Source: Escherichia coli
Lineage (GTDB): Bacteria; Pseudomonadota; Gammaproteobacteria; Enterobacterales; Enterobacteriaceae
NCBI RefSeq assembly: GCF_044647545.1
Contig: NZ_CP172818.1
DNA: 64,000 nucleotides
Direction: 5' to 3' (one strand)
Shown here: positions 1 through 64,000 of the stretch, in pieces
How positions within the stretch are numbered: the stretch's first letter is position 1
How the letters are laid out: every line of letters starts with the position of its first letter
Program-made: the position numbers and the translations under genes
Notes under the pieces: generated by a model
Databases searched by the model: none
What the model was told of the DNA's origin: nothing
What the model saw: only the letters and a program-made list of their open reading frames with translations

Positions 1-824
<824 letters not shown>

Positions 825-833
825 TCAACCCCT

Positions 834-1784
<951 letters not shown>

Positions 1785-2240
1785 ACGACCTCAATTCCAC
1801 GGGATCTGGTGGCGTTTAAAGTGTGTGGGCATTTTACGGGAAGGTTACATTACTGTAAACATGATTAAATTCCTGTTACTTGGATTTGGCTTCCAGGTCA
1901 CATATGTTGCAAAACATATCGGATTGATTTTAAGAAGCTGTTGCAAAAGGGCGTTATAACAAAAGGGGAGTGCAGAAGGAGTCTGGGCGGGCAATTGGTA
2001 TAACCAATGCGAAATAAAACAATTATTTAACAAATAATTATCATTAAGGTGACAACTTGGTAGTGAGAAAATAAAGACTCATTAGCTGAATCGTGTAAGA
2101 AAAATAGAATTCATAAATGGCGTCAATAATTTCCAGACGCTAAGCCGCACAAAAGAACAAATATTAATAAGCGATGCTGATGTTTATTTAGCCGTAATAA
2201 TTACGGCGAGTGATTACTACAGCTAAATAATATTTACAGA

Positions 2241-3716
2241 TTACGTCAGATGCGTTTTTCGTAGCGCCAGATAATCCAGTAAACCACCAAGCACGACGCC
2301 AGAAAGGGCGACTAAAACCCCGACTTCCAGCAGAGCAGGCAGGAAAGAGAAGTGCGTCAAATCCAGCGCGTCCATCGTCAACAGCAGTAACCACACGGCC
2401 AACAGGCTGACGCCCGCCGCCAGTGTCCACATGGCAAAGGCATAACCTGCCGGATATTCGGTACGGGAGATAAAGTTGTCATTTACTCGTGTATATTCAA
2501 GCGTCTGGCGACAAATCAGCAGTAAAATAAGCCCTGGTACGGCAGCGGCGACGGAGAACAGATAGAATGTCGACCAGCCGTGTGCTTCAACAAACCAACC
2601 CGCCACGGGGCCGACATAAACTCGCCCTACAGCAGAAAGCGCTGAGAGCAGGGCAAATTGAGTAGCGGAAAATGACTTATTACACAGCGTCATTAACAGC
2701 GCGACAAAGGCTGATGTACCCATCCCGCCACAGAGGTTTTCGAAAAAGACGGCTGCACCCATGCTGTAGAGATGCTTATCAGTAATCGACAGCAGCCAGT
2801 AACCGGCGTTAGATGCACCTTGTAAAATGCCGAAAATCAGCAGTGCACGGAACAGCGACAGGCGCTGCATCAAAATCCCACCGTACAATGCGCCAACAAT
2901 GGTCGCCAGTAAGCCAAGCGTTTTGTTAACCACGCCTACTTCACCCGCATCAAACCCGACGCCGCGAATCAAAAACGTGGTTGTCAGGCTCATAGCGAAT
3001 GCGTCGCCCAGCTTATACAGCACGATAAGAAGCAAAATAAGCCAGGCATTATTGCGACCAAAGAAATCGCGCAGAGGTGCAACAACCGCTTGTTCCAGCG
3101 TTTTGGGCACAGGAATGGTGTCGGTGGGTTCTGGTGCAAGCAACGTCGCGATAATACAGGGGATCAACAGCGCCGCCATCAACCAGTACATGCCCTGCCA
3201 GCCCAGCCATTTATCTGCCAGCCACAGGGCTAAGCCGCCGGAAACCAGCATCCCTAAACGGTAACCCAGCACGCTGATTGCCGCGCCCGCACCACGTTCT
3301 TCTGCCGGGAGCACATCGGTTTTCCATGCATCGAAGACAATATCCTGGGAGGCAGAGCAAAAAGCGATCACCACCGCCAGTGCCGCCATCCAGCGGAGCT
3401 GGGTGCCTGGTTCGAGAAAACCCATCGCCGCAATGGCGACTAATAACAGAATTTGCGTGGCGAGCAGCCAACCGCGCCGCCGCCCGAAAAATGGGGGCGT
3501 GTAGCGGTCCATCAGTGGTGACCAGAGGAATTTAAAAACGTAAGCCTGGCCTACCAGAGAGAAGAAACCAATGGTTTTAAGATCGATATTCTCGACCGTC
3601 ATCCAGGCCTGTAAGGTGCCGGACGTCAGGGCGAGCGGTAGCCCGGAAGCAAAACCCAGAATCAGCAATATGGCTGAACGTGGCTGTTGAAAAATACGTA
3701 AATATTGACTGGACAT
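2241..3716 (-). CDS. ampG: Muropeptide (anhydromuropeptide) permease, MFS
   Basis: 491 aa polytopic membrane ORF recognised as AmpG. Confidence 0.95.
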   Translation of the reverse strand: MSSQYLRIFQQPRSAILLILGFASGLPLALTSGTLQAWMTVENIDLKTIGFFSLVGQAYVFKFLWSPLMDRYTPPFFGRRRGWLLATQILLLVAIAAMGFLEPGTQLRWMAALAVVIAFCSASQDIVFDAWKTDVLPAEERGAGAAISVLGYRLGMLVSGGLALWLADKWLGWQGMYWLMAALLIPCIIATLLAPEPTDTIPVPKTLEQAVVAPLRDFFGRNNAWLILLLIVLYKLGDAFAMSLTTTFLIRGVGFDAGEVGVVNKTLGLLATIVGALYGGILMQRLSLFRALLIFGILQGASNAGYWLLSITDKHLYSMGAAVFFENLCGGMGTSAFVALLMTLCNKSFSATQFALLSALSAVGRVYVGPVAGWFVEAHGWSTFYLFSVAAAVPGLILLLICRQTLEYTRVNDNFISRTEYPAGYAFAMWTLAAGVSLLAVWLLLLTMDALDLTHFSFLPALLEVGVLVALSGVVLGGLLDYLALRKTHLT

Positions 3717-3759
3717 GGGCGTCTACAGGCCCGGCTTGCACCGGGCCAGAGGGCAGAAA

Positions 3760-4338
3760 TTAACGCGCGTTCTGCTTGATGAATTCGTGGATGCTGGTGT
3801 CCTGAGACATATCAGCGATGGTATCGGTCAGCACACTGTTAACCGCATCGGCGATATTTTTGTTGGAGGCCTGGAACGCACCTTCAACGTTGTAGCTGGC
3901 ACGATAGTTTTTGGTCATTTTGTTGCCATTCTGCGCGGTAGCGATGATAGCGATATCCGCTTTGGTGGCGATGTTATAGCGCACGTTGCCCTGGGACACG
4001 TCAGCATACAGTTGGCTAACGATGATTTGCAGATTAACCGGGCCATTCGGACCAACCATGTAACCACGCGCGGTCATCTGTTTTTCCAGCACTTCTTGCA
4101 GCAGGAAACGCAGATCGCGGGAGGCGGTCAGGGTAACGATTTGATTATCGCGGGTGACTTTTGCCAGCGCCTGATCGGTACGCTGATCGGCACCATTAAT
4201 GCTTACGGTGACGCCCATCAGGCTTGGATCCTGCTGTGGCAGTGTTATCGTCGGTGAAACTTCAATAGTTGTTGGCGGTTTTGCGCATCCTGCAAGCATA
4301 AACAGAGCAACTAACGGGAAGAGGATTTTTTTGAACAT
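3760..4338 (-). CDS. yajG: Lipoprotein YajG
   Basis: Track ORF 3760..4497 is 5'-extended; real start taken at internal ATG giving MFKKILFPLVALFMLAGC (lipobox), 192 aa. Confidence 0.88.
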   Translation of the reverse strand: MFKKILFPLVALFMLAGCAKPPTTIEVSPTITLPQQDPSLMGVTVSINGADQRTDQALAKVTRDNQIVTLTASRDLRFLLQEVLEKQMTARGYMVGPNGPVNLQIIVSQLYADVSQGNVRYNIATKADIAIIATAQNGNKMTKNYRASYNVEGAFQASNKNIADAVNSVLTDTIADMSQDTSIHEFIKQNAR

Positions 4339-4642
4339 GTTCGGGCTCTCAGAGACTCTTAAGCGTGTTTGGTAAAAATTCCCGCCATCATAACATTGCC
4401 AACGGCGAGGGGAAGTGGGTAAGGCATGTAAATTCATCATGTTGACGAAATAATCGCCCCTGGTAAAAGAAACGCTGATGCGAGGCCTGTGTTTCAATCT
4501 TTAAATCAGTAAACTTCATACGCTTGACGGAAAAACCAGGACGAAACCTAAATATTTGTTGTTAAGCTGCAATGGAAACGGTAAAAGCGGCTAGTATTTA
4601 AAGGGATGGATGACATCTCAGCGTTGTCGGAGGAGATATTTC

Positions 4643-4960
4643 ATGATGATACGTGAGCGGATAGAAGAAAAATTAAGGGCGGCGTTCCAACCCGTATTCC
4701 TCGAAGTAGTGGATGAAAGCTATCGTCACAATGTCCCAGCCGGCTCTGAAAGCCATTTTAAAGTTGTGCTGGTCAGCGATCGTTTTACGGGTGAACGTTT
4801 TCTGAATCGTCATCGAATGATTTACAGTACTTTAGCGGAGGAACTCTCTACTACCGTTCATGCGCTGGCTCTGCATACTTACACTATTAAGGAGTGGGAA
4901 GGGTTGCAGGATACCGTCTTTGCCTCTCCTCCCTGTCGTGGAGCAGGAAGCATCGCGTAA
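4643..4960 (+). CDS. bolA: BolA family transcriptional regulator / morphogene
   Basis: 105 aa from [11 protein letters not shown]; track ORF begins 11 codons upstream. Confidence 0.9.
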
Positions 4961-5017
4961 AAACGCATTTGCAACTGTCGGCGCTTTTCCAGTATGTTGC
5001 TAAAGATTTTATGAAAA

Positions 5018-5043
5018 ACGGCCTGCGGGCCGTTTTGTTTTGT
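5018..5043 (+). terminator. Rho-independent terminator after bolA
   Basis: Hairpin ACGGCC-TGC-GGGCCGT followed by TTTTGTTTTGT. Confidence 0.7.
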
Positions 5044-5294
5044 CTGGATTTTGCGCTTTTTGCCCAGCATTCAGACGAAAATTGCCCGGGAATTGTGAAA
5101 AAATACGCGACAGCGCGCAATAACCGTTCTCGACTCATAAAAGTGATGCCGCTATAATGCCGCGTCCTATTTGAATGCTTTCGGGATGATTCTGGTAACA
5201 GGGAATGTGATTGATTATAAGAACATCCCGGTTCCGCGAAGCCAACAACCTGTGCTTGCGGGGTAAGAGTTGACCGAGCACTGTGATTTTTTGA

Positions 5295-6602
<1,308 letters not shown>

Positions 6603-6635
6603 TTTACGCAGCATAACGCGCTAAATTCGCACAAA

Positions 6636-6668
6636 GGCCCGTCACCGCCAGGTGGTGGGCTTTTTTTT
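6636..6668 (+). terminator. Rho-independent terminator after tig
   Basis: GC-rich imperfect hairpin (GGCCCGTCACC...GGTGGTGGGC) followed by T8 run. Confidence 0.7.
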
Positions 6669-6739
6669 GTCATGAATTTTGCATGGAACCGTGCGAAAAG
6701 CCTCTTTCGGTGTTAGCGTAACAACAAAAGATTGTTATG

Positions 6740-6769
6740 CTTGAAATATGGTGATGCCGTACCCATAAC
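6740..6769 (+). promoter_or_regulatory. sigma32 (heat-shock) type promoter upstream of clpP
   Basis: CTTGAAA at 6740-6746 and CCCATAAC at 6762-6769, matching sigma32 consensus CTTGAAA / CCCCATnT spacing. Confidence 0.65.
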
Positions 6770-6847
6770 ACAGGGACTAGCTGATAATCCGTCCATAAGG
6801 TTACAATCGGTACAGCAGGTTTTTTCAATTTTATCCAGGAGACGGAA

Positions 6848-7471
6848 ATGTCATACAGCGGCGAACGAGATAACTTTGCACCCCATATGGCGCTGGTGCC
6901 GATGGTCATTGAACAGACCTCACGAGGTGAGCGCTCTTTTGATATCTATTCTCGTCTACTTAAGGAACGCGTCATTTTTCTGACTGGCCAGGTTGAAGAC
7001 CACATGGCTAACCTGATTGTGGCGCAGATGCTGTTCCTGGAAGCAGAAAACCCAGAAAAAGATATCTATCTGTACATTAACTCTCCAGGCGGGGTGATTA
7101 CTGCCGGGATGTCTATCTATGACACCATGCAGTTTATCAAGCCTGATGTCAGCACCATCTGTATGGGCCAGGCGGCCTCGATGGGCGCTTTCTTGCTGAC
7201 TGCAGGGGCAAAAGGTAAACGTTTCTGCCTGCCGAATTCGCGCGTGATGATTCACCAGCCGTTGGGCGGCTACCAGGGCCAGGCGACCGATATCGAAATT
7301 CATGCCCGTGAAATTCTGAAAGTTAAAGGGCGCATGAATGAACTTATGGCGCTTCATACGGGTCAATCATTAGAACAGATTGAACGTGATACCGAGCGCG
7401 ATCGCTTCCTTTCCGCCCCTGAAGCGGTGGAATACGGTCTGGTCGATTCGATTCTGACCCATCGTAATTGA
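6848..7471 (+). CDS. clpP: ATP-dependent Clp protease proteolytic subunit
   Basis: 207 aa ORF recognised as ClpP (catalytic Ser in GQAASMGAF motif). Confidence 0.97.
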
Positions 7472-7596
7472 TGCCAGAGGCGCAACTGTGCCGCTATACT
7501 TATCCAGGGCGGCACAACGCTGTAAGCGGCTTGCGCCTGAGAATGGCATTTGCGTCGTCGTGTGCGGCACAAAGAACAAAGAAGAGGTTTTGACCC

Positions 7597-8871
7597 ATGA
7601 CAGATAAACGCAAAGATGGCTCAGGCAAATTGCTGTATTGCTCTTTTTGCGGCAAAAGCCAGCATGAAGTGCGCAAGCTGATTGCCGGTCCATCCGTGTA
7701 TATCTGCGACGAATGTGTTGATTTATGTAACGACATCATTCGCGAAGAGATTAAAGAAGTTGCACCGCATCGTGAACGCAGTGCGCTACCAACGCCGCAT
7801 GAAATTCGCAACCACCTGGACGATTACGTTATCGGTCAGGAACAGGCGAAAAAAGTGCTGGCGGTCGCGGTATACAACCACTACAAACGTCTGCGCAACG
7901 GAGATACCAGCAATGGCGTCGAGTTGGGCAAAAGTAACATTCTGCTGATCGGTCCGACCGGTTCCGGTAAAACGCTGCTGGCCGAAACGCTGGCGCGCCT
8001 GCTGGACGTTCCGTTCACCATGGCTGACGCAACCACGCTGACCGAAGCCGGTTATGTGGGCGAAGACGTTGAAAACATCATTCAGAAGCTGTTGCAGAAG
8101 TGCGATTACGACGTACAGAAAGCGCAGCGCGGGATTGTCTACATCGATGAAATCGACAAGATTTCTCGTAAGTCAGACAACCCGTCCATTACCCGAGACG
8201 TTTCCGGTGAAGGCGTACAGCAGGCACTGTTAAAACTGATCGAAGGTACGGTAGCTGCTGTTCCGCCGCAAGGTGGGCGTAAACATCCGCAACAGGAATT
8301 CTTGCAGGTTGATACCTCTAAGATCCTGTTTATCTGTGGCGGTGCGTTTGCCGGTCTGGATAAAGTGATTTCCCATCGTGTAGAAACCGGTTCCGGCATT
8401 GGTTTTGGCGCGACGGTAAAAGCGAAGTCCGACAAAGCAAGCGAAGGTGAACTGCTGGCGCAGGTTGAACCGGAAGATCTGATCAAGTTTGGTCTGATCC
8501 CTGAGTTCATTGGTCGTCTGCCGGTTGTCGCAACGTTGAATGAACTGAGCGAAGAAGCTCTGATTCAGATCCTCAAAGAGCCGAAAAACGCCCTGACCAA
8601 GCAGTATCAGGCACTGTTTAATCTGGAAGGCGTGGATCTGGAATTCCGTGACGAGGCGCTGGATGCTATCGCTAAGAAAGCGATGGCGCGTAAAACCGGT
8701 GCCCGTGGCCTGCGTTCCATCGTAGAAGCCGCACTGCTCGATACCATGTACGATCTGCCGTCCATGGAAGACGTCGAAAAAGTGGTTATCGACGAATCGG
8801 TAATTGATGGTCAAAGCAAGCCGTTGCTGATTTATGGCAAGCCGGAAGCGCAACAGGCATCTGGTGAATAA
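7597..8871 (+). CDS. clpX: ATP-dependent Clp protease ATP-binding subunit ClpX
   Basis: 424 aa; N-terminal C4 zinc-binding (CSFCGK...CDEC), Walker A GPTGSGKT. Confidence 0.97.
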
Positions 8872-8901
8872 TTAACCATTCCCATACAATTAGTTAACCA
8901 A

Positions 8902-8934
8902 AAAGGGGGGATTTTATCTCCCCTTTAATTTTTC
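8902..8934 (+). terminator. Rho-independent terminator after clpX
   Basis: AAGGGGGGA...TCCCCTT hairpin followed by T-rich tract. Confidence 0.65.
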
Positions 8935-8948
8935 CTCTATTCTCGGCG

Positions 8949-8976
8949 TTGAATGTGGGGGAAACATCCCCATATA
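8949..8976 (+). promoter_or_regulatory. sigma32 heat-shock promoter of lon
   Basis: GTTGAATG (-35 like) ... CCCCATATA (-10 like) with correct spacing; matches sigma32 consensus. Confidence 0.7.
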
Positions 8977-9058
8977 CTGACGTACATGTTAATAGATGGC
9001 GTGAAGCACAGTCGTGTCATCTGATTACCTGGCGGAAATTAAACTAAGAGAGAGCTCT

Positions 9059-11413
9059 ATGAATCCTGAGCGTTCTGAACGCATTGAAATCCCCGTATTG
9101 CCGCTGCGCGATGTGGTGGTTTATCCGCACATGGTCATCCCCTTATTTGTCGGGCGGGAAAAATCTATCCGTTGTCTGGAAGCGGCGATGGACCATGATA
9201 AAAAAATTATGCTGGTCGCGCAGAAAGAAGCTTCAACGGATGAGCCGGGTGTAAACGATCTTTTCACCGTCGGGACCGTGGCCTCTATATTGCAGATGCT
9301 GAAACTGCCTGACGGCACCGTCAAAGTGCTGGTCGAGGGGTTACAGCGCGCGCGTATTTCTGCGCTCTCTGACAATGGCGAACACTTTTCTGCGAAGGCG
9401 GAGTATCTGGAGTCGCCGACCATTGATGAGCGGGAACAGGAAGTGCTGGTGCGTACTGCAATCAGCCAGTTCGAAGGCTACATCAAGCTGAACAAAAAAA
9501 TTCCACCAGAAGTGCTGACGTCGCTGAATAGCATCGACGATCCGGCGCGTCTGGCGGATACCATTGCTGCACATATGCCGCTGAAACTGGCTGACAAACA
9601 GTCCGTTCTGGAGATGTCCGACGTTAACGAACGTCTGGAATATCTGATGGCAATGATGGAATCGGAAATCGATCTGCTGCAGGTTGAGAAACGCATTCGC
9701 AACCGTGTTAAAAAGCAGATGGAGAAATCCCAGCGTGAGTACTATCTGAACGAGCAAATGAAAGCTATTCAGAAAGAACTCGGTGAAATGGACGACGCGC
9801 CGGACGAAAACGAAGCCCTGAAGCGCAAAATCGACGCGGCGAAAATGCCGAAAGAGGCAAAAGAGAAAGCGGAAGCAGAGTTGCAGAAGCTGAAAATGAT
9901 GTCTCCGATGTCGGCAGAAGCGACCGTAGTGCGTGGTTATATCGACTGGATGGTACAGGTACCGTGGAATGCGCGTAGCAAGGTCAAAAAAGACCTGCGT
10001 CAGGCGCAGGAAATCCTTGATACCGACCATTATGGTCTGGAGCGCGTGAAAGATCGCATCCTTGAGTATCTTGCGGTTCAAAGCCGTGTCAACAAAATCA
10101 AGGGACCGATCCTCTGCCTGGTAGGGCCACCGGGGGTAGGTAAAACGTCCCTGGGGCAGTCCATCGCCAAAGCCACCGGGCGTAAATATGTCCGTATGGC
10201 GCTGGGCGGCGTGCGTGATGAAGCGGAAATCCGTGGTCACCGCCGTACTTACATCGGTTCTATGCCGGGTAAACTGATCCAGAAAATGGCGAAAGTGGGC
10301 GTGAAAAACCCGCTGTTCCTGCTCGATGAGATCGACAAAATGTCTTCTGACATGCGAGGCGATCCGGCTTCCGCACTGCTTGAAGTGCTGGATCCAGAGC
10401 AGAACGTAGCGTTCAGCGACCACTACCTGGAAGTGGATTACGACCTTAGCGACGTGATGTTTGTCGCGACGTCGAACTCCATGAACATTCCGGCACCGCT
10501 GCTGGATCGTATGGAAGTGATTCGCCTCTCCGGTTATACCGAAGATGAAAAACTGAACATCGCCAAACGTCACCTGCTGCCGAAGCAGATTGAACGTAAT
10601 GCACTGAAAAAAGGTGAGCTGACCGTCGACGATAGCGCCATTATCGGCATTATTCGTTACTACACCCGTGAGGCGGGCGTGCGTGGTCTGGAGCGTGAAA
10701 TCTCCAAACTGTGTCGCAAAGCGGTTAAGCAGTTACTGCTCGATAAGTCATTAAAACATATCGAAATTAACGGCGATAACCTGCATGACTATCTCGGTGT
10801 TCAGCGTTTCGACTATGGTCGCGCGGATAACGAAAACCGTGTCGGTCAGGTAACTGGTCTGGCGTGGACGGAAGTGGGCGGTGACTTGCTGACCATTGAA
10901 ACCGCGTGCGTTCCGGGTAAAGGCAAACTGACCTATACCGGATCGCTTGGCGAAGTGATGCAGGAGTCCATTCAGGCGGCGTTAACGGTGGTTCGTGCGC
11001 GTGCGGAAAAACTGGGGATCAACCCTGATTTTTATGAAAAACGCGACATCCACGTCCACGTACCGGAAGGTGCGACGCCGAAAGATGGTCCGAGTGCCGG
11101 TATTGCTATGTGCACCGCGCTGGTTTCTTGCCTGACCGGTAACCCGGTTCGTGCCGATGTGGCAATGACCGGTGAGATCACTCTGCGTGGTCAGGTACTG
11201 CCTATCGGTGGTTTGAAAGAAAAACTACTGGCAGCGCATCGCGGCGGGATTAAAACAGTGTTAATTCCGTTCGAAAATAAACGCGATCTGGAAGAGATTC
11301 CTGACAACGTAATTGCCGATCTGGATATTCATCCTGTGAAACGCATTGAGGAAGTTCTGACTCTGGCGCTGCAAAATGAACCGTCTGGCATGCAGGTTGT
11401 GACTGCAAAATAG
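9059..11413 (+). CDS. lon: Lon protease (ATP-dependent serine protease La)
   Basis: 784 aa from [18 protein letters not shown]; Walker A GPPGVGKT; track ORF starts 15 codons upstream. Confidence 0.95.
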
Positions 11414-11445
11414 TGACCTCGCGCAAAATGCACTAATAAAAACAG

Positions 11446-11482
11446 GGCTGGCAGGCTAATTCGGACTTGCCAGCCTTTTTTT
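11446..11482 (+). terminator. Rho-independent terminator after lon
   Basis: Stem GGCTGGCA / TGCCAGCC followed by T7 run. Confidence 0.75.
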
Positions 11483-11621
11483 GTCTCGCTAAGTTAGATG
11501 GCGGATTGGGCTTGCCCTTATTAAGGGGTGTTGTAAGGGGATGGCTGGCCTGATATAACTGCTGCGCGTTCGTACCTTGAAGGATTCAAGTGCGATATAA
11601 ATTATAAAGAGGAAGAGAAGA

Positions 11622-11894
11622 GTGAATAAATCTCAATTGATCGACAAGATTGCTGCAGGGGCTGATATCTCTAAAGCTGCGGCTGGCCGTGCGTTAGATG
11701 CTATTATTGCTTCCGTAACTGAATCTCTGAAAGAAGGGGATGATGTAGCACTGGTAGGTTTTGGTACTTTTGCCGTTAAAGAGCGTGCTGCCCGTACTGG
11801 CCGCAACCCGCAGACCGGTAAAGAGATCACCATCGCTGCCGCTAAAGTACCGAGCTTCCGTGCAGGTAAAGCACTGAAAGACGCGGTAAACTAA
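11622..11894 (+). CDS. hupB: DNA-binding protein HU-beta
   Basis: 90 aa ORF recognised as HU beta subunit. Confidence 0.97.
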
Positions 11895-11928
11895 GCGTTG
11901 TCCCCAGTGGGGATGTGACGAAGTTCAA

Positions 11929-11956
11929 GGGCGCATCTACTGATGTGCCTTTTTTA
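11929..11956 (+). terminator. Rho-independent terminator after hupB
   Basis: Hairpin GGCGCATC...GATGTGCC followed by TTTTTT. Confidence 0.65.
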
Positions 11957-12085
11957 TTTGTAATCGGTGACTTTCTGCGTCTTGTGGGCTGACAATTGCC
12001 CCCGTTTCTTGTCACAATAGGCCTTTGCGCGCATCGATACGTTGCGTGAGGTACACAGTCATCTACAGCGGAGTGTTGTTACACC

Positions 12086-14531
<2,446 letters not shown>

Positions 14532-14584
14532 TGACCTCTGTACTTATAACAGTTCTTATAACAACAACGTAAGGTTATTGCGCT

Positions 14585-14983
14585 ATGCAAACACAAATCA
14601 AAGTTCGTGGATATCATCTCGACGTTTACCAGCACGTAAACAACGCCCGCTACCTTGAATTTCTCGAAGAAGCCCGCTGGGATGGGTTGGAAAATAGCGA
14701 CAGTTTTCAGTGGATGACGGCCCATAACATCGCCTTCGTCGTGGTCAATATCAATATTAACTATCGTCGCCCGGCGGTATTAAGCGACCTGTTAACTATT
14801 ACCAGTCAGTTGCAGCAATTAAACGGTAAAAGTGGCATCTTAAGCCAGGTCATTACACTGGAGCCGGAAGGGCAGGTAGTAGCGGATGCGCTTATTACGT
14901 TTGTTTGTATTGATCTTAAAACGCAGAAAGCATTAGCTCTGGAAGGGGAATTGCGCGAAAAGCTGGAGCAGATGGTTAAGTAA
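14585..14983 (+). CDS. fadM: Long-chain acyl-CoA thioesterase III (hotdog fold)
   Basis: 132 aa ORF recognised as FadM/TesC (YbaW). Confidence 0.92.
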   Translation: MQTQIKVRGYHLDVYQHVNNARYLEFLEEARWDGLENSDSFQWMTAHNIAFVVVNININYRRPAVLSDLLTITSQLQQLNGKSGILSQVITLEPEGQVVADALITFVCIDLKTQKALALEGELREKLEQMVK

Positions 14984-14990
14984 ACGTTTT

Positions 14991-15022
14991 GTGGTGCCGG
15001 ATGCTCAAGCCGCATCCGGCGA
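14991..15022. repeat. REP-like palindromic element / terminator hairpin between fadM and queC
   Basis: GCCGGATGC ... GCATCCGGC inverted repeat typical of REP sequences. Confidence 0.65.
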
Positions 15023-15034
15023 CACCCGGAATAA

Positions 15035-15730
15035 TTAATTCAACCCGGTTTTCTGCTTCATCGCTGCCATCACCGTCGGTTTATCGGCCAGATAATGATT
15101 CAAACCGTTGGCGCGTAAATTACATGCCGCACAATGACCGCAACCGTCGCCTTTAATGCCGTTATAGCAGGTCAGCGTTTCGTTACGGACTAAATCCAGC
15201 TTGCCGTAATAATCTGCCAGCGCCCAGGTTTCCGCTTTATCAATCCACATCAGCGGCGTTTCAAAACGAATATCTTTCGCCATGCCTAAACTGACGGCAT
15301 GGTTTAGTGCTTTCACAAACTCATCGCGGCAATCCGGGTAGCCGGAGAAATCCGTTTCGCAGACGCCGGTAATTACGGCTTCTGCTTTTACCTGATACGC
15401 ATATATTGCCGCCAGCGTCAGGAACAAAATATTACGCCCAGGGACAAACGTATTCGGGATGCCATCGGCTTCAGGTTCATAATCAGGCACCGGAATGCTG
15501 TCACGCGTCAGGCTGCTGACCGCCAGCTCGTTGAGCAGCGTTACATCAAGAACCTTATGCGCGCGTGCTCCCAGTTTCAGCGCCAGTTCGCGTGCCACGT
15601 CGATTTCTGCGCGATGTCGCTGACCGTAATCGAACGTCACGCAATGGACTTCATCATATTGTTGTAATGCCTGCACCAGACAGGTGGTGGAATCCTGGCC
15701 TCCACTGAACACAACGACAGCACGTTTCAT
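15035..15730 (-). CDS. queC: 7-cyano-7-deazaguanine synthase (queuosine biosynthesis)
   Basis: 231 aa; N-terminal SGGxDS PP-loop, C-terminal Cys cluster (CGHCAAC). Confidence 0.95.
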
Positions 15731-15794
15731 AGATAATCCTGCTTGAACAATAAAAGCGTTATGGTAACGCCTGCGATGAACCCGGACCAGCTAT

Positions 15795-17495
15795 TCATTG
15801 CGACGGCGCGGGAAGCCAGGCTTCGGTAAATTCAAACCAGCCGCGCGGTGTCAGTCGCACACCGTTCACGCCGGGAGGGGCGCTAATGCGATAGTGATAG
15901 TTGAACAGCGGCGTCAGCGTCGCATCTGCCATTAACTGGCTAAAAACCGCTTTCAGGGCATTAAATCGGTTTTCCTCATCAGGCATTACTTGCACCGCGT
16001 CCAGTGTCGATTGCAAATGTGCATATGCTGGAGCGTCGAAAACATGTGGCCACAGTGGATCGCAACGCAGCCATTGCTCCAGGGTATATTCCGGTGCTTC
16101 GCCAATTAATCTGTCGCCCATCATGAGGTCTGCGTGTGCCAGTAGGGTCGTGTCGTCCCAGTTTTTTGCGTTATGAAAAATAATTGTAAGTTCACAGCCT
16201 TCCGCTGCCAGTGTCGCCTGTAGACGTTCTGCCATGGTATGAAGTTCTATCGGTAGGTGATAAACCAGCGTCAAGGTTTTCGGTAGTTTGACCTCATCCG
16301 GTACTTGCCATTGCGGAATAGTCCAGCCTGGCAGTAATGCATGACTGGCGGTGATCAGGTTTTCTCCGACTTCTAACGTTTGTAATAAACCGGATTGATG
16401 AATAATGGAGATCACTTTTCGCGCCTGCCAGAGGGACAGTCGGGGACTTTTGCGCAACGTTAAATAGCAAAAACCTAAACTGATGCCACTACTGACCTGG
16501 CTGACCCGTTGCAGCTCCTCCGGTTTGCCGATGGTGATTTGCACGGGATGCCGACAACTGGTTCCCAAATCTTTTTCGAAAAGCGGCGGAGTTATCCAGT
16601 ACTCAACCGCTTTAAGCAGCGGATGACGTAAATGGTAATAATCATGGCTTTCCAGGCGCACCAGCTCCGCTGTGAATTGTGTTAAGCGAAAAGGACCCGT
16701 GCCGATCAGTGGGAATTGCGGATGCGCCAGATGGCTGCAATAGCTCGCCAGCCGGTGCGCAAGCCAGTAATCAGGGCGATGTAAAAAGAAGGTCAGACAC
16801 TGCGGATGGGTGACTTCAATACGCTTCACGCTAATAAATAATTGATCCACTGCTGGCAGTTGTAACAGCATCAATAATCGCTGGTGTAAGTGTGAGGCTT
16901 TTACTGCATCGCCGTTATGCCAGTGTAGGGTTGAACGAAGATAAAAGTCCCAGCGTAACCCGTCAGTAGAGGTTTCCCAGTGATGCGCTAAATCGCCAAT
17001 CGGGCGCTGGGTATTATTATCGAAGCGGGTCAGGCCGGAAAATATCTGCCCGGCCAGATGCTGCTCGGCACGGCCGGGCAAAAAGCCCGGTTGTAGCGGT
17101 TCGAGCGGGCGATAGTAGGGAATACGCAACGTGGGCGTATCGTTTTGCCATTGTCCGCCCATAAACGGCTGTAACAGAGTGCGCAGCTCACCTGGGGCCA
17201 GTTGCGCCAGCTCCAGCACATCTTGCTGCTTTCCGGTTTCCAGCGCCTGTTCCATCATCGCATTGCGTAGCGATTCTGGCGTGACCAGAAAGCGTAATTG
17301 TCCGCGCTTTCCGCGTCCTGACTGCGCCTGCCACTCCAGCCATCCCGCCTCCTGTGCCTGGCGTAACAGCGTACGAACATGGCGTTCGCTGCAAAAACAG
17401 CGTTCGGCCAGTTCGCTGACTGTGACGGTTTGCGGCTTTCCGGCGGAAGGTTGCCACAGACGTTGATACTGGTTAAGACGGTTGAGCAGTCGCAT
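15795..17495 (-). CDS. ybaE: SgrR-family protein: N-terminal winged-HTH plus C-terminal solute-binding-protein-like domain (function unknown)
   Basis: 566 aa from ATG at 17493-17495 (MRLLNRLNQYQRL...); track ORF starts 5 codons upstream at a TTG. Confidence 0.88.
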   Translation of the reverse strand: MRLLNRLNQYQRLWQPSAGKPQTVTVSELAERCFCSERHVRTLLRQAQEAGWLEWQAQSGRGKRGQLRFLVTPESLRNAMMEQALETGKQQDVLELAQLAPGELRTLLQPFMGGQWQNDTPTLRIPYYRPLEPLQPGFLPGRAEQHLAGQIFSGLTRFDNNTQRPIGDLAHHWETSTDGLRWDFYLRSTLHWHNGDAVKASHLHQRLLMLLQLPAVDQLFISVKRIEVTHPQCLTFFLHRPDYWLAHRLASYCSHLAHPQFPLIGTGPFRLTQFTAELVRLESHDYYHLRHPLLKAVEYWITPPLFEKDLGTSCRHPVQITIGKPEELQRVSQVSSGISLGFCYLTLRKSPRLSLWQARKVISIIHQSGLLQTLEVGENLITASHALLPGWTIPQWQVPDEVKLPKTLTLVYHLPIELHTMAERLQATLAAEGCELTIIFHNAKNWDDTTLLAHADLMMGDRLIGEAPEYTLEQWLRCDPLWPHVFDAPAYAHLQSTLDAVQVMPDEENRFNALKAVFSQLMADATLTPLFNYHYRISAPPGVNGVRLTPRGWFEFTEAWLPAPSQ

Positions 17496-17594
17496 ATAAA
17501 CCCGGAACAATATTATTTAACTATTCACTATTACTTCCGTATATATCAGGTGATACTCAATCACTATTAACCGTGTCACAGAGTGGAGAAAGAA

Positions 17595-18413
17595 ATGGCT
17601 CGTCTGGCAGCATTTGATATGGATGGCACTTTATTGATGCCTGACCATCATTTAGGTGAGAAAACCCTCTCTACTTTGGCGCGGCTGCGTGAACGCGACA
17701 TTACCCTCACTTTTGCCACGGGGCGTCATGCGCTGGAGATGCAGCATATTCTCGGGGCGCTATCGCTGGATGCATATTTGATTACCGGCAACGGAACGCG
17801 CGTGCATTCTCTGGAAGGTGAACTTTTACATCGTGATGATTTACCTGCGGATGTCGCGGAGCTGGTGCTGTATCAGCAATGGGATACCCGAGCCAGCATG
17901 CATATCTTCAATGACGATGGTTGGTTTACCGGGAAAGAGATCCCTGCGTTGTTGCAGGCATTTGTCTATAGCGGTTTTCGTTATCAGATAATCGATGTCA
18001 AAAAAATGCCACTCGGCAGCGTCACCAAGATCTGCTTCTGTGGCGATCACGACGATCTTACACGCTTGCAGATCCAGCTATACGAAGCATTAGGCGAGCG
18101 TGCACATTTATGTTTTTCCGCCACGGATTGCCTCGAAGTGCTGCCGGTGGGCTGCAATAAAGGCGCTGCATTGACGGTGCTGACCCAACATTTAGGTTTA
18201 TCGTTACGCGATTGCATGGCCTTTGGTGATGCGATGAACGATCGCGAAATGTTAGGCAGTGTCGGTAGCGGATTTATTATGGGCAATGCGATGCCGCAAC
18301 TGCGCGCGGAGCTCCCGCATTTACCGGTGATTGGACATTGCCGAAATCAGGCTGTCTCTCACTATTTGACGCACTGGCTGGACTATCCACATCTACCTTA
18401 TTCCCCCGAATAA
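17595..18413 (+). CDS. cof: HAD-family phosphatase Cof (HMP-PP phosphatase)
   Basis: 272 aa from [14 protein letters not shown] (HAD motif I DxDGT); track ORF begins at upstream GTG. Confidence 0.92.
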
Positions 18414-18565
18414 CGAGATCCCTTCCAGCACCGGGCAATTGCCCGGTTTTTTTTGCGTTGAATTTGTCATTTTGTGCCGTGGTGCTTAAACCGCACAGAA
18501 TAAATTGTCGCGATTTCACCTTTAAAATAGAATTAAAAGAGAAAAAAATTCTCTGTGGAAGGGCT

Positions 18566-19024
18566 ATGTTAGATAAAATTGACCGTAAGCTGCTGGCCTT
18601 GCTACAGCAGGATTGCACCCTCTCTTTGCAGGCACTGGCTGAAGCCGTTAATCTGACAACCACCCCCTGCTGGAAGCGTCTGAAACGGCTGGAGGACGAC
18701 GGTATCCTTATCGGCAAAGTCGCCCTGCTGGATCCGGAAAAAATAGGCCTCGGCCTGACCGCCTTTGTGCTGATAAAAACGCAACATCACAGCAGCGAAT
18801 GGTATTGCCGCTTTGTCACGGTGGTTACCGAAATGCCAGAAGTGCTGGGGTTCTGGCGCATGGCCGGTGAATACGATTATCTGATGCGCGTCCAGGTTGC
18901 CGACATGAAACGCTACGACGAGTTTTATAAGCGTCTGGTAAACAGCGTGCCGGGGCTGTCGGACGTCACTTCCAGCTTCGCGATGGAACAGATTAAATAC
19001 ACCACTTCTTTACCCATCGAATAA
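18566..19024 (+). CDS. decR: Lrp/AsnC-family transcriptional regulator
   Basis: 152 aa from [16 protein letters not shown]; track ORF is 5'-extended by 76 codons. Also known as ybaO. Confidence 0.9.
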
Positions 19025-19053
19025 ATATCCAGAATCAGGTCAGGACACAACGC

Positions 19054-22600
<3,547 letters not shown>

Positions 22601-22712
22601 ATAGCGCAATATTTCATCGTTGGTGCAAAAATGTAACGCACTGTGCACTGTCATAGTGCGTTTTCATTTTCAATCTTCTTAACTTCCTGCTCTCTTTCTC
22701 GTTTTTCATTTC

Positions 22713-22728
22713 TGGCACACCGCTTGCA
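22713..22728 (+). promoter_or_regulatory. sigma54 (-24/-12) promoter of glnK-amtB
   Basis: TGGCAC-N5-TTGCA at 22713-22728, about 50 nt upstream of glnK; TGGTGCA / GCAC...GTGC NtrC-like half-sites upstream at about 22620-22665. Confidence 0.75.
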
Positions 22729-22780
22729 ATACCTTCTTCGTGTAGCAGAACCATTACCGAATTCTGACCGGAGGGGATCT

Positions 22781-23119
22781 ATGAAGCTGGTGACCGTGAT
22801 AATCAAACCATTCAAGCTGGAAGACGTTCGTGAAGCGTTATCTTCCATTGGTATTCAGGGCCTGACCGTCACCGAAGTGAAAGGTTTCGGGCGTCAGAAA
22901 GGACATGCCGAGCTGTACCGGGGGGCGGAATACAGCGTCAATTTCCTGCCAAAAGTAAAAATTGATGTGGCGATTGCTGATGACCAACTCGATGAAGTGA
23001 TCGATATCGTCAGTAAGGCGGCTTACACCGGAAAAATTGGCGACGGCAAAATCTTCGTCGCTGAATTGCAACGCGTCATTCGTATTCGTACCGGCGAAGC
23101 CGACGAAGCGGCGCTGTAA
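22781..23119 (+). CDS. glnK: Nitrogen regulatory protein PII-2
   Basis: 112 aa from MKLVTVIIKPFKLEDVREAL; track ORF is 5'-extended. Confidence 0.95.
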   Translation: MKLVTVIIKPFKLEDVREALSSIGIQGLTVTEVKGFGRQKGHAELYRGAEYSVNFLPKVKIDVAIADDQLDEVIDIVSKAAYTGKIGDGKIFVAELQRVIRIRTGEADEAAL

Positions 23120-23148
23120 TCTCTGGCACACAGCAACAGGAACGAAAA

Positions 23149-24435
23149 ATGAAGATAGCGACGATAAAAACTGGGCTTGCTTCACTGGCGATGCTGCCGG
23201 GACTGGTAATGGCTGCACCTGCGGTGGCCGATAAAGCCGACAATGCGTTTATGATGATTTGTACTGCGCTGGTGCTGTTTATGACTATTCCGGGGATTGC
23301 CCTGTTTTACGGTGGGTTGATTCGCGGCAAAAACGTGCTGTCGATGCTGACGCAGGTGACGGTGACGTTTGCACTGGTCTGTATTCTCTGGGTGGTTTAC
23401 GGTTACTCGCTGGCGTTTGGTGAGGGAAACAACTTCTTCGGCAACATTAACTGGTTGATGCTGAAAAATATCGAACTGACGGCGGTGATGGGCAGCATTT
23501 ATCAGTATATCCACGTAGCGTTTCAGGGATCGTTTGCCTGCATTACCGTAGGCTTGATAGTTGGAGCACTGGCGGAACGAATCCGTTTCTCAGCTGTGTT
23601 GATTTTCGTGGTGGTATGGCTGACGCTCTCCTACATTCCGATTGCGCATATGGTCTGGGGCGGCGGTTTGCTGGCTTCTCACGGTGCACTGGATTTTGCG
23701 GGTGGCACTGTGGTGCACATTAACGCCGCAATCGCCGGTCTGGTGGGCGCGTATCTGATAGGCAAACGCGTGGGCTTCGGCAAAGAGGCGTTTAAACCGC
23801 ACAACCTGCCGATGGTCTTCACCGGGACTGCCATTCTCTATATCGGTTGGTTTGGCTTTAACGCCGGGTCAGCGGGCACGGCGAATGAAATCGCAGCACT
23901 GGCATTTGTGAATACTGTGGTCGCAACGGCGGCGGCAATTCTTGGCTGGATCTTCGGTGAATGGGCGCTGCGTGGTAAGCCTTCACTGCTGGGAGCGTGT
24001 TCAGGCGCGATTGCCGGTCTGGTCGGCGTGACGCCAGCGTGTGGCTACATTGGTGTTGGCGGCGCGTTGATTATCGGCGTGGTAGCTGGTCTGGCGGGCT
24101 TGTGGGGCGTTACCATGCTCAAACGCTTGCTGCGGGTGGATGATCCCTGCGATGTCTTCGGTGTGCACGGCGTTTGTGGCATTGTCGGCTGTATCATGAC
24201 CGGGATTTTTGCCGCCAGTTCGCTGGGTGGCGTGGGCTTCGCTGAAGGTGTGACGATGGGCCATCAGTTGCTGGTACAGCTGGAAAGCATCGCCATTACG
24301 ATCGTCTGGTCCGGTGTGGTGGCATTTATTGGCTACAAACTGGCGGATCTGACGGTTGGCCTGCGTGTGCCGGAAGAACAAGAGCGAGAAGGGCTGGACG
24401 TCAACAGCCACGGCGAGAATGCCTATAACGCGTAA
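23149..24435 (+). CDS. amtB: Ammonium transporter
   Basis: 428 aa with signal peptide and Amt-family membrane domain; recognised as AmtB. Confidence 0.96.
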   Translation: MKIATIKTGLASLAMLPGLVMAAPAVADKADNAFMMICTALVLFMTIPGIALFYGGLIRGKNVLSMLTQVTVTFALVCILWVVYGYSLAFGEGNNFFGNINWLMLKNIELTAVMGSIYQYIHVAFQGSFACITVGLIVGALAERIRFSAVLIFVVVWLTLSYIPIAHMVWGGGLLASHGALDFAGGTVVHINAAIAGLVGAYLIGKRVGFGKEAFKPHNLPMVFTGTAILYIGWFGFNAGSAGTANEIAALAFVNTVVATAAAILGWIFGEWALRGKPSLLGACSGAIAGLVGVTPACGYIGVGGALIIGVVAGLAGLWGVTMLKRLLRVDDPCDVFGVHGVCGIVGCIMTGIFAASSLGGVGFAEGVTMGHQLLVQLESIAITIVWSGVVAFIGYKLADLTVGLRVPEEQEREGLDVNSHGENAYNA

Positions 24436-24444
24436 CAAGCACTG

Positions 24445-24485
24445 CAAAAAACAGCCGGACGGTTTTCACCTCCGGCTATTTTTTT
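24445..24485. terminator. Bidirectional terminator between amtB (+) and tesB (-)
   Basis: A-run, hairpin AGCCGGA...TCCGGCT, then T-run; overlaps tesB stop codon. Confidence 0.75.
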
Positions 24486-25344
24486 AATTGTGATTACGCA
24501 TTACCCCTTCCTGAACGGTCGAGGCAACCAGCACGCCGTCCTGAGTATAAAACTCACCGCGCACAAAGCCGCGTGCGCTGGACGCCGAGGTGCTTTCCAC
24601 GCTATACAGCAGCCATTCATTCAAATTAAACGGGCGATGGAACCACATGGAATGGTCAATGGTGGCAATCTGAATCCCTGGTTCGAGAAAACCGATGCCG
24701 TGCGGCTGTAGAGCTACCGGCAGGAAGTTAAGATCAGAAGCGTAACCGAGCAGATACTGATGAACGCGCAGATCATCCGGCACGCTACCATTTGCGCGGA
24801 TCCACACCTGACGATGCGGTTCTGCGACGTGCCCTTTCAGTGGGTTATGAAACTCCACCGGACGGACTTCAAGCGGACGATCGCAGATGAATTTATCTTT
24901 CAGCACTGGCGGCAGCAGGTGCGCCAGCGATTGGGCGATTTGCGTTTCCGAAGGCAGGCCATCAGGCGCTGGCGCGGACGGCATTGTTTTTTGATGTTCG
25001 AAACCCGCTTCTGGTGCCTGGAAAGAGGCAGTCATATAAAAAATCGGTTTGCCGTTTTGAATAGCAGCAACCCGGCGGGCGCTGAAGCTGTTACCGTCAC
25101 GCAGCGTTTCGACATCATAAATAATCGGTTTCTTACTATCGCCTGGGCGAAGAAAGTAGCTGTGAAACGAATGTACCAGCCGCTCTTCAGGGACGGTCTC
25201 TTTTGCAGCATACAAGGCCTGACCCACGACCTGGCCGCCAAACACCTGGCGTAAACCTAAATCTTCACTCTGGCCGCGAAAGAGTCCTTCCTCAATTTTT
25301 TCCAGATTTAACAATGTCAGTAAATTTTTTAGCGCCTGACTCAT
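24484..25344 (-). CDS. tesB: Acyl-CoA thioesterase II
   Basis: 286 aa from [20 protein letters not shown]; track ORF is 5'-extended by 28 codons. Confidence 0.93.
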
Positions 25345-25561
25345 ATAACTCTCCAGTAACAAAGCTGCCGCAGCAAGCCAAAGTGAGTTGAGTATAACGC
25401 AAATTTGCCACTGGTCCGATGGGTGCAATGGTCTGAATTACGGGCTAATTACAGGCAGAAATGCGTGATGTGTGCCACACTTGTTGACGTTACTATTTTG
25501 TTAACCACTCTTCCGGCGAGGAAAGTTAGCCCGCTGGTGCATTGATAATAAGGAGAAGTGA

Positions 25562-26134
25562 ATGAAACTCGTGCACATGGCCAGTGGTTTAGCGGTTGCG
25601 ATTGCGTTGGCGGCTTGCGCAGATAAAAGCGCGGATATTCAGACGCCAGCACCGGCTGCAAATACGTCTATTTCAGCAACACAACAACCTGCTATCCAGC
25701 AACCGAATGTCTCCGGTACCGTCTGGATCCGTCAGAAAGTCGCACTGCCGCCTGATGCTGTGCTGACCGTGACACTTTCTGACGCGTCTTTAGCCGATGC
25801 GCCGTCGAAAGTGCTGGCGCAGAAAGCGGTGCGTACCGAAGGTAAACAGTCACCATTCAGCTTTGTTCTGCCATTTAACCCGGCAGATGTTCAGCCGAAT
25901 GCGCGTATTCTGTTGAGTGCGGCGATTACCGTGAATGACAAACTGGTATTTATTACCGATACCGTTCAGCCGGTGATCAACCAGGGCGGAACTAAAGCCG
26001 ACCTGACATTGGTGCCGGTGCAGCAAACCGCCGTGCCGGTTCAGGCCAGCGGTGGCGCAACGACTACCGTACCTTCGACTTCACCAACTCAGGTGAATCC
26101 GTCTTCGGCAGTTCCAGCTCCTACGCAATATTAA
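25562..26134 (+). CDS. ybaY: Lipoprotein YbaY (function unknown)
   Basis: 190 aa, signal peptide with lipobox (LAAC), low-complexity Pro/Ala/Thr-rich tail. Confidence 0.9.
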   Translation: MKLVHMASGLAVAIALAACADKSADIQTPAPAANTSISATQQPAIQQPNVSGTVWIRQKVALPPDAVLTVTLSDASLADAPSKVLAQKAVRTEGKQSPFSFVLPFNPADVQPNARILLSAAITVNDKLVFITDTVQPVINQGGTKADLTLVPVQQTAVPVQASGGATTTVPSTSPTQVNPSSAVPAPTQY

Positions 26135-26141
26135 GCGCAGT

Positions 26142-26168
26142 TAACCCTCTCCGCCCGGAGAGGGTTAG
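26142..26168. terminator. Perfect hairpin between convergent ybaY and atl
   Basis: TAACCCTCTCC-GCCC-GGAGAGGGTTA, 11-bp perfect stem; no adjacent U-tract; overlaps atl stop codon. Confidence 0.55.
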
Positions 26169-26554
26169 TAGTTCCAGCGATAACGCTGCAAGTCGATTTG
26201 CCCGCTTCCCGATACCATCACACCTTCTGCCAGTAATGCCTGTCGTTGACGCTGTAAATCCGGTCCGGTTAGCGAAATTGTGCCGTGGCGATTAACCACC
26301 CGGTGCCAGGGCAAGGTGCTGCCTTCAGGGAGACGCTTTAACACACCGCCCACCTGGCGCGCGGCGCGGGGCGATCCTGCCAGTTTCGCCACATCACCGT
26401 AAGTGGTGACATAGCCTTCGGGAATAGCGGCGACGATTTGCCAGACGCGTTGGGGAAATGAATCTTCTTTTTCCATCTTTTCTTCCTGAGGTAATTTTTC
26501 AGCATAATCTGGAAAAACGCCCGAGTGAAGCCGCATTGCGCAAGAAACCAGCAT
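26165..26554 (-). CDS. atl: Alkyltransferase-like protein (MGMT-like DNA-binding domain lacking the active-site Cys)
   Basis: 129 aa from MLVSCAMRLHSGVFPDYAEK; contains PWHRVV in place of PCHRV. Also known as ybaZ. Confidence 0.9.
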   Translation of the reverse strand: MLVSCAMRLHSGVFPDYAEKLPQEEKMEKEDSFPQRVWQIVAAIPEGYVTTYGDVAKLAGSPRAARQVGGVLKRLPEGSTLPWHRVVNRHGTISLTGPDLQRQRQALLAEGVMVSGSGQIDLQRYRWNY

Positions 26555-26630
26555 CTGGCACGCAATGGGTTGCAATTAGCCGGGGCAGCAGTGATAATGC
26601 GCCTGCGCGTTGGTTCTCAACGCTCTCAAT

Positions 26631-26744
26631 GGGGGCTCTGTTGGTTCTCCCGCAACGCTACTCTGTTTACCAGGTCAGGTCCGGAAGGAAGCAGCCAAGG
26701 CAGATGACGCGTGTGCCGGGATGTAGCTGGCAGGGCCCCCACCC
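26631..26744 (+). ncRNA. ffs: 4.5S RNA (signal recognition particle RNA)
   Basis: 114 nt GGGGGCTCTGTTGGTTCTCCCGCAACGC...GGCAGGGCCCCCACCC matches the E. coli SRP RNA as I recall it; lies in the atl-ybaA intergenic region. Confidence 0.93.
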
Positions 26745-26854
26745 ATTTCTGCCTCCCCCCGTTTCGTCAAAAAATCCCAATATGGCTAAACTTTAACCAC
26801 AACTGACGTCGCAAGAATTGTCTGGCTGCGCAGTACGCTTCGGAGGTATGTCTG

Positions 26855-27208
26855 ATGAAGTATGTTGATGGTTTTGTGGTTGCCGTTCCTGCCGATAAAA
26901 AGGATGCCTATCGGGAAATGGCTGCTAAGGCTGCGCCATTGTTTAAAGAGTTTGGCGCGCTTCGTATTGTCGAATGCTGGGCCAGCGATGTACCGGATGG
27001 TAAAGTGACCGATTTTCGTATGGCGGTGAAAGCGGAAGAGAATGAAGAGGTTGTCTTTAGCTGGATTGAATACCCTTCAAAAGAGGTCCGCGACGCTGCT
27101 AATCAAAAGATGATGTCGGACCCACGGATGAAAGAGTTCGGCGAGTCCATGCCGTTTGATGGCAAGCGAATGATCTATGGCGGATTCGAGTCAATCATCG
27201 ACGAATAG
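26855..27208 (+). CDS. ybaA: DUF1428 family protein
   Basis: 117 aa ORF recognised as YbaA. Confidence 0.9.
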   Translation: MKYVDGFVVAVPADKKDAYREMAAKAAPLFKEFGALRIVECWASDVPDGKVTDFRMAVKAEENEEVVFSWIEYPSKEVRDAANQKMMSDPRMKEFGESMPFDGKRMIYGGFESIIDE

Positions 27209-27214
27209 GTAGCG

Positions 27215-27248
27215 TGACGGGCTGTGCGGCGTGCCGTCAGCCCAAAAA
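27215..27248 (-). terminator. Putative terminator downstream of pdeB (minus strand)
   Basis: Hairpin TGACGG...CCGTCA with A-run on plus strand (U-run on minus strand). Confidence 0.5.
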
Positions 27249-27249
27249 T

Positions 27250-28800
27250 TCACAAATGTTGCTCGGCCCAGCGTAAGAAATCCTCTTTCGGTAATGCCTT
27301 GCTGTAGAGCCAGCCCTGGCCGTAGTGCACGCCATGCTGGCGTAGCCACTCTTCTTGTTTACTGGTTTCGATTCCCTCCGCTACCATTTTCAGTTTCAGT
27401 GTTTTTGCCATTTCGATGATATGTGGCGTGACATTTTTATATTCCAGCGCATCAACGAAAGATTTATCGATCTTCAGAATGTCGACATCCAGATCCTGTA
27501 AATAGCTTAAACTTGAATACCCCGTACCAAAATCATCGAGATAAATTTCATGGCCCGCCTCCCGGTAGCGAGAAATTATCGGGGCGCTGGTTTTCGGATC
27601 GGCAAACTCGCGTTCAGTGAGTTCAAGCGCGATCTGTCTGGGATTAACCTGATAGTGATTGATCATTTCACGCAGCAATTGCGGGATTTTTTCCGAGGTG
27701 AGCACGGTGGATTCAAGATTGATCGAAATATGCTGCTGCGGATGCTGACGCAGCCAGTCGCCCATATCTTCAAAGACACTTTTTATAATCAGTAGCGTCA
27801 ACGGCTCAGAAAGCCCCGTTTGCTGTGCCAGCGGAATAAAACTATCTGGTGACAACCAACTACCGTCTGTCTGCGGCCAGCGCGCCAGTGCCTCAGCACC
27901 GACAATTTTGCCATTGGCTAAGGAGACAATCGGCTGATAGTGCACGCAAATATCACGATTTTCGATAGCATCCTGCAGCCGATGATGCGGTGACTGGATA
28001 CGGCGCAAAATACGCAGCACAAACATCGCTGCCAGCAGGCCAATCACCAACCCGAGCGGTAACCAAATAAAGACTTGCCGATGCCAGCCTTTCTGCAACA
28101 TTTTCGTTGAAGCCCAGGTGATGATCGAAATATTCATCTCCGGTAAGGGCAGGATATCGTAAATGATTCCATTATTTTCGATATGCTCACCGGGTGTTTT
28201 TTGTAGTCTGGTAATAATTCCCTGAGCAATTTCATCGCTGCTGGTTATCACAACGTTATGGGCATTGCCAATAATGGCGGCATCAATTTGCCATGAGCTA
28301 TAGGGAATGACATCAATAAAGGAAGCGGGGTCGATCATGACGACATAATGTGCCGTTCCCATGGCGACCATGTAACGGATAATGCCTAAATCGTTATGCG
28401 ATGTTAACCAGACACGATAACCATCTTTCGAAATTTTACCTGGCTCGGGGAAGGCATCGGGTGGGCTTTCATGCTCCAGAGACGAACACAGGGGAACGTT
28501 GTTATCGATATAAACCACTTCCTGAATATAGCGATAACTGTAAGATACCCGACGCATTTCCATGAGATGGGCTGCGCTACAGGCAGCGCCTTGCCATCTT
28601 TCCAGCTCTTGCAGCGCATCTTTCCCTTGTGTCGCCACCTTATTGGCCCGAATAGCGACGCGGGAGGAATACGTATTCAGCTCTTCAATAAATGATGTTT
28701 CTACCTGCTGATGGGCCAGCCAGATGCTTAAGCCGACAGGCAGCAATACTGAAAGAATCAGTACTCCCGAAATAAGGCCGACCAGATGTCGTGTTCTCAC
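27250..28800 (-). CDS. pdeB: c-di-GMP phosphodiesterase (CSS periplasmic domain + EAL domain)
   Basis: EAL motifs present (EALARW, DDFGTGYSS); start chosen at GTG 28798-28800 (516 aa); an in-frame ATG two codons upstream (28806) is the track start. Also known as ylaB. Confidence 0.88.
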   Translation of the reverse strand: MRTRHLVGLISGVLILSVLLPVGLSIWLAHQQVETSFIEELNTYSSRVAIRANKVATQGKDALQELERWQGAACSAAHLMEMRRVSYSYRYIQEVVYIDNNVPLCSSLEHESPPDAFPEPGKISKDGYRVWLTSHNDLGIIRYMVAMGTAHYVVMIDPASFIDVIPYSSWQIDAAIIGNAHNVVITSSDEIAQGIITRLQKTPGEHIENNGIIYDILPLPEMNISIITWASTKMLQKGWHRQVFIWLPLGLVIGLLAAMFVLRILRRIQSPHHRLQDAIENRDICVHYQPIVSLANGKIVGAEALARWPQTDGSWLSPDSFIPLAQQTGLSEPLTLLIIKSVFEDMGDWLRQHPQQHISINLESTVLTSEKIPQLLREMINHYQVNPRQIALELTEREFADPKTSAPIISRYREAGHEIYLDDFGTGYSSLSYLQDLDVDILKIDKSFVDALEYKNVTPHIIEMAKTLKLKMVAEGIETSKQEEWLRQHGVHYGQGWLYSKALPKEDFLRWAEQHL

Positions 28801-28963
28801 CAGCATATCCTTATTAACACAGTGTAGGGAAAGTATATCTGATTGTGGAAAAAGGCTGGCAGGAGATAAGGAGGTAGAGCCGGGATTTCATGAAGTGATG
28901 GGTGGAAACGAACGTTGTCATTTGACCAGGCGCAGAGCTTTACGCCTGGTATGTAACCCTAAC

Positions 28964-29434
28964 TTAAGATGTTGATTCGGCGCGAGCGAGGGTAAAAATA
29001 TCGTAAAAAGACAGTTCACCTTTACGGACGAGCATTTTTTGCAGTTGTTCTTTATGAACATCCGCGACACGCGGAGAGTTCAAGATGGCTTCAACCAGCG
29101 CGGCAGGTACAAAGCGCGTGTTGTACCATTCGCCGTTATAGCAAACGCGGAAATCCAGCACGTCGATATCTTCATAGCGGTAGCGTGGGTAGACATCGAA
29201 AAAGAAGAAACCATTCAGCAGGATAAATAATACAACCAGTAGCCAGACAGAGCCTGAAAGCGTTTCGGACTGCAACATCACCGCCAGGGTGGCAAAAAAA
29301 GCAACGTACATACCGATAAACAGCCCCGGATGTTTACGGATAAAACTGATACTAAAGCGGGGTTTGTTGTCGCGTTTTTCGCGGGTATTCAGAGACTCAA
29401 TCGTTTCGGTCAGCAGGCGTTGTATTTCGGTCAT
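28964..29434 (-). CDS. ylaC: Inner membrane protein YlaC
   Basis: 156 aa from [15 protein letters not shown]; two predicted TM helices; track ORF is 5'-extended. Confidence 0.88.
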
Positions 29435-29549
29435 CGTTTGCCTTCGTGGTATCTGCAACTTTCCAGGGAACACCCTATTTTAACGTGGGAATAGTAGAGG
29501 GAAAGTAACAGATTTGCCACGATTTTGCATAACAGTTGCGAAAAACTGG

Positions 29550-30101
29550 TTACAATTTTTTAATTATTCTGGCTGGATTACCGCCCACGACAACGTTGTC
29601 CGGGACATCTTTTGTGACAACTGCACCTGAGGCTACCACGACGTTATCACCAATGGTCACACCAGGGTTAATGATCGCGCGTCCGCCAATCCAGACGTTA
29701 TTACCGATGGTGACGGGTTTCCCCAGTTCAGCACCGCTATTACGTGCTACAGGGTCGATGGGATGTGTTGCCGTGTAGATATGAACGCCTGGTGCCAACA
29801 TACAGTTATCACCGATGCGAATAGGGCAGACATCAAGCATCACGCAATCGAAGTTGGCGAAAAAATTATTGCCGAGAAAAATGTTATAGCCATAATCACA
29901 GCGAAACGTTGGCTCAATATAAGCCTCTGTCACCTGACCGAATAATTCAGCGAGAATTTGCTGGCGTAATGTGTGCTCTTCCGCCAGGGAATGATTGTAT
30001 CGGTGAATAAGCTGACGAGCGCGCAGGCGATCGCGAGATAACGTCTCATCTGCCGAGCGATACAACTCACCAGCAATCATCTTTTCTTTTTCTGTGCTCA
30101 T
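29550..30101 (-). CDS. maa: Maltose O-acetyltransferase (hexapeptide-repeat family)
   Basis: 183 aa with left-handed beta-helix hexapeptide repeats; recognised as Maa. Confidence 0.94.
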
Positions 30102-30272
30102 TACTGACCTCCGGTTGCTGAAAATGCGGCAACACAGTAAGACGAAAAGTCAGTGAAGAGAACGTTCCCATTACGTCTGTGTGATGAAGATCACATAGGG
30201 TATGCCTTCATGGCGATAAAGTATAAAATTCTTAATAAACAGCTGGTTATAGCTCCGAAAGCCAATTATTTA

Positions 30273-30491
30273 TTAGCGAATAAATTTCCATACTGAGGAA
30301 GGGATCTTGTCGTACAGTTTATTCATAGTCAATTCGGCGAGGCGGTGATCTGCGGCTGAGTAAAATACCGCCAGTTCATTATCTGATAATTCGTATTTAT
30401 TTTTCTCGATAACACGCTCCAGCGTGTCAATTGTCTGGCAACGACGTAAACGCATTAAATAATCGGTTTTCGTTAAAGGTTTTTCGGACAT
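30273..30491 (-). CDS. hha: Haemolysin expression modulating protein Hha (H-NS co-regulator)
   Basis: 72 aa from [20 protein letters not shown]; track ORF 30273..30737 is a 5'-extended read-through. Confidence 0.93.
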
Positions 30492-30516
30492 ACTTCTACC
30501 CATGGTTGTAATAATT

Positions 30517-30891
30517 CTAACAAGATAAACTCGCAGGATTCTCTTTCGTCGCATTGACAAAACAACGGAATAGTCGATTACCTGACTTCCGCCATTTCTG
30601 AAGATCCTGCATATTAATACCATAACTGCTGAACAACATAAAGGTGTCATCCAGATATTCGTCGATCTGCTCAATGAGCTTATTGTCTTCATTATACTTA
30701 ATTTTGTAATTAAGTGCGAAGGTCGCAATATGCTCAATCAGTTCATTCAACTGGAGGTTGATCGCCGAGGTTGGGTCGTTAACCCAGCCATGATTGCTTT
30801 CTTCAAGGTTTGCAAGACAGTCATGATACAGGGTTTCACAGAGAAACTTAAGCTGTGCGATATCATGTCTTTTGGGTGAGTATTCATCCAT
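30517..30891 (-). CDS. tomB: Hha toxicity modulator TomB
   Basis: 124 aa ORF immediately upstream of hha on the same strand. Also known as ybaJ. Confidence 0.92.
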
Positions 30892-31394
30892 AACGCGTCC
30901 CCTTCTTAGCGGTTGAACTAACGGACACCTTTCGGGATGGAAAAAACTTACTGACCTGGACTTGCCCTCTCGTTTGTTAGCTTAACTATAAGCCACTCTT
31001 TGCAGGTTTTCATCGCATTATTACGAAAAATTACAATTAGGAAGGAAGCGGGACAGGACTTACTTTTTCATACTAGCACTAACCCGCAGCAGGTAAAAGC
31101 AGTTTGCTCGAACTGTTCATAACATTTCAGGATTATCGCCAGATGAAATTGGTAACACTAATACCAGGATTGCTCTGAATATGACGTAATAACCGAGGAA
31201 TGAATAAAGAATTACCGCAAATAATTAAGAATAGCCTCTAAATGATTATGGATTATTAAATCTATTAGCGCTACTTAATATAAATTAACTAACAATCAGT
31301 ATTTTTTATGAATTTTATACGTGTTTAATACTGGTTTTCGTATGAGATCCTGAGTTGGTGGTTCAATGACTCCTTAATGTTCGTAGGTTATGCA

Positions 31395-31419
31395 TAAAAA
31401 AGGCCGCTTGCGCGGCCTT
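31395..31419 (-). terminator. Rho-independent terminator of acrAB
   Basis: Hairpin AGGCCGC-TTGC-GCGGCCT with A5 on plus strand (U-run on minus-strand transcript), 18 nt downstream of acrB stop. Confidence 0.8.
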
Positions 31420-31436
31420 AGTGATTACACGTTGTA

Positions 31437-34589
<3,153 letters not shown>

Positions 34590-34608
34590 TTAACGGCTCC
34601 TGTTTAAG

Positions 34609-35802
34609 TTAAGACTTGGACTGTTCAGGCTGAGCACCGCTTGCGGCTTGCTGGTTATTATCAGCGGTAACTTCTTGTGCTTTTACCTGGACACCAGGAC
34701 GCACTTTCTGCAGCCCACTTATTACTACGCGATCGCCTGCTTTCAGACCTTCTGTCACCAGCCACTTATCGCCGATAGCCTGGCTTGCAACGATCGGACG
34801 GGTTTCCACTTTGTCATCCGCGCCAACCACCAGTACGGTGGCATCGCCACGCGGCGTACGGGTTACGCCCTGTTGCGGGACTAAAATAGCGTTTGGATTA
34901 AGCCCTTCTTCCAGACGTGCACGTACGAACATACCCGGCAGCAGAGTGTGATCCGGGTTCGGGAAGATAGCGCGTAGGGTGATAGACCCGGTGGTCTGAT
35001 CAACGGTAACGTCAGAGAATTCCAGCGTACCGTCCTGCGGGAACTTAATGCCGTCACTGGTGATCAGCGACACTTTGGCTTTGCCGTTCTCTTGTTTCAG
35101 CGTGCCATTTGCCAGTTCCTGTTTCAGGCGCAGGAAGTCGTTGCTGGACTGGGTCACATCAACGTAGATCGGATCAAGTTGCTGCACGGTTGCCAGCGCA
35201 GTCGCCTGACCGTTCTGTACCAATGCGCCTTCTGTCACGTTCGACTTACCAATGCGACCGCTAATCGGAGAGGTGACTTTGGTGTAAGCCAGATTGATCC
35301 GCGCAGTTTCAACGGCAGCTTTCGCCGCAGTGACCGCAGCATTCGCCTGTTGCGCATCAGCCAGAGCCTGATCGTACTCTTGTTTACTGATGTACTGAGT
35401 ACCGAGCAGTTTCTGATAACGATTCACCGTCAATTGCGCGATATTTGCTGCAGCCTGGGCTTTCGCCAGATCACCTTTCGCACTGTCGTATGCCGCCTGA
35501 TAGGTCGCAGGATCAATCTGATAGAGAGAGACACCTGCTTCGATGTCGCTACCTTCTTTGAAATTACGCTTCAGGATAATCCCGCTAACTTGAGGACGAA
35601 CTTCTGCGATCCGGTAGGCACTGGTGCGACCCGGAAGCTCGGTTGTGATCTGCAGAGGTTCAGTTTTGACTGTTACTACGCCAACGGCGGGCATCTGCTG
35701 GCCACCTTGTTGGGCCTGTTTGTCGTCACATCCTGTTAGGGCTAAGCTGCCTGAGAGCATCAGAACGACCGCCAGAGGCGTAAACCCTCTGTTTTTGTTC
35801 AT
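34609..35802 (-). CDS. acrA: RND efflux periplasmic adaptor (membrane fusion) lipoprotein
   Basis: 397 aa from MNKNRGFTPLAVVLMLSGSLALTGC; track ORF is 5'-extended by 12 codons. Confidence 0.96.
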   Translation of the reverse strand: MNKNRGFTPLAVVLMLSGSLALTGCDDKQAQQGGQQMPAVGVVTVKTEPLQITTELPGRTSAYRIAEVRPQVSGIILKRNFKEGSDIEAGVSLYQIDPATYQAAYDSAKGDLAKAQAAANIAQLTVNRYQKLLGTQYISKQEYDQALADAQQANAAVTAAKAAVETARINLAYTKVTSPISGRIGKSNVTEGALVQNGQATALATVQQLDPIYVDVTQSSNDFLRLKQELANGTLKQENGKAKVSLITSDGIKFPQDGTLEFSDVTVDQTTGSITLRAIFPNPDHTLLPGMFVRARLEEGLNPNAILVPQQGVTRTPRGDATVLVVGADDKVETRPIVASQAIGDKWLVTEGLKAGDRVVISGLQKVRPGVQVKAQEVTADNNQQAASGAQPEQSKS

Positions 35803-35891
35803 ATGTAAACCTCGAGTGTCCGATTTCAAATTGGTCAATGGTCAAAAGTTAATAAACCCATTGCTGCGTTTATATTATCGTCGTGCTATGG

Positions 35892-35915
35892 TACATACAT
35901 TCACAAATGTATGTA
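35892..35915. promoter_or_regulatory. AcrR operator (24-bp palindrome) in acrA-acrR divergent promoter region
   Basis: TACATACATT-CACA-AATGTATGTA, perfect 10-bp inverted arms, between the acrA and acrR starts. Confidence 0.85.
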
Positions 35916-35943
35916 AATCTAACGCCTGTAAATTCACGAACAT

Positions 35944-36591
35944 ATGGCACGAAAAACCAAACAAGAAGCGCAAGAAACGCGCCAACACATCCTCGATGTG
36001 GCTCTACGTCTTTTCTCACAGCAGGGGGTATCATCCACCTCGCTGGGTGAGATTGCAAAAGCAGCTGGCGTTACGCGCGGTGCAATCTACTGGCATTTTA
36101 AAGACAAGTCGGATTTGTTCAGTGAGATCTGGGAACTGTCAGAATCCAATATTGGTGAACTAGAGCTTGAGTATCAGGCAAAATTCCCTGGCGATCCACT
36201 CTCAGTATTAAGAGAGATATTAATTCATGTTCTTGAATCCACGGTGACAGAAGAACGGCGTCGATTATTGATGGAGATTATATTCTACAAATGCGAATTT
36301 GTCGGAGAAATGGCTGTTGTGCAACAGGCACAACGTAATCTCTGTCTGGAAAGTTATGACCGTATAGAACAAACGTTAAAACATTGTATTGAAGCGAAAA
36401 TGTTGCCTGCGGATTTAATGACGCGTCGCGCAGCAATTATTATGCGCGGCTATATTTCCGGCCTGATGGAAAACTGGCTCTTTGCCCCGCAATCTTTTGA
36501 TCTTAAAAAAGAAGCCCGCGATTACGTCGCCATCTTACTGGAGATGTATCTCCTGTGCCCCACGCTTCGTAATCCTGCCACTAACGAATAA
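35944..36591 (+). CDS. acrR: TetR-family repressor of acrAB
   Basis: 215 aa with N-terminal TetR HTH; recognised as AcrR. Confidence 0.97.
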
Positions 36592-36718
36592 CCCTGAATC
36601 TAACTCCAGGATTTTTCCTGGACATTTTCGTCGTTGCTATTCTGGTTCACTGCGTCGTGATATTCTTGCGGTTTGACTTTTTCAGGTCGTTCTTCAGGTT
36701 CAGAAACCTTCATTCATC

Positions 36719-39700
36719 ATGACTATGTTCCAGTATTACAAACGATCACGGCATTTTGTTTTTTCAGCATTTATTGCTTTTGTTTTTGTCTTGTTATGCC
36801 AGAACACGGCGTTTGCGCGGGCGTCATCGAATGGTGATCTGCCGACAAAAGCGGACCTGCAGGCACAACTTGACTCACTGAATAAACAAAAAGATCTTTC
36901 TGCTCAGGACAAACTGGTGCAGCAGGATCTGACAGATACATTAGCCACCCTCGATAAAATCGATCGCGTAAAAGAAGAGACAGTTCAGCTACGGCAAAAA
37001 GTCGCTGAAGCGCCGGAAAAAATGCGCCAGGCGACCGCGGCGTTAACAGCACTTAGCGATGTCGATAACGACGAAGAAACGCGCAAAATTCTGAGCACGC
37101 TTTCGTTGCGCCAGCTGGAAACTCGCGTTGCCCAGGCGCTGGACGATTTGCAAAACGCACAAAACGATCTGGCGTCTTATAACAGCCAGCTGGTTTCGTT
37201 ACAGACGCAGCCCGAACGCGTGCAAAATGCGATGTATAACGCTTCGCAGCAGCTGCAACAAATTCGCAGTCGTCTGGACGGGACTGATGTCGGCGAGACT
37301 GCCTTACGTCCCAGCCAGAAAGTGTTAATGCAGGCTCAGCAGGCTTTGCTGAATGCCGAGATTGACCAGCAGCGTAAAAGCCTGGAAGGGAACACCGTCT
37401 TGCAGGATACCTTGCAAAAGCAACGTGATTACGTGACGGCGAACAGCGCCCGTCTGGAGCACCAGTTGCAGCTGTTGCAAGAAGCAGTAAACAGCAAGCG
37501 TCTGACTTTAACCGAAAAAACGGCGCAGGAAGCCGTCTCCCCGGATGAAGCCGCGCGTATTCAGGCTAATCCGCTGGTGAAGCAGGAACTGGAAATTAAC
37601 CAGCAGTTAAGTCAGCGTCTGATTACCGCGACTGAAAACGGTAATCAGTTGATGCAGCAAAACATTAAAGTCAAAAACTGGCTGGAGCGGGCGCTGCAAT
37701 CGGAACGCAATATTAAAGAGCAGATTGCCGTCCTGAAGGGCAGCCTGCTGTTGTCTCGTATCCTTTACCAGCAACAACAAACGCTGCCCTCGGCGGATGA
37801 ACTGGAAAACATGACCAACCGCATCGCGGATTTGCGTCTCGAACAGTTTGAAGTTAACCAGCAGCGTGATGCACTCTTCCAGAGCGATGCGTTCGTCAAC
37901 AAACTGGAAGAAGGTCACACCAACGAAGTCAACAGCGAAGTTCACGATGCGTTATTGCAAGTAGTTGATATGCGTCGCGAATTGCTGGATCAGCTTAACA
38001 AACAGTTGGGTAACCAGCTGATGATGGCCATTAACCTGCAAATCAACCAGCAGCAGTTAATGAGTGTGTCGAAAAACCTGAAATCCATCCTGACTCAGCA
38101 AATCTTTTGGGTGAACAGTAACCGTCCAATGGACTGGGACTGGATCAAAGCGTTCCCGCAAAGCCTGAAAGATGAATTTAAGTCGATGAAAATCACGGTG
38201 AACTGGGAAAAAGCCTGGCCTGCCGTTTTTATCGCTTTCCTCGCCGGTTTGCCGCTGCTGTTGATTGCCGGGCTGATCCACTGGCGTCTGGGCTGGCTGA
38301 AAGCGTATCAACAAAAACTGGCTTCCGCTGTGGGTTCCCTGCGTAACGACAGCCAGCTCAACACACCAAAAGCGATCCTTATCGACCTGATCCGTGCGCT
38401 GCCGGTGTGCCTGATTATTCTCGCGGTTGGCCTGATTCTGTTGACCATGCAGCTCAACATCAGCGAACTGCTATGGTCGTTCAGTAAAAAACTGGCGATT
38501 TTCTGGCTGGTGTTTGGCCTGTGCTGGAAAGTGTTGGAGAAAAACGGCGTTGCCGTGCGTCACTTCGGCATGCCGGAACAGCAGACCAGCCACTGGCGTC
38601 GGCAAATTGTCCGCATCAGTCTCGCATTGCTGCCTATCCATTTCTGGTCTGTGGTGGCAGAACTTTCCCCGCTGCATCTGATGGATGATGTGCTGGGGCA
38701 GGCGATGATTTTCTTCAACTTGCTGCTGATTGCCTTCCTGGTGTGGCCGATGTGCCGCGAAAGCTGGCGTGATAAAGAGTCGCACACCATGCGACTGGTC
38801 ACCATTACCGTACTGTCGATTATCCCGATTGCGTTGATGGTGCTGACCGCCACGGGTTATTTCTACACCACGCTGCGCCTCTCCGGGCGTTGGATTGAAA
38901 CCGTTTATTTGGTGATCATCTGGAACCTGCTGTACCAGACGGTATTGCGCGGCTTAAGCGTAGCGGCGCGGCGTATCGCCTGGCGTCGTGCGCTGGCGCG
39001 TCGGCAGAATCTGGTGAAAGAGGGCGCAGAAGGTGCCGAACCGCCGGAAGAACCCACCATTGCACTGGAGCAAGTTAACCAGCAGACGCTGCGTATTACC
39101 ATGTTGCTGATGTTTGCGCTGTTCGGTGTCATGTTCTGGGCAATTTGGTCCGATTTGATCACCGTGTTCAGCTATCTCGACAGCATTACGCTCTGGCATT
39201 ACAACGGTACTGAAGCTGGTGCTGCGGTGGTGAAAAACGTCACCATGGGCAGTCTGTTGTTTGCGATTATCGCCTCAATGGTGGCCTGGGCGTTGATTCG
39301 CAACCTGCCTGGTTTGCTGGAAGTGCTGGTGCTCTCGCGACTGAATATGCGCCAGGGCGCGTCGTATGCCATTACTACCATCCTTAACTACATCATTATT
39401 GCCGTTGGTGCGATGACGGTGTTCGGATCGCTGGGCGTCTCTTGGGATAAACTCCAGTGGCTGGCAGCAGCATTATCCGTAGGTCTTGGTTTTGGTTTAC
39501 AAGAAATTTTCGGTAACTTCGTCTCCGGTTTGATCATTCTGTTCGAACGTCCGGTGCGCATTGGCGATACGGTAACCATTGGTAGCTTCTCGGGGACGGT
39601 AAGTAAGATCCGTATTCGTGCGACAACGATTACCGATTTCGATCGCAAAGAAGTGATCATCCCGAACAAAGCGTTTGTTACCGAGCGTCTGATCAACTGG

Positions 39701-40081
39701 TCGTTGACTGACACGACTACGCGTCTGGTGATCCGTCTCGGCGTGGCCTATGGCTCCGATCTGGAAAAAGTGCGTAAAGTGTTACTGAAGGCGGCGACTG
39801 AGCACCCAAGGGTGATGCACGAACCAATGCCGGAAGTCTTCTTTACGGCGTTTGGTGCCAGCACGTTGGATCATGAGCTGCGTCTGTATGTGCGTGAACT
39901 GCGTGACCGTAGCCGTACTGTCGATGAGCTGAACCGTACTATCGATCAGCTGTGCCGTGAAAACGACATCAACATTGCCTTTAACCAGCTTGAAGTGCAT
40001 CTGCACAACGAGAAGGGCGATGAGGTGACGGAAGTCAAACGCGACTACAAAGGCGACGATCCGACACCAGCGGTAGGGTAA
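36719..40081 (+). CDS. mscK: Potassium-dependent mechanosensitive channel MscK
   Basis: 1120 aa: signal peptide, long coiled-coil periplasmic domain, multi-TM region, C-terminal MscS-like channel domain. Also known as kefA. Confidence 0.95.
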   Translation: MTMFQYYKRSRHFVFSAFIAFVFVLLCQNTAFARASSNGDLPTKADLQAQLDSLNKQKDLSAQDKLVQQDLTDTLATLDKIDRVKEETVQLRQKVAEAPEKMRQATAALTALSDVDNDEETRKILSTLSLRQLETRVAQALDDLQNAQNDLASYNSQLVSLQTQPERVQNAMYNASQQLQQIRSRLDGTDVGETALRPSQKVLMQAQQALLNAEIDQQRKSLEGNTVLQDTLQKQRDYVTANSARLEHQLQLLQEAVNSKRLTLTEKTAQEAVSPDEAARIQANPLVKQELEINQQLSQRLITATENGNQLMQQNIKVKNWLERALQSERNIKEQIAVLKGSLLLSRILYQQQQTLPSADELENMTNRIADLRLEQFEVNQQRDALFQSDAFVNKLEEGHTNEVNSEVHDALLQVVDMRRELLDQLNKQLGNQLMMAINLQINQQQLMSVSKNLKSILTQQIFWVNSNRPMDWDWIKAFPQSLKDEFKSMKITVNWEKAWPAVFIAFLAGLPLLLIAGLIHWRLGWLKAYQQKLASAVGSLRNDSQLNTPKAILIDLIRALPVCLIILAVGLILLTMQLNISELLWSFSKKLAIFWLVFGLCWKVLEKNGVAVRHFGMPEQQTSHWRRQIVRISLALLPIHFWSVVAELSPLHLMDDVLGQAMIFFNLLLIAFLVWPMCRESWRDKESHTMRLVTITVLSIIPIALMVLTATGYFYTTLRLSGRWIETVYLVIIWNLLYQTVLRGLSVAARRIAWRRALARRQNLVKEGAEGAEPPEEPTIALEQVNQQTLRITMLLMFALFGVMFWAIWSDLITVFSYLDSITLWHYNGTEAGAAVVKNVTMGSLLFAIIASMVAWALIRNLPGLLEVLVLSRLNMRQGASYAITTILNYIIIAVGAMTVFGSLGVSWDKLQWLAAALSVGLGFGLQEIFGNFVSGLIILFERPVRIGDTVTIGSFSGTVSKIRIRATTITDFDRKEVIIPNKAFVTERLINWSLTDTTTRLVIRLGVAYGSDLEKVRKVLLKAATEHPRVMHEPMPEVFFTAFGASTLDHELRLYVRELRDRSRTVDELNRTIDQLCRENDINIAFNQLEVHLHNEKGDEVTEVKRDYKGDDPTPAVG

Positions 40082-40088
40082 GGACAAT

Positions 40089-40120
40089 AAAGGGCGACAT
40101 GATGCGCCCTTTATTTTTTA
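40089..40120. terminator. Bidirectional terminator between mscK (+) and ybaM (-)
   Basis: Hairpin AAGGGCG...CGCCCTT flanked by A-run and T-run; overlaps ybaM stop codon. Confidence 0.75.
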
Positions 40121-40282
40121 CTCGCTTTGTGAAGTCTCATCGCTCTGTAACTTCTTTTCATAATCGCGTTTTACAATATCCAGCGCGCGCAGCACGGTGC
40201 GGGCTGGGATCTGATTTTCTTCCAGCAGCACAATTAAATCGACGGCCAGTTTGACATCGTCGGGGGCATTTTCCAGTGACAT
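40118..40282 (-). CDS. ybaM: Small protein YbaM (DUF2496-like), 54 codons
   Basis: Hand-translated minus-strand [57 protein letters not shown]; below the track's length cutoff; occupies the mscK-priC gap. Confidence 0.75.
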
Positions 40283-40295
40283 ACTCTCTCCATTG

Positions 40296-40823
40296 CTAGC
40301 GGGTTAAACGCGCTAACCTGTTTTCGATTTTTTCCAGCGCATGGCGACACCGCGCCAGGCGCGCTTCATAGGCTTCCACTTCACGATGCAGCGTTTGCTG
40401 TTCCACGAGATCGGTCACCCGCGCCAGGCGGGCTCGACGTTCGGCTACCATCTCACGTAGCCGCCGCTCAAAATCCTGATGCTGAATACGTTTACGCTGC
40501 CAGCGGGCAATTTTCGGTGGTGCGCTATCCCACTCGCGTAGCGACCAGGCTGTGGCTTCACGCGCTATAGCCTCCAGTTGCGCCGCCAGATGTTCTGCCA
40601 GCCAGGCGGCTTGCGGCAGCTGTTGCTGCTCAACCGCATGACGAAGCGCAGCCAGGTTATCGCCTGCCTCATCGAGACAAGCCTGCAGTGTTGTCGCACG
40701 GGTCTGAAAAAGGTGCCTGTCAAAACGGGCACTTAGCGTGGCAAATTGCGCTACCGGGGCACAACGCTGACGCAGCGTGGCGAGCTGTCCTTCCAGTTTT
40801 TCCAGCAGCAGGGTGGTTTTCAC
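40296..40823 (-). CDS. priC: Primosomal replication protein N''
   Basis: 175 aa ORF recognised as PriC. Confidence 0.93.
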
Positions 40824-40892
40824 GATAAGACCTCAATGAAAATGATAATTGTTATGCTAAAGTAGCCACTCTGTAAGCTGACAACACTCAAT

Positions 40893-41270
40893 ATGCAACG
40901 AATCATTTTAATCATCATTGGCTGGCTGGCGGTAGTGCTGGGTACGCTGGGCGTGGTATTACCGGTATTACCGACGACGCCGTTTATCCTGCTGGCGGCC
41001 TGGTGCTTTGCCCGTTCTTCCCCGCGCTTTCACGCCTGGTTGCTGTACCGCTCATGGTTTGGCAGCTATCTACGTTTCTGGCAGAAACATCATGCGATGC
41101 CGCGCGGCGTCAAACCGCGGGCGATTATGCTTATTTTGCTCACGTTTGCCATTTCTCTGTGGTTCGTCCAGATGCCATGGGTGCGCATCATGTTGCTGGT
41201 AATTCTCGCCTGTTTGCTTTTTTATATGTGGCGAATTCCGGTGATTGATGAAAAGCAAGAAAAGCACTGA
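40893..41270 (+). CDS. ybaN: DUF454 family inner membrane protein
   Basis: 125 aa, hydrophobic; recognised as YbaN. Confidence 0.9.
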
Positions 41271-41422
41271 AGCACAACAATCGCAGTTGCAATTATTGCG
41301 TACAGCCAGTACATTCTGGCGTTTTCGAGCACAGGCGCAGGCGGTCAAAGGTTAAACAACTGTTACTTTTGATACGTTTAAAACGCGCCGTGAGTACCAC
41401 CGTAACAAGCAGGCATACACTT

Positions 41423-41974
41423 ATGACCGCGACTGCACAGCAGCTTGAGTATCTCAAAAATAGCATCAAAAGCATTCAGGACTACCCAAAACCCGGCATT
41501 CTTTTCCGCGATGTCACCAGCTTACTGGAAGACCCGAAAGCTTACGCTCTCAGCATCGACTTGCTGGTTGAGCGTTACAAAAATGCGGGCATTACCAAAG
41601 TGGTCGGCACCGAAGCGCGTGGCTTCTTGTTTGGCGCTCCGGTAGCTCTGGGTCTGGGCGTTGGCTTTGTACCGGTCCGTAAACCGGGCAAACTGCCGCG
41701 TGAAACCATCAGTGAAACTTACGACCTGGAATACGGCACCGATCAGCTGGAAATCCACGTTGATGCCATCAAACCGGGCGACAAAGTTCTGGTGGTGGAC
41801 GACCTGCTGGCAACCGGCGGCACTATCGAAGCGACCGTTAAACTGATCCGTCGTCTGGGTGGTGAAGTGGCTGATGCTGCGTTCATTATCAACCTGTTCG
41901 ATCTCGGCGGCGAACAGCGTCTCGAAAAACAGGGCATTACCAGCTACAGCCTTGTTCCGTTCCCGGGCCATTAA
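41423..41974 (+). CDS. apt: Adenine phosphoribosyltransferase
   Basis: 183 aa from [30 protein letters not shown]; PRPP-binding motif [13 protein letters not shown]; track ORF is 5'-extended. Confidence 0.95.
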
Positions 41975-42102
41975 TTATCGCCAGTCTTGTGCTGCCCACG
42001 CTACGGACAGCACAAGATGTGCATTCAGCCTCGCCGTTCTGACGGGGCTGTGTTAGCATTACCCCTTCGTGAATCCACCTTCCAGCGTTTCAGAGCCTGC
42101 CA

Positions 42103-44034
42103 ATGAGTTATCAGGTCTTAGCCCGAAAATGGCGCCCACAAACCTTTGCTGACGTCGTCGGCCAGGAACATGTGCTGACCGCACTGGCGAACGGCTTGTC
42201 GTTAGGGCGTATTCATCATGCTTATCTTTTTTCCGGTACCCGTGGCGTCGGAAAAACCTCTATCGCCCGACTGCTGGCGAAGGGGCTAAACTGCGAAACC
42301 GGCATTACCGCGACGCCGTGCGGCGTGTGCGATAACTGTCGTGAAATCGAGCAGGGGCGCTTTGTCGATCTGATTGAAATCGACGCCGCCTCGCGTACCA
42401 AAGTCGAAGATACCCGCGACCTGCTGGATAACGTCCAGTACGCTCCGGCGCGTGGTCGTTTCAAAGTTTATCTCATCGACGAAGTGCATATGCTGTCGCG
42501 TCACAGCTTTAACGCACTGTTAAAAACCCTTGAAGAGCCGCCAGAGCACGTTAAGTTTTTGCTGGCGACGACCGATCCACAGAAATTGCCGGTGACGATT
42601 TTGTCACGCTGTTTGCAATTTCATCTCAAGGCGCTGGATGTCGAGCAAATTCGCCATCAGCTTGAGCACATCCTCAACGAAGAACATATCGCTCACGAGC
42701 CGCGGGCGTTGCAATTACTGGCGCGCGCCGCTGAAGGCAGCCTGCGAGATGCCTTAAGTCTGACCGACCAGGCGATTGCCAGCGGTGACGGCCAGGTTTC
42801 AACCCAGGCGGTCAGTGCGATGCTGGGTACGCTTGACGACGATCAGGCGCTGTCGCTGGTTGAAGCGATGGTCGAGGCCAACGGCGAGCGCGTAATGGCG
42901 CTGATTAATGAAGCCGCTGCCCGTGGTATCGAGTGGGAAGCGTTGCTGGTGGAAATGCTCGGCCTGTTGCATCGTATTGCGATGGTACAACTTTCGCCTG
43001 CTGCACTTGGCAACGACATGGCCGCCATCGAGCTGCGGATGCGTGAACTGGCGCGCACCATACCGCCGACGGATATTCAGCTTTACTATCAGACGCTGTT
43101 GATTGGTCGCAAAGAATTACCGTATGCGCCGGACCGCCGTATGGGCGTTGAGATGACGCTTCTGCGCGCGCTGGCGTTCCATCCACGTATGCCGCTGCCT
43201 GAGCCAGAAGTGCCACGCCAGTCCTTTGCGCCCGTCGCGCCAACGGCAGTAATGACGCCAACCCAGGTGCCGCCGCAACCGCAATCAGCGCCGCAGCAGG
43301 CACCGACTGTACCGCTCCCGGAAACCACCAGCCAGGTGCTGGCGGCGCGCAAGCAGTTGCAGCGCGTGCAGGGAGCAACCAAAGCAAAAAAGAGTGAACC
43401 GGCAGCCGCTACCCGCGCGCGGCCGGTGAATAACGCTGCGCTGGAAAGACTGGCTTCGGTCACCGATCGCGTTCAGGCGCGCCCGGTGCCATCGGCGCTG
43501 GAAAAAGCGCCAGCCAAAAAAGAAGCGTATCGCTGGAAGGCGACCACTCCAGTGATGCAGCAAAAAGAAGTGGTCGCCACGCCGAAGGCGCTGAAAAAAG
43601 CGCTGGAACATGAAAAAACGCCGGAACTGGCGGCGAAGCTGGCGGCAGAAGCCATTGAGCGCGACCCGTGGGCGGCTCAGGTGAGTCAACTTTCGCTACC
43701 AAAACTGGTCGAACAGGTGGCGTTAAATGCCTGGAAAGAGGAGAGCGACAACGCAGTATGTCTGCATTTGCGCTCCTCTCAGCGGCATTTGAACAACCGC
43801 GGCGCACAGCAAAAACTGGCTGAAGCGTTGAGCACGTTAAAAGGTTCAACGGTTGAACTGACTATCGTTGAAGATGATAATCCCGCGGTGCGTACGCCGC
43901 TGGAATGGCGTCAGGCGATATACGAAGAAAAACTTGCGCAGGCGCGCGAGTCCATTATTGCGGATAATAATATTCAGACCCTGCGTCGATTCTTCGATGC
44001 GGAGCTGGATGAAGAAAGTATCCGCCCCATTTGA
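42103..44034 (+). CDS. dnaX: DNA polymerase III subunits tau (full length) and gamma (via -1 frameshift)
   Basis: 643 aa; AAA+ clamp-loader motifs (GTRGVGKTS); the slippery heptamer inside the ORF is listed separately. Confidence 0.97.
   Translation: MSYQVLARKWRPQTFADVVGQEHVLTALANGLSLGRIHHAYLFSGTRGVGKTSIARLLAKGLNCETGITATPCGVCDNCREIEQGRFVDLIEIDAASRTKVEDTRDLLDNVQYAPARGRFKVYLIDEVHMLSRHSFNALLKTLEEPPEHVKFLLATTDPQKLPVTILSRCLQFHLKALDVEQIRHQLEHILNEEHIAHEPRALQLLARAAEGSLRDALSLTDQAIASGDGQVSTQAVSAMLGTLDDDQALSLVEAMVEANGERVMALINEAAARGIEWEALLVEMLGLLHRIAMVQLSPAALGNDMAAIELRMRELARTIPPTDIQLYYQTLLIGRKELPYAPDRRMGVEMTLLRALAFHPRMPLPEPEVPRQSFAPVAPTAVMTPTQVPPQPQSAPQQAPTVPLPETTSQVLAARKQLQRVQGATKAKKSEPAAATRARPVNNAALERLASVTDRVQARPVPSALEKAPAKKEAYRWKATTPVMQQKEVVATPKALKKALEHEKTPELAAKLAAEAIERDPWAAQVSQLSLPKLVEQVALNAWKEESDNAVCLHLRSSQRHLNNRGAQQKLAEALSTLKGSTVELTIVEDDNPAVRTPLEWRQAIYEEKLAQARESIIADNNIQTLRRFFDAELDEESIRPI
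43386..43397 (+). promoter_or_regulatory. dnaX programmed -1 ribosomal frameshift site (A AAA AAG) with -1 frame stop
   Basis: A_AAA_AAG at 43386-43392 in the correct register of the dnaX frame (codons GCA AAA AAG); -1 frame reads AAA AAA GAG TGA; GC-rich structured region immediately downstream. Confidence 0.85.
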
Positions 44035-44071
44035 TCGTAAGCACAGCTTACGTTCGTCATCCTTAACGTGA

Positions 44072-44415
<344 letters not shown>

Positions 44416-44416
<1 letters not shown>

Positions 44417-45021
44417 TGCAAACCAGCCCGCTGTTAACACAGCTTATGGAAGCACTGCGCTGTCTGCCGGGCGTTGGCCCGAAGTCGGCGCAGCGTATGG
44501 CGTTCACGCTGCTTCAGCGCGATCGTAGCGGCGGGATGCGTCTGGCGCAGGCGCTCACCCGGGCGATGTCGGAAATCGGCCACTGCGCCGATTGCCGCAC
44601 TTTCACCGAACAGGAAGTCTGTAACATCTGTTCGAATCCGCGTCGTCAGGAAAACGGTCAAATCTGCGTGGTGGAGAGTCCGGCGGACATTTACGCCATT
44701 GAGCAGACGGGGCAGTTTTCAGGTCGTTATTTTGTGTTGATGGGGCACCTGTCGCCGCTGGACGGCATCGGTCCGGATGACATCGGCCTTGATCGCCTGG
44801 AACAGCGTCTGGCAGAGGAAAAAATCACTGAAGTGATCCTCGCCACCAACCCCACGGTTGAAGGTGAAGCTACCGCTAACTACATTGCCGAGCTTTGTGC
44901 GCAATATGACGTGGAAGCCAGCCGAATCGCTCATGGCGTACCGGTTGGCGGCGAACTGGAAATGGTCGATGGCACCACGCTGTCACATTCCCTTGCCGGG
45001 CGTCATAAGATTCGTTTTTAA
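44416..45021 (+). CDS. recR: Recombination protein RecR
   Basis: 201 aa with C4 zinc finger (CADC...CNIC) and Toprim domain; start overlaps ybaB stop (TGATG). Confidence 0.96.
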
Positions 45022-45050
45022 GCAAACGAGAGCAGGATCACCTGCTCTCG

Positions 45051-45079
45051 CTTGAAATTATTCTCCCTTGTCCCCATCT
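45051..45079 (+). promoter_or_regulatory. sigma32 heat-shock promoter of htpG
   Basis: CTTGAAA (45051-45057), 14-bp spacer, CCCCATCT (45072-45079); matches sigma32 consensus. Confidence 0.75.
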
Positions 45080-45130
45080 CTCCCTCATCCTGTTTTTAAC
45101 CTTAAAATGGCATTATTGAGGTAGACCTAC

Positions 45131-47005
45131 ATGAAAGGACAAGAAACTCGTGGTTTTCAGTCAGAAGTGAAGCAGCTTCTGCACCTGATGATCCATTCTC
45201 TCTATTCCAATAAAGAAATCTTCCTGCGTGAGCTTATCTCTAACGCCTCCGATGCGGCGGACAAGCTGCGTTTCCGCGCGCTTTCTAACCCGGACCTGTA
45301 CGAAGGTGATGGCGAACTGCGCGTTCGTGTCTCTTTCGATAAAGACAAGCGCACGCTGACCATCTCCGATAACGGCGTGGGGATGACCCGCGACGAAGTG
45401 ATTGACCATCTGGGGACTATCGCTAAATCCGGCACCAAATCATTCCTCGAATCCCTGGGTTCTGACCAGGCGAAAGACAGCCAGCTGATCGGTCAGTTTG
45501 GTGTTGGTTTCTACTCTGCGTTTATCGTGGCCGACAAAGTGACCGTGCGTACTCGCGCGGCAGGCGAAAAACCAGAAAACGGTGTTTTCTGGGAATCGGC
45601 TGGTGAAGGTGAATACACCGTTGCCGACATCACCAAAGAAGATCGTGGTACTGAAATCACCCTGCATCTGCGTGAAGGCGAAGACGAGTTCCTCGATGAC
45701 TGGCGCGTGCGTTCCATCATCAGCAAATACTCCGACCATATCGCGCTGCCGGTAGAGATCGAAAAACGCGAAGAGAAAGACGGCGAAACCGTTATCTCCT
45801 GGGAGAAAATCAACAAAGCGCAGGCGCTGTGGACTCGTAACAAGTCGGAAATCACCGATGAAGAGTACAAAGAGTTCTATAAACACATCGCCCACGACTT
45901 TAACGATCCGCTGACCTGGAGCCACAACCGCGTTGAAGGTAAGCAGGAGTACACCAGCCTGCTGTACATTCCGTCTCAGGCACCGTGGGATATGCGGAAC
46001 CGCGATCATAAACACGGTCTGAAACTGTATGTTCAGCGTGTGTTCATCATGGACGACGCAGAACAGTTCATGCCGAATTATCTGCGCTTCGTGCGTGGTC
46101 TGATTGACTCCAGCGATCTGCCGCTGAACGTTTCCCGTGAAATCCTCCAGGACAGCACGGTAACGCGTAACCTGCGCAATGCGCTGACCAAGCGTGTGCT
46201 GCAAATGCTGGAAAAACTGGCGAAAGACGACGCGGAAAAATACCAGACCTTCTGGCAACAGTTTGGCCTGGTACTGAAAGAAGGTCCGGCGGAAGATTTC
46301 GCTAACCAGGAAGCGATCGCCAAACTGCTGCGTTTTGCTTCTACCCATACCGATTCTTCTGCGCAGACCGTATCTCTGGAAGACTACGTTTCCCGCATGA
46401 AAGAAGGGCAGGAGAAAATCTACTACATCACCGCAGACAGCTATGCGGCAGCGAAGAGCAGCCCGCACCTGGAACTGCTGCGTAAGAAAGGCATCGAAGT
46501 TCTGCTGCTTTCCGACCGCATCGATGAGTGGATGATGAACTATCTGACTGAGTTCGACGGTAAACCGTTCCAGTCGGTGTCTAAAGTTGACGAGTCGCTG
46601 GAAAAACTGGCTGACGAAGTTGATGAGAGCGCGAAAGAAGCGGAGAAAGCACTGACTCCGTTCATCGACCGTGTGAAAGCCCTGCTCGGCGAGCGCGTGA
46701 AAGATGTCCGTCTGACTCACCGTCTGACCGATACGCCAGCGATTGTCTCTACCGACGCGGACGAAATGAGCACCCAGATGGCGAAACTGTTTGCCGCAGC
46801 GGGCCAGAAAGTGCCGGAAGTGAAATACATCTTCGAACTGAACCCGGATCACGTACTGGTGAAACGTGCGGCAGATACTGAAGATGAAGCCAAGTTCAGC
46901 GAGTGGGTAGAACTGCTGCTGGATCAGGCGCTGCTGGCAGAACGCGGCACGCTGGAAGATCCGAACCTGTTTATTCGTCGTATGAACCAGCTGCTGGTTT
47001 CCTGA
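45131..47005 (+). CDS. htpG: Chaperone HtpG (Hsp90 family)
   Basis: 624 aa ORF recognised as HtpG. Confidence 0.97.
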
Positions 47006-47009
47006 TGTC

Positions 47010-47049
47010 ATGCCGGATGACCTTTTTGTCATCCGGCATTTTTCTTTTC
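47010..47049 (+). terminator. Rho-independent terminator after htpG
   Basis: 12-bp stem ATGCCGGATGAC / GTCATCCGGCAT followed by TTTTCTTTTC. Confidence 0.85.
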
Positions 47050-47113
47050 ATCATCTGCACTTTCCGCAAATTATCTCGCCATTAACCGTTTCAGCCCCAG
47101 GTGCCTTTCTTGA

Positions 47114-47830
<717 letters not shown>

Positions 47831-47958
47831 TCAAGCCGCAGCAGATCTCTCGGGCAGGTCTGCTCATCCTCCTCAGGCAATACCTCTTACAGCAATTAGT
47901 TCTTCTTCTTCACTTTTCCGCTACAATTATCAACAAGTTGAATCGATAAGAGGCGGTA

Positions 47959-48921
47959 ATGCGTCAAACAAAAACCGGTATCCTGCTGGCAAACCTGGGT
48001 ACGCCCGATGCCCCCACACCTGAAGCGGTAAAACGCTATCTGAAACAATTTTTAAGCGACAGACGTGTGGTTGATACCTCACGGTTGTTATGGTGGCCAT
48101 TGCTGCGCGGCGTGATTTTGCCGCTGCGTTCGCCGCGTGTGGCGAAGCTGTATGCTTCTGTCTGGATGGAAGGTGGCTCGCCACTGATGGTTTACAGCCG
48201 CCAGCAACAGCAGGCGCTGGCGCAACGTTTACCGGAGACGCCCGTGGCGCTGGGAATGAGCTACGGCTCGCCATCACTGGAAAGCGCCGTAGATGAACTT
48301 CTGGCAGAGCATGTAGATCATATTGTGGTGCTGCCGCTTTATCCGCAATACTCCTGTTCAACGGTCGGTGCGGTATGGGATGAACTGGCACGCATTCTGG
48401 CGCGCAAACGTAGCATTCCGGGGATATCGTTTATTCGTGATTACGCCGATAACCACGATTATATTAATGCACTGGCGAACAGCGTACGTGCTTCTTTTGC
48501 CAAACATGGCGAACCGGATCTGCTGTTGCTCTCTTATCATGGCATTCCCCAGCGTTATGCAGATGAAGGCGATGATTACCCGCAACGTTGTCGCACAACG
48601 ACTCGCGAACTGGCTTCCGCACTGGGGATGGCACCGGAAAAAGTGATGATGACCTTTCAGTCGCGCTTTGGGCGGGAACCCTGGCTGATGCCTTATACCG
48701 ACGAAACGCTGAAAATGCTCGGAGAAAAAGGTGTAGGTCATATTCAGGTGATGTGCCCGGGCTTTGCTGCGGATTGTCTGGAGACGCTGGAAGAGATTGC
48801 CGAGCAAAACCGTGAGGTCTTCCTCGGTGCGGGCGGGAAAAAATACGAATATATTCCGGCACTTAATGCCACGCCGGAACATATTGAAATGATGGCTAAT
48901 CTTGTTGCCGCGTATCGCTAA
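47959..48921 (+). CDS. hemH: Ferrochelatase
   Basis: 320 aa ORF recognised as HemH. Confidence 0.95.
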
Positions 48922-49877
48922 AGCTGAGCGGTAAAGAACTGAGCGCCGTCGCGAAGAGCCTCGTCGGCGGTTTTCATCATCCGTGAATAATGCAAAAAGG
49001 CGTGCAGCGTGCCTGGGTAGAGTTTGAACTCACAGGGCTGCTGATGCGCCGCTAACGTCTGGTAAAGCAGACGGCTGTCATCCAGCAGCGGATCGAACTC
49101 CGCCCCGGCAATAAAACAGGGCGGAACTTCGCGAGTGAGATCATTATTAAACAGGCAGTAATACGGCGACTCGCGGTCCGCGTCGTTGCTTAAATACGCC
49201 TCTTCATACATCTGTAAATCCTGTTGCGTTAAGCCATCCCAGACACCGCCCAACAGACGACGAGTCACGGAATCCCGTAATCCGTAAAGCCCATACCACA
49301 GCAAAACGCCCGCAACTTTACCGCAATCGATCTGTTTATCACGCAACCACAACGCACTGGCGAGCGCCAACATGGCACCTGCGGAATCACCGGCAAAGCC
49401 AATGCGGGACATATTGATTTGATAATCTTCCGCCTGCTGGTGGAAATAACAACAGGCAGCCACAATTTCCTCTATCGCTTGCGGAAAACACGCTTCAGGT
49501 GAAAGGGTGTAATCAATGCCAATCACCGTACATTGGCTGTAGCTTGCCAGCAGGCGCATGATGCGATCGTGGGTATCAAGATTGCCGAGAATAAAACCGC
49601 CGCCATGCAAATAAAATAGCGTCGCCGGGCTATCTGGCTGCGGACAAAAGAGACGTGTTTCCACCTGCCCATATTTTGTTGGAACCATGTAAGCTCTGGT
49701 TGCCATTTCTGGAGCGCCCGCATTCCAGAATCGGCGCTCAAGCGTGTAATGCTGTCGTTGCTCAGCAATCGTTCCCGTTGCGGGCCAGGGCGGTAAATCC
49801 GGCTGAAGAGTATTCACAACGGTCTTCATTTCAGCAGAAATAAGGTCCAGAACGGGTAATTTGTTTTCCGGCTTCAT
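48918..49877 (-). CDS. aes: Acetyl esterase (HSL-family alpha/beta hydrolase)
   Basis: 319 aa with HGGGF oxyanion motif and GDSAG nucleophile motif; 3' end overlaps hemH stop by 4 nt. Confidence 0.95.
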
Positions 49878-50028
49878 GCAAAAACTCCTTTCAAATTACG
49901 TCATTGTAAGGAACCACTGCCATGAAAATGCGATCCCGCCTGCTGATATTGAAACTGGCTGCGTCTCGCGCGCTCCCGTCAGATTGTGTTAACATTCGCC
50001 GCTCAGTTAACCACCCGTAAAAACAACC

Positions 50029-51333
50029 ATGAAATTTCCCGGCAAACGTAAATCCAAACATTATTTTCCCGTAAACGCACGCGATCCGCTGCTTCAGCAA
50101 TTCCAGCCAGAAAACGAAACCAGCGCTGCCTGGGTAGTGGGTATCGATCAAACGCTGGTCGATATTGAAGCGAAAGTGGATGATGAATTTATTGAGCGTT
50201 ATGGATTAAGCGCCGGGCATTCACTGGTGATTGAGGATGACGTAGCCGAAGCGCTTTATCAGGAACTAAAACAGAAAAACCTGATTACCCATCAGTTTGC
50301 GGGTGGCACCATTGGTAACACCATGCACAACTACTCGGTGCTCGCGGACGACCGTTCGGTGCTGCTGGGCGTCATGTGCAGCAATATTGAAATTGGCAGC
50401 TATGCCTATCGTTACCTGTGTAACACTTCCAGCCGTACCGATCTTAACTATCTACAAGGCGTGGATGGCCCGATTGGTCGTTGCTTTACGCTGATTGGCG
50501 AGTCCGGGGAACGTACCTTTGCTATCAGCCCCGGCCACATGAACCAGCTGCGGGCTGAAAGTATTCCGGAAGATGTGATTGCCGGAGCCTCGGCTCTGGT
50601 TCTCACCTCTTATCTGGTGCGTTGCAAGCCGGGTGAACCCATGCCGGAAGCAACCATGAAAGCTATTGAGTACGCGAAGAAATATAACGTACCGGTGGTG
50701 CTGACGCTGGGCACCAAGTTTGTCATTGCCGAGAATCCGCAGTGGTGGCAGCAATTCCTCAAAGACCACGTCTCTATCCTTGCGATGAACGAAGATGAAG
50801 CCGAAGCGTTGACCGGAGAAAGCGATCCGTTGTTGGCATCTGACAAGGCGCTGGACTGGGTTGATCTGGTGCTGTGTACCGCAGGGCCAATCGGCTTGTA
50901 TATGGCGGGCTTTACCGAAGACGAAGCGAAACGTAAAACCCAGCATCCGCTGCTGCCGGGTGCTATAGCGGAATTTAACCAGTATGAGTTTAGCCGCGCC
51001 ATGCGCCACAAGGATTGCCAGAATCCGTTGCGTGTCTATTCGCACATTGCGCCGTACATGGGCGGGCCGGAAAAAATTATGAATACCAACGGAGCAGGGG
51101 ATGGCGCACTGGCAGCGTTGCTGCATGACATTACCGCCAACAGCTACCACCGTAGCAACGTACCAAACTCCAGCAAACATAAATTCACCTGGTTAACTTA
51201 TTCATCGTTAGCGCAGGTGTGTAAATATGCTAACCGTGTGAGCTATCAGGTACTGAACCAGCATTCACCTCGTTTAACGCGCGGCTTGCCGGAGCGTGAA
51301 GACAGCCTGGAAGAGTCTTACTGGGATCGTTAA
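50029..51333 (+). CDS. gsk: Inosine-guanosine kinase
   Basis: 434 aa PfkB-like ribokinase-family ORF recognised as Gsk. Confidence 0.95.
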   Translation: MKFPGKRKSKHYFPVNARDPLLQQFQPENETSAAWVVGIDQTLVDIEAKVDDEFIERYGLSAGHSLVIEDDVAEALYQELKQKNLITHQFAGGTIGNTMHNYSVLADDRSVLLGVMCSNIEIGSYAYRYLCNTSSRTDLNYLQGVDGPIGRCFTLIGESGERTFAISPGHMNQLRAESIPEDVIAGASALVLTSYLVRCKPGEPMPEATMKAIEYAKKYNVPVVLTLGTKFVIAENPQWWQQFLKDHVSILAMNEDEAEALTGESDPLLASDKALDWVDLVLCTAGPIGLYMAGFTEDEAKRKTQHPLLPGAIAEFNQYEFSRAMRHKDCQNPLRVYSHIAPYMGGPEKIMNTNGAGDGALAALLHDITANSYHRSNVPNSSKHKFTWLTYSSLAQVCKYANRVSYQVLNQHSPRLTRGLPEREDSLEESYWDR

Positions 51334-51353
51334 GTTATCGACAACCAGAATGG

Positions 51354-51396
51354 CATCCGTAGGCCGGATAAGATGCGTCAGCATCGCATCCGGCAA
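51354..51396. repeat. REP (repetitive extragenic palindromic) element between gsk and ybaL
   Basis: GCATCCGTAGGCCGGATAAGATGCGTCAGCATCGCATCCGGCAATG; typical REP motif GCCGGATAAG...GCATCCGGC. Confidence 0.8.
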
Positions 51397-51409
51397 TGGA
51401 ATCAATGTT

Positions 51410-53086
51410 TTACCCCGTCACCACCTCACCCGCCGGTGGCGTTTCCAGCAGTTCCAGCATAGTACGGGCAATTTCACGCTCACCCATCACTACCTGATTC
51501 GCACCACGTTCGGTGATATACGCCACTTCATCGTCATAATGGGCGCGGGCAATAATCTCAATATCCGGATTTTTCGCGCGGGCAGATGCCACAATCTCGC
51601 CCGCTTCATAACCGTTGGGAATCGTCAGGATCAGCCATTTTGCACATTCCAGATGCGCCAGTTGCATAATTTCTTCGTTCGCCGCATTGCCCAATACTGC
51701 GCGGACCCCGCGCTCTCGCAGTTCATCAACACGGGTTCGTGACGTCTCAATCACCACCAGCGGAATATCAGAGGCGAGCAATTTCTCCCCCAGCAGGCTG
51801 CCTACACGACCGTAACCTACCAGTAGCGCATGGTTGCAAATATCCACTGGGATCTGCTTCTCTTCTTCGATAGCCTCTTCCAGCGTCTGCTCTTCCAGCG
51901 TTTCGGTCTTCGCCAGATATTTCTCCAGCAGCGCAAACAGGACCGGGTTGAGCATAATCGACAAAATCGCCCCTGCCAGTACCAGGTTCTGCCCGGCTTG
52001 CGGCAATAGATCCAGCGCCATGCCCAGTCCCGCCAGGATAAACGCGAACTCACCAATTTGCGCCAGGCTGGCGGCGATAGTTAATGCCGTACGTTGGGAG
52101 TGACCAAACAGTCGCACCAGGAAAAACGCGGCTAACGACTTACCAAACAGAATAATCGCCAGCGTCGCCAGCACTGCCAGCGGTTGCTGAATCAGAATTA
52201 ACGGATCAAACAACATCCCGACGGAGACAAAAAACAGCACCGCAAACGCGTCGCGCAATGGCAGCGTATCGTGGGCGGCACGGTGACTCAGTTCAGACTC
52301 GTTCAGTACCATCCCGGCAAAGAACGCACCGAGTGCAAAGGAGACATCAAACAGCTCCACCGCACCAAAGGCAATCCCTAACGCCAGCGCCAGCACCGAC
52401 AGGGTAAACAGCTCGCGGGAACCGGTTGCTGCGCTACGTGCCATAATCCACGGCACCAGACGGCGACCTACCAGCATCATAATGGCGATAAATGCGATCA
52501 CCTTGCCGATGGTGATCCCCATATCGACAGCAAGAGTGGCAAAGCCCACATCGCCTTGTTCCATCATTCCTGCCACTGCGGGCAGCAACACCAGCGTCAG
52601 AACCATGACCAGGTCTTCCACAATCAACCAACCGATGGCGATTTGCCCACGCTGACTGTCAATTAATTGCCGTTCTTCAAGTGCGCGCAGTAACACCACG
52701 GTACTGGCGGTGGAAAGGCATAAGCCGAACACGATACCGGTCATTAACGACCAGCCCAGCACGGCGGAGAGCGCCATACCCAGCAGCGTAGCCACGGCTA
52801 TCTGGGCGATCGCGCCGGGAATGGCGATGGCCTTTACCGCCATCAAATCCTTGAGCGAAAAGTGCAAACCGACGCCAAACATCAACAGAATGACGCCCAG
52901 TTCAGCCAGTTCCGGCGCAAGCTTGGTATCGGCAACAAAGCCCGGAGTGAATGGTCCTGCCAGCACACCCGCTAACAGATATCCCACCAGAGGAGAAATA
53001 CGTAGTTTATTGGCCAGCATGCCGAGGATAAAGGCGAGCACAAGGCCGCCAACAATGGTGGTGATAAGCGGGGTGGCGTGATGCAT
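51410..53086 (-). CDS. ybaL: CPA2-family monovalent cation:proton antiporter with C-terminal RCK/TrkA-N domain
   Basis: 558 aa; 12-13 TM segments followed by Rossmann-type GYGRVG motif. Confidence 0.93.
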   Translation of the reverse strand: MHHATPLITTIVGGLVLAFILGMLANKLRISPLVGYLLAGVLAGPFTPGFVADTKLAPELAELGVILLMFGVGLHFSLKDLMAVKAIAIPGAIAQIAVATLLGMALSAVLGWSLMTGIVFGLCLSTASTVVLLRALEERQLIDSQRGQIAIGWLIVEDLVMVLTLVLLPAVAGMMEQGDVGFATLAVDMGITIGKVIAFIAIMMLVGRRLVPWIMARSAATGSRELFTLSVLALALGIAFGAVELFDVSFALGAFFAGMVLNESELSHRAAHDTLPLRDAFAVLFFVSVGMLFDPLILIQQPLAVLATLAIILFGKSLAAFFLVRLFGHSQRTALTIAASLAQIGEFAFILAGLGMALDLLPQAGQNLVLAGAILSIMLNPVLFALLEKYLAKTETLEEQTLEEAIEEEKQIPVDICNHALLVGYGRVGSLLGEKLLASDIPLVVIETSRTRVDELRERGVRAVLGNAANEEIMQLAHLECAKWLILTIPNGYEAGEIVASARAKNPDIEIIARAHYDDEVAYITERGANQVVMGEREIARTMLELLETPPAGEVVTG

Positions 53087-53323
53087 TCCGTCTCCTTTTC
53101 CTGGTGGTTATTGTCCATTTTTGGCCGGGAAAACCAAAATTACAGGTAATAGTTTATGACAATTTCATTGATGATGTTTATGAATAATTGTTGAATTTTG
53201 CAGAAAAATGGAATTAGCTGCAAAAAAAGCACGGATCGGAAAACAGAAGGCGGTTTAACAGAGGAAAGGCTTATGGCGACTGTAAAACGATGCAGCCAAA
53301 GTTTGCCTTTGGCTGCAATGAAA

Positions 53324-54544
53324 TCAGTCTTTATGCCGGTTATCAGGCAGGAATATGGTCAACATCCCCAATAGTGGCAGGAAAGCACAGATTTTATAGA
53401 CTAACTCGATGCTGGTGTGATCGGCGATAAGCCCCAGAACTGCCGCTCCCAGACCTCCCATGCCAAAAGCAAAACCGAAAAAGAATCCAGAAACCATACC
53501 GATACGTCCCGGAAGTAGCTCCTGAGCGTAGACCAGAATGGCAGAGAATGCCGAAGCGAGGATAAATCCAATAATCACCGTTAAAACCCCCGTCCAGTGC
53601 AGGCTGGCGTAGGGTAAAATCAGCGTAAACGGCGCAACGCCGAGGATAGAGCCCCAAATCACATATTTCCGTCCAATTTTATCCCCTACAGGCCCGCCGA
53701 TCACCGTACCTGCCGCAACGGCAAACAGGAAGGCAAACAGATGAAGCTGGGCATTCTGGATAGATAATCCGAATTTTTGCATCAGATAAAAGGTGTAATA
53801 GCTGCTGATGCTCGCCATATAGAAATATTTCGAGAAAATGAGGATTAACAGAATGCTGACCGCCAGTACCACTTTGTTGCGCGGCAGTGGATTGATAATC
53901 GTCGCTTTGGGTTTTCCTTTATTCATTCGGTGCTGTGCCGAGTACCAACGGCTGATTTGCGCCAGCACCACGATCGCCAGCAGTGCCGCAAGCACAAACC
54001 AGGCAACGTTGCCTTTGCCATAAGGCGCGATAATCACCGCCGCCAGCAAGGGTCCCAGGGAACTGCCAAAGTTGCCGCCGACCTGAAAGATAGATTGTGC
54101 CAGGCCATGCCGCCCGCCGGACGCCATACGGGCCACGCGAGAAGATTCCGGATGAAAGACCGATGAACCGGTACCGACCAGCGCCGCCGCCAGCAGAACT
54201 GCGCCAAAACTGCCCGCCAGCGCCAGCAGCACCAGACCACTTAAGGTAAAGCACATGCCAATTGGCAACGACCACGGCATCGGATATTTATCGGTCCAGT
54301 AGCCGACAACTGGTTGCAGTAGCGAAGAGGCGAGCTGGAAGGTGAGGGTTATCATGCCAATCTGCATAAATGTCAGAGAAAACTCTGACTGAAGCAGCGG
54401 ATAAATCGCCAGAATCAGCGATTGGATCATGTCGTTCAGCAGATGTGAGAGGCTGATAGCACCTAAAATACCAAACGATGTTCGGGCCTTGGTCGTTGAC
54501 GCAGCCGCGCCCGCCACAGGCTGGGTTTGTTCACTCATTGCCAT
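53324..54544 (-). CDS. fsr: MFS transporter, fosmidomycin resistance protein
   Basis: 406 aa MFS ORF recognised as Fsr. Confidence 0.93.
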   Translation of the reverse strand: MAMSEQTQPVAGAAASTTKARTSFGILGAISLSHLLNDMIQSLILAIYPLLQSEFSLTFMQIGMITLTFQLASSLLQPVVGYWTDKYPMPWSLPIGMCFTLSGLVLLALAGSFGAVLLAAALVGTGSSVFHPESSRVARMASGGRHGLAQSIFQVGGNFGSSLGPLLAAVIIAPYGKGNVAWFVLAALLAIVVLAQISRWYSAQHRMNKGKPKATIINPLPRNKVVLAVSILLILIFSKYFYMASISSYYTFYLMQKFGLSIQNAQLHLFAFLFAVAAGTVIGGPVGDKIGRKYVIWGSILGVAPFTLILPYASLHWTGVLTVIIGFILASAFSAILVYAQELLPGRIGMVSGFFFGFAFGMGGLGAAVLGLIADHTSIELVYKICAFLPLLGMLTIFLPDNRHKD

Positions 54545-54761
54545 AGGAAAGTCACTTTTTCAGGGTTGCGATGTAAAGAATGATCTTATTTGTGATTATT
54601 ACCCGACTAACATACCTGTATGCGCCGCCTGAAGGAAGTCTCAACGCTGAATACAGAATTTCTAATCTGGATGCAGATTTATCTTCACCGGACGCAGACT
54701 TGTCTATGATGTCGCGTCATACTATTTTTCAACACGTTGAAATCAGGTCAGGGAGAGAAGT

Positions 54762-56414
54762 ATGAAATTATTGCAGCGGGGCGTGGCGTTAGCACTGTTA
54801 ACCACATTTACACTGGCGAGTGAAACTGCTCTGGCGTACGAGCAGGATAAAACCTACAAAATTACAGTTCTGCACACCAATGATCATCATGGGCATTTTT
54901 GGCGCAATGAATATGGTGAATATGGTCTGGCGGCGCAAAAAACGCTGGTGGATGGTATCCGCAAAGAGGTTGCGGCTGAAGGCGGTAGCGTGCTGCTACT
55001 TTCCGGTGGCGACATTAACACTGGCGTGCCCGAGTCCGACTTACAGGATGCCGAACCTGATTTTCGCGGTATGAATCTGGTGGGCTATGACGCGATGGCG
55101 ATCGGTAATCATGAATTTGATAACCCGCTCACCGTATTACGCCAGCAGGAAAAGTGGGCTAAGTTCCCGTTGCTTTCCGCCAATATCTACCAGAAAAGTA
55201 CCGGCGAGCGCCTGTTTAAACCATGGGCGCTGTTTAAGCGTCAGGATCTGAAAATTGCCGTTATTGGCCTGACGACGGATGACACAGCCAAAATTGGTAA
55301 TCCGGAATATTTCACTGATATCGAATTTCGTAAGCCCGCTGATGAAGCGAAGCTGGTGATTCAGGAGCTGCAACAGACAGAAAAGCCAGACATTATTATC
55401 GCGGCGACCCATATGGGGCATTACGACAATGGTGAGCACGGCTCTAACGCACCGGGCGATGTGGAGATGGCACGCGCGCTGCCTGCCGGATCGCTGGCGA
55501 TGATCGTCGGTGGTCACTCGCAAGATCCGGTCTGTATGGCGGCAGAAAACAAAAAACAGGTCGATTACGTGCCGGGTACGCCATGCAAACCGGATCAACA
55601 AAACGGCATCTGGATTGTGCAGGCGCATGAGTGGGGCAAATACGTGGGACGGGCTGATTTTGAGTTTCGTAATGGCGAAATGAAAATGGTTAACTACCAG
55701 CTGATTCCGGTGAACCTGAAGAAGAAAGTGACCTGGGAAGACGGGAAAAGCGAGCGCGTGCTGTACACCCCTGAAATCGCTGAAAACCAGCAAATGATCT
55801 CGCTGTTATCACCGTTCCAGAACAAAGGCAAAGCGCAGCTGGAAGTGAAAATAGGCGAAACCAATGGTCGTCTGGAAGGCGATCGTGACAAAGTGCGTTT
55901 TGTACAGACCAATATGGGGCGGTTGATTCTGGCAGCACAAATGGATCGCACTGGTGCCGACTTTGCGGTGATGAGCGGAGGCGGAATTCGTGATTCTATC
56001 GAAGCAGGTGATATCAGCTATAAAAACGTACTGAAAGTGCAGCCATTCGGCAATGTGGTGGTGTATGCCGACATGACCGGTAAAGAGGTGATTGATTACT
56101 TGACCGCCGTCGCGCAGATGAAGCCAGATTCAGGTGCCTACCCGCAATTTGCCAACGTTAGCTTTGTGGCGAAAGACGGTAAACTGAACGACCTGAAAAT
56201 CAAAGGCGAACCGGTCGATCCGGCGAAAACTTACCGCATGGCGACATTAAACTTCAATGCCACCGGCGGGGATGGCTATCCGCGCCTTGATAACAAACCG
56301 GGCTATGTGAATACCGGCTTTATTGATGCCGAAGTGCTGAAAGCGTATATCCAGAAAAGCTCGCCGCTGGATGTGAGTGTTTATGAACCGAAAGGTGAGG
56401 TGAGCTGGCAGTAA
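54762..56414 (+). CDS. ushA: Periplasmic UDP-sugar hydrolase / 5'-nucleotidase
   Basis: 550 aa with signal peptide and metallophosphatase motifs (DHHG, GNHEFD); recognised as UshA. Confidence 0.96.
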   Translation: MKLLQRGVALALLTTFTLASETALAYEQDKTYKITVLHTNDHHGHFWRNEYGEYGLAAQKTLVDGIRKEVAAEGGSVLLLSGGDINTGVPESDLQDAEPDFRGMNLVGYDAMAIGNHEFDNPLTVLRQQEKWAKFPLLSANIYQKSTGERLFKPWALFKRQDLKIAVIGLTTDDTAKIGNPEYFTDIEFRKPADEAKLVIQELQQTEKPDIIIAATHMGHYDNGEHGSNAPGDVEMARALPAGSLAMIVGGHSQDPVCMAAENKKQVDYVPGTPCKPDQQNGIWIVQAHEWGKYVGRADFEFRNGEMKMVNYQLIPVNLKKKVTWEDGKSERVLYTPEIAENQQMISLLSPFQNKGKAQLEVKIGETNGRLEGDRDKVRFVQTNMGRLILAAQMDRTGADFAVMSGGGIRDSIEAGDISYKNVLKVQPFGNVVVYADMTGKEVIDYLTAVAQMKPDSGAYPQFANVSFVAKDGKLNDLKIKGEPVDPAKTYRMATLNFNATGGDGYPRLDNKPGYVNTGFIDAEVLKAYIQKSSPLDVSVYEPKGEVSWQ

Positions 56415-56422
56415 TCCGAAAG

Positions 56423-56446
56423 TGCCGGATGTTCGCATCCGGCACA
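56423..56446. repeat. REP-like hairpin / bidirectional terminator between ushA and ybaK
   Basis: GTGCCGGATG-TTC-GCATCCGGCAC perfect inverted repeat. Confidence 0.7.
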
Positions 56447-56450
56447 ATGC

Positions 56451-56930
56451 TTAATCGCGACGGGCGATATCAGCAAATTTGGCATCGAGTATCTTTGCCA
56501 GGTCGCTTGCCGCCAGTTCGATATCCAGACCGCGCTTGCCGCCGGAAACATAAATAGTGGCAAATTCTTGTGCGGGGGTGTCGATAATCGTTGGCAGACG
56601 TTTTTTCTGCCCCAGTGGGCTAATCCCTCCAACCAGATATCCCGTCGAACGCTGCGCGACCATCGGATCGGCCATCTCAACTTTCTTGGCACCCAGCGCT
56701 TTTGCTACTTTTTTAAGATCCAGTTGACCTGCGACCGGCGTAACGGCCACGGCAAGGTGTTTCATATCACCGTTCACTGCGACCAGCAGCGTTTTGTAGA
56801 CCTGATCCGGATTCAAACCTAATTTTTTGACGACTTCATCGCCAAAATTGGTTTCAGCCGGATCGTGCTCGTAGGTGTGGATTTGAAACGAAATCTTGTT
56901 TTTTTCGAGTAATTTAACTGCGGGTGTCAT
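56451..56930 (-). CDS. ybaK: Cys-tRNA(Pro)/Cys-tRNA(Cys) deacylase (YbaK/ProX editing domain)
   Basis: 159 aa ORF recognised as YbaK. Confidence 0.94.
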
Positions 56931-57051
56931 GGTAATTTTCCTGCCTTAAACAAAAAAACGAAGCAAGCATACGCCTGATGGCGGTCCAAAAAAAAGAGTC
57001 ATCTTGCCTAAGAGTATTGGCAGGATGGTGAGATTGAGCGACAATCGAGTT

Positions 57052-57135
57052 ACACCGTCGCTTAAAGTGACGGCATAATAATAAAAAAATGAAATTCCTC
57101 TTTGACGGGCCAATAGCGATATTGGCCATTTTTTT
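57052..57135 (+). ncRNA. chiX: ChiX small regulatory RNA (Hfq-dependent; MicM/SroB)
   Basis: 84 nt ACACCGTCGCTTAAAGTGACGGCATAATAATAAAAAAATGAAATTCCTCTTTGACGGGCCAATAGCGATATTGGCCATTTTTTT, 5' hairpin plus intrinsic terminator; matches ChiX as I recall it; in the ybaK-ybaP gap. Confidence 0.88.
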
Positions 57136-57928
57136 AGCGCAACATCTGCGGCAAATTCCCTTCTCCATACAGGTGTAGTGCACCAACCGCGACCACATAT
57201 CGCCCCGGCGGCATGGCGCGTAATTTGTCCCGCCAGGCGAGATTTCGCTGATGCATCAGCACATCGTACAGCGACTGACTGAACGTATTAGGCAGCGTTA
57301 TTTCATTATTTTGTGGCGGTGTATTCAGCCACCAGCTCATCATTTGTTGCAGCAACCGTGCGTTGGTGTGCCAGTGGGTCAGCGTATCGTCCAGCAGCGC
57401 CAGTCCGTTGTCAGGGAGCTGGAGCAACATGGCAATCTGGTTTTCTGCCCCTTCCAGTTCAATCACGGGTTTATGTTGTTGCTTCGCCGCCTGCAATAGC
57501 TGGTAATCGATACCGTATTCTGCCCGCAGCCCCAGTTTTTGTGCCTGCGTCGCCTGAAGAACCATCGCGATTTGCCACAGCGGTTGGGTAGAAAAGAGTG
57601 AGGTAGAAATGCCCATCTCCTGGCTAATGTGCTGCAGGTTTTGTAATTGCTCCTCGCTAATGCGCTCTTCCAGCGCCTCGCAGGCAGGCAAATTAGCAAA
57701 AGGCGTATCGCTGGTGGAAACATCCGCCTCGACGATCAGCGCATCGGCGTTTTTGAGCTTTTTGAGCAAACGGGTGGGCAGGGGAGCCATATCGTGGCTA
57801 CCCATATGAATACTGCCGAGCAGATGAAAATGGCGATTGCCGGGAAGAGAGATATCGATAGCAGGCCAGGTGTAATGATTACCGCGCAGCGCGGCCCAAA
57901 GCGTTTTTACCCGATACAACAGATCCAT
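57134..57928 (-). CDS. ybaP: TraB/GumN family protein
   Basis: 264 aa ORF recognised as YbaP; its stop codon overlaps the chiX terminator T-tract by 2 nt. Confidence 0.9.
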   Translation of the reverse strand: MDLLYRVKTLWAALRGNHYTWPAIDISLPGNRHFHLLGSIHMGSHDMAPLPTRLLKKLKNADALIVEADVSTSDTPFANLPACEALEERISEEQLQNLQHISQEMGISTSLFSTQPLWQIAMVLQATQAQKLGLRAEYGIDYQLLQAAKQQHKPVIELEGAENQIAMLLQLPDNGLALLDDTLTHWHTNARLLQQMMSWWLNTPPQNNEITLPNTFSQSLYDVLMHQRNLAWRDKLRAMPPGRYVVAVGALHLYGEGNLPQMLR

Positions 57929-58186
57929 ACGACCTCCCTTTGTGAAATATCATGCTAGCGCGCGGGGAGGGATGGCGCAAATGGAGTTGTTGTCGCACTT
58001 GTGCACAGTGCTTGTGTGCATTACAATAATTAAACAATGGACAAGGAGATGAGAATGGAATGGCTCAAAAGAATAATATAAGGAGTTTTCGTGATCCTGC
58101 TGGCTGATTTTTTTTTCCATTCAACCCCACATCAAAAAATCCCTCTAAAATCCATACCACTTATCACAAAAGTGGACATCATTAAT

Positions 58187-58346
58187 CCCCCCCCTTCTCT
58201 CCGTTTTCCCCCCCCCCCGAAACGAAAAAAAAAGTTTTGGAAAAAAAAAGAAATTTCCCCAAAAAAAAAAAAAAAAAAAAAAAAAAATAAAAAAGGGAAA
58301 AAAAAAAAGGAAAAAAAATTTTTTTAAAAAAAAAAAAAAAAAAAAA
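58187..58346. repeat. Homopolymer-rich low-complexity block (C8, C11, A9, A9, A27, A11, A8, T7, A21) upstream of ybaQ
   Basis: Directly visible in the sequence; composition unlike any other part of the window. See findings. Confidence 0.95.
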
Positions 58347-58379
58347 CATAGCTGTCGTATTGACGAGAAAGGTAAAACC

Positions 58380-58751
58380 ATGAAACAGGCAACAAGAAAA
58401 CCGACGACACCCGGAGATATTCTTCTCTATGAATATCTGGAACCGCTCGATTTGAAAATCAATGAGTTAGCAGAGTTACTGCATGTTCATCGTAATAGCG
58501 TCAGTGCACTGATCAATAATAATCGTAAACTCACCACTGAAATGGCATTCCGTCTGGCGAAAGTTTTTGATACCACAGTCGATTTTTGGCTAAACCTCCA
58601 GGCGGCAGTTGATCTTTGGGAAGTTGAAAACAACATGCGTACCCAGGAAGAATTGGGACGGATTGAAACAGTGGCTGAATATTTGGCACGCCGTGAAGAG
58701 CGTGCAAAAAAGGTCGCGTATATGCGCCACCCTAAAGCAGTGCATCCGTAA
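58380..58751 (+). CDS. ybaQ: XRE-family HTH protein, HigA-like putative antitoxin
   Basis: 123 aa ORF with central HTH (LKINELAELLHVHRNSVSALINN); recognised as YbaQ; start taken from the track, and my recollection of the annotated length (113 aa) is not reconciled with this ORF. Confidence 0.85.
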   Translation: MKQATRKPTTPGDILLYEYLEPLDLKINELAELLHVHRNSVSALINNNRKLTTEMAFRLAKVFDTTVDFWLNLQAAVDLWEVENNMRTQEELGRIETVAEYLARREERAKKVAYMRHPKAVHP

Positions 58752-58759
58752 TGATGTAC

Positions 58760-61264
58760 TTATTCCTTCGGTTTAAATCGCAGCAATCGGTTGGCGTTAC
58801 TCACTACGGTAATCGACGAGAGCGCCATTGCCGCTCCGGCAACCACCGGGTTAAGCAGCGTACCGGTGAACGGCCACAAAATACCGGCGGCGACCGGAAT
58901 ACCAATGCTGTTGTAGATAAACGCACCGAGCAGGTTCTGCTTCATATTGCGCAGCGTTGCGCGGGAAATCGCGAGCGCATCTGCAACACCCATCAGGCTA
59001 TGGCGCATCAGGGTAATCGCCGCGGTTTCAATGGCAACATCACTGCCGCCACCCATCGCAATACCGACATCCGCCTGAGCCAGCGCTGGCGCGTCGTTAA
59101 TGCCGTCGCCCACCATTGCCACCTGACGTCCTTCACTTTGCAGACGTTTGATCGCTTCGGCTTTACCGTCCGGTAGCACCCCGGCTATCACCTCATCAAT
59201 CCCTGCTTCTTTGGCGATCGCATTGGCGGTGGTTGGGTTATCCCCGGTTAGCATCACCAGACGATATCCCGCTTTATGCAGGCGTTGCAGCGCCGCCACG
59301 CTATCACTACGCAACGGATCGCGTACAGCCAGCAGGGCTACCGCTTTCCCGTCAACCGCCAGCAGCACAGGCGTTGCCCCTTGCGATGCCTGAGCTGAAA
59401 TATCTGCCTCAATCGCTTTAGTATCAACTTGCTGGTCATTTAACAGCGCCTGATTACCCAGCAATAACGCATGACCTTCAGCTTCACCGCTCACGCCCAG
59501 CCCGCGCAATGTGCGGAAACCGTTGACCTGCGGCAGCTGCATATCACCTGCTTTATCGAGGATCGCTCGTGCCAGCGGATGGCTGGAACCTTGCTCCAGT
59601 GCCGCCGCCAGACGCAATGCCTGCGCTTCATCAACATCAGCAAACGTTTTCACTGCGACAACCTGCGGCTTCCCTTCGGTCAGCGTCCCGGTTTTATCGA
59701 ACACGACGGTGTCGAGCGTACTGGCGCGTTGCAGCGCGTCAGCGTCCCGCACCAGCACGCCAAACTCAGCCGCCCGCCCGACGCCCGAAATAATCGACAT
59801 CGGCGTCGCCAGTCCCAGCGCACACGGACAGGCAATAATCAGCACCGTGGTGGCAATCACCAGGGTATAGACAATTTGCGGTGCCGGACCAAAGAAATAC
59901 CAGATTGCCGCACTGACAAGCGCAATAACCACTACTACCGGCACAAATACGGCTGAGATTTTATCCGCCAGTTGACCGATTTCTGGCTTGCTGCTCTGGG
60001 CCTGTCGCACCATGCGAATGATCCGTGACAGCGTAGTATGGCTGCCGACCGCACTGGCGCGAAACAGCACACTGCCGTCCTGTACCACTGTCCCGGCATG
60101 GACGCTATCGCCTTCGCCTTTTTGCTGCGGGATTGGTTCGCCCGTCAGCATCGCTTCATCCAGCCACGCTTCGCCCTGGGTAATTTCACCATCTACCGGC
60201 ACCCGATCACCCGTCGTCAGGCGCAGCAACATACCTGGCTGAACATCTGCCAGCGGCACGTTTTTTTCACCTTCGTTGGTGACCAGGCGCGCCGTCGGTG
60301 GGGTTAAATCGAGTAATTTCTCCAGCGCCTTAGAAGAACGCTGACGTGCGCGCGCTTCCAGCATATGACCGAGATTAATCAGACCGATAATCATCGCACT
60401 GGCTTCATAGTAAAGATGTCGCGCTTCCATCGGGAACCACTGCGGCCACAGGTTGACGCTCATTGAATAGAGCCACGCCACGCCCGTACCCAGCGCCACC
60501 AGCGTATCCATCGTCGCTGCACCGTTCAGCAGGCTTTTCCATGCGCTGCGGTAAAAATGGCCGCCGGCGAAAACCATTACCGCCAGGGTTATCAGGCCGA
60601 TAACCAACCACAGGCTGCGGTTGTCGGCGGTGACCATCATGTTATCGCCGATCATCCCCCAGACCATCACCGGGATACCCACCGCCAGTGCGACAATCGC
60701 CTGCCAGCGGAAGCGCTTCATCGTAGCGACGGCGGTTTCTTGCTGGCGCTCGCGGCGTTTAGCGTCATCTTCAATCGCTTCCGCGCCGTAGCCCGCTTTT
60801 TCCACCGCCTGCACTAAATCTTGTGGGGAGGCACTGCCCATCACCAGCGCAGTACGCTCCGCCAGGTTTACCCGTGCCTGAGTGACGCCCGGTACGCTTT
60901 GCAACGCATTTTGTACGCGGGTGACACAGCTGGCGCAGCTCATGCCGCTCAGCAGCAACTGCTGGCTGTCATCGTCATCGGCGGTCGCTGCCGGAAGCGC
61001 CTCAGAAACCGCTGTCAGTGCTTCCGACGGGATTGATGACTCCGCCAGCGGTTTAGCCTTTGGGTGGCTTACAGATGCGTCATAACCCGCTTGTTTGATG
61101 GTTTCGATCAGCTGTTCTGCACTGGCAGTCCCGGTAACGTGCGCTTCAGTGACAGACACATCCGCCTGCTCAACATCCGGGCGCTGTTCGAGACTTTCTT
61201 TCACGCGTTTAACGCAGTGACCGCAGGACAGGCCGTCCAGGGTCAGGTCGATAGTTTGTGACAT
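58760..61264 (-). CDS. copA: Cu(I)-exporting P1B-type ATPase
   Basis: 834 aa; two N-terminal CxxC metal-binding domains (GLSCGHC, GMSCASC), CPC in TM6, DKTGT phosphorylation motif. Confidence 0.97.
61057..61063 (-). promoter_or_regulatory. Candidate copA programmed -1 frameshift heptamer (C CCA AAG) yielding the CopA(Z) chaperone
   Basis: Minus-strand CCCAAAG at codons His-Pro-Lys (HPKAKPL), about codon 69-70, directly after the first metal-binding domain; placement follows the published CopA(Z) frameshift as I recall it. Confidence 0.6.
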
Positions 61265-61303
61265 AAAACACTCCTTTTAAGACAGTTTTGACTGGCTGTG
61301 ATA

Positions 61304-61334
61304 AAGGTTAAACCTTCCAGCAAGGGGAAGGTCA
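61304..61334 (-). promoter_or_regulatory. copA promoter with CueR box (MerR-type, 19-bp spacer)
   Basis: Minus strand reads TTGACC-N19-TAACCT; the spacer contains the dyad CCTTCC-N7-GGAAGG (61312-61330). Confidence 0.85.
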
Positions 61335-61526
61335 AGAAATTAATAAACCAGGCGGGTAAAAGTACGTAAAGATTAAAAAATCGGCTCGATTTGCATCAGG
61401 ATTAGACATTTATCTCTTTGTTTTCCTGTAGTTAAGTTGCGGGTGCTAAGTTAAATCAGGATGCCTGAAAATTGGCACCGGGGTGAGGAATTACCTCCCG
61501 CATCTATAAAAAGGAGTTAACAAAAG

Positions 61527-62459
61527 ATGTTAGATGCAAACAAATTACAGCAGGCAGTGGATCAGGCTTACACCCAATTTCACTCACTTAACGGCGGACA
61601 AAATGCCGACTACATTCCCTTTCTGGCGAATGTACCTGGTCAACTGGCAGCAGTGGCTATTGTGACCTGCGATGGCAACATCTATCGCGCGGGTGATAGT
61701 GATTACCGCTTTGCGCTGGAATCCATCTCGAAAGTCTGTACGTTAGCCCTTGCGTTAGAAGATGTCGGCCCGCAGGCGGTACAGGACAAAATTGGCGCTG
61801 ACCCGACCGGATTGCCCTTTAACTCAGTTATCGCCTTAGAGTTGCATGGCGGCAAACCGCTGTCGCCACTGGTAAATGCTGGCGCTATTGCCACCACCAG
61901 CCTGATTAACGCTGAAAATACTGAACAACGCTGGCAGCGAATTTTACATATCCAACAACAACTGGCTGGTGAGCAGGTAGCGCTCTCTGACGAAGTCAAC
62001 CAGTCGGAACAAACAACCAACTTCCATAACCGGGCCATTGCCTGGCTGCTGTACTCCGCCGGATATCTCTATTGTGATGCAATGGAAGCCTGTGACGTGT
62101 ACACCCGTCAGTGCTCCACGCTCATCAATACTGTTGAACTGGCAACGCTTGGCGCGACGCTGGCGGCGGGTGGTGTGAATCCGCTGACGCATAAACGCGT
62201 TCTTCAGGCCGACAACGTGCCGTACATTCTGGCTGAAATGATGATGGAAGGGCTGTATGGTCGCTCCGGTGACTGGGCGTATCGCGTTGGTTTACCGGGC
62301 AAAAGCGGTGTAGGTGGCGGTATTCTGGCGGTCGTCCCTGGCGTGATGGGAATTGCCGCGTTCTCACCACCGCTGGACGAAGAAGGCAACAGTGTTCGCG
62401 GTCAAAAAATGGTGGCATCGGTCGCTAATCAACTCGGCTATAACGTGTTTAAGGGCTGA
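61527..62459 (+). CDS. glsA: Glutaminase 1
   Basis: 310 aa serine-dependent glutaminase ORF recognised as GlsA/YbaS. Confidence 0.95.
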   Translation: MLDANKLQQAVDQAYTQFHSLNGGQNADYIPFLANVPGQLAAVAIVTCDGNIYRAGDSDYRFALESISKVCTLALALEDVGPQAVQDKIGADPTGLPFNSVIALELHGGKPLSPLVNAGAIATTSLINAENTEQRWQRILHIQQQLAGEQVALSDEVNQSEQTTNFHNRAIAWLLYSAGYLYCDAMEACDVYTRQCSTLINTVELATLGATLAAGGVNPLTHKRVLQADNVPYILAEMMMEGLYGRSGDWAYRVGLPGKSGVGGGILAVVPGVMGIAAFSPPLDEEGNSVRGQKMVASVANQLGYNVFKG

Positions 62460-62461
62460 TC

Positions 62462-63754
62462 ATGATGAACACGGAAGGTAATAACGATAACAAACCCCTC
62501 GGTCTATGGAACGTCGTTTCCATCGGTATTGGGGCAATGGTGGGGGCGGGGATCTTCGCGCTGCTGGGGCAGGCTGCGTTGCTAATGGAAGCCTCGACCT
62601 GGGTCGCCTTTGCTTTTGGCGGTATTGTGGCGATGTTTTCCGGTTATGCCTATGCGCGCCTGGGGGCGAGCTATCCCAGCAATGGCGGTATTATCGACTT
62701 CTTTCGTCGCGGATTAGGCAACGGCGTCTTTTCGCTGGCACTCTCGTTATTGTACCTGTTGACGCTGGCGGTGAGCATCGCCATGGTCGCCCGTGCTTTT
62801 GGCGCTTATGCCGTGCAGTTTTTGCATGAAGGCAGTCAGGAGGAGCACCTTATATTGCTCTACGCGTTGGGGATCATTGCGGTGATGACGCTTTTCAACT
62901 CCTTAAGCAACCATGCGGTAGGGCGGCTGGAAGTGATCCTCGTCGGCATTAAAATGATGATCCTGTTATTGCTGATCATTGCCGGTGTCTGGTCGCTGCA
63001 ACCGGCGCATATTTCCGTCTCTGCGCCCCCCAGCTCCGGTGCGTTCTTCTCCTGTATCGGGATAACCTTCCTTGCCTATGCGGGCTTTGGCATGATGGCG
63101 AACGCGGCGGATAAAGTGAAAGATCCGCAGGTCATTATGCCACGGGCGTTTCTGGTGGCGATTGGCGTTACCACGTTGCTTTATATCTCGCTGGCGCTGG
63201 TTTTGCTTAGCGATGTATCGGCATTAGAGTTAGAAAAATATGCCGATACCGCCGTAGCGCAGGCAGCTTCTCCGCTGCTCGGGCATGTGGGTTATGTGAT
63301 CGTCGTCATCGGCGCTTTACTGGCGACGGCTTCAGCCATCAACGCGAACCTGTTCGCCGTGTTTAACATCATGGACAACATGGGCAGCGAACGCGAACTG
63401 CCGAAGCTAATGAATAAATCCCTGTGGCGGCAGAGTACCTGGGGCAACATCATTGTCGTGGTGCTGATTATGCTGATGACGGCGGCGCTGAATTTAGGCT
63501 CACTCGCCAGCGTTGCCAGCACCACCTTTTTGATCTGCTATCTGGCGGTGTTTGTGGTGGCGATCCGCCTACGTCATGATATTCACGCCTCGTTGCCGAT
63601 TCTTATCGTTGGTACGTTGGTGATGTTGTTGGTGATCGTTGGCTTTATCTACAGCCTGTGGTCCCAGGGCAGCCGTGCGTTGATATGGATTATTGGTGCA
63701 ATCTTACTCAGCCTTATTGTGGCAATGGTCATGAAGCGCAATAAAACCGTATAA
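62462..63754 (+). CDS. ybaT: APC-superfamily amino acid transporter (putative)
   Basis: 430 aa, about 12 TM segments; starts 3 nt after the glsA stop (operon). Confidence 0.92.
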   Translation: MMNTEGNNDNKPLGLWNVVSIGIGAMVGAGIFALLGQAALLMEASTWVAFAFGGIVAMFSGYAYARLGASYPSNGGIIDFFRRGLGNGVFSLALSLLYLLTLAVSIAMVARAFGAYAVQFLHEGSQEEHLILLYALGIIAVMTLFNSLSNHAVGRLEVILVGIKMMILLLLIIAGVWSLQPAHISVSAPPSSGAFFSCIGITFLAYAGFGMMANAADKVKDPQVIMPRAFLVAIGVTTLLYISLALVLLSDVSALELEKYADTAVAQAASPLLGHVGYVIVVIGALLATASAINANLFAVFNIMDNMGSERELPKLMNKSLWRQSTWGNIIVVVLIMLMTAALNLGSLASVASTTFLICYLAVFVVAIRLRHDIHASLPILIVGTLVMLLVIVGFIYSLWSQGSRALIWIIGAILLSLIVAMVMKRNKTV

Positions 63755-63878
63755 CATCTCTCTGTGCGCAGTACTTCCTGTATTATTGTGGTGGCGGTCG
63801 ATATTCGCACTGGCAAAAAAACGTGCTTGAATATTTGTTGAAACCCTTTAACAAAGCACAGGAGGCGTTGCGCGAACG

Positions 63879-64000
63879 ATGAACATTAGCGATGTAGCAA
63901 AAATTACCGGCCTGACCAGCAAAGCCATTCGCTTCTATGAAGAGAAGGGGCTGGTGACGCCGCCGATGCGCAGCGAAAACGGTTATCGCACCTACACGCA
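63879..64000 (+). CDS. cueR: MerR-family copper-responsive regulator CueR, N-terminal part (continues beyond window end)
   Basis: [40 protein letters not shown], a MerR-type HTH; truncated by the window edge. Confidence 0.9.

Follow-up and report, generated by a model that had tools for sequence, protein, structure and literature searches.

Hairpins at transcript 3′ ends, with a U-tract and without one, form well-described classes. Dar and Sorek (2018; PMC6061677) described stable, U-poor stem-loops at the precise steady-state 3′ ends of Rho-terminated transcripts; Rho-loading sites lie just downstream of such stem-loops, the genes concerned are mostly weakly expressed, and upstream A-rich tracts are reported to be lacking at these termini. 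For σ32 promoters the consensus CTTGAA-N13-17-CCCCATNT has been quoted (PMC4263515). The σ32 promoter of htpG is a textbook element that has found wide use as a burden sensor, and both this promoter and the 3′ end of the neighbouring recR transcript are already catalogued. In Escherichia coli the two signals lie side by side, with a U-poor hairpin after recR and the −35 element of htpG directly behind it. At the recR/htpG junction two transcription units meet in a compact boundary; the joint statement, that the boundary exists and that the hairpin has its role at the RNA level, is one in which we have high confidence.

The window, that is the whole stretch of E. coli DNA analysed here (64,000 nucleotides of contig NZ_CP172818.1), carries the genes apt-dnaX-ybaB-recR-htpG-adk co-directionally on the plus strand, as read from the list of open reading frames and from the K-12 layout. 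Adding 449,989 to a window coordinate gives the coordinate in K-12 MG1655 (NC_000913.3). The recR coding sequence (44416–45021, plus strand) ends with the stop codon TAA at 45019–45021, and htpG, which encodes the Hsp90 chaperone, occupies 45131–47005 on the same strand; both assignments follow the open reading frames, RefSeq annotation (for recR that of 100% identical genomes) and the K-12 layout. A 915-base query running from recR into htpG is 100% identical in several complete E. coli genomes and at least 95% identical in 5,423 of 5,426 genomes. Between the two genes the window differs from K-12 MG1655 at a single base, 45085, which is T in the window and A in K-12 and lies one base 5′ of the mapped htpG start.

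The −35 element CTTGAAA (45051–45057, plus strand) is followed, after a 14-nt spacer, by the −10 element CCCCATCT (45072–45079), an arrangement that satisfies the σ32 consensus including its 13–17 nt spacing. The pattern CTTGAAA-N12-16-CCCCAT has one match in the window, versus 0.02 expected. SMRT-Cappable-seq places the htpG start at K-12 495075 (Yan et al., 2018; PMC6131387), which is 45086 in the window, 7 nt 3′ of the −10 element. The Salmonella htpG reporter begins at −45 (PMC5137417), and its 45-nt leader agrees with this start. A single predominant RpoH site is reported for htpG in a ChIP-exo study (PMC9104697). This is the known htpG σ32 promoter, and the earlier note had called it correctly. 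The untranslated leader extends from the published start to the ATG (45086–45130, plus strand) and contains the Shine–Dalgarno sequence GAGG at 45118–45121. Together, the promoter and leader form a C-rich, G-poor stretch directly 3′ of the hairpin (45051–45130, plus strand; 23 C and 9 G in 80 nt), a composition that is partly inherent to a σ32 promoter.

Direct reading of the sequence 5′ of the promoter gives the hairpin arms GAGAGCAGG (45028–45036) and CCTGCTCTC (45041–45049) around the loop ATCA (45037–45040), exact to the base with the 9-bp stem that the earlier note had placed after recR. One further C–G pair makes this a perfect 10-bp stem, CGAGAGCAGG/CCTGCTCTCG, so that the recR-distal RNA stem-loop spans 45027–45050 on the plus strand, 5 nt past the recR stop codon. 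CTTGAAA does sit immediately behind it: the first base of the −35 element directly follows the stem, and as RNA the element forms the start of the hairpin tail. Seven of the 10 pairs are G–C and the loop is 4 nt long; relative to the htpG start the hairpin covers −59 to −36. The RNA of 45010–45075 folds with −22.6 kcal/mol (z = −5.2), a value equalled by none of 200 shuffled sequences, and the stem-loop by itself contributes −17.8 kcal/mol. A first-order Markov model predicts 0.35 perfect hairpins per 64 kb with stems of ≥10 bp and loops of 3–8 nt. The hairpin and the σ32 promoter match are each above chance expectation.

Just 5′ of the stem lies the flank CAAA (45023–45026, plus strand), of which CAA (45023–45025) is complementary to the UUG of the −35 element (45052–45054). 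A45026 is opposite C45051 and forms a 1 × 1 internal loop between the stem and this CAA/UUG extension. The RNAalifold consensus includes the three CAA/UUG pairs. Within CAAAC (45023–45027) the bases C5, A6, A7 and C9 are invariant in 19 of 19 Enterobacteriaceae sequences, while the adjoining stem turns over; the CAA/UUG pairs never vary, which is conservation and not covariation. If formed, they would leave the mapped recR 3′ end base-paired. A longer lower stem predicted by RNAfold, in which the recR codons UUUUAAGC pair with GCUUGAAA, was rejected as unsupported: alignment column 4 varies without compensation, and RNAalifold favours the shorter CAA/UUG extension instead. The arms of the hairpin are also skewed in composition among Enterobacteriaceae. 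Purines make up 0.55–0.8 of the 5′ arm (as much as 1.0 where the stem is short and partial), and pyrimidines predominate in the 3′ arm, which has CTCC or CTCTC just 5′ of CTTGAA; the cause of this skew might be a preference for C/T 5′ of σ32 −35 elements, or else a bias shared by terminators in general.

In published Term-seq data (Adams et al., 2021; PMC7815308, supplementary file 1), the recR transcript has its steady-state 3′ end at K-12 495042(+), or 45053 on the plus strand of the window. It is listed as a ‘primary’ end with ∼1,800 reads in LB at OD 0.4, one of three growth conditions. Position 45053 is the second U of CUUGAAA, 3 nt past the 10-bp stem and within the −35 element, so that in vivo the mapped end of recR falls at the hairpin while the mapped start of htpG lies at 45086, beyond it. 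An ‘internal’ Term-seq 3′ end is found at window position 44028 (K-12 494017), 6 nt 5′ of the dnaX stop codon; it adjoins a CCCCATTT motif, just 5′ of ybaB. The transcription units listed by SMRT-Cappable-seq are apt-dnaX-ybaB-recR, dnaX-ybaB-recR, ybaB-recR, htpG and htpG-adk (PMC6131387), recR being the final gene in all the variants that contain it. Substantial read-through from recR into htpG, which would speak against the insulation suggested in the earlier note, is not reported: the list contains no joint recR and htpG unit, with a sensitivity limited by low recR transcript numbers. The recR-end site is absent from the TERMITe tables, and the Term-seq tables searched held no minus-strand 3′ end at the hairpin. 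The regions of Rho termination called after bicyclomycin treatment (PMC7815308, supplementary file 2) include none at K-12 4948xx–4951xx, where an active htpG promoter would mask the signal.

A genome scan with RecR gave 80 loci, from Escherichia to Vibrio. In 57 loci, all from Enterobacterales, htpG follows recR at a distance of no more than 320 nt, and each of the 57 carries TTGAA-N-CCCCA(T/C) upstream of htpG. At 35 of the loci, in Enterobacteriaceae and Erwiniaceae, a stable hairpin stands close against the −35 element; they include Escherichia, Enterobacter, Citrobacter, Kluyvera, Pluralibacter, Shimwellia, Cedecea, Erwinia, Pantoea, Tatumella and Rosenbergiella. The mean stem-loop energy over these 35 loci is −15.4 kcal/mol, and the gap between hairpin and TTGAA is 0–3 nt in 33 of them. 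The two exceptions (L006 and L013) have bulged or mismatched stems that were truncated by the perfect-stem search. Between genera the hairpin sequence is mostly or entirely different, and the loop varies from 3 to 8 nt. The distance from the recR stop codon to TTGAA is 30–31 nt in 32/35 loci, and leader lengths range from 68 to 116 nt. This near-fixed distance hints at a constraint on the junction. We rejected it as proof of selection, because one ancestral deletion together with a small indel target explains it equally well.

Elsewhere in the Enterobacterales the junction is built differently. Yersiniaceae, Pectobacteriaceae, Hafniaceae and Morganellaceae have a longer intergenic region in which the recR hairpin lies 27–92 nt 5′ of the −35 element. 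In Serratia, Dickeya, Pectobacterium, Rahnella and Edwardsiella, where the promoter places no constraint on the tail, the hairpin is kept, mostly without a U-rich tail; the conserved function thus needs no U-tract.

Several loci carry further features around the junction. In Erwinia loci the sequence TTCAA 5′ of the stem reads exactly as the reverse complement of TTGAA in the −35 element, and in Pantoea, Tatumella and Rosenbergiella a CTTG direct repeat instead flanks the hairpin and might be a trace of hairpin replacement (loci of the two kinds: L027 and L036, both at 3110–3143; L029, L035, L048 and L061, 3104–3143). Serratia oryzae (L033, ∼3200–3370) has an insertion of ∼170 nt in the htpG leader containing a sequence that closely resembles the ERIC/IRU repeat core (…CCCCAGTCACTTAG…CTAAGCTCCTGGGGG…). 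In Vibrio fluminensis (L070, ∼3125–3300) several tandem units of ∼40 nt (…GGATGCGGGATGTGGGAACGTTCGGCTGTCGCCTCACTCAC…) directly follow a canonical recR terminator. Between recR and the htpG promoter, three Yersinia loci (L053, L055 and L062, ∼3130–3210) have the long inverted repeat GGGCGAT…ATCGCCC, with a loop of ∼45 nt, and 3′ of it a T-run, an architecture unlike both the compact and the Serratia types.

Covariation was assessed in an ungapped alignment of 19 Enterobacteriaceae sequences. Paired cells make up 94.7% of the stem positions, and compensatory two-sided changes are seen in 9 of the 10 pairs. None of 500 shuffles reached any of five pairing measures, slid controls were 42–55% paired, and RNAalifold independently recovers the same stem. 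Among the wobble cells, read on the plus strand, there are 16 G·U versus 3 A·C, and all 3 A·C stand at the loop-closing pair. This excess of G·U over A·C on the plus strand indicates selection on the recR-sense RNA, not on a DNA palindrome or a minus-strand hairpin. The hairpin is clearly under structural selection at the RNA level.

The class to which this hairpin belongs is less simple. The RNA has a GC-rich stem-loop in the recR sense next to the stop codon, with stem and loop in the range of intrinsic terminators (5–14 bp and 3–8 nt), and a 3′ end just past the stem. Its tail, CUUGAAAUUAUU, is A or U at 10/12 bases, and the first 8 bases, CUUGAAAU, contain 3 U versus the ∼5 or more expected of an intrinsic-terminator U-tract. 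A consensus terminator scan of both strands did not flag the hairpin, whereas it did flag the htpG terminator at 47010–47039; on the plus strand the miss is due to the tail having only 3 T in its first 8 bases, and on the minus strand, we infer, greedy stem extension consumed the T-run. A decay-weighted tail score, the formula of which reportedly goes back to d’Aubenton-Carafa and TransTermHP, is 2.49 for the hairpin; the htpG terminator reaches 5.15, a hairpin at 40086 reaches 4.34, and clear terminators in the window score 4.3–5.2. The htpG terminator itself is a REP-like GCCGGATG palindrome of 12 bp with a clear T-tract; long htpG reads end at K-12 497033 (window 47044), and an htpG-adk read-through unit is also listed. 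The recR hairpin is not a canonical intrinsic terminator. Of the ‘terminator-like structure’ in the earlier note there remain the recR 3′ end at 45053 and a conserved recR-sense RNA hairpin, but not the U-tract of an intrinsic terminator.

The hairpin itself may stop polymerase and insulate htpG. That release of polymerase at the recR hairpin is Rho-independent is our tentative first choice, which we hold at a little below an even chance. The hairpin would then act as a weak, non-canonical terminator: the A/U-rich −35 element (CUUGAAAUU) would supply the weak RNA:DNA hybrid normally provided by a U-tract, and the upstream CAA would pair with UUG and lengthen the stem. After release, the tail would be trimmed to the base of the stem, leaving a paired, exonuclease-resistant 3′ end. 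Most polymerases arriving from dnaX, ybaB and recR would be kept out of htpG, which would be reliant on its own σ32 promoter. Support for this reading comes from the invariant, tail-complementary CAA flank, A-rich flanks being reported absent from Rho-type termini, from the A/U-rich tail and from the conserved contact between hairpin and −35 element. The lack of a called bicyclomycin region points weakly the same way. That the 3′ end lies at +3 had been weighed as an argument against intrinsic termination and was dropped, since clear intrinsic mRNA terminators have ends at +4 to +6 in the Term-seq table that lists the recR end, and the position does not discriminate. Against intrinsic release stand the U-poor tail, its low score and the miss in the terminator scan, as well as the U-poor tails in relatives and the C-rich, G-poor composition of the 80 nt downstream. 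In addition, the 3′ end is listed under only one of the three growth conditions, the low recR transcript numbers may hide read-through, and the conserved contact could be one inherited ancestral deletion rather than the result of selection.

The principal alternative, a serious possibility that we place only slightly lower, would make the hairpin a protective stem-loop which does not release polymerase. Transcription would cross the htpG promoter and leader, Rho would load on C-rich untranslated RNA and terminate in the leader or in early htpG, and 3′-to-5′ exonucleases would trim the RNA back to the hairpin, giving the stable end at 45053. By analogy with the sites of Dar and Sorek (PMC6061677), 45051–45130 is a candidate Rho-loading region on such read-through RNA. 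The junction has what that class has, namely a U-poor stem-loop with a 3′ end immediately past a stable stem, more C than G directly downstream (23 versus 9 in the next 80 nt) and low expression, here of recR; moreover, the hairpin persists, mostly with no U-tract, in relatives whose tail is unconstrained. However, no bicyclomycin region is called, which is weak evidence given that an active htpG promoter would mask it, and the A-rich 5′ flank complementary to the tail is of the kind reported to be lacking at Rho-type termini. A good htpG ribosome-binding site also lies 70 nt past the hairpin, and translation from it should shield read-through RNA from Rho; such shielding predicts recR-htpG transcripts, and none is listed by SMRT-Cappable-seq. 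The intrinsic and the Rho-dependent readings are nearly even, and our preference for the former is slight; a mixture of intrinsic and Rho-dependent termination is quite possible. Under either mechanism the mature 3′ end (…CGCUU) should be base-paired and hence resistant to 3′ exonucleases.

We considered three further explanations. The hairpin could be a bidirectional or minus-strand terminator that stops antisense transcription coming from the htpG side, with UUUGCUUAAAAA as its tail; this tail is U-rich, being the complement of CAAAC plus the recR stop codon. On that strand the tail scores 3.90 versus 2.49 on the plus strand, and by direct reading a G·U pair lets the stem reach 14 pairs. Against this, the 16 G·U pairs of the plus strand would become C·A mismatches, and the converse A·C cells number only 3, all loop-closing. 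The flanking genes are moreover co-directional, and the Term-seq tables searched contain no minus-strand 3′ end here. We therefore regard antisense termination as very improbable.

A role in DNA is equally hard to sustain. The inverted repeat lies at −59 to −36, in the zone where the usual contacts of activators and of the C-terminal domain of the α subunit with DNA are made, and its position relative to the −35 element is conserved; it might serve as the operator of a dimeric regulator, or form a cruciform, and so modulate the htpG promoter. A protein site would, however, conserve bases, and here the pairing is conserved and the arm sequence is not. Tolerance of G·U but not of A·C is a signature of RNA rather than DNA, the loop length varies between 3 and 8 nt, and an RNA 3′ end maps at the base of the repeat. 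These observations leave the DNA-level explanation little likelihood. Hairpins are common in intergenic DNA of E. coli, and the window has REP-like GCCGGATG hairpins at 14996, 47010 and 56422, but the suggestion that a chance or REP-type repeat merely adjoins a real promoter has a negligible probability, being refuted by the strong covariation across 19 genera-level sequences and opposed by the fold z-score and the 0.35 such hairpins expected per window, by the absence of the GCCGGATG motif from a recR hairpin whose sequence varies freely between genera, and by an Rfam scan of 44000–46000 at a permissive threshold, in which no family matched, so that this is not a known repeat RNA.

A further reading is that the σ32 promoter insulates itself, its own sequence, when transcribed through, providing the signal that ends transcripts of the operon 5′ of it. 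The −35 hexamer would then be at once terminator tail and part of the stem, the C-rich −10 element and leader would act as a back-up for Rho loading, and the contact between hairpin and −35 element would be kept by selection rather than by inheritance. We think this dual use unlikely; if true, it would illustrate neatly how transcription signals can overlap and would introduce no new principle. It is also a possibility that released polymerase is handed directly to the adjacent htpG promoter.

Searches of the literature found no statement on covariation in this hairpin or on conservation of its −35 contact across two families, and none on a recR terminator, on an effect of bicyclomycin on htpG or on the recR/htpG junction. 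The covariation-kept hairpin and its contact with the −35 element, conserved over two families, are a small descriptive addition and not a new kind of element, and the boundary has little significance beyond housekeeping. Two practical consequences follow from its layout. Annotation pipelines that require a U-tract miss the recR hairpin, and in synthetic excisions of the ‘htpG promoter’ the bases just 5′ of the −35 element belong to the 3′ end signal of recR.

How does the junction compare with known systems? Terminators that follow recR in Vibrionaceae, some Morganellaceae and Arsenophonus occupy the same site after the stop codon and are similar in size; they differ in having clear U-tracts (e.g. 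GCCGCTGAATTCAGCGGCTTTTT) and in standing apart from every htpG promoter; for Vibrio, htpG was not found directly downstream of recR at these loci. With canonical intrinsic terminators, such as that of htpG (47010–47039), the recR hairpin shares a GC-rich 10-bp stem, a 4-nt loop, a site after the stop codon, a 3′ end within a few bases of the stem and, on the 5′ side, an A-rich flank complementary to the tail, but it is without their U-tract (3 U in 8 bases; score 2.49 versus 5.15). It resembles the Rho-type protective stem-loops (PMC6061677) in its U-poor, stable stem, its precise adjacent end, the excess of C over G downstream and low expression. It departs from them in its A-rich 5′ flank and in the lack of a called bicyclomycin-sensitive region, and the C-rich RNA downstream of recR is a promoter and translated leader, not an inert spacer. 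The promoter agrees with E. coli σ32 (RpoH) promoters in its −35 element, 14-nt spacer, −10 element, start 7 nt past the −10 and reported RpoH occupancy, and in itself does not differ from the known htpG promoter; its peculiarity is that the −35 element is directly preceded by, and as RNA partly paired with, the 3′ hairpin of recR.

Follow-up and report, generated by a model that had tools for sequence, protein, structure and literature searches.

Gene Content and Geometry of the Junction

The convergent genes hemH and aes meet tail to tail within the 64,000-nucleotide stretch of Escherichia coli DNA analysed here (RefSeq assembly GCF_044647545.1, contig NZ_CP172818.1), hereafter the window. 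The hemH gene, encoding a ferrochelatase of 320 amino acids, occupies positions 47959..48921 of the plus strand according to the open reading frame list, the RefSeq annotation and tblastn matches, and closes with the stop codon TAA at 48919-48921. The aes gene, encoding an acetyl esterase of 319 amino acids, occupies 48918..49877 of the minus strand in both the open reading frame list and RefSeq, and closes with TAG, the complement of 48918-48920. Direct reading gives GCG TAT CGC TAA for the plus strand at the end of hemH and GCT CAG CTT TAG for the minus strand at the end of aes. Both stop codons lie inside a single tetramer, CTAA at 48918..48921, which belongs to the two coding sequences on their respective strands; the genes overlap by 4 nt, and bases 48919-48920 are common to both stops. 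The first-pass annotation of this DNA, which was made from the letters alone, had named the genes hemH and aes and had placed the two stop codons at exactly these positions. Direct reading, the open reading frame list and RefSeq agree with it on both stops, and the latter two agree with it on the names.

The same 4-bp overlap is present in the RefSeq annotation of E. coli FDAARGOS_497 and of K-12, with hemH at 2040..3002 and aes at 2999..3958 in locus coordinates. Residues 1-319 of Aes correspond end to end to the solved E. coli Aes structure (4KRX/4KRY), and tblastn matches to HemH reach residue 320 in 16 genomes, the same number in which both reading frames show homology up to the last residue. 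On these comparisons, the overlap of hemH and aes is not a gene-calling artefact.

Two genuine genes on opposite strands, with their 3′ ends facing and sharing 4 bp, place this locus among the 4-bp convergent coding-sequence overlaps of prokaryotes. Lillo and Krakauer (2007) counted 58 convergent overlaps in E. coli, for which 4 bp was the commonest length, and described CTAA, TTAA, CTAG and TTAG as the four tetramers able to end two opposite genes. The stops of hemH and aes interlock in the manner of that class, in CTAA in E. coli and in TTAA in Salmonella, and nothing of substance sets the locus apart from it; the one local detail is a within-species polymorphism between an overlap of 4 nt and one of 26 nt, described below. 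Within the window, hemH-aes is the sole overlapping pair among nine convergent pairs, the other eight being spaced 8-76 nt apart.

Variation of the Junction across Genera and within E. coli

The gene order htpG-adk-hemH, followed by convergent aes and then gsk-ybaL, is found in six genera: Escherichia, Salmonella, Citrobacter, Pseudocitrobacter, Trabulsiella and Shimwellia. A scan of genome contigs with the Aes protein returned eight loci, all from Escherichia or Citrobacter, and the other genera were reached by protein search and contig look-ups. Aes homologues also occur at other loci with no adjoining hemH, in [Enterobacter] lignolyticus, Edwardsiella and Proteus.

Across 16 genomes the stop-to-stop spacing ranges from -26 to +2 nt. 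A spacing of -4 is found with CTAA in E. coli, cryptic-clade genomes, E. whittamii and C. sedlakii, and with TTAA in Salmonella. The longest overlap, -26, is shared by E. albertii and E. marmotae, with Shimwellia (-23) and Pseudocitrobacter (-15) between. At the other end of the range, the stops abut (0) in a Citrobacter metagenome-assembled genome and are just separated in Trabulsiella (+1) and C. amalonaticus (+2). Tight packing is therefore conserved across the six genera and its exact form is not: judged from the sequences compared, the absence of a spacer is a conserved feature wherever hemH and aes adjoin, and the exact interlock of the stop codons is not. The first-pass annotation had named an earlier in-frame stop in related strains as the finding that would overturn it, and that search came back empty, with none of the 16 genomes carrying an earlier hemH or aes stop that opens a terminator-sized spacer. 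The C-terminal tails of both proteins vary between genera, Aes in its final 4-8 residues and HemH in its final 4-6.

Within E. coli, the 1-kb stretch over the junction is 100% identical between the window and strain FDAARGOS_497; outside the junction the window differs from that strain by indels. At least 80% of this 1-kb stretch is present in 5,422 of 5,426 complete E. coli genomes. The standard junction, scored at a minimum of 95% identity over 101 nt, is carried by approximately 5,150 of the 5,426 (~95%). About 260-274 of them (~5%) carry an allele with a 13-nt deletion. In the alignment, this allele has lost the 13 nt between two TAAAG direct repeats of the plus strand at 48919-48923 and 48932-48936 (element 48919..48936). 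The hemH end CGC TAA is kept and the aes frame is shifted, such that aes extends 26 nt into hemH; the resulting Aes has 322 amino acids and a tail of ...FFSDRLQQD or similar, in agreement with the RefSeq annotation of strain ST1193. The same 13-nt deletion allele is found in E. albertii and E. marmotae.

The E. coli genomes with the deletion allele, E. albertii and E. marmotae all carry the flanking sequence AATCGAG in place of AACTGAG. This common flank suggests one old or exchanged haplotype, as judged from the aligned sequences, instead of repeated slippage.

Interruptions of aes itself were also encountered. In E. coli OkiPb01713 an IS3-family element splits aes into two annotated pseudogene fragments, and the hemH/aes junction is unchanged. 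In the E. albertii type strain NBRC 107761, aes is 970 nt long, has nine stop codons in its translation and is split by tblastn into two matches; it has the appearance of a frameshifted pseudogene, next to an intact hemH. From these sequences, aes is apparently dispensable in some lineages, with the junction intact there.

The variety of spacing, together with the variable C-terminal tails, fits the stop-codon-mutation model of Lillo and Krakauer, a simple model that those authors found adequate for convergent overlaps. By this model, the overlap would arise as stop codons drift within the C-terminal tails of HemH and Aes, which are under little constraint, and the tail-to-tail packing of two unrelated functional genes could then persist as a cost-free arrangement.

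Termination of the hemH Transcript

A hairpin on the plus strand at 48944-48971 (GCCGUCGCG...CGUCGGCGGU, followed by UUUCAUCAU) was considered as an intrinsic terminator for hemH and rejected. Its z scores of -0.9 and -0.7 are no better than those of shuffled sequence, it is missing from the output of the terminator scan, and its U-run is lost in Salmonella. Neither the Term-seq list of Adams et al. nor the LB sheet of the TRS study contains a 3′ end at this plus-strand position.

Published mapping places the hemH-strand end farther downstream, inside aes. The LB RNAtag-seq sheet of the TRS study (Nat Commun 2023, Supplementary Data 3) contains a plus-strand terminus at MG1655 499223-499232, labelled ‘aes Antisense’, for which the longest U-run is 2. 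The 52-nt fold sequence given for this terminus is an exact match to window positions 49083-49134. Fold sequences in that study end at the terminus, as checked on the row for the thrL attenuator, and the end was placed at 49134, at a distance of 213 nt from the hemH stop. The hemH 3′ untranslated region, drawn to this published mapped terminus, spans 48922..49134 of the plus strand (213 nt) and is antisense over its full length to the 3′ third of aes. Directly upstream of the mapped end lies a plus-strand stem-loop, CCGCCCC...GGGCGG, at 49099..49125, with no U-tract after it. The stem-loop region folds at -17.6 kcal/mol (z -2.23) and is weakly conserved outside E. coli.

Supplementary file 2 of Adams et al. 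(2021) reports a bicyclomycin-sensitive Rho region on the same strand at MG1655 499332, classed as ‘antisense aes’, where bicyclomycin raises the downstream reads from 24 to 522 (Rho score 4.07, p 6e-10). Conversion to window positions used an offset of 450,096, obtained from an entry of Adams et al. in which a 3′ end precedes the hemH start by 116 nt. The region falls near window 49236, 315 nt beyond the end of hemH, a coarse position given that it was located with 800-nt windows. It coincides with a C-rich, G-poor stretch of the plus strand at 49180..49380 (GC skew -0.30 to -0.33), which lies downstream of the hemH stop and is hence untranslated. Both marks of Rho dependence are thus present for hemH: read-through upon bicyclomycin treatment, from the published data, and C-rich, G-poor untranslated RNA with no hairpin followed by a U-tract, from the composition profile and the mapped end.

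Taken together, these observations indicate that hemH lacks a working intrinsic terminator and that its RNA traverses the last third of aes in antisense orientation and is ended by Rho. RNA polymerase would pass the hemH stop and continue antisense into aes, Rho would end the transcript approximately 300-400 nt downstream at the C-rich stretch, and the stable hemH RNA would end at the stem-loop 213 nt past the stop. By analogy with the model of Dar and Sorek (2018), in which Rho-dependent 3′ ends are trimmed to a protective stem-loop, we infer that the Rho-ended hemH RNA is trimmed by exonuclease back to the stem-loop, leaving the end at 49134. The hemH end resembles that model in falling after a stable stem-loop with no U-tract, and in having a bicyclomycin-sensitive read-through region and a stretch richer in C than in G downstream of it. 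It differs in that the stem-loop lies antisense within a coding sequence and shows poor conservation beyond E. coli, and in that the trimming step is here assigned by that analogy.

A Candidate Terminator for aes within hemH

On the opposite strand, the terminator scan returned a hairpin with a U-rich tail at 48838..48885, a candidate terminator for aes. The stem extends from 48885 to 48848 of the minus strand and the tail, CGUAUUUUUU, from 48847 to 48838. The hairpin begins 32 nt after the aes stop and lies within codons 297-310 of hemH. Its stem is a stable one of 15 pairs, five of them G-C; an 83-nt stretch containing it folds at -23.6 kcal/mol (z -2.76 relative to shuffles), and the 38-nt hairpin taken by itself has a folding energy of -17.5 kcal/mol in the window strain and of -22.7 kcal/mol in K-12. 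The tail has five U in its first eight bases, and its U6 run is offset by 4 nt from the extended stem, a non-canonical placement. The hairpin is retained in Escherichia, Citrobacter, Trabulsiella and Pseudocitrobacter; by our reading of the alignment, Salmonella has a shorter form of it. Conservation of the U-rich tail is limited to Escherichia, Salmonella and Trabulsiella.

A covariation check found the stem to be nearly invariant, with changes from G-C to G-U only and no compensatory pairs. For this reason the hairpin was assessed by synonymous-site diversity and by synonymous recoding instead of by covariation. Among 16 orthologues, the 13-codon window over the hairpin has the lowest synonymous diversity in hemH, 0.22, compared with a median of 0.36 and a 5th percentile of 0.26. 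The recoding test, run on the codon table of the validated open reading frame, found the native K-12 hairpin to be more stable than 99.3% of synonymous recodings, the most extreme value of 43 tiled windows. In four other species the native hairpin is more stable than 95.5-98% of recodings, and in the window strain it is more stable than 89%. Recoded sequences still fold at about -12.7 kcal/mol, and most of the hairpin structure is consequently forced by the protein sequence.

Mapped 3′ ends at this position were sought in the same two published data sets. The curated Term-seq list of Adams et al. holds no 3′ end on either strand between MG1655 498800 and 499399, and the TRS LB RNAtag-seq sheet holds no minus-strand terminus between MG1655 497941 and 501435. 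It may be that aes is too weakly expressed to yield a mapped 3′ end, and the absence lowers the claim of a terminator without excluding it. From its sequence features, we infer that the hairpin at 48885-48838 is an aes terminator or a pause hairpin. Transcription of aes would most likely stop at this conserved hairpin and its U-rich tail, which lie 32-80 nt into hemH.

A precedent exists in the work of Lillo and Krakauer, who found predicted Rho-independent terminators for 23 of the 116 genes that form convergent overlaps in E. coli. Any terminator in such an overlap must sit in the coding sequence of the partner, and the aes-strand hairpin inside hemH fits this description. It departs from that group in having no mapped 3′ end at the hairpin and in the 4-nt offset of its U-run from the stem.

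Transcript Overlap and Competing Interpretations

The first-pass annotation had also argued that, with no intergenic space for a terminator, the convergent transcripts of hemH and aes must overlap. The argument follows by logic, and it is supported by the ExcludonFinder survey, by the TRS end at 49134 and by the Rho region. With no spacer, the end of transcription of each gene lies in its partner. Terminators are not absent from the locus; they are located within the coding sequence of the partner gene, the aes one being a predicted terminator. When both genes are transcribed, their RNAs would be complementary over approximately 300 nt (about 48838-49134), and this complementarity accounts for the listing of the pair as a convergent excludon in RNA-seq surveys. 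Across 58 MG1655 RNA-seq samples, ExcludonFinder (NAR 2025, Table 1) detected 165 convergent excludons in half or more of them, and hemH-aes is one of these.

On these published data, hemH and aes are convergent neighbours with overlapping transcripts, as in the excludon concept of Sesto, Toledo-Arana and Lasa. Two differences should be noted. Most excludons catalogued by ExcludonFinder overlap in their 3′ untranslated regions across a spacer, with a mean intergenic distance of 95 nt, whereas the coding sequences of hemH and aes themselves overlap. The class is, furthermore, defined by mutually exclusive expression and RNase III processing, whereas the evidence for hemH-aes is one of transcript overlap.

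We consider it highly probable that ordinary tail-to-tail packing, with each transcript ending inside the partner gene, is the explanation of this junction. The alternative with the best standing is that the overlap is a regulatory excludon acting through polymerase collision or through RNase III cleavage of the ~300-bp duplex, as when OxyR-induced hemH would silence aes. The hemH 3′ untranslated region does cover the last third of aes, the tight packing is kept in six genera, and hemH belongs to the OxyR regulon; its transcription is thus inducible, and under peroxide stress it could conceivably act on aes in antisense. The presence of the pair in the ExcludonFinder list, in half or more of the samples, points the same way, but such a listing is nearly automatic for overlapping coding sequences and says nothing on effect. 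The length of the overlap, moreover, varies freely, Aes homologues in [Enterobacter] lignolyticus, Edwardsiella and Proteus reside elsewhere without hemH, and the IS3-split aes of one E. coli and the frameshifted aes of the E. albertii type strain leave hemH and the junction intact. A literature search returned no study of a functional link, reciprocal expression or RNase III processing for hemH-aes. On balance we regard a regulatory role of the overlap as unlikely. If the antisense RNA were regulatory, heme synthesis under oxidative stress would be tied to an esterase, a modest finding.

A more elaborate form of regulation could be imagined, in which the junction has been selected for dual use. 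Codons 297-310 would then serve both as a conserved ferrochelatase segment and as the aes terminator, and the OxyR-inducible 3′ untranslated region of hemH, at least 213 nt long, would act as an antisense RNA lowering aes under peroxide stress. We give this proposal slightly less credence again than regulation by the overlap as such.

Less probable by a clear step is that head-on polymerase collisions at a pause hairpin, the ‘overlapping bidirectional terminator’ of Ju et al. (2019), replace the Rho-dependent and intrinsic mechanisms. That class is described for hundreds of E. coli convergent pairs and requires a hairpin in the overlap region, and the palindrome at 48848-48885 folds on both strands (-13.7 kcal/mol on the plus strand). 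This hairpin, however, precedes the hemH stop, and ribosomes translating hemH would unfold the copy in the hemH transcript; the mapped end of the hemH strand, at 49134, is 250 nt beyond the hairpin. Read-through at hemH is sensitive to bicyclomycin, whereas collision terminators are described as Rho-independent; both genes, in addition, appear weakly expressed, at tens to hundreds of reads per 800-nt window.

That HemH or Aes truly ends earlier, making the overlap an annotation artefact, has a next to negligible chance of being correct: no point was found in its favour, the mispredictions sometimes seen among long overlaps (background: PMC2478687) concern start codons, stop codons are fixed by the reading frame, and homology to the last residue in 16 genomes, the full-length Aes crystal-structure sequence and identical RefSeq ends all oppose it.

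As an instance of ordinary tail-to-tail packing, the hemH-aes overlap is real, unexceptional and already known, through standard annotation, through a described class and through a published excludon list. Its importance is low, the class of 4-bp convergent overlaps having been analysed statistically since the 2000s. The present analysis adds the positions of the transcript ends, the conserved hairpin within hemH and the 4-nt/26-nt polymorphism. The locus offers a clean worked example of how transcription ends without a spacer, by a Rho-dependent end inside the partner in one direction and a probable embedded hairpin in the other. It also shows the ease with which an overlap can change, a 13-nt slippage deletion having taken it from 4 to 26 nt in ~5% of strains.

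Neighboring Features in the Window

Another convergent pair in the window has been drawn closer together in this strain. At 58749-58762, the stop codon TAA of ybaQ, which encodes a HigA-like antitoxin, lies 8 nt from the complement of the copA stop. The corresponding ybaQ/copA spacer of FDAARGOS_497 measures 57 nt and contains a GGATGC...GCATCC hairpin. In the window, 19 nt that include the usual TAG of ybaQ are missing; with this stop lost, the gene continues to the next one, a live example of stop loss tightening a convergent pair.

Upstream of hemH, the adk-hemH spacer is 128 nt long in the window (47831-47958) versus 235 nt in K-12. The K-12 spacer has an extra G+C-rich, repeat-like insert and a hairpin, GGCCGGAUAUUCAUUCGGCCUUUU, at which the adk 3′ end was mapped (MG1655 497941). 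At the site of this hairpin the window strain has a different sequence, and the adk terminator is therefore not the same in all strains. A further Rho region listed by Adams et al. lies at MG1655 498060, five bases into hemH.

Finally, an open reading frame of 530 amino acids at 45440-47032 of the minus strand lies antisense to htpG (45131-47005). RefSeq annotates no gene there, and it is probably a chance antisense open reading frame.

Follow-up and report, generated by a model that had tools for sequence, protein, structure and literature searches.

The small RNA gene chiX and its overlap with the stop codon of the convergent gene ybaP in Escherichia coli

GadY-gadX is a described case of an Hfq-binding small RNA (sRNA) gene that lies tail-to-tail with a protein gene, and in that pair both the pairing with the gadX 3' UTR and the processing that results from it have been demonstrated. 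In a published model, convergent gene pairs terminate through head-on collisions, which are positioned by a hairpin unlike that of an intrinsic terminator (10.1101/2022.10.23.513370); bidirectional, collision-dependent terminators are attributed there to Ju et al. (2019, as described in 10.1101/2022.10.23.513370). A third form of opposing transcription is the pervasive antisense transcription that is suppressed by Rho (Peters et al., 2012, as cited in PMC7815308).

ChiX (also SroB, MicM or RybC) is a Class II Hfq sRNA, which binds both the proximal and the distal face of Hfq, and is expressed without specific induction, with chiP strongly repressed (10.1101/2021.08.13.456236). It is countered by a decoy in the chbBC intergenic region and by ChiZ, a sponge derived from chiP (PMC7815308). 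ChiX makes up about 5.3 million of the 8.15 million fragments recorded for a single Hfq RIL-seq library (PMC10954441, Supp. Data 2).

The window analyzed here is a stretch of 64,000 nucleotides from E. coli (RefSeq assembly GCF_044647545.1, contig NZ_CP172818.1). From its letters alone, the original prediction had placed ChiX between ybaK and ybaP and considered transcriptional interference or antisense effects between the chiX and ybaP transcripts, which are plausible. According to the present analysis, the feature is very probably chiX, the gene for an 84-nt Hfq-dependent Class II sRNA, with an overlap with ybaP that amounts to passive packing.

Identity and organization of chiX

A search of window positions 50000-64000 with Rfam cmscan returned a single match, sroB (RF00368), at 57052-57135 on the plus strand. 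The match is full length (model positions 1-83 of 83) and scores 82.1 bits (E = 3.9e-11), where the gathering score of the family is 44 bits. The matched sequence is ACACCGTCGCTTAAAGTGACGGCATAATAATAAAAAAATGAAATTCCTCTTTGACGGGCCAATAGCGATATTGGCCATTTTTTT. Window positions 56931-57145 are 100% identical to 507083-507297 of K-12 MG1655, in which RefSeq annotates the ncRNA chiX (b4585) at 507204..507287 (+) and ybaP at 507286..508080 (-), giving the same 2-nt overlap. ChiX and its overlap with ybaP are therefore already known, as the overlap is present in the reference annotation. The identification as ChiX and the size of 84 nt, both of which had been predicted, are thus confirmed by the covariance model and by the K-12 gene, and neither outcome that would have spoken against them, a lack of any Rfam hit or of a plus-strand transcript, occurred, such a transcript being documented for the identical K-12 sequence. 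The predicted end at 57136 is one base too far, since the A at this position belongs to the ybaP stop codon only. PGAP annotation of genomes has no chiX, the sRNA being simply omitted. The features of the locus are collected in Table 1.

Table 1. Features of the ybaK-chiX-ybaP locus in window coordinates.
Feature	Position	Strand	Description and basis
ybaK	56451-56930	-	Cys-tRNA(Pro) deacylase; same strand as ybaP, downstream of chiX on that strand; Pfam PF04073
chiX sigma-70 promoter	57017-57045	+	-35 TTGGCA 57017-57022, 17-bp spacer, -10 GACAAT 57040-57045; promoter scan
chiX sRNA (ChiX = SroB/MicM/RybC)	57052-57135	+	84 nt; Rfam RF00368, K-12 identity, Term-seq 3' end
5' stem-loop CCGUCGCUUAAAGUGACGG	57055-57073	+	8 bp; fold
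A/U-rich linker CAUAAUAAUAAAAAAAUG	57074-57091	+	(ARN)n repeats; presumed Hfq distal-face site
Seed UCCUCUUUGACGGG	57096-57109	+	Pairs with chiP 5' UTR and chbB-chbC intergenic decoy; exact K-12 complements
Rho-independent terminator	57108-57135	+	8-bp hairpin with GCGA loop (57108-57127), one A, U7 (57129-57135)
ybaP	57134-57928	-	264 aa, TraB/GumN family, convergent with chiX; ORF, Pfam PF01963, RefSeq
ybaP stop codon TAA	57134-57136	-	Shares two bases with the ChiX T-tract, namely the final two T's
ChiX read-through, antisense to ybaP 3' end	57136-57316	+	Ends in Rho-dependent region; PMC7815308 supp. file 2

The gene is strongly conserved. Among 5426 complete E. coli genomes, 5422 contain a single copy of a 136-nt stretch comprising the promoter, the sRNA and the stop codon, and 5213 of these 5422 carry it at 99% identity or more. 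Outside the species, ten diverse orthologous loci that range from Salmonella to Proteus all pass the sroB gathering score.

The promoter found by the promoter scan (TTGGCA-17-GACAAT) ends 6 nt before the first base of ChiX, with the transcription start, an A at 57052, assigned from the annotated K-12 start (507204). In a comparison of 22 Enterobacteriaceae, the block TTTGAGCGACAAT, which holds the -10 element, is invariant and TTGGCA is nearly invariant; scans of the Enterobacter and Klebsiella loci found the same promoter hexamers and the same terminator. The spacer between ybaK and ybaP hence contains a plus-strand promoter of its own, opposite to both genes, while transcription from it is known from the literature. 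In K-12, where the sequence is identical, Term-seq places a 3' end at 507287 (+), corresponding to window position 57135, the last U of ChiX (PMC7815308 supp. file 1). Its scores in three growth conditions are 445,279, 552,306, and 955,394, and the neighbouring ushA 3' end has a score of about 1,400 (PMC7815308). The end at 507287 (+) is classed as "primary" for chiX and "antisense" for ybaP (PMC7815308).

The position of the element at the 3' end of ybaP, and nothing more, would suit a different reading, namely that it is no sRNA gene and merely forms the terminator or some 3' structure of ybaP, or that the hairpin arose by chance. The U-tract, however, lies on the plus strand, opposite to ybaP, and the covariance-model match over its full length is accompanied by a conserved promoter. 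Together with the gene annotated in K-12 and the plus-strand 3' end mapped by Term-seq, the match refutes this reading, to which we assign practically no probability.

The predicted fold of ChiX (-24.1 kcal/mol, z = -3.9 relative to shuffles) consists of a stem-loop at the 5' end and a terminator hairpin that precedes U7. The terminator scan called the latter as GGCCAATAGCGATATTGGCC (57108-57127) plus ATTTTTTT, with a hairpin energy of -12.4 kcal/mol. A 5' hairpin and an intrinsic terminator had both been foreseen, and they agree with the fold, with the scan and with the Term-seq end in K-12, which also answers the proposal to map the 3' end at this site. When 107 ChiX variants were aligned with MAFFT and folded with RNAalifold, only the terminator helix was recovered. 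The 5' hairpins differ too much for an alignment, and the sequences were therefore folded one by one; a 5' hairpin of at least 5 bp is kept in 102 of the 107 distinct orthologues, with 85 different sequences. In the 5' hairpin, it is the structure that is conserved and not the sequence.

Between the two hairpins lie the linker and the seed. ARN triplet repeats begin at ChiX positions 26 and 29, and this (ARN)n pattern suggests that the linker is the binding site for the distal face of Hfq. For the seed, only contiguous exact complements were used, as RNAduplex over-extends ChiX-target duplexes when intramolecular structure is left out. On this basis, UCCUCUUUGACG in ChiX is an exact 12-nt complement of CGUCAAAGAGGA in the K-12 chiP 5' UTR, just upstream of the AUG, and CUCUUUGACGGG is an exact 12-nt complement of CCCGUCAAAGAG in the K-12 chbB-chbC spacer. 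The sequence AAAUUCCUCUUUGAC is kept in all orthologues retrieved, but it had also been included in the pattern used to find them. All testable features that define ChiX/SroB are present in the element at 57052-57135.

These features outline how the sRNA works. The conserved sigma-70 promoter drives ChiX without a specific inducer; its U-tail binds the proximal face of Hfq and its (ARN)n linker presumably serves the distal face. The single-stranded seed UCCUCUUUGACGGG pairs with the ribosome-binding region of chiP mRNA, by which the chitoporin is silenced, and pairing of the chbBC decoy and of the sponge ChiZ with ChiX relieves the silencing of chiP.

The shared bases of chiX and ybaP across Enterobacterales

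As predicted, ChiX sits in the gap between ybaK and ybaP, which measures 203 nt between the two ORFs, and its T-tract overlaps the ybaP stop codon by 2 nt on the opposite strand: the bases common to the T-tract (57129-57135) and the stop codon are exactly 57134-57135. The stop codon closely follows a conserved domain, as the Pfam TraB_PrgY_gumN match in YbaP (PF01963, 150 bits) covers residues 30-264 and so reaches the last residue.

The distribution of the overlap was followed in species-representative genomes, which were scanned once with AAATTCCTCTTTGACNGGCC and gave at least 120 loci, nearly all from Enterobacterales. In nearly all of these loci (at least 120) among the matches listed, tblastn found the order ybaK(-)/chiX(+)/ybaP(-). 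In 116 loci among the matches listed, it was possible to measure how far the ybaP stop lies from the final T of the T-tract. Among those matches, 87 of 116 species have the exact 2-nt overlap (TAA) and 4 of 116 share a single nucleotide (TGA), so that 91 of 116 overlap by 1-2 nt. The remaining loci listed comprise 5 of 116 in which the ybaP ORF extends 20 or 90 nt into chiX, each with a G instead of an A after the T-tract, 19 of 116 with a gap of 3 to 230 nt, and 1 of 116 (Proteus) in which chiX and ybaP are not adjacent. An overlapping species is included in 35 of 45 genus-level groups among the matches listed. These counts come from a sample restricted by an exact search pattern, in which the species are not phylogenetically independent. 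The descriptive novelty is limited to this pattern, in which the ChiX U-tract contributes the ybaP stop codon in about three quarters of the sampled Enterobacterales species.

The C-terminus of YbaP varies within this fixed junction. After the conserved GNLPxxL motif, the tail has 1 to 6 residues, yet the stop stays on the TAA of the T-tract. For instance, YbaP ends in ...PQMLR* in E. coli, ...MLKKG* in Cedecea, ...MLQPQG* in Serratia, ...LLRADNQ* in Yersinia pestis, and ...MLKARQT* in strain RIT691. The sequences are best interpreted as a tail-to-tail overlap that was probably ancestral in Enterobacterales, with an abutment that has no spacer.

A joint constraint on two abutting features would be sufficient to conserve such an overlap, and function is not required for it. 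The T's would be fixed by ChiX termination and by Hfq binding, and the T-tract plus the following A would provide the ybaP stop codon. YbaP would accept changes only if they keep the frame, since both alternative frames stay open far into chiX, as is visible in the five loci in which the ybaP ORF runs 20 or 90 nt into the sRNA gene. The overlap would thus probably be compact packing under joint constraint and no dedicated regulatory device. Its retention across about 35 genus-level groups could also reflect selection for function. Tight convergent junctions such as that of chiX and ybaP are not unusual, and across the whole genome 99 Term-seq ends carry the label "primary" as well as the label "antisense" (PMC7815308). 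At the same locus, the 3' end of the ushA mRNA (K-12 506602) abuts the ybaK stop codon (506603), which is a further tight convergent junction.

Transcription from both sides of the junction

On the minus strand, no terminator was called after the ybaP stop codon, either in the scans of this locus or in those of the Enterobacter and Klebsiella loci. Within K-12 506900-507499, the three Term-seq conditions hold no 3' end besides 507287 (+), and no minus-strand end. With neither a terminator nor a 3' end on this strand, any ybaP mRNA that includes its stop codon must extend into sequence complementary to ChiX. The relevant point at this junction is therefore that the ybaP 3' UTR is necessarily antisense to ChiX, and not that the annotated features overlap by 2 nt. 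A minus-strand 3' end could also be hidden by low expression of ybaP.

Where ybaP transcripts end may be considered in terms of three candidates. The first, by analogy with what has been proposed for convergent pairs, is termination that depends on collision and on the hairpin. The hairpin of the ChiX terminator is close to a palindrome and forms in minus-strand RNA as well, where it is preceded by A7; it is then followed by CGUCAAAGAGGAAUUUCA before any run of U's. Because the minus-strand hairpin has no adjoining U-tract, the element falls outside the definition of a bidirectional intrinsic terminator. The mark of a collision-type terminator, mapped 3' ends of both transcripts flanking one hairpin, is likewise not seen, as there is a plus-strand end only. 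The second candidate is a weak minus-strand hairpin from 57027 to 57000 with a U8 tract from 56995 to 56988, overlapping the -35 region of chiX (-9.7 kcal/mol, z = -1.6). This hairpin and its U8 (57027-56988) are present in some genera only, and the Enterobacter and Klebsiella scans did not call them; being weak and restricted in this way, the site was set aside as the ybaP terminator and kept merely as a lead. The third candidate is read-through towards ybaK, although ybaK may have its own promoter. A conserved minus-strand TATGCT at 56971 to 56966, which precedes the ybaK start by 36 to 41 nt, suggests such a promoter from the sequence. A terminator-like site on the minus strand at 56977 to 56964 was rejected, as it falls in the conserved block reading TATGCT and is more likely the -10 element of ybaK.

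Head-on collision could make more of the junction than a passive one. Dense traffic of RNA polymerase on chiX, together with the hairpin, would stop the polymerases coming from ybaP, giving collision-assisted bidirectional termination, and chiX would be the effective 3' boundary of ybaP, insulating ybaK, which has its own promoter. The minus-strand form of the near-palindromic hairpin with its preceding A7, the want of a U-tract terminator belonging to ybaP, the extremely strong transcription of ChiX, the published model for convergent pairs (10.1101/2022.10.23.513370) and the TATGCT that suggests an independent ybaK promoter are all consistent with this. The minus-strand 3' ends that are the defining signature of such terminators are, however, missing beside the hairpin in Term-seq, and the chiX-ybaP pair is not named in the papers on such terminators that were examined. 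Moreover, a polymerase that is terminating ChiX would block ybaP polymerases before they reach the stop codon, which predicts non-stop transcripts and not clean termination. Collision-assisted termination is therefore rather unlikely as an account of the locus.

On the plus strand, some transcription does continue beyond the ChiX terminator. A region of Rho-dependent termination lies at K-12 507468 (+), which is window position 57316 and antisense to ybaP (PMC7815308). Coverage downstream/upstream of this site is 22/1492 in untreated cells and 115/2100 with bicyclomycin, with a Rho score of 3.71 (p = 4e-10; PMC7815308 supp. file 2). Since this Rho region downstream of the terminator lies antisense to ybaP, a ChiX read-through antisense RNA exists, which gives the suggested interference or antisense effects indirect support. 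The C/G ratio in 57136-57236 is 1.5. A small fraction of ChiX transcription accordingly leaks into ybaP in antisense direction, with Rho stopping the leak about 180 nt downstream. Given the abundance of ChiX, a terminator leak of 1-5% could exceed the ybaP mRNA.

The antisense tail on one strand and the read-through RNA on the other raise the question of functional cis-antisense coupling, in which the ybaP 3' UTR pairs with ChiX, or the ChiX read-through pairs with ybaP mRNA. Coupling would mean either that ChiX controls the stability of ybaP (and ybaK) mRNA through RNase III, or that ybaP transcription lowers ChiX as a perfect decoy, like the chbBC spacer. It would draw on the missing canonical minus-strand terminator between the ybaP stop and chiX, on the read-through antisense RNA that is limited by Rho inside ybaP, on the wide conservation of the chiX-ybaP layout, and on the minus-strand sequence CCCGUCAAAGAGGAAUUUCAU, which closely resembles the known chbBC decoy CCCGUCAAAGAGUUAUUUCAU. 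In addition, RIL-seq tables, including those of PMC10954441, list a minus-strand entity named "ybaP.EST3UTR" at 507215-507289 (-), which occurs in roughly 70 table rows and is represented by about 9,800 fragments. Its chimeras with ArcZ, Spot 42, and SdsR have low odds, and the partners in them keep their sense strand (RIL-seq tables).

This entity was rejected as proof of an anti-ChiX RNA: it amounts to about 0.2% of the ChiX signal, its chimeras with abundant sRNAs have low odds (1.5 to 2.6), and the RIL-seq authors themselves relabel it as ChiX. A simple strand flip does not fit as its source, since the partner RNAs keep their sense strand; it is either a library artefact or a real anti-ChiX RNA. 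Further evidence against coupling comes from the three Term-seq conditions, which contain no minus-strand 3' end in K-12 506900-507499, and from the abutment itself, which is lost in about a fifth of the species among the matches listed. Titration of ChiX is unlikely, given its vast excess over any ybaP transcript. Neither the data nor the searchable literature showed an effect in either direction between ChiX and ybaP. Taken together, functional coupling is improbable.

In its strongest form, coupling would make chiX a gene nested antisense in the ybaP 3' UTR or the ybaP-ybaK spacer, with pairing that matters, and would make the pinning of the stop codon to the U-tract a selected trait; this too we hold to be quite doubtful. 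If it were true, heavy transcription of chiX and pairing by ChiX would define or destabilize the ybaP 3' end, truncated or non-stop ybaP transcripts might arise, ybaK would be insulated, and ybaP transcription would act as a perfect decoy for ChiX. The most likely reading of the junction is passive compact packing with a minor read-through that is policed by Rho.

Significance and comparison with known systems

As it stands, the finding matters little, ChiX being among the best-studied sRNAs of enterobacteria. What it adds is that ybaP has no recognizable terminator, so that any complete ybaP mRNA carries an anti-ChiX tail. If this tail or collisions affected the levels of ybaP, ybaK or ChiX, a cis-antisense layer would be placed on a model trans-acting sRNA, and the locus would become a natural test case for collision-based termination.

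Compared with ChiX of K-12 (b4585), the promoter, the 5' hairpin, the ARN linker, the seed and the terminator all match, as do the flanking genes ybaK and ybaP in their order and the 2 nt shared with the stop codon of ybaP, and no difference was found. The strain does differ from K-12 elsewhere, being 99.9% identical over 1.6 kb to FDAARGOS_497 and to other non-K-12 strains (ECONIH1, ST648).

Like GadY and gadX, ChiX and ybaP lie tail-to-tail, so that the ybaP 3' UTR and the sRNA would be fully complementary. Unlike gadX, ybaP has no 3' UTR mapped by Term-seq and no reported effect in the searchable literature, and the established targets of ChiX, chiP and the chbBC decoy, are trans-encoded. 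The locus shares with the collision-dependent terminators of Ju et al. a convergent pair, a hairpin-encoding element at the boundary, and one direction that is without a U-tract. It differs from them in that no 3' end in the ybaP direction is detected by Term-seq in K-12, and in that an sRNA unit of 84 nt, which ends in a canonical intrinsic terminator, is one of the two partners. Finally, as with the pervasive antisense transcription suppressed by Rho, the ChiX read-through is antisense to a coding gene and rises when Rho is inhibited. Its source, on the other hand, is a leak from the terminator of a strong and genuine sRNA gene, and not a spurious intragenic promoter.

Possible transcripts and ybaP coding sequence opposite ChiX

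A minus-strand entity opposite ChiX is listed in Hfq RIL-seq tables as "ybaP.EST3UTR", at K-12 507215-507289 (-), which corresponds to window 57063-57137 (-) (PMC10954441). This entity occurs as RNA1 in approximately 70 table rows, with partners that include ArcZ, Spot 42, and SdsR, and its signal amounts to about 0.2% of that of ChiX (PMC10954441). The RIL-seq authors relabelled it ChiX. A simple strand flip does not account for it, because the partner RNAs are on their own sense strand.

A minus-strand hairpin followed by a U-run overlaps the chiX -35 region, and from its sequence could be a candidate terminator for ybaP located beyond chiX. In a between-genus comparison, Enterobacter, Silvania, and Pseudenterobacter carry a stronger version of the hairpin, followed by AUUUUUU (-14.7 to -15.8 kcal/mol), and Klebsiella carries a weaker one (-10.5 to -11.8 kcal/mol); no version was found in Salmonella or Kluyvera. 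No known 3' end falls at the hairpin in published K-12 Term-seq.

The coding sequence of ybaP itself extends into chiX at some loci. A G directly follows the T-tract in L026 and in the four loci of the -17 class (L041, L048, L066, and L094), which together come from Kosakonia, Phytobacter, and two further Enterobacteriaceae. In the -17 class, this G lets the ybaP open reading frame cross the A run (the T-tract on the ybaP strand) and enter the ChiX terminator stem. The read-through YbaP tail is ...QKNGQ*, and the coding overlap with the sRNA is 20 nt. At one Phytobacter locus, the overlap of ybaP with chiX reaches 90 nt.

Features of the window, with other Rfam matches
Feature	Position	Strand	Basis or remark
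sraA sRNA	8892-8987	-	Rfam, 106.7 bits
small SRP RNA ffs	26639-26735	+	Rfam, 68.1 bits
dnaX ribosomal frameshift element	43367-43431	+	Rfam, 96.8 bits
conserved block AGCATACGCC	56966-56975		AGCATA part nearly invariant
A run	56988-56995		57 to 64 nt upstream of chiX start
hairpin CAUC.CUGCC...GGCA.AGAUG, then ACUC + U8	56988-57027	-	overlaps chiX -35 region
homopolymer-rich low-complexity patch	58098-58346	+	sequence composition

The ybaK side of the locus

Between ybaK and chiX, the AGCATA of the conserved block corresponds to a minus-strand TATGCT, which precedes the start codon of ybaK by 36 to 41 nt. As judged from its sequence and position, this hexamer is probably part of a ybaK promoter, arranged back-to-back with that of chiX. 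The nearby A run, which is A8 in E. coli and A6 in most other genera, may serve as an UP element for the ybaK promoter, the chiX promoter, or both.

At its other end, ybaK forms a second convergent junction with zero spacer at the chiX-ybaP locus. The ushA mRNA 3' end lies at K-12 506602 (window 56450) (PMC7815308), directly adjoining the ybaK stop codon (K-12 506603-506605; junction at window 56450-56453).

Outlying matches and the ybaQ region

Among the matches listed in the genome scan, only L060 (Candidatus Lindowbacteria MAG, 5396-5415) lacks a proteobacterial label; L039, labelled "Proteobacteria bacterium," has an Enterobacter-like ChiX, ybaP, and ybaK. Neither a T-tract nor a ybaP or ybaK homologue was found beside the L060 match. 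Since about two matches to the scan pattern are expected by chance (19 specified bases, 298 Gb), L060 is probably a chance match or contamination.

The low-complexity patch upstream of ybaQ, which encodes a HigA-family antitoxin, has a GC content of 0.25-0.34 and includes runs of A (up to ~30) and of C (8 to 11, with one spaced C run of 15). In FDAARGOS_497, the closest relative, this position is occupied by a HigB-like toxin gene of the RelE/ParE family, a short way upstream of ybaQ. In alignment with this relative, the patch looks as though its bases had been "smeared" into the preceding ones. Such a pattern suggests an artefact of base calling or assembly in the source genome rather than biology. 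When the locus is compared with K-12, the toxin gene is wholly absent there. Past ybaQ, K-12 carries ~260 nt of repeated sequence, missing from both the window and FDAARGOS_497, whose units end in GCCGGATAAGGCG or CGCATCCGGCA and are read as putative REP-like elements.

Follow-up and report, generated by a model that had tools for sequence, protein, structure and literature searches.

Genes of the ybaP–copA region

The window (the whole stretch of Escherichia coli DNA analyzed here, 64 kb) contains, around the locus of interest, the genes ushA, ybaK, ybaP, ybaQ, copA, and glsA in this order, with ybaK on the minus strand and a gap of 451 nt between ybaP and ybaQ. A preliminary description of the locus had named an anomalous block upstream of ybaQ and the convergent copA downstream as its neighbors, and both were confirmed, as were the positions and minus-strand orientation of ybaP and copA (Table 1). 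The small RNA sroB/ChiX was additionally recognized between ybaK and ybaP (57052–57135, plus strand; Rfam RF00368, 82 bits). Its 3′ end overlaps the ybaP stop codon, an arrangement that is the same in K-12.

The open reading frame (ORF) at 58380–58751 on the plus strand runs from ATG to TAA and encodes 123 amino acids as written. Its product was matched by the equivalog model TIGR02607 (antidote_HigA) over residues 6–84 with 105 bits (E 1.4e-30; cut-off 47.7) and carries a helix-turn-helix domain of the Cro/C1 type (PF01381 HTH_3, 43.2 bits, E 4e-11; cut-off 23). Furthermore, residues 1–113 are identical to the PDB entry 2EBY, a “putative HTH-type transcriptional regulator ybaQ”. Judged by these matches the ORF is a real gene, ybaQ, with a helix-turn-helix antitoxin of the HigA family as its product, and the XRE/HigA-type antitoxin signature that had earlier been ascribed to YbaQ was right.

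Table 1 Features of the ybaP–copA region, with positions numbered from the first base of the window.
Feature	Position	Strand	Basis or remark
ybaP, TraB/GumN family, divergent upstream neighbor	57134–57928	−	ORF; annotated as ybaP in matching genomes
Loss of 1 nt (A) relative to the nearest relatives	57989	+	Coincides exactly with the left breakpoint of the presence/absence polymorphism of higB-1
Candidate YbaQ operator, four half-sites, GCAC-N4-GCAC-N-GTGC-N4-GTGC	57995–58019	+	Pattern search, conservation
Promoter-like hexamers of the higB-1/ybaQ operon, TTGTGC, 17-nt spacer, TACAAT	57999–58027	+	By eye; tentative
First 12 codons of higB-1, intact, MAQKNNIRSFRD	58060–58095	+	Identical to FDAARGOS_497 and ECONIH1
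Rest of the coding sequence of higB-1, garbled and smeared into runs of A and C	58096–58342	+	Colinear with intact higB-1
End of the higB-1 stop codon and 35-nt spacer with the ybaQ ribosome-binding site	58343–58379	+	Identical to relatives
ybaQ codons 1–113, HigA-family HTH antitoxin and repressor	58380–58718	+	Profile matches, 2EBY; DNA identical to FDAARGOS_497 ybaQ
Abnormal 10-codon extension of ybaQ, YMRHPKAVHP, and new stop codon	58719–58751	+	19-nt loss at 58720/58721
copA, convergent downstream neighbor	58760–61264	−	ORF; annotation in matching genomes

A toxin gene beneath the anomalous block

Positions 57800–58900 were used as a megablast query against 5,426 complete E. coli genomes. 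The query was covered over its whole length by 1,266 genomes, and each of these has a gene annotated as “type II toxin-antitoxin system RelE/ParE family toxin” between ybaP and ybaQ. In the genome FDAARGOS_497 this toxin gene measures 303 nt, encodes 100 amino acids, and ends 35 nt before ybaQ, and the same holds for ECONIH1. The 100-aa toxin of FDAARGOS_497 aligns with the whole of the PF05015 model (HigB-like_toxin; E 2.7e-32). Save for losses at 57989 and ~58720, the window is identical base for base to both genomes up to 58095 and again from 58343 onward.

The toxin gene, higB-1, begins in the window with an ATG at 58060, and its codons 1–12 are intact up to 58095, but the frame as written stops after 15 codons. 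The 247 bases that follow the intact codons are garbled and lie entirely within the higB-1 coding sequence. Identity between the window and FDAARGOS_497, determined per 30 alignment columns along the block, falls from 100% through 90, 87, 87, 80, 60, 67, and 53% to 50 and 60%, and is then 100% again. Exact identity resumes abruptly at 58343, inside the TAA stop codon of the toxin gene, and extends over the spacer and ybaQ. Within the block, the changes are one-sided. A was retained at 101 of 106 positions and G at only 35 of 70; 51 of the 83 changes go to A, and most of the others are lost Gs or replacements by C. All homopolymers of at least 9 nt in the window are located inside the block, among them runs of A27, A21, and C11.

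In the preliminary description, YbaQ was presented as an antitoxin homolog that no small RelE/HigB-like ORF adjoins. This statement holds for intact genes, as ybaQ is not directly preceded on its strand by any intact HigB-like toxin gene in the window and no intact RelE/HigB ORF occurs between ybaP and ybaQ, but it does not hold for the degraded, colinear remnant of higB-1 that is present there. YbaQ looks partnerless because 58096–58342 is a degraded, homopolymer-smeared copy of higB-1. A profile search of the small ORFs against toxin families, as had been suggested, was run with Pfam on 57879–58381 and returned no match for any of the seven small ORFs in this interval, because the degraded DNA no longer translates; the gene was recognized through alignment of the DNA to relatives. 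One ORF of 78 amino acids (58091–58327) has 19 identities in 30 positions to residues 15–44 of HigB-1 (WP_000057541.1). The further suggestion that the partner gene had been disrupted or replaced at the anomaly proved correct as regards the place of the partner, with higB-1 lying exactly under the block. Replacement does not agree with the colinearity of the block and the toxin gene.

The extreme composition of the block, with a GC content down to 0.11 and an AT skew up to 0.73, is what foreign or low-complexity DNA inserted between ybaP and ybaQ in place of the toxin gene might look like. However, the block is 18 nt shorter than the corresponding toxin segment and stays in register with it, and even its worst 142 nt still align to higB-1 (z = 7.3), with a score that none of 1000 run-preserving shuffles reached. 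Repeats, target-site duplications, and genes of mobile elements were not found either. The colinearity with higB-1 rules such an insertion out for practical purposes, and we assign it a next to negligible probability.

Promoter and candidate operator

Upstream of higB-1, the pattern GCAC-N4-GCAC-N-GTGC-N4-GTGC occurs once in the window and in none of 100 shuffles. Among the fetched loci, 12 have the exact pattern once each upstream of higB, and the toxin-less loci of the K-12 type are all without it. By eye, the motif is kept across 13 enterobacterial loci, and four further loci have it with one mismatch. The promoter-like hexamers TTGTGC and TACAAT overlap this candidate operator, and the −10 position reads TAnnAT in most of the homologous loci by visual inspection. 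A promoter scan tool proposed TGCACA-17-AATAAT at 58002–58030 instead, and the counts from the promoter and terminator scan were no better than those obtained with shuffles.

The higB-1 promoter has been reported to contain the YbaQ motif (Rousset et al., bioRxiv 10.1101/2020.05.25.114553), and YbaQ binds DNA according to ChIP-exo data (Gao et al. 2018). Repression of the operon by YbaQ has been shown in the literature; the present analysis shows the motif and its conservation.

The 3′ end of ybaQ

At ~58720 the window lacks 19 nt relative to its relatives, and this loss takes away the native TAG stop codon together with the lineage-specific spacer between ybaQ and copA. Because the stop codon is removed, YbaQ has 123 amino acids in the window instead of the 113 amino acids found in FDAARGOS_497, K-12, and 2EBY, and the extended gene ends 8 nt from copA. 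The junction created by the loss occurs in one piece in none of the 5,426 complete E. coli genomes and was not found in metagenome contigs. Likewise, the large protein collection that was searched holds no record of a YbaQ of 123 amino acids.

Distribution of the toxin-antitoxin pair

Among the 5,426 complete E. coli genomes, higB-1 is present in 1,266, once in each and always on the chromosome, and ybaQ in 4,833. About 3,570 genomes have a solitary ybaQ and about 590 have neither gene. These counts agree with the published picture of toxin loss, according to which higB-1 disappeared from most phylogroups, including K-12, and from phylogroup D together with ybaQ (Rousset et al., bioRxiv 10.1101/2020.05.25.114553). 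In the CRISPRi screen of the same study, ybaQ was essential in five of 18 E. coli strains, those of phylogroups B2 and F with higB-1 upstream. CFT073, with a stop codon truncating its higB-1, did not require ybaQ, and knockdown of ybaQ caused overexpression of higB-1 in strain S88. Earlier publications have already described the pair itself, its distribution in B2 and F, the dependence of ybaQ essentiality on the toxin, and the orphan state of ybaQ in K-12.

Beyond the complete E. coli genomes, 17 loci that encode a YbaQ relative were compared in GTDB species representatives. Three are flanked by ybaP and copA, and all three are without a toxin gene. All 14 ybaQ homologs outside this context have a higB homolog directly upstream on the same strand; these loci are from Trabulsiella, Citrobacter, Enterobacter, Kluyvera, Sodalis, Erwinia, E. 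albertii, two Escherichia species, and a Caldilineaceae metagenome-assembled genome. The homologous loci support pairing as the probable ancestral state. In four of the 14 loci the higB homolog is truncated (C. portucalensis, Escherichia sp. ESNIH1, Enterobacter sp. Bisph1, and C. koseri), and in E. coli EcPF5 higB-1 is a frameshifted pseudogene beside an intact antitoxin gene. Two ybaQ-type genes are present in the genome of Escherichia sp. E1V33: the copy between ybaP and copA is solitary and apparently frameshifted near its 3′ end, and the other copy, located elsewhere, is paired with a higB homolog. An invariably solitary ybaQ in related genomes had been proposed as the observation that would speak against a lost toxin. 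The survey returned the opposite, given the toxin gene in 1,266 E. coli genomes and the complete pairing in the other genomic contexts.

The K-12-type ybaQ allele is an orthologue with ~97% DNA identity and the same flanking genes. In contrast to the allele in the window, it lacks higB-1 and the GCAC/GTGC operator, its spacer to ybaP measures 137 bp, its promoter region is unrelated, and REP arrays lie downstream. The K-12 YbaQ was called the first solitary antitoxin in E. coli by RASTA-Bacteria. That YbaQ in the window might likewise be a genuine solitary regulator, with no toxin ever at the locus, would be in line with this designation, with the short K-12 spacer, and with the large number of E. 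coli genomes that have ybaQ without higB-1. However, the window has the promoter and operator, the toxin ATG with 12 intact codons, the colinear remnant, and the 35-nt spacer, all matching the toxin-bearing genomes, and its 451 nt between ybaP and ybaQ compare with 137 nt without an operator in K-12. A true orphan was rejected on account of this allele structure, and we regard it as extremely improbable. The notion of an orphan antitoxin-type regulator, which the preliminary description had offered as an alternative, is true of K-12-type alleles but wrong for the lineage of the window according to the alignments.

Further anomalies in the window and their origin

From 994 to 39056, one single nucleotide polymorphism (at 8613) and one IS4 insertion are the only differences between the window and ECONIH1. 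This element is located in ECONIH1 at the site corresponding to ~26150–26160, between ybaY and a gene of the MGMT family, and the window is without it. Between 39001 and 64000, there is no clean substitution relative to ECONIH1 outside the block, and small numbers of bases are missing at five sites (40099/40104, 47846, 51342–51349, 57989, and 58720). By our own count from the gene table, all five losses fall into non-coding DNA, which accounts for 9.2% of the interval. Such avoidance of coding DNA would also be expected from selection on real mutations.

In a three-way alignment with K-12, all six anomalies (the block and the five losses) are located in segments of the lineage that have no K-12 counterpart. 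These are the mscK/rsmS terminator, the adk/hemH spacer, a segment of 15–18 nt after gsk, the left breakpoint of higB-1, the higB-1 coding sequence, and the ybaQ/copA spacer. The losses at 51.3 kb occur in none of the 5,426 complete E. coli genomes, and a garbled 44-mer from the block was not found in metagenome contigs. In the ybaQ–copA, mscK–ybaM, adk–hemH, and gsk–ybaL spacers, K-12 has longer and largely unrelated sequence, with REP-like repeats in most of the four as judged by eye, and this sequence is missing from the lineage of the window. The corresponding spacers in the window (58752–58759, 40090–40130, 47830–47870, and 51340–51400), when compared with K-12, are length-polymorphic within E. 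coli.

The block sets in gradually and ends abruptly, the small differences are always losses and never substitutions, all anomalies are confined to segments absent from K-12, and the tested ones are unique among thousands of genomes. For these reasons we infer that the block, the 19-nt loss, and the four smaller losses between 40 and 58 kb belong to a corrupted record, which may have arisen during sequencing, consensus building, or processing. That the anomalies track the segments absent from K-12 points to a bias of processing rather than of mutation. In the light of these sequence comparisons, the disruption of higB-1 most likely represents corrupted sequence data and not a biological event.

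If the block and the 19-nt loss were real instead, the lineage would have destroyed higB-1 by mutation and left a recently orphaned YbaQ with a C-terminal tail of 10 residues. A dead toxin gene would not be surprising, since naturally decayed copies of it are known from other strains and species; with the toxin dead, ybaQ would be free to drift, and the sparing of coding DNA by all small losses is what selection predicts. We nevertheless consider this unlikely. No known mutational process yields a colinear copy of a gene in which isolated bases are progressively turned into A or into a neighboring base and which sets in gradually but stops sharply and exactly, and homopolymers such as those in the block exist nowhere else in the 64 kb. 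Moreover, clean substitutions relative to ECONIH1 number zero in the rest of the 25 kb from 39001 to 64000 and one in the other 38 kb, the tested junctions were absent from the complete genomes, the metagenome contigs, and the protein collection, and the anomalies follow the segments missing from K-12. A special form of real change, a local process biased toward deletions and toward A that erased the accessory toxin gene and the lineage-specific non-coding segments while sparing the core genes, appears very improbable to us. Such a process would also have deprived YbaQ of its partner only recently and given it a new C-terminal tail.

Comparison with known systems and proposed mode of action

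The locus corresponds to the published higB-1/ybaQ module of E. coli (Rousset et al.), with the same position between ybaP and copA, the same YbaQ residues 1–113, the same promoter and operator, and the same start codon of the toxin gene. It differs from the published module in that the toxin is unreadable after codon 12 and YbaQ is longer by 10 residues, both of which are unique to the window.

The closest solved homolog of both partners is the toxin-antitoxin complex GraTA of P. putida, whose two chains they match (6F8S; toxin 2e-15, antitoxin 4e-10). Like higB-1/ybaQ, GraTA (PDB 6F8S, 6F8H, 6FIX; Talavera et al. 2019, PMC6393540) has the toxin gene first; its antitoxin is an auto-repressing, fully folded protein of the XRE type. 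GraA represses its own operon as two dimers, which occupy a central palindrome and two distal half-sites (Talavera et al. 2019, PMC6393540). The likeness is at the level of the family only, as the GraTA operator is built of TAAC/GTTA, whereas GCAC/GTGC is found here. HigBA of the Proteus vulgaris plasmid Rts1 (PDB 4MCT, 4MCX; ribosome complexes 4YPB etc.) shares the Pfam toxin family and the inverted gene order with higB-1/ybaQ, but is plasmid-borne and far more distant (E about 0.02 for the toxin and about 4e-6 for the antitoxin). The Rts1 HigB is a ribosome-dependent mRNase and serves as a model for the mechanism of HigB-1.

Together, higB-1 and ybaQ constitute a chromosomal type II toxin-antitoxin operon of E. 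coli phylogroups B2 and F, with the toxin gene first and one promoter, located between ybaP and higB-1, serving both genes. YbaQ is a folded helix-turn-helix dimer of the HigA/XRE type. By analogy with the stoichiometry of GraA, YbaQ dimers may occupy the four half-sites that overlap the −35 and −10 elements, which would shut off the promoter. The toxin would be neutralized through a direct complex of YbaQ with HigB-1, as in GraTA and HigBA. Free HigB-1, a member of PF05015 and a homolog of GraT and HigB, is predicted to be a ribosome-dependent mRNA endonuclease with a RelE fold. Taken as a whole, an operon read from one promoter whose toxin is neutralized by YbaQ, with the block and the 19-nt loss as corruption of the record, is in our assessment very probable.

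Implications

Why ybaQ persists as a solitary gene in about two-thirds of E. coli is a published question, to which the window adds nothing. The biology of the locus is of small consequence, and what is unusual about it is solely the state of its sequence, most likely an artefact. Other findings from 40–59 kb of the window should be read with the damaged segments in mind. As a more general caution, an apparent orphan antitoxin can stem from damaged sequence, and such a case is resolved at once by near-identical genomes.

Follow-up and report, generated by a model that had tools for sequence, protein, structure and literature searches.

Comparative Evidence for the copA −1 Programmed Ribosomal Frameshift Site in an Escherichia coli Chromosome

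Results

The copA Locus and Its Promoter

The window analyzed in this work, a stretch of 64,000 nucleotides from an E. coli chromosome, carries the copA gene together with the features collected in Table 1. The copA product scored 1747 bits against the NCBIfam equivalog NF007952, whose cutoff is 1316, and contains the Pfam domains HMA (two copies), E1-E2_ATPase and Hydrolase. The gene is annotated in 5422 of 5426 complete E. coli genomes, and the order ybaP, ybaQ, copA, glsA, and ybaT is common to the window and to E. coli K-12, with an identity between the two of 97.3% over 5.3 kb. The promoter upstream of copA contains the dyad ACCTTCC-N7-GGAAGGT, which, from what is established about the promoter of E. 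coli copA, we take to be the CueR operator.

Table 1. Coordinates of copA, its predicted recoding signal and its products in the window (stem 1 and stem 2 arms as predicted RNA).
Feature	Coordinates	Strand	Basis
copA promoter, MerR/CueR type (TTGACC, 19-nt spacer, TAACCT)	61305..61335	(-)	Context; drives both products
copA zero-frame CDS, Cu(I)-exporting P1B-type ATPase, 834 aa	58760..61264	(-)	ORF list and translation
CopA(Z) reading frame, 70 aa, MSQ...SHPKG	61053..61264	(-)	Translations
HMA domain 1, residues 8-62	61079..61243	(-)	Pfam PF00403, E = 8.4e-14, profile positions 3-62 of 62
CxxC motif C14-G-H-C17, metal-binding domain 1	61214..61225	(-)	Translation
Suppressed synonymous variation, codons 66-92, delimiting the recoding signal	60989..61069	(-)	Orthologue comparison
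Slippery heptamer C_CCA_AAG	61058..61064	(-)	Last base of His67, Pro68 and Lys69
−1 frame stop TAA, one codon past the slip	61053..61055	(-)	Translation
Spacer GCUAAA, 6 nt, heptamer to stem 1	61052..61057	(-)	Pseudoknot model
Stem 1 5′ arm CCGCUG, CDS nt 214-219	61046..61051	(-)	Pseudoknot model
Stem 2 5′ arm GUCGGAAGC, CDS nt 237-245	61020..61028	(-)	Pseudoknot model and RNAalifold
Stem 1 3′ arm CAGCGG, CDS nt 251-256, inside the stem 2 loop	61009..61014	(-)	Pseudoknot model
Stem 2 3′ arm GCUUCCGGC, CDS nt 267-275	60990..60998	(-)	Pseudoknot model and RNAalifold

The Slippery Heptamer and the −1 Stop

The sequence CCCAAAG is present as a single copy in copA (minus strand, 61064-61058) and is in phase with the copA frame (X_XXY_YYZ), its first C being the third base of the His67 codon (CAC, 61066-61064), followed by CCA for Pro68 and AAG for Lys69. 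An earlier note on this DNA, made from the letters alone, had rightly placed the heptamer on His-Pro-Lys, while its numbering (about codon 69-70) was one or two codons off, the codons being 67-69. The statement that the heptamer directly follows the first metal-binding domain agrees with the end of the Pfam HMA match at residue 62 and with the last predicted beta strand, which ends at residue 65. In the −1 frame the site reads CCC AAA GGC TAA; a nearby −1 stop, whose lack had been named as the observation that would speak against the site, was looked for and is thus present one codon past the slip.

The bare heptamer is not enriched in the window, where six copies were found versus 8.1 expected, and a −1 stop within two codons occurs at about 12% of copA codon positions. 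The copA gene has two in-frame X_XXY_YYZ heptamers, and only the CCCAAAG site is followed by an immediate −1 stop. The site therefore goes beyond chance because of this combination and its conservation, which are in excess, and not because of the bare heptamer.

Identity with the K-12 Site

The cassette covering CDS nt 113-360 was base-for-base equal to that of E. coli K-12, and the site is intact, as the earlier note had stated. The heptamer, the −1 stop, the spacer and the pseudoknot region are identical in both, and the two frameshift products differ at the V38/I38 polymorphism alone. Over CDS nt 1-365 we found four substitutions (nt 75, 84, 112, and 361), all of them outside the signal, and the copA 5′ untranslated region differs from that of K-12 by a 1-nt indel. 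In the RefSeq record of K-12, copA has a further CDS in two pieces, 212 nt long and annotated as ‘soluble Cu(+) chaperone’ (YP_009518752.1), to which the CopA(Z) frame of the window corresponds. The −1 frameshift that yields CopA(Z) from K-12 copA has reportedly been described by Meydan et al. in 2017 (Mol Cell 65:207) and by Drees et al. in the same year (Mol Microbiol 106:635).

Frameshifting in E. coli copA is described as efficient, with ribosome-profiling support and independent confirmation (PMC9548414), and its product as a protein of 70 amino acids versus 834 for the full-length one (PMC5009743). The slippery sequence, a pseudoknot and the nascent chain have been named as elements of the event (PMC7558416), the pseudoknot and two stem variants of it have been the subjects of single-molecule frameshift assays (PMC6182138), and copA is counted with dnaX and prfB among the well-characterised cases (PMC10861913). 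What we say here about efficient frameshifting, about stimulation by the pseudoknot and the nascent chain, and about copper protection is taken from that literature, which deals with the identical sequence.

Conservation of the Recoding Signal

We compared copA in 88 orthologues, most of them from Enterobacteriaceae, with one from Erwiniaceae. One of the six patterns used in the orthologue search was the peptide VSHPKAKP, which biases the sample to the amino-acid motif and not to codon choice. A search with the full-length CopA protein listed relatives that were all at least 89% identical, with no distant orthologues among them; a scan of a genome collection was also carried out, and of 218 relatives the best 80 were used.

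The heptamer was retained in all 88 orthologues, as CCCAAAG in 85 and as CCCAAAA in three, and its first C was constant even though the codon that it closes specifies H, R, S, D or F. A TAA or TGA was found at the identical −1 position, one codon after the heptamer, in 88 of 88. The two zero-frame codons that overlap this stop changed their amino acids without losing it, codon 70 being always NCT (A, S, T or P) and codon 71 always AAN or GAN (K, N, D or E). Synonymous diversity over codons 66-92 was 0.086 compared to 0.42 in the remainder of the first 500 codons, which makes this the lowest 27-codon stretch of that region, the next lowest non-overlapping one having a value of 0.313. Sixteen of the 22 codons with zero diversity fall in codons 66-91. 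Within the species, a 93-nt cassette showed an identity of 99% or more in 5337 of 5422 genomes. This comparative pattern agrees with the selection expected of a −1 frameshift site.

The CopA(Z) Product

The CopA(Z) frame runs through codons 1-69 of the zero frame (61264-61058) and continues in the −1 frame with GGC (61058-61056) and the stop TAA (61055-61053), G61058 being read twice. Its product corresponds exactly to one HMA (CxxC) domain plus a C-terminal glycine. Residues C14, G15, H16, and C17 were unchanged across 25 orthologues, and the CxxC motif is positioned in the loop ahead of helix 1. An AF2 model of CopA(Z) had a pLDDT of 92.6, with the elements E3-10, H15-26, E31-36, E40-45, H49-58, and E62-65, and Foldseek searches with this model retrieved MerP, CopZ, Atox1 and ATPase metal-binding domains at TM values of 0.8-0.89.

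None of the NCBIfam CopZ models reached its curated cutoff with CopA(Z) (NF047957, 60.4 versus 85 bits; NF033794, 39.4 versus 95; NF033795, 38.1 versus 91), and the best NCBIfam match of CopA(Z) was the N-terminus of the CopA equivalog. By descent CopA(Z) is an ATPase metal-binding domain, CopZ-like in its reported working and outside the CopZ families. According to reviews it binds Cu(I) and delivers it to the ATPase (PMC6771820, PMC9470648), and it serves as Cu(I) chaperone for CopA (PMC6771820, PMC7558416, PMC9470648).

A database search with the N-terminal 110 amino acids yielded short fragments only, and those of 70 amino acids derive mostly from assemblies with upstream indels. In these indel-bearing entries the frame ends at the same −1 stop (...PPKG), and they are not annotated as CopA(Z).

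A Predicted Pseudoknot Downstream of the Heptamer

Bases that are invariant among the orthologues are predicted to form a two-stem H-type pseudoknot which starts 6 nt past the heptamer and ends at position 60990. The exact stems (Table 1), which we infer from our own derivation, may differ in detail from those of the published pseudoknot. The interval of the earlier note, 61040-61264, contains the frameshift site and falls short of this stimulatory RNA, which reaches about 50 nt below 61040.

Stem 1 is predicted to have 6 bp (up to 8) and stem 2 to have 9 bp, their duplex energies being −11.8 and −14.4 kcal/mol. In Escherichia and Salmonella, stem 1 could be extended at its 5′ side by two A-U pairs, and on direct reading the sequence of this E. 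coli has three extra A-U pairs; the 8-bp form of stem 1, AACCGCUG/CAGCGGUU, was found in the window and in one orthologue (L086). Across 81 close orthologues, the predicted stems CCGCUG/CAGCGG and GUCGGAAGC/GCUUCCGGC were paired in 100% of cells, versus 20-54% when the partners were slid. The CCGCUG arm was unchanged in all 81 and 13 of the 15 pairs were constant, with no double changes; the other two pairs, both in stem 2, vary one-sidedly and stay paired (G-C/G-U and U-G/C-G/U-A). The sole compensatory change was detected in a single sequence (L084), which has CAACGG opposite CCGUUG and so replaces C-G by U-A at pair 217-253, and the U.G intermediate of this pair was present in another (L083), with the arm CCGUUG. 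The predicted architecture was also kept in seven more distant sequences, including those of Salmonella, Buttiauxella, Cronobacter, and Mixta. Variable alignment columns sit in the pseudoknot loops, and RNAalifold independently predicted stem 2 as a 9-bp hairpin.

Since ViennaRNA cannot model pseudoknots, the structure was scored by a simple scan for stem pairs, with synonymous recodings and other positions within the gene as controls. Of 1000 synonymous recodings, 39 reached this score, as did eight of 742 other in-frame copA positions. The earlier note had proposed folding the RNA downstream of the heptamer for a pseudoknot or hairpin: the former emerged from the scan, whereas nested minimum-free-energy folding gave energies indistinguishable from those of shuffled sequences (z = −0.73 over 83 nt and −1.33 over 161 nt). 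In E. coli a nested alternative fold is at least as stable as the pseudoknot, and its extra helices are unconserved. The helices GUCAUC (225-230)/GAUGAC (292-297) and CUGGC/GCCAG of the minimum-free-energy fold were rejected as conserved elements, because changes on either arm were never compensated. An Rfam search over 60700-61600 gave nothing at E <= 1, the copA element having no Rfam family.

In loop 1 (61045-61029) several bases were kept despite amino-acid change, namely UCA at codon 76, the third-position A of codon 77, the third-position C of codon 78, and the CCG that follows, and this conservation exceeds what a two-stem model explains. Because these bases are fixed though the amino acids change, an extra conserved feature is suggested. 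Non-Escherichia enterics have a GGAG 8 nt upstream of the heptamer, which is absent in Escherichia and which, by analogy with dnaX, may act as an internal Shine-Dalgarno stimulator. That the stimulatory RNA comprises more than the two stems, for instance a major-groove triplex at stem 2 or an interaction with the ribosome, or that the enteric GGAG is a stimulator, seems to us rather unlikely. If true, each of these would amount to a refinement of a mechanism that is already known, and it may have been published before.

Discussion

The locus analyzed here is almost certainly the E. coli copA −1 programmed ribosomal frameshift site. The proposal of the earlier note that a frameshift in copA releases the first domain as CopA(Z) was borne out by the identity with K-12, the K-12 annotation, the published work and the comparative pattern. 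It is a rediscovery, already published and already annotated, with nothing new about copA.

The following course of events would connect the elements described above. During translation of copA, tRNA-Pro would occupy the P site at CCA (codon 68) and tRNA-Lys the A site at AAG (codon 69) when the ribosome meets the two-stem H-type pseudoknot predicted 6 nt downstream. In a fraction of the ribosomes both tRNAs would slip one base back and re-pair with CCC and AAA, and the next codons, GGC and TAA, would then lead to termination after 70 residues. The CopA(Z) released in this way, consisting of the first HMA/CxxC domain and a glycine, would act as a soluble Cu(I) chaperone, while ribosomes that do not slip would synthesize the full 834-residue Cu(I) export ATPase. 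As a single, presumably CueR-controlled mRNA would serve for both, chaperone and pump would be made together.

A shorter copA transcript ending near the frameshift region might contribute to the small protein or even account for it, a possibility which is a complement to frameshifting more than a strict rival and which we hold to be conceivable, if on the unlikely side. It is named in the title of the 2017 study by Drees et al., which is said to mention ‘differential transcript formation’ beside frameshifting. On the copA strand, however, no intrinsic-terminator-like site was found from 61060 to 60950, and the only two terminator-like matches within 60700-61600 lie in the 5′ untranslated region and on the opposite strand. 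Furthermore, a truncated mRNA with no stop codon would be subjected to rescue and tagging by tmRNA and would not give a defined protein of 70 amino acids, and the strictly conserved heptamer and −1 stop fit frameshifting and not the shortening of a transcript.

Slippage of the polymerase instead of the ribosome appears very improbable. If RNA polymerase added one A within the AAA, the mRNA CAC CCA AAA GGC UAA would encode the identical peptide with no slip of the ribosome, and a database entry of 70 amino acids (P0069, ...GHPKN) illustrates that a one-base insertion in the A run yields such a product. Efficient polymerase slippage is nevertheless known from runs far longer than three A, and the run in copA is far below the lengths that support it. 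Slippage in the A run would need neither the first C of the heptamer, which tandem tRNA re-pairing needs and which all 88 orthologues keep, nor an RNA structure 6 nt downstream, where synonymous constraint is yet strong. The literature also calls the copA event ribosomal (PMC9548414, PMC5009743, PMC7558416, PMC10861913).

The idea that the heptamer and the −1 stop are coincidental, with the conservation stemming from an antisense gene (ORF 60882-61085, plus strand) or from an RNA structure with another role, is effectively refuted. The unremarkable frequencies of the bare heptamer and of nearby −1 stops given above would allow it, and so would the antisense frame, which stays open from nt 196 to 282 both in the window and in 76 of the 80 orthologues compared. 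The constraint, however, is limited to CDS nt 196-276, whereas the antisense ORF extends over nt 180-383 and takes in the highly variable, indel-bearing codons 93-99. Moreover, the NCT and [AG]AN codons that preserve the −1 stop amid amino-acid change have no antisense explanation, and experimental work exists on the identical K-12 sequence (PMC9548414, PMC5009743, PMC7558416). The antisense ORF was accordingly rejected as a source of the constraint, given the bounds of the signal and the NCT/[AG]AN pattern.

Programmed −1 frameshifting at copA resembles that of dnaX (tau/gamma, RF00382), another chromosomal, non-mobile case. There, too, the A-site codon is AAG for Lys, a near-immediate −1 stop makes the frameshift product a shortened form of the complete protein, and a downstream RNA structure stimulates the event. 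The DnaX element RF00382 was matched by Rfam in the same window, at 43367-43431. The dnaX signal combines A_AAA_AAG with a simple hairpin on its downstream side and an internal Shine-Dalgarno sequence on its upstream side; in contrast, copA has C_CCA_AAG and a predicted pseudoknot, and the upstream GGAG is absent in Escherichia. As for the product, CopA(Z) was similar in Foldseek comparisons (TM 0.77-0.83) to chaperones of the CopZ/Atx1 type, such as E. hirae CopZ (1cpz), the B. subtilis (2qif) and Streptomyces (6ff2) proteins and human Atox1. Unlike a free-standing CopZ, it does not have a gene of its own, being the N-terminal domain of the pump freed by recoding. By analogy with copA, a −1 frameshift releasing the N-terminal metal-binding domains of human ATP7B, the orthologue of copA, was reportedly proposed in the same 2017 paper as the bacterial event. 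The ATP7B claim, which neither ribosome profiling nor conservation supports, was later traced to an artefact of the reporter (PMC9548414), whereas the bacterial copA site has strong synonymous-site conservation.

Only copA, dnaX and prfB are considered well-characterised programmed frameshifts in non-mobile genes of E. coli (PMC10861913). The copA site serves as a positive control, being a true recoding site that was located from raw sequence. Because the comparative signal is strong enough, its signature, in which the heptamer never varies, the −1 stop persists amid amino-acid change and synonymous variation collapses within sharp bounds, is usable as a template to screen other genes. The copA site also illustrates how a single gene, from one copper-responsive promoter, can supply a membrane pump and a soluble metal chaperone in a fixed ratio.

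The copA frameshift site

The window is E. coli chromosomal DNA and the site lies in copA: a 521-nt query around it matched 5422 of 5426 complete E. coli genomes at no less than 95% identity under that annotation, and the full-length protein passed the NCBIfam CopA equivalog model (1747 bits; cutoff 1316) and contained two HMA domains, an E1-E2_ATPase domain and a HAD hydrolase domain (Pfam). The earlier note had placed a candidate −1 programmed frameshift site for CopA(Z) at a CCCAAAG heptamer around codon 69-70. The heptamer is present, intact and in frame, at codons 67-69: its first C is the third base of His67 (CAC), followed by CCA (Pro68) and AAG (Lys69). The −1 frame reads CCC AAA GGC TAA, with the stop one codon after the slip; slippage on CCA-AAG would add one glycine, and the product predicted by translation has 70 aa (MSQ...SHPKG).

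The proposal was further supported by comparison with E. coli K-12, whose signal is identical. Within CDS nt 1-365 the two sequences differ only at nt 75, 84, 112 (V38 in the window, I38 in K-12) and 361, with no difference from nt 113 to 360. K-12 RefSeq carries a second, two-piece copA CDS (511168-511379; YP_009518752.1), annotated as 'soluble Cu(+) chaperone'. The primary report of copA frameshifting is that of Meydan et al. in 2017 (Mol Cell 65:207). According to Loughran et al. (PMC9548414), the E. coli frameshift is well supported by ribosome profiling, with independent confirmation credited to Drees et al. 2017, whereas the parallel claim for human ATP7B has been refuted. The product was given as 70 aa versus 834 aa in the zero frame by Atkins et al. 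(PMC5009743), single-molecule assays on the copA pseudoknot and two stem variants were performed by Wu et al. (PMC6182138), and copA, dnaX and prfB are listed together as the well-characterised E. coli cases (PMC10861913 among others). The DnaX ribosomal frameshifting element (Rfam RF00382) was matched at full length at 43367-43431 (+; 96.8 bits), so that both classical chromosomal E. coli −1 sites lie within this one 64-kb window.

Six copies of CCCAAAG were found across the window versus 8.1 expected; the bare heptamer is not beyond chance, and the unusual part is how the elements combine and are conserved. A −1 stop falls within two codons at about 12% of copA codon positions, and of the two in-frame X_XXY_YYZ heptamers in the gene only this one is followed immediately by such a stop.

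Features of the copA region and RNA genes in the window (CDS numbering from the copA start)
Feature	CDS nt	Window	Strand	Basis or remark
copA promoter, MerR-type (TTGACC, 19-nt spacer, TAACCT)		61335-61305	minus	with a perfect 7-bp dyad
copA CDS, zero frame, 834 aa		58760-61264	minus	ORF list and translation
Slippery heptamer CCCAAAG		61064-61058	minus	register X_XXY_YYZ
Stem 1, 5' arm CCGCUG	214-219	61051-61046	minus	pairs with CAGCGG
Loop 1		61029-61045	minus	conserved bases despite amino-acid variation
Stem 2, 5' arm GUCGGAAGC	237-245	61028-61020	minus	pairs with GCUUCCGGC
Stem 1, 3' arm CAGCGG	251-256	61014-61009	minus	pairs with CCGCUG
Stem 2, 3' arm GCUUCCGGC	267-275	60998-60990	minus	pairs with GUCGGAAGC
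sraA		8892-8987	minus	Rfam gathering-level match
Bacterial small SRP (4.5S) RNA		26639-26735	+	Rfam gathering-level match
sroB (ChiX sRNA)		57052-57135	+	Rfam gathering-level match; adjoins ybaP as in K-12

Conservation of the slip site and −1 stop

A one-genome-per-species scan provided the best 80 of 218 relatives, all Enterobacteriaceae copA loci with 79-98% identity over the N-terminal 190 aa; the six search peptides included VSHPKAKP, which biases the sample to the amino-acid motif, not to codon choice. Seven sequences were added (Salmonella, Buttiauxella, Cronobacter, Mixta gaviniae of the Erwiniaceae, and three more distant). The heptamer was present in 88 of 88 sequences (C_CCA_AAG in 85, C_CCA_AAA in 3), its first C being constant while the codon it ends encodes His, Arg, Ser, Asp or Phe. 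Exactly one codon past the slip, every one of the 88 carries a −1-frame TAA or TGA, zero-frame codon 70 being NCT throughout (Ala, Ser, Thr, Pro) and codon 71 AAN or GAN (Lys, Asn, Asp, Glu). The residues thus change but the overlapping stop persists, which is the pattern left by selection acting on the −1 frame. Synonymous diversity was 0.086 in codons 66-92 versus 0.42 in the rest of the first 500 codons, the lowest of their 27-codon stretches (next non-overlapping, 0.313); 22 codons have no synonymous diversity at all, 16 of them in codons 66-91. A 93-nt cassette was at least 99% identical in 5337 of 5422 E. coli genomes.

Codons 63-64 are GCG GAG in most non-Escherichia orthologues (loci L005-L080, locus positions about 1187-1192; the Glu64 codon is GAG in 67 of 67, never GAA), which puts a GGAG 8 nt before the slippery sequence and recalls the internal Shine-Dalgarno stimulator of dnaX. 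In Escherichia, the window among them, these codons are GCA UCU. Six database 70-aa proteins ending in ...PPKG (P0073, P0078, P0082, P0086, P0093, P0116; Salmonella, Klebsiella-like and other assemblies) are upstream-indel copA genes reading into the conserved −1 stop, not annotated CopA(Z). P0069 (Pluralibacter, ...GHPKN), the same as the predicted frameshift product, probably originates from an extra A in an A5 run.

Predicted downstream pseudoknot

The invariant bases form four blocks predicted to pair as an H-type pseudoknot, 6 nt after the heptamer. All stem cells were paired in an alignment of 81 sequences, and sliding the partners by 1-3 columns reduced this to 20-54%; 13 of 15 pairs showed no variation, and the other two vary on one side only with pairing kept (G-C/G-U and U-G/C-G/U-A). 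Variable columns fall in the loops, and RNAalifold independently predicted stem 2. The more distant sequences share the architecture and its distance from the heptamer; two of them have stem 1 as CCGUUG/CAGCGG with a U.G pair (L083) and CCGUUG/CAACGG with a U-A pair (L084), so that the series starting from C-G contains a single compensatory change and the intermediate leading to it. Stem 1 of Escherichia and Salmonella can be extended by A-U pairs toward the stop codon.

Of 1000 synonymous recodings that preserve the peptide, 39 reached the simple pseudoknot score of the window sequence (44), as did 8 of 742 other in-frame copA positions; taken by itself, the thermodynamic signal is therefore modest. 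When the downstream RNA was folded as a nested MFE structure, it was no better than shuffles (z = −0.73), and support for the pseudoknot comes mainly from conservation. None of the Rfam families covers the copA element, and the published model may deviate from our stems in its details. Loop 1 keeps particular bases where the encoded residues vary: of 77 Ser codons at position 76, 76 are UCA; codon 77 ends in A in 80 of 81 sequences; and codon 78, which encodes any of five amino acids, ends in C in all 81. The two stems do not explain this pattern. A candidate long-range helix from loop 1 to nt 292-297 showed no compensatory changes and was discarded as unsupported.

The 2017 paper of Drees et al. 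names a short copA transcript in its title; such a transcript may contribute to chaperone output, but it leaves the conserved heptamer and stop unexplained; no terminator-like sites were found near the frameshift region on the copA strand. Transcriptional slippage in the AAA run, instead of a ribosomal slip, would yield the identical peptide, yet it accounts neither for the conserved first C nor for the conserved structure 6 nt downstream. An antisense ORF (60882-61085, +), although open in most orthologues, is a poor source of the constraint, which is limited to nt 196-276 when the ORF extends over nt 180-383; codons 93-99, also inside the ORF, are highly variable, with indels.

Promoter and flanking region

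The promoter contains a perfect 7-bp dyad (ACCTTCC-N7-GGAAGGT), and we take this MerR-type element to be the CueR-controlled copA promoter. A standard sigma-70 scan, which permits spacers of 16-18 nt, did not detect it. The copA 5' UTR has a 1-nt indel relative to K-12, about 13 nt before the ATG.

In the ybaP-ybaQ interval, at 58095-58346 (+), the closest E. coli relatives carry an annotated toxin gene of the RelE/ParE family (HigB-like). This stretch has long homopolymer runs (C8-C11, A21, A27, T7), ceases to align (88.8% identity across 872 nt) with strains whose copA 5' region is 100% identical to the window, and its called ORFs had no Pfam match; it looks like a low-quality or corrupted assembly stretch, not biology. 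Compared with NZ_CP033850.1, a 19-nt deletion at 58720/58721 (+) takes out the stop codon of ybaQ (HigA-family antitoxin), extending ORF 58380-58751 to 123 aa from 113 and ending it 8 nt from the copA stop. K-12 has 278 extra nt between ybaQ and copA and lacks the toxin gene.

The 70-aa product

The product comprises a single, complete HMA domain (Pfam, E = 8.4e-14, covering positions 3-62 of the 62 in the profile), its CxxC motif (C14-G-H-C17) being invariant among the 25 orthologues compared, and the slip would occur three residues past the completed fold. Foldseek matched it (TM 0.77-0.89) to MerP, PacS, metal-binding domains of ATP7A/B, CopZ (1cpz, 2qif, 6ff2) and Atox1. It resembles CopZ in fold, yet it scored below every cutoff of the curated NCBIfam CopZ models, its best NCBIfam match being the N-terminus of the CopA equivalog; its descent is that of a pump domain. 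The CopZ-like chaperone role is assigned by the literature. The site is thus the copA/CopA(Z) programmed −1 frameshift already described, intact and reference-identical, with nothing new, and it is a useful positive control for a scan based on sequence only.

Follow-up and report, generated by a model that had tools for sequence, protein, structure and literature searches.

A canonical CueR-dependent copA promoter and a probably rearranged gene order at the copA-glsA-ybaT-cueR locus of Escherichia coli

Overview

The copA-glsA-ybaT-cueR locus of Escherichia coli, taken here from a 64,000-nucleotide stretch of chromosomal DNA that was analysed as a whole (hereafter designated the window), is best explained by a canonical CueR-dependent copA promoter (PcopA), a separate glsA-ybaT unit that is linked to copper through metabolism, and a gene order that probably goes back to an ancestral copA/cueR divergon; we give this reading as a whole a probability of about 0.9. 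Both the mechanism and the structures of PcopA and CueR have already been worked out in full; they rank among the best-characterised metal-responsive promoter systems and carry little weight as a discovery, and their use here is that of a positive control, in which a true regulatory site was recovered to the base from raw sequence. The order of copA, glsA-ybaT and cueR and the cross-talk between copper and acid have likewise been discussed in publications since 2006, with tests from 2017 onwards. The interleaving of copper and acid/glutamine functions to which an earlier note on this DNA drew attention is real, but it had already been published.

Gene content and layout of the locus

The four genes were identified with NCBIfam and Pfam models, as compiled in Table 1 together with the promoter elements. 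The calls and their order agree with those of the earlier note and match the RefSeq annotation (copA, glsA, ybaT, cueR) of an identical locus.

Table 1 Positions of the genes, intergenic regions and promoter elements at the copA-cueR locus (numbering of the window).
Feature	Position	Strand	Evidence or remark
copA, Cu(I)-exporting P1B-type ATPase, 834 aa	58760-61264	minus	NCBIfam equivalog NF007952, 1747.6 bits (cutoff 1316)
Slippery heptamer C_CCA_AAG for the copA -1 frameshift	61058-61064	minus	Product, 70-aa CopA(Z) chaperone
Divergent copA-glsA intergenic region, 262 bp	61265-61526		PcopA at the copA end; glsA promoter region at ~61368-61478
PcopA -10 hexamer TAACCT	61310-61305	minus	Read from the sequence and located by script
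PcopA spacer TTCCCCTTGCTGGAAGGTT	61329-61311	minus	19 bp, between TTGACC and TAACCT
CueR box, perfect inverted repeat CCTTCC-N7-GGAAGG (CCTTCC-AGCAAGG-GGAAGG)	61313-61331		
PcopA -35 hexamer TTGACC	61335-61330	minus	Read from the sequence and located by script
glsA (ybaS), glutaminase A, 310 aa	61527-62459	plus	NCBIfam NF009020, 562.4 bits (cutoff 395)
ybaT, APC-family amino-acid permease, 430 aa	62462-63754	plus	Pfam AA_permease_2, 107.9 bits
ybaT-cueR spacer, 124 bp	63755-63878	plus	
cueR, first 40 codons (MerR-type HTH), then end of the window	63879-64000	plus	Pfam MerR, 61.3 bits

The CopA polypeptide contains N-terminal CxxC motifs at C14 and C110, the CPC motif at position 479, DKTGT at 523 and GDGIND at 719, and the combination of N-terminal CxxC domains, a membrane CPC and a DKTGT phosphorylation site is that of a P1B-1 copper ATPase. 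Past the slippery heptamer, the -1 frame of copA reads P-K-G-stop, and at the corresponding place the annotation of K-12 MG1655 has a joined coding sequence for a 'soluble Cu(+) chaperone'. The -1 frameshift in copA and its product CopA(Z) are reportedly to be attributed to Meydan et al. 2017. GlsA scores above the cutoff of the glutaminase A equivalog, which is the protein-level mark of the GlsA/YbaS of glutamine-dependent acid resistance (AR2_Q), and reaches 360 bits against the Pfam Glutaminase model. YbaT reaches the cutoff of none of the named NCBIfam transporter models, and its substrate is described as still unsettled (PMC6250119).

The window holds 40 codons of cueR, and the full regulator was therefore read from an E. 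coli locus (L001) that is 100% identical over 61000-64000. CueR residues 1-40 in the window are identical to those of the full-length protein of L001, which scores 308 bits against the CueR equivalog (cutoff 244) and carries the metal ligands C112 and C120. The ATG codons of copA and cueR lie 2615 bp apart, and 2557 bp separate the centre of the CueR box from the cueR ATG. The stretch 61000-64000 recurs with 100% identity in several complete E. coli genomes, and the locus is present in 5422/5426; the copA-glsA intergenic region is at least 95% identical in the same number (5422 of the 5426 complete genomes). The locus is part of the core E. coli chromosome.

An Rfam search of 61304-64000 returned no structured RNA or RNA family match. 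A 'hypothetical protein' pseudogene placed by PGAP across the cueR start (63785-63882) was rejected, as its translation is interrupted by an in-frame stop and contains nothing recognisable.

Architecture of the copA promoter and the CueR box

The PcopA hexamers lie 19 bp apart, as in the MerR class of promoters (19-20 bp versus 17 bp), and a dyad-symmetric operator occupies the interval between them, overlapping the -35 hexamer by 2 bp. The MerR-type architecture that had been read from the letters was borne out; the core of PcopA (the -35 hexamer, 19-bp spacer, box, -10 hexamer and their offsets) is base-for-base identical to that of K-12 MG1655. The earlier note had also placed a perfect CCTTCC-N7-GGAAGG dyad inside the spacer. 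The dyad is perfect and unique in the window, but it is not confined to the spacer, since the outer arm runs over the two final bases of the -35 hexamer, and the inner arm stops 2 bp short of the -10 hexamer. The same geometry of box and hexamers has been published for wild-type PcopA, where the core CueR site is CCTTCC-N7-GGAAGG, the spacer is 19 bp long and 2 bp separate the box from the -10 hexamer (PMC8169799). The dyad can be extended to 7+7 bp (ACCTTCC/GGAAGGT, 61312-61332), and the box is also identical in E. albertii.

The core of the box has 0 mismatches and occurs as one exact copy in the 64-kb window, against a chance expectation of about 0.004 (64000/4^12). When up to two mismatches were allowed, the scan of the window gave four matches against 1.68 expected; the three imperfect ones, all with two mismatches, are at chance level. 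A standard promoter scan with spacers of 16-18 bp does not report PcopA, as is expected from its over-long spacer.

The earlier note had let the assignment stand or fall with binding of the dyad by CueR in vitro and with a change in copper induction upon deletion of cueR. Published tests in K-12 favour the assignment on both points: as cited in PMC8169799 and PMC5329002, CueR binding in vitro and cueR-dependent copper induction were reported by Outten 2000, Stoyanov 2001 and Petersen & Moller 2000, and the classic cueR-dependent copper assay with PcopA-lacZ is described in PMC5329002. No evidence contrary to the promoter assignment was found.

The mechanism at this promoter is inferred from what has been published for K-12, where the sequence is identical. 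A CueR dimer would occupy CCTTCC-N7-GGAAGG between hexamers whose 19-bp separation is 2 bp above the optimum, and Cu(I)-CueR would bend and under-twist the spacer, bringing both hexamers within reach of RNA polymerase with sigma-70, whereupon copA, together with its frameshift product CopA(Z), would be transcribed; when copper is absent, CueR would keep PcopA in a poor conformation. CueR is represented in the PDB both alone and in complexes (1Q05, 4WLW, 4WLS, 6LDI, 7C17, 6XH7 and 6XH8), the last four of these entries being activation complexes with RNA polymerase. Entries 4WLW and 4WLS are CueR-DNA complexes, and bending has been seen by cryo-EM; in the published mechanism, the CueR dimer bends and under-twists the spacer, which lets the sigma-70 holoenzyme read the two hexamers, and there is an auxiliary contact to the non-conserved region of sigma (PMC8169799).

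History of the copA/cueR junction

For comparison across species, one genome per species was scanned for TTGACCTTCC-N7-GGAAGGT, which yielded at least 120 loci, a sample biased to promoters that match this pattern. At 55 or more of the at least 120 loci, all from other species, the motif faces a CopA homologue whose start lies within 900 nt. As judged by tblastn with the proteins of the window, also over at least 120 loci, a CopA homologue is present at 63 or more, a CueR/MerR homologue at 71 or more, one or the other at 94 or more and neither at 26 or more. The search pattern fixed the -35 hexamer and the box only, the -10 hexamer and the 19-bp spacing not being imposed, and among the matches listed a TAnnCT -10 element stands at exactly 19-bp spacing in 16 of 16 Enterobacterales promoters (15 fetched loci and L001, in this region identical to the window).

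The position of cueR relative to this promoter varies. The distance from the outer edge of the -35 hexamer to the start of cueR is 9-11 nt in six tight divergons among the matches listed (Superficieibacter, two Enterobacter genomes, Pantoea sp. IMH, Erwinia persicina and Photorhabdus cinerea), in which the ribosome-binding site of cueR abuts the hexamer. At so short a distance, the cueR promoter of these species must overlap PcopA, as in mer operons. Adjacency to glsA was seen, besides E. coli, only in E. albertii among the matches listed. The same matches include Citrobacter sp. FP75, with heme-uptake and hut genes at the copA-upstream junction, C. werkmanii, with an argH-like (argininosuccinate lyase) gene at this junction, and Rahnella bruchi, in which WtpA/WtpB-like ABC transporter genes lie between cueR and copA.

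These arrangements suggest that a tight back-to-back copA/cueR divergon, its two genes flanking the box, was probably the original state in Enterobacterales, a direction of change that is read from gene order. The junction appears to have taken insertions repeatedly, with glsA-ybaT as the presumable filler in the Escherichia lineage, as far as the biased sample represents the order. Arrival of glsA-ybaT at the ancestral junction in this lineage would have moved cueR 2.6 kb away. As to composition, glsA-ybaT has a G+C content of 0.52-0.57, like its neighbours, and a foreign origin judged by this measure was set aside as a candidate; the similarity speaks neither for nor against an insertion.

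Regulation of glsA-ybaT and its link to copper

The pair between copA and cueR had been described in the earlier note as unrelated to copper, which conflicts with published data. According to PMC10903455, PMC9628877 and PMC6250119, Djoko et al. 2017 (PNAS 114:6818) reported that ybaST is induced by copper and is needed for the rescue by glutamine from copper stress at low pH. The rationale given for this rescue is the inactivation by copper of glutamate synthase (GOGAT), an Fe-S enzyme that is bypassed by YbaST (PMC10903455). Moreover, Kim et al. 2022 found that deletion of ybaST causes copper sensitivity, that deletion of cueR causes acid sensitivity and that acid induces cueR, copA and cueO together with ybaST (PMC9628877). 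The link of glsA-ybaT to copper is reported to be metabolic and not via CueR, the glutaminase supplying glutamate when copper inactivates glutamate synthase, especially at low pH.

It has also to be considered that glsA-ybaT came to lie between copA and cueR as a neutral insertion at a permissive junction, with no selected meaning for copper handling, a reading close to the 'unrelated' of the earlier note. Such an event would fit the different unrelated genes at the copA-upstream junction of other Enterobacterales (among the matches listed) and the acid-stress regulators that the glsA promoter has of its own (PMC4918353), but we regard it as unlikely in view of the published phenotypes, in which copper tolerance depends on ybaST and acid survival on cueR (PMC9628877, PMC10903455). 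Given these phenotypes, the gene products can hardly be called functionally unrelated, whatever the origin of the adjacency. Fixation of the arrangement in 5422/5426 E. coli genomes may also be held against neutrality, although the same is expected of any old neutral insertion.

In the preferred reading, glsA-ybaT is a separate divergent transcription unit, whose own promoter lies deeper in the intergenic region and is reportedly bound by acid-stress regulators. The ybaS promoter fragment has been located between 159 and 49 bp ahead of the start codon (PMC6250119), and Seo et al. 2015 reported binding of GadW, GadX and RpoS to the ybaS promoter (PMC4918353). The earlier note had proposed a search upstream of glsA for a second CueR box or some other operator. 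A second CueR box did not turn up: the best other CueR site in both intergenic regions has 5/12 mismatches, and no promoter with a 19-bp spacer facing glsA was found in the copA-glsA intergenic region. A GadE-type GAD box before glsA, for which TCAGGATTAGACATTTAT had been considered by its resemblance to the eye, was rejected; the best ungapped match has 9/20 mismatches, which is the background level.

It is highly improbable that the single CueR box works in both directions, with CueR directly activating glsA-ybaT and, by read-through, cueR as a four-gene CueR regulon, even though copA and glsA share one intergenic region, ybaST transcription reportedly rises with copper (PMC9628877, PMC10903455) and Permina et al. 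2006, who described the four-gene locus, proposed ybaS and ybaT by comparative genomics as possible members of the CueR regulon and predicted a ybaS-ybaT-ybbI operon (PMC1526738); the box centre lies 205 bp before the glsA ATG and outside the -159 to -49 promoter fragment (PMC6250119), MerR-type activators remodel the spacer of that promoter in which their own operator lies (PMC8169799), neither a second box nor a 19-bp-spacer promoter faces glsA, and, according to a 2024 review, the copper regulation of ybaST has no direct connection with CueR (PMC10903455).

Transcription of cueR

Within the ybaT-cueR spacer, pattern scans of the plus strand found neither a terminator-like hairpin nor a consensus sigma-70 promoter, and the predicted RNA fold of the spacer is no more stable than that of shuffled sequence (z = 0.10). 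The absence of a terminator and a promoter between ybaT and cueR is weak evidence, because consensus scans of this kind are insensitive. Tentatively, cueR of Escherichia would have lost the overlapping divergent promoter of other Enterobacterales when glsA-ybaT came to the junction, and may in part be read through from the GadX/GadW/RpoS-dependent glsA promoter, so that acid raises CueR; we rate this as possible, at clearly less than even odds. If true, it would explain at the level of transcription why acid reportedly induces cueR, copA and cueO and why the cueR deletion is acid-sensitive. Apart from the operon predicted in 2006 (PMC1526738), we found no paper in the literature that names or tests such a read-through transcript. 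Co-transcription of cueR with the acid-induced glsA-ybaT would bear, in a small way, on how E. coli couples its defences against acid and copper, stresses that are reported to interact.

Comparison with known systems

The closest known system is PcopA/CueR of E. coli K-12 (the cue regulon), in which the promoter elements, their offsets and the gene order copA-glsA-ybaT-cueR are all the same as in the window. The two differ at the strain level: on the copA side, by an indel of 1 nt within the leader of copA and two SNPs upstream of glsA, and on the cueR side, by one SNP in the ybaT-cueR spacer and one synonymous change in cueR. The mer systems of Tn21/Tn501, whose MerR is the archetype of the family, likewise have a dyad operator within an over-long 19-bp spacer and are activated by DNA distortion. 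In mer operons, merR is divergent from merT, whereas cueR of E. coli is not divergent from its target and lies 2.6 kb off behind two genes; the metal specificities also differ, CueR responding to Cu(I)/Ag(I)/Au(I) and mer to Hg(II). The copA-cueR divergon of other Enterobacterales has the same promoter as the window (TTGACC, the box, 19 bp and TAnnCT) and differs from it, among the matches listed, in having cueR 9-11 nt outside the -35 hexamer and in being without glsA-ybaT; a copA-cueR divergon without ybaS/ybaT has also been described in Salmonella (PMC1526738). With cueR divergent from copA across a short region, the arrangement in these other Enterobacterales resembles that of merR and merT.

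CueR-like boxes and copA-upstream junctions in other genomes

In the one-genome-per-species scan for the extended CueR-box motif, the motif TTGACCTTCC-N7-GGAAGGT (17 specified bases) was found, among the matches listed, about 50–110 nt upstream of MerR-family genes in loci from Clostridia/Bacillota (L002, L007, L009, L018, L021, L023, L024, L026, L037, L045, L048, L066, and others), with numerous genomes of Oscillospiraceae, Lachnospiraceae, and Faecalibacterium showing this arrangement. The MerR-family proteins encoded there were 28–44% identical to CueR in the N-terminal part, and no CopA homologue was present in the fetched DNA of these loci, among the matches listed. These observations suggest that in Firmicutes a CueR-like operator may serve a different MerR-family regulator, possibly an autoregulated one.

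Among the matches listed from Enterobacterales, the gene content of the copA-upstream junction varied, as exemplified by Rahnella bruchi, Citrobacter sp. FP75, and C. werkmanii (table). In the window, E. coli and E. albertii differ strongly over a patch of about 30 bp immediately outside the -35 element of the copA promoter, with both flanks conserved. Because cueR begins at this very position in other genera, the patch may be a scar of the rearrangement.

Features in the window and in scanned loci (window positions unless a locus is named)
Feature	Position	Strand	Remark
WtpA/WtpB-like ABC transporter genes, Rahnella bruchi	L034 6400-8150		cueR on one side, copA on the other
Heme ABC/HutX/HutW cluster, Citrobacter sp. 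FP75	L044 6200-10500		copA-upstream junction
Argininosuccinate lyase gene, C. werkmanii	L012 1000-2400		copA-upstream junction
Diverged patch	61341-61372		outside copA promoter -35
Annotated hypothetical protein	63785-63882	+	overlaps cueR start
Extra block in L001	9291-11743		between cueR and ybbJ
Homopolymer-rich stretch	58095-58347		between ybaP and ybaQ/higA
Closest GAD-box match	16459-16478	-	3/20 mismatches
sraA sRNA	8892-8987	-	Rfam
SRP RNA	26639-26735	+	Rfam
dnaX frameshift element	43367-43431	+	Rfam
sroB/ChiX sRNA	57052-57135	+	Rfam; between ybaK and ybaP
Slippery heptamer C_CCA_AAG	61058-61064	-	copA codons 67-69

Annotation around cueR and the stretch between ybaP and ybaQ/higA

The RefSeq entry "frameshifted, incomplete hypothetical protein" at the cueR start is apparently spurious, its translation containing an in-frame stop. 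Past the window end, the strain of L001, the E. coli locus identical to the window over 61000-64000, carries an extra block encoding hypothetical proteins and a YadA-family adhesin, which is absent from K-12.

Long homopolymer runs (A27, A21, C11, and others) were observed between ybaP and ybaQ/higA. Sequence comparison showed this stretch to be collinear with the gene for a RelE/ParE (HigB-type) toxin in strain FDAARGOS_497, the identity dropping gradually and then returning to 100% at about 58345. The homopolymer version occurred in none of the 5426 complete RefSeq E. coli genomes searched (top match, 83%), and at least 80% coverage of the query was reached in only 81 of them, suggesting that few strains have the toxin gene at this site; K-12 is without it. 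The stretch has the look of a toxin ORF degraded on purpose or of a sequence artefact, not of biology.

GAD-box match, RNA elements, and the copA frameshift site

Of all sites in the window, TTAGGTTTTTGCTATTTAAC came nearest to the GadE "GAD box" consensus. Window-wide Rfam matches at the gathering score comprised sraA, SRP RNA, the dnaX element, and sroB/ChiX, all expected features of E. coli; no Rfam family matched the frameshift site inside copA. After the slippery heptamer at this site, the -1 frame reads PKG followed by a stop. The heptamer is the known programmed frameshift producing the CopA(Z) copper chaperone, for which the K-12 annotation has a joined CDS.
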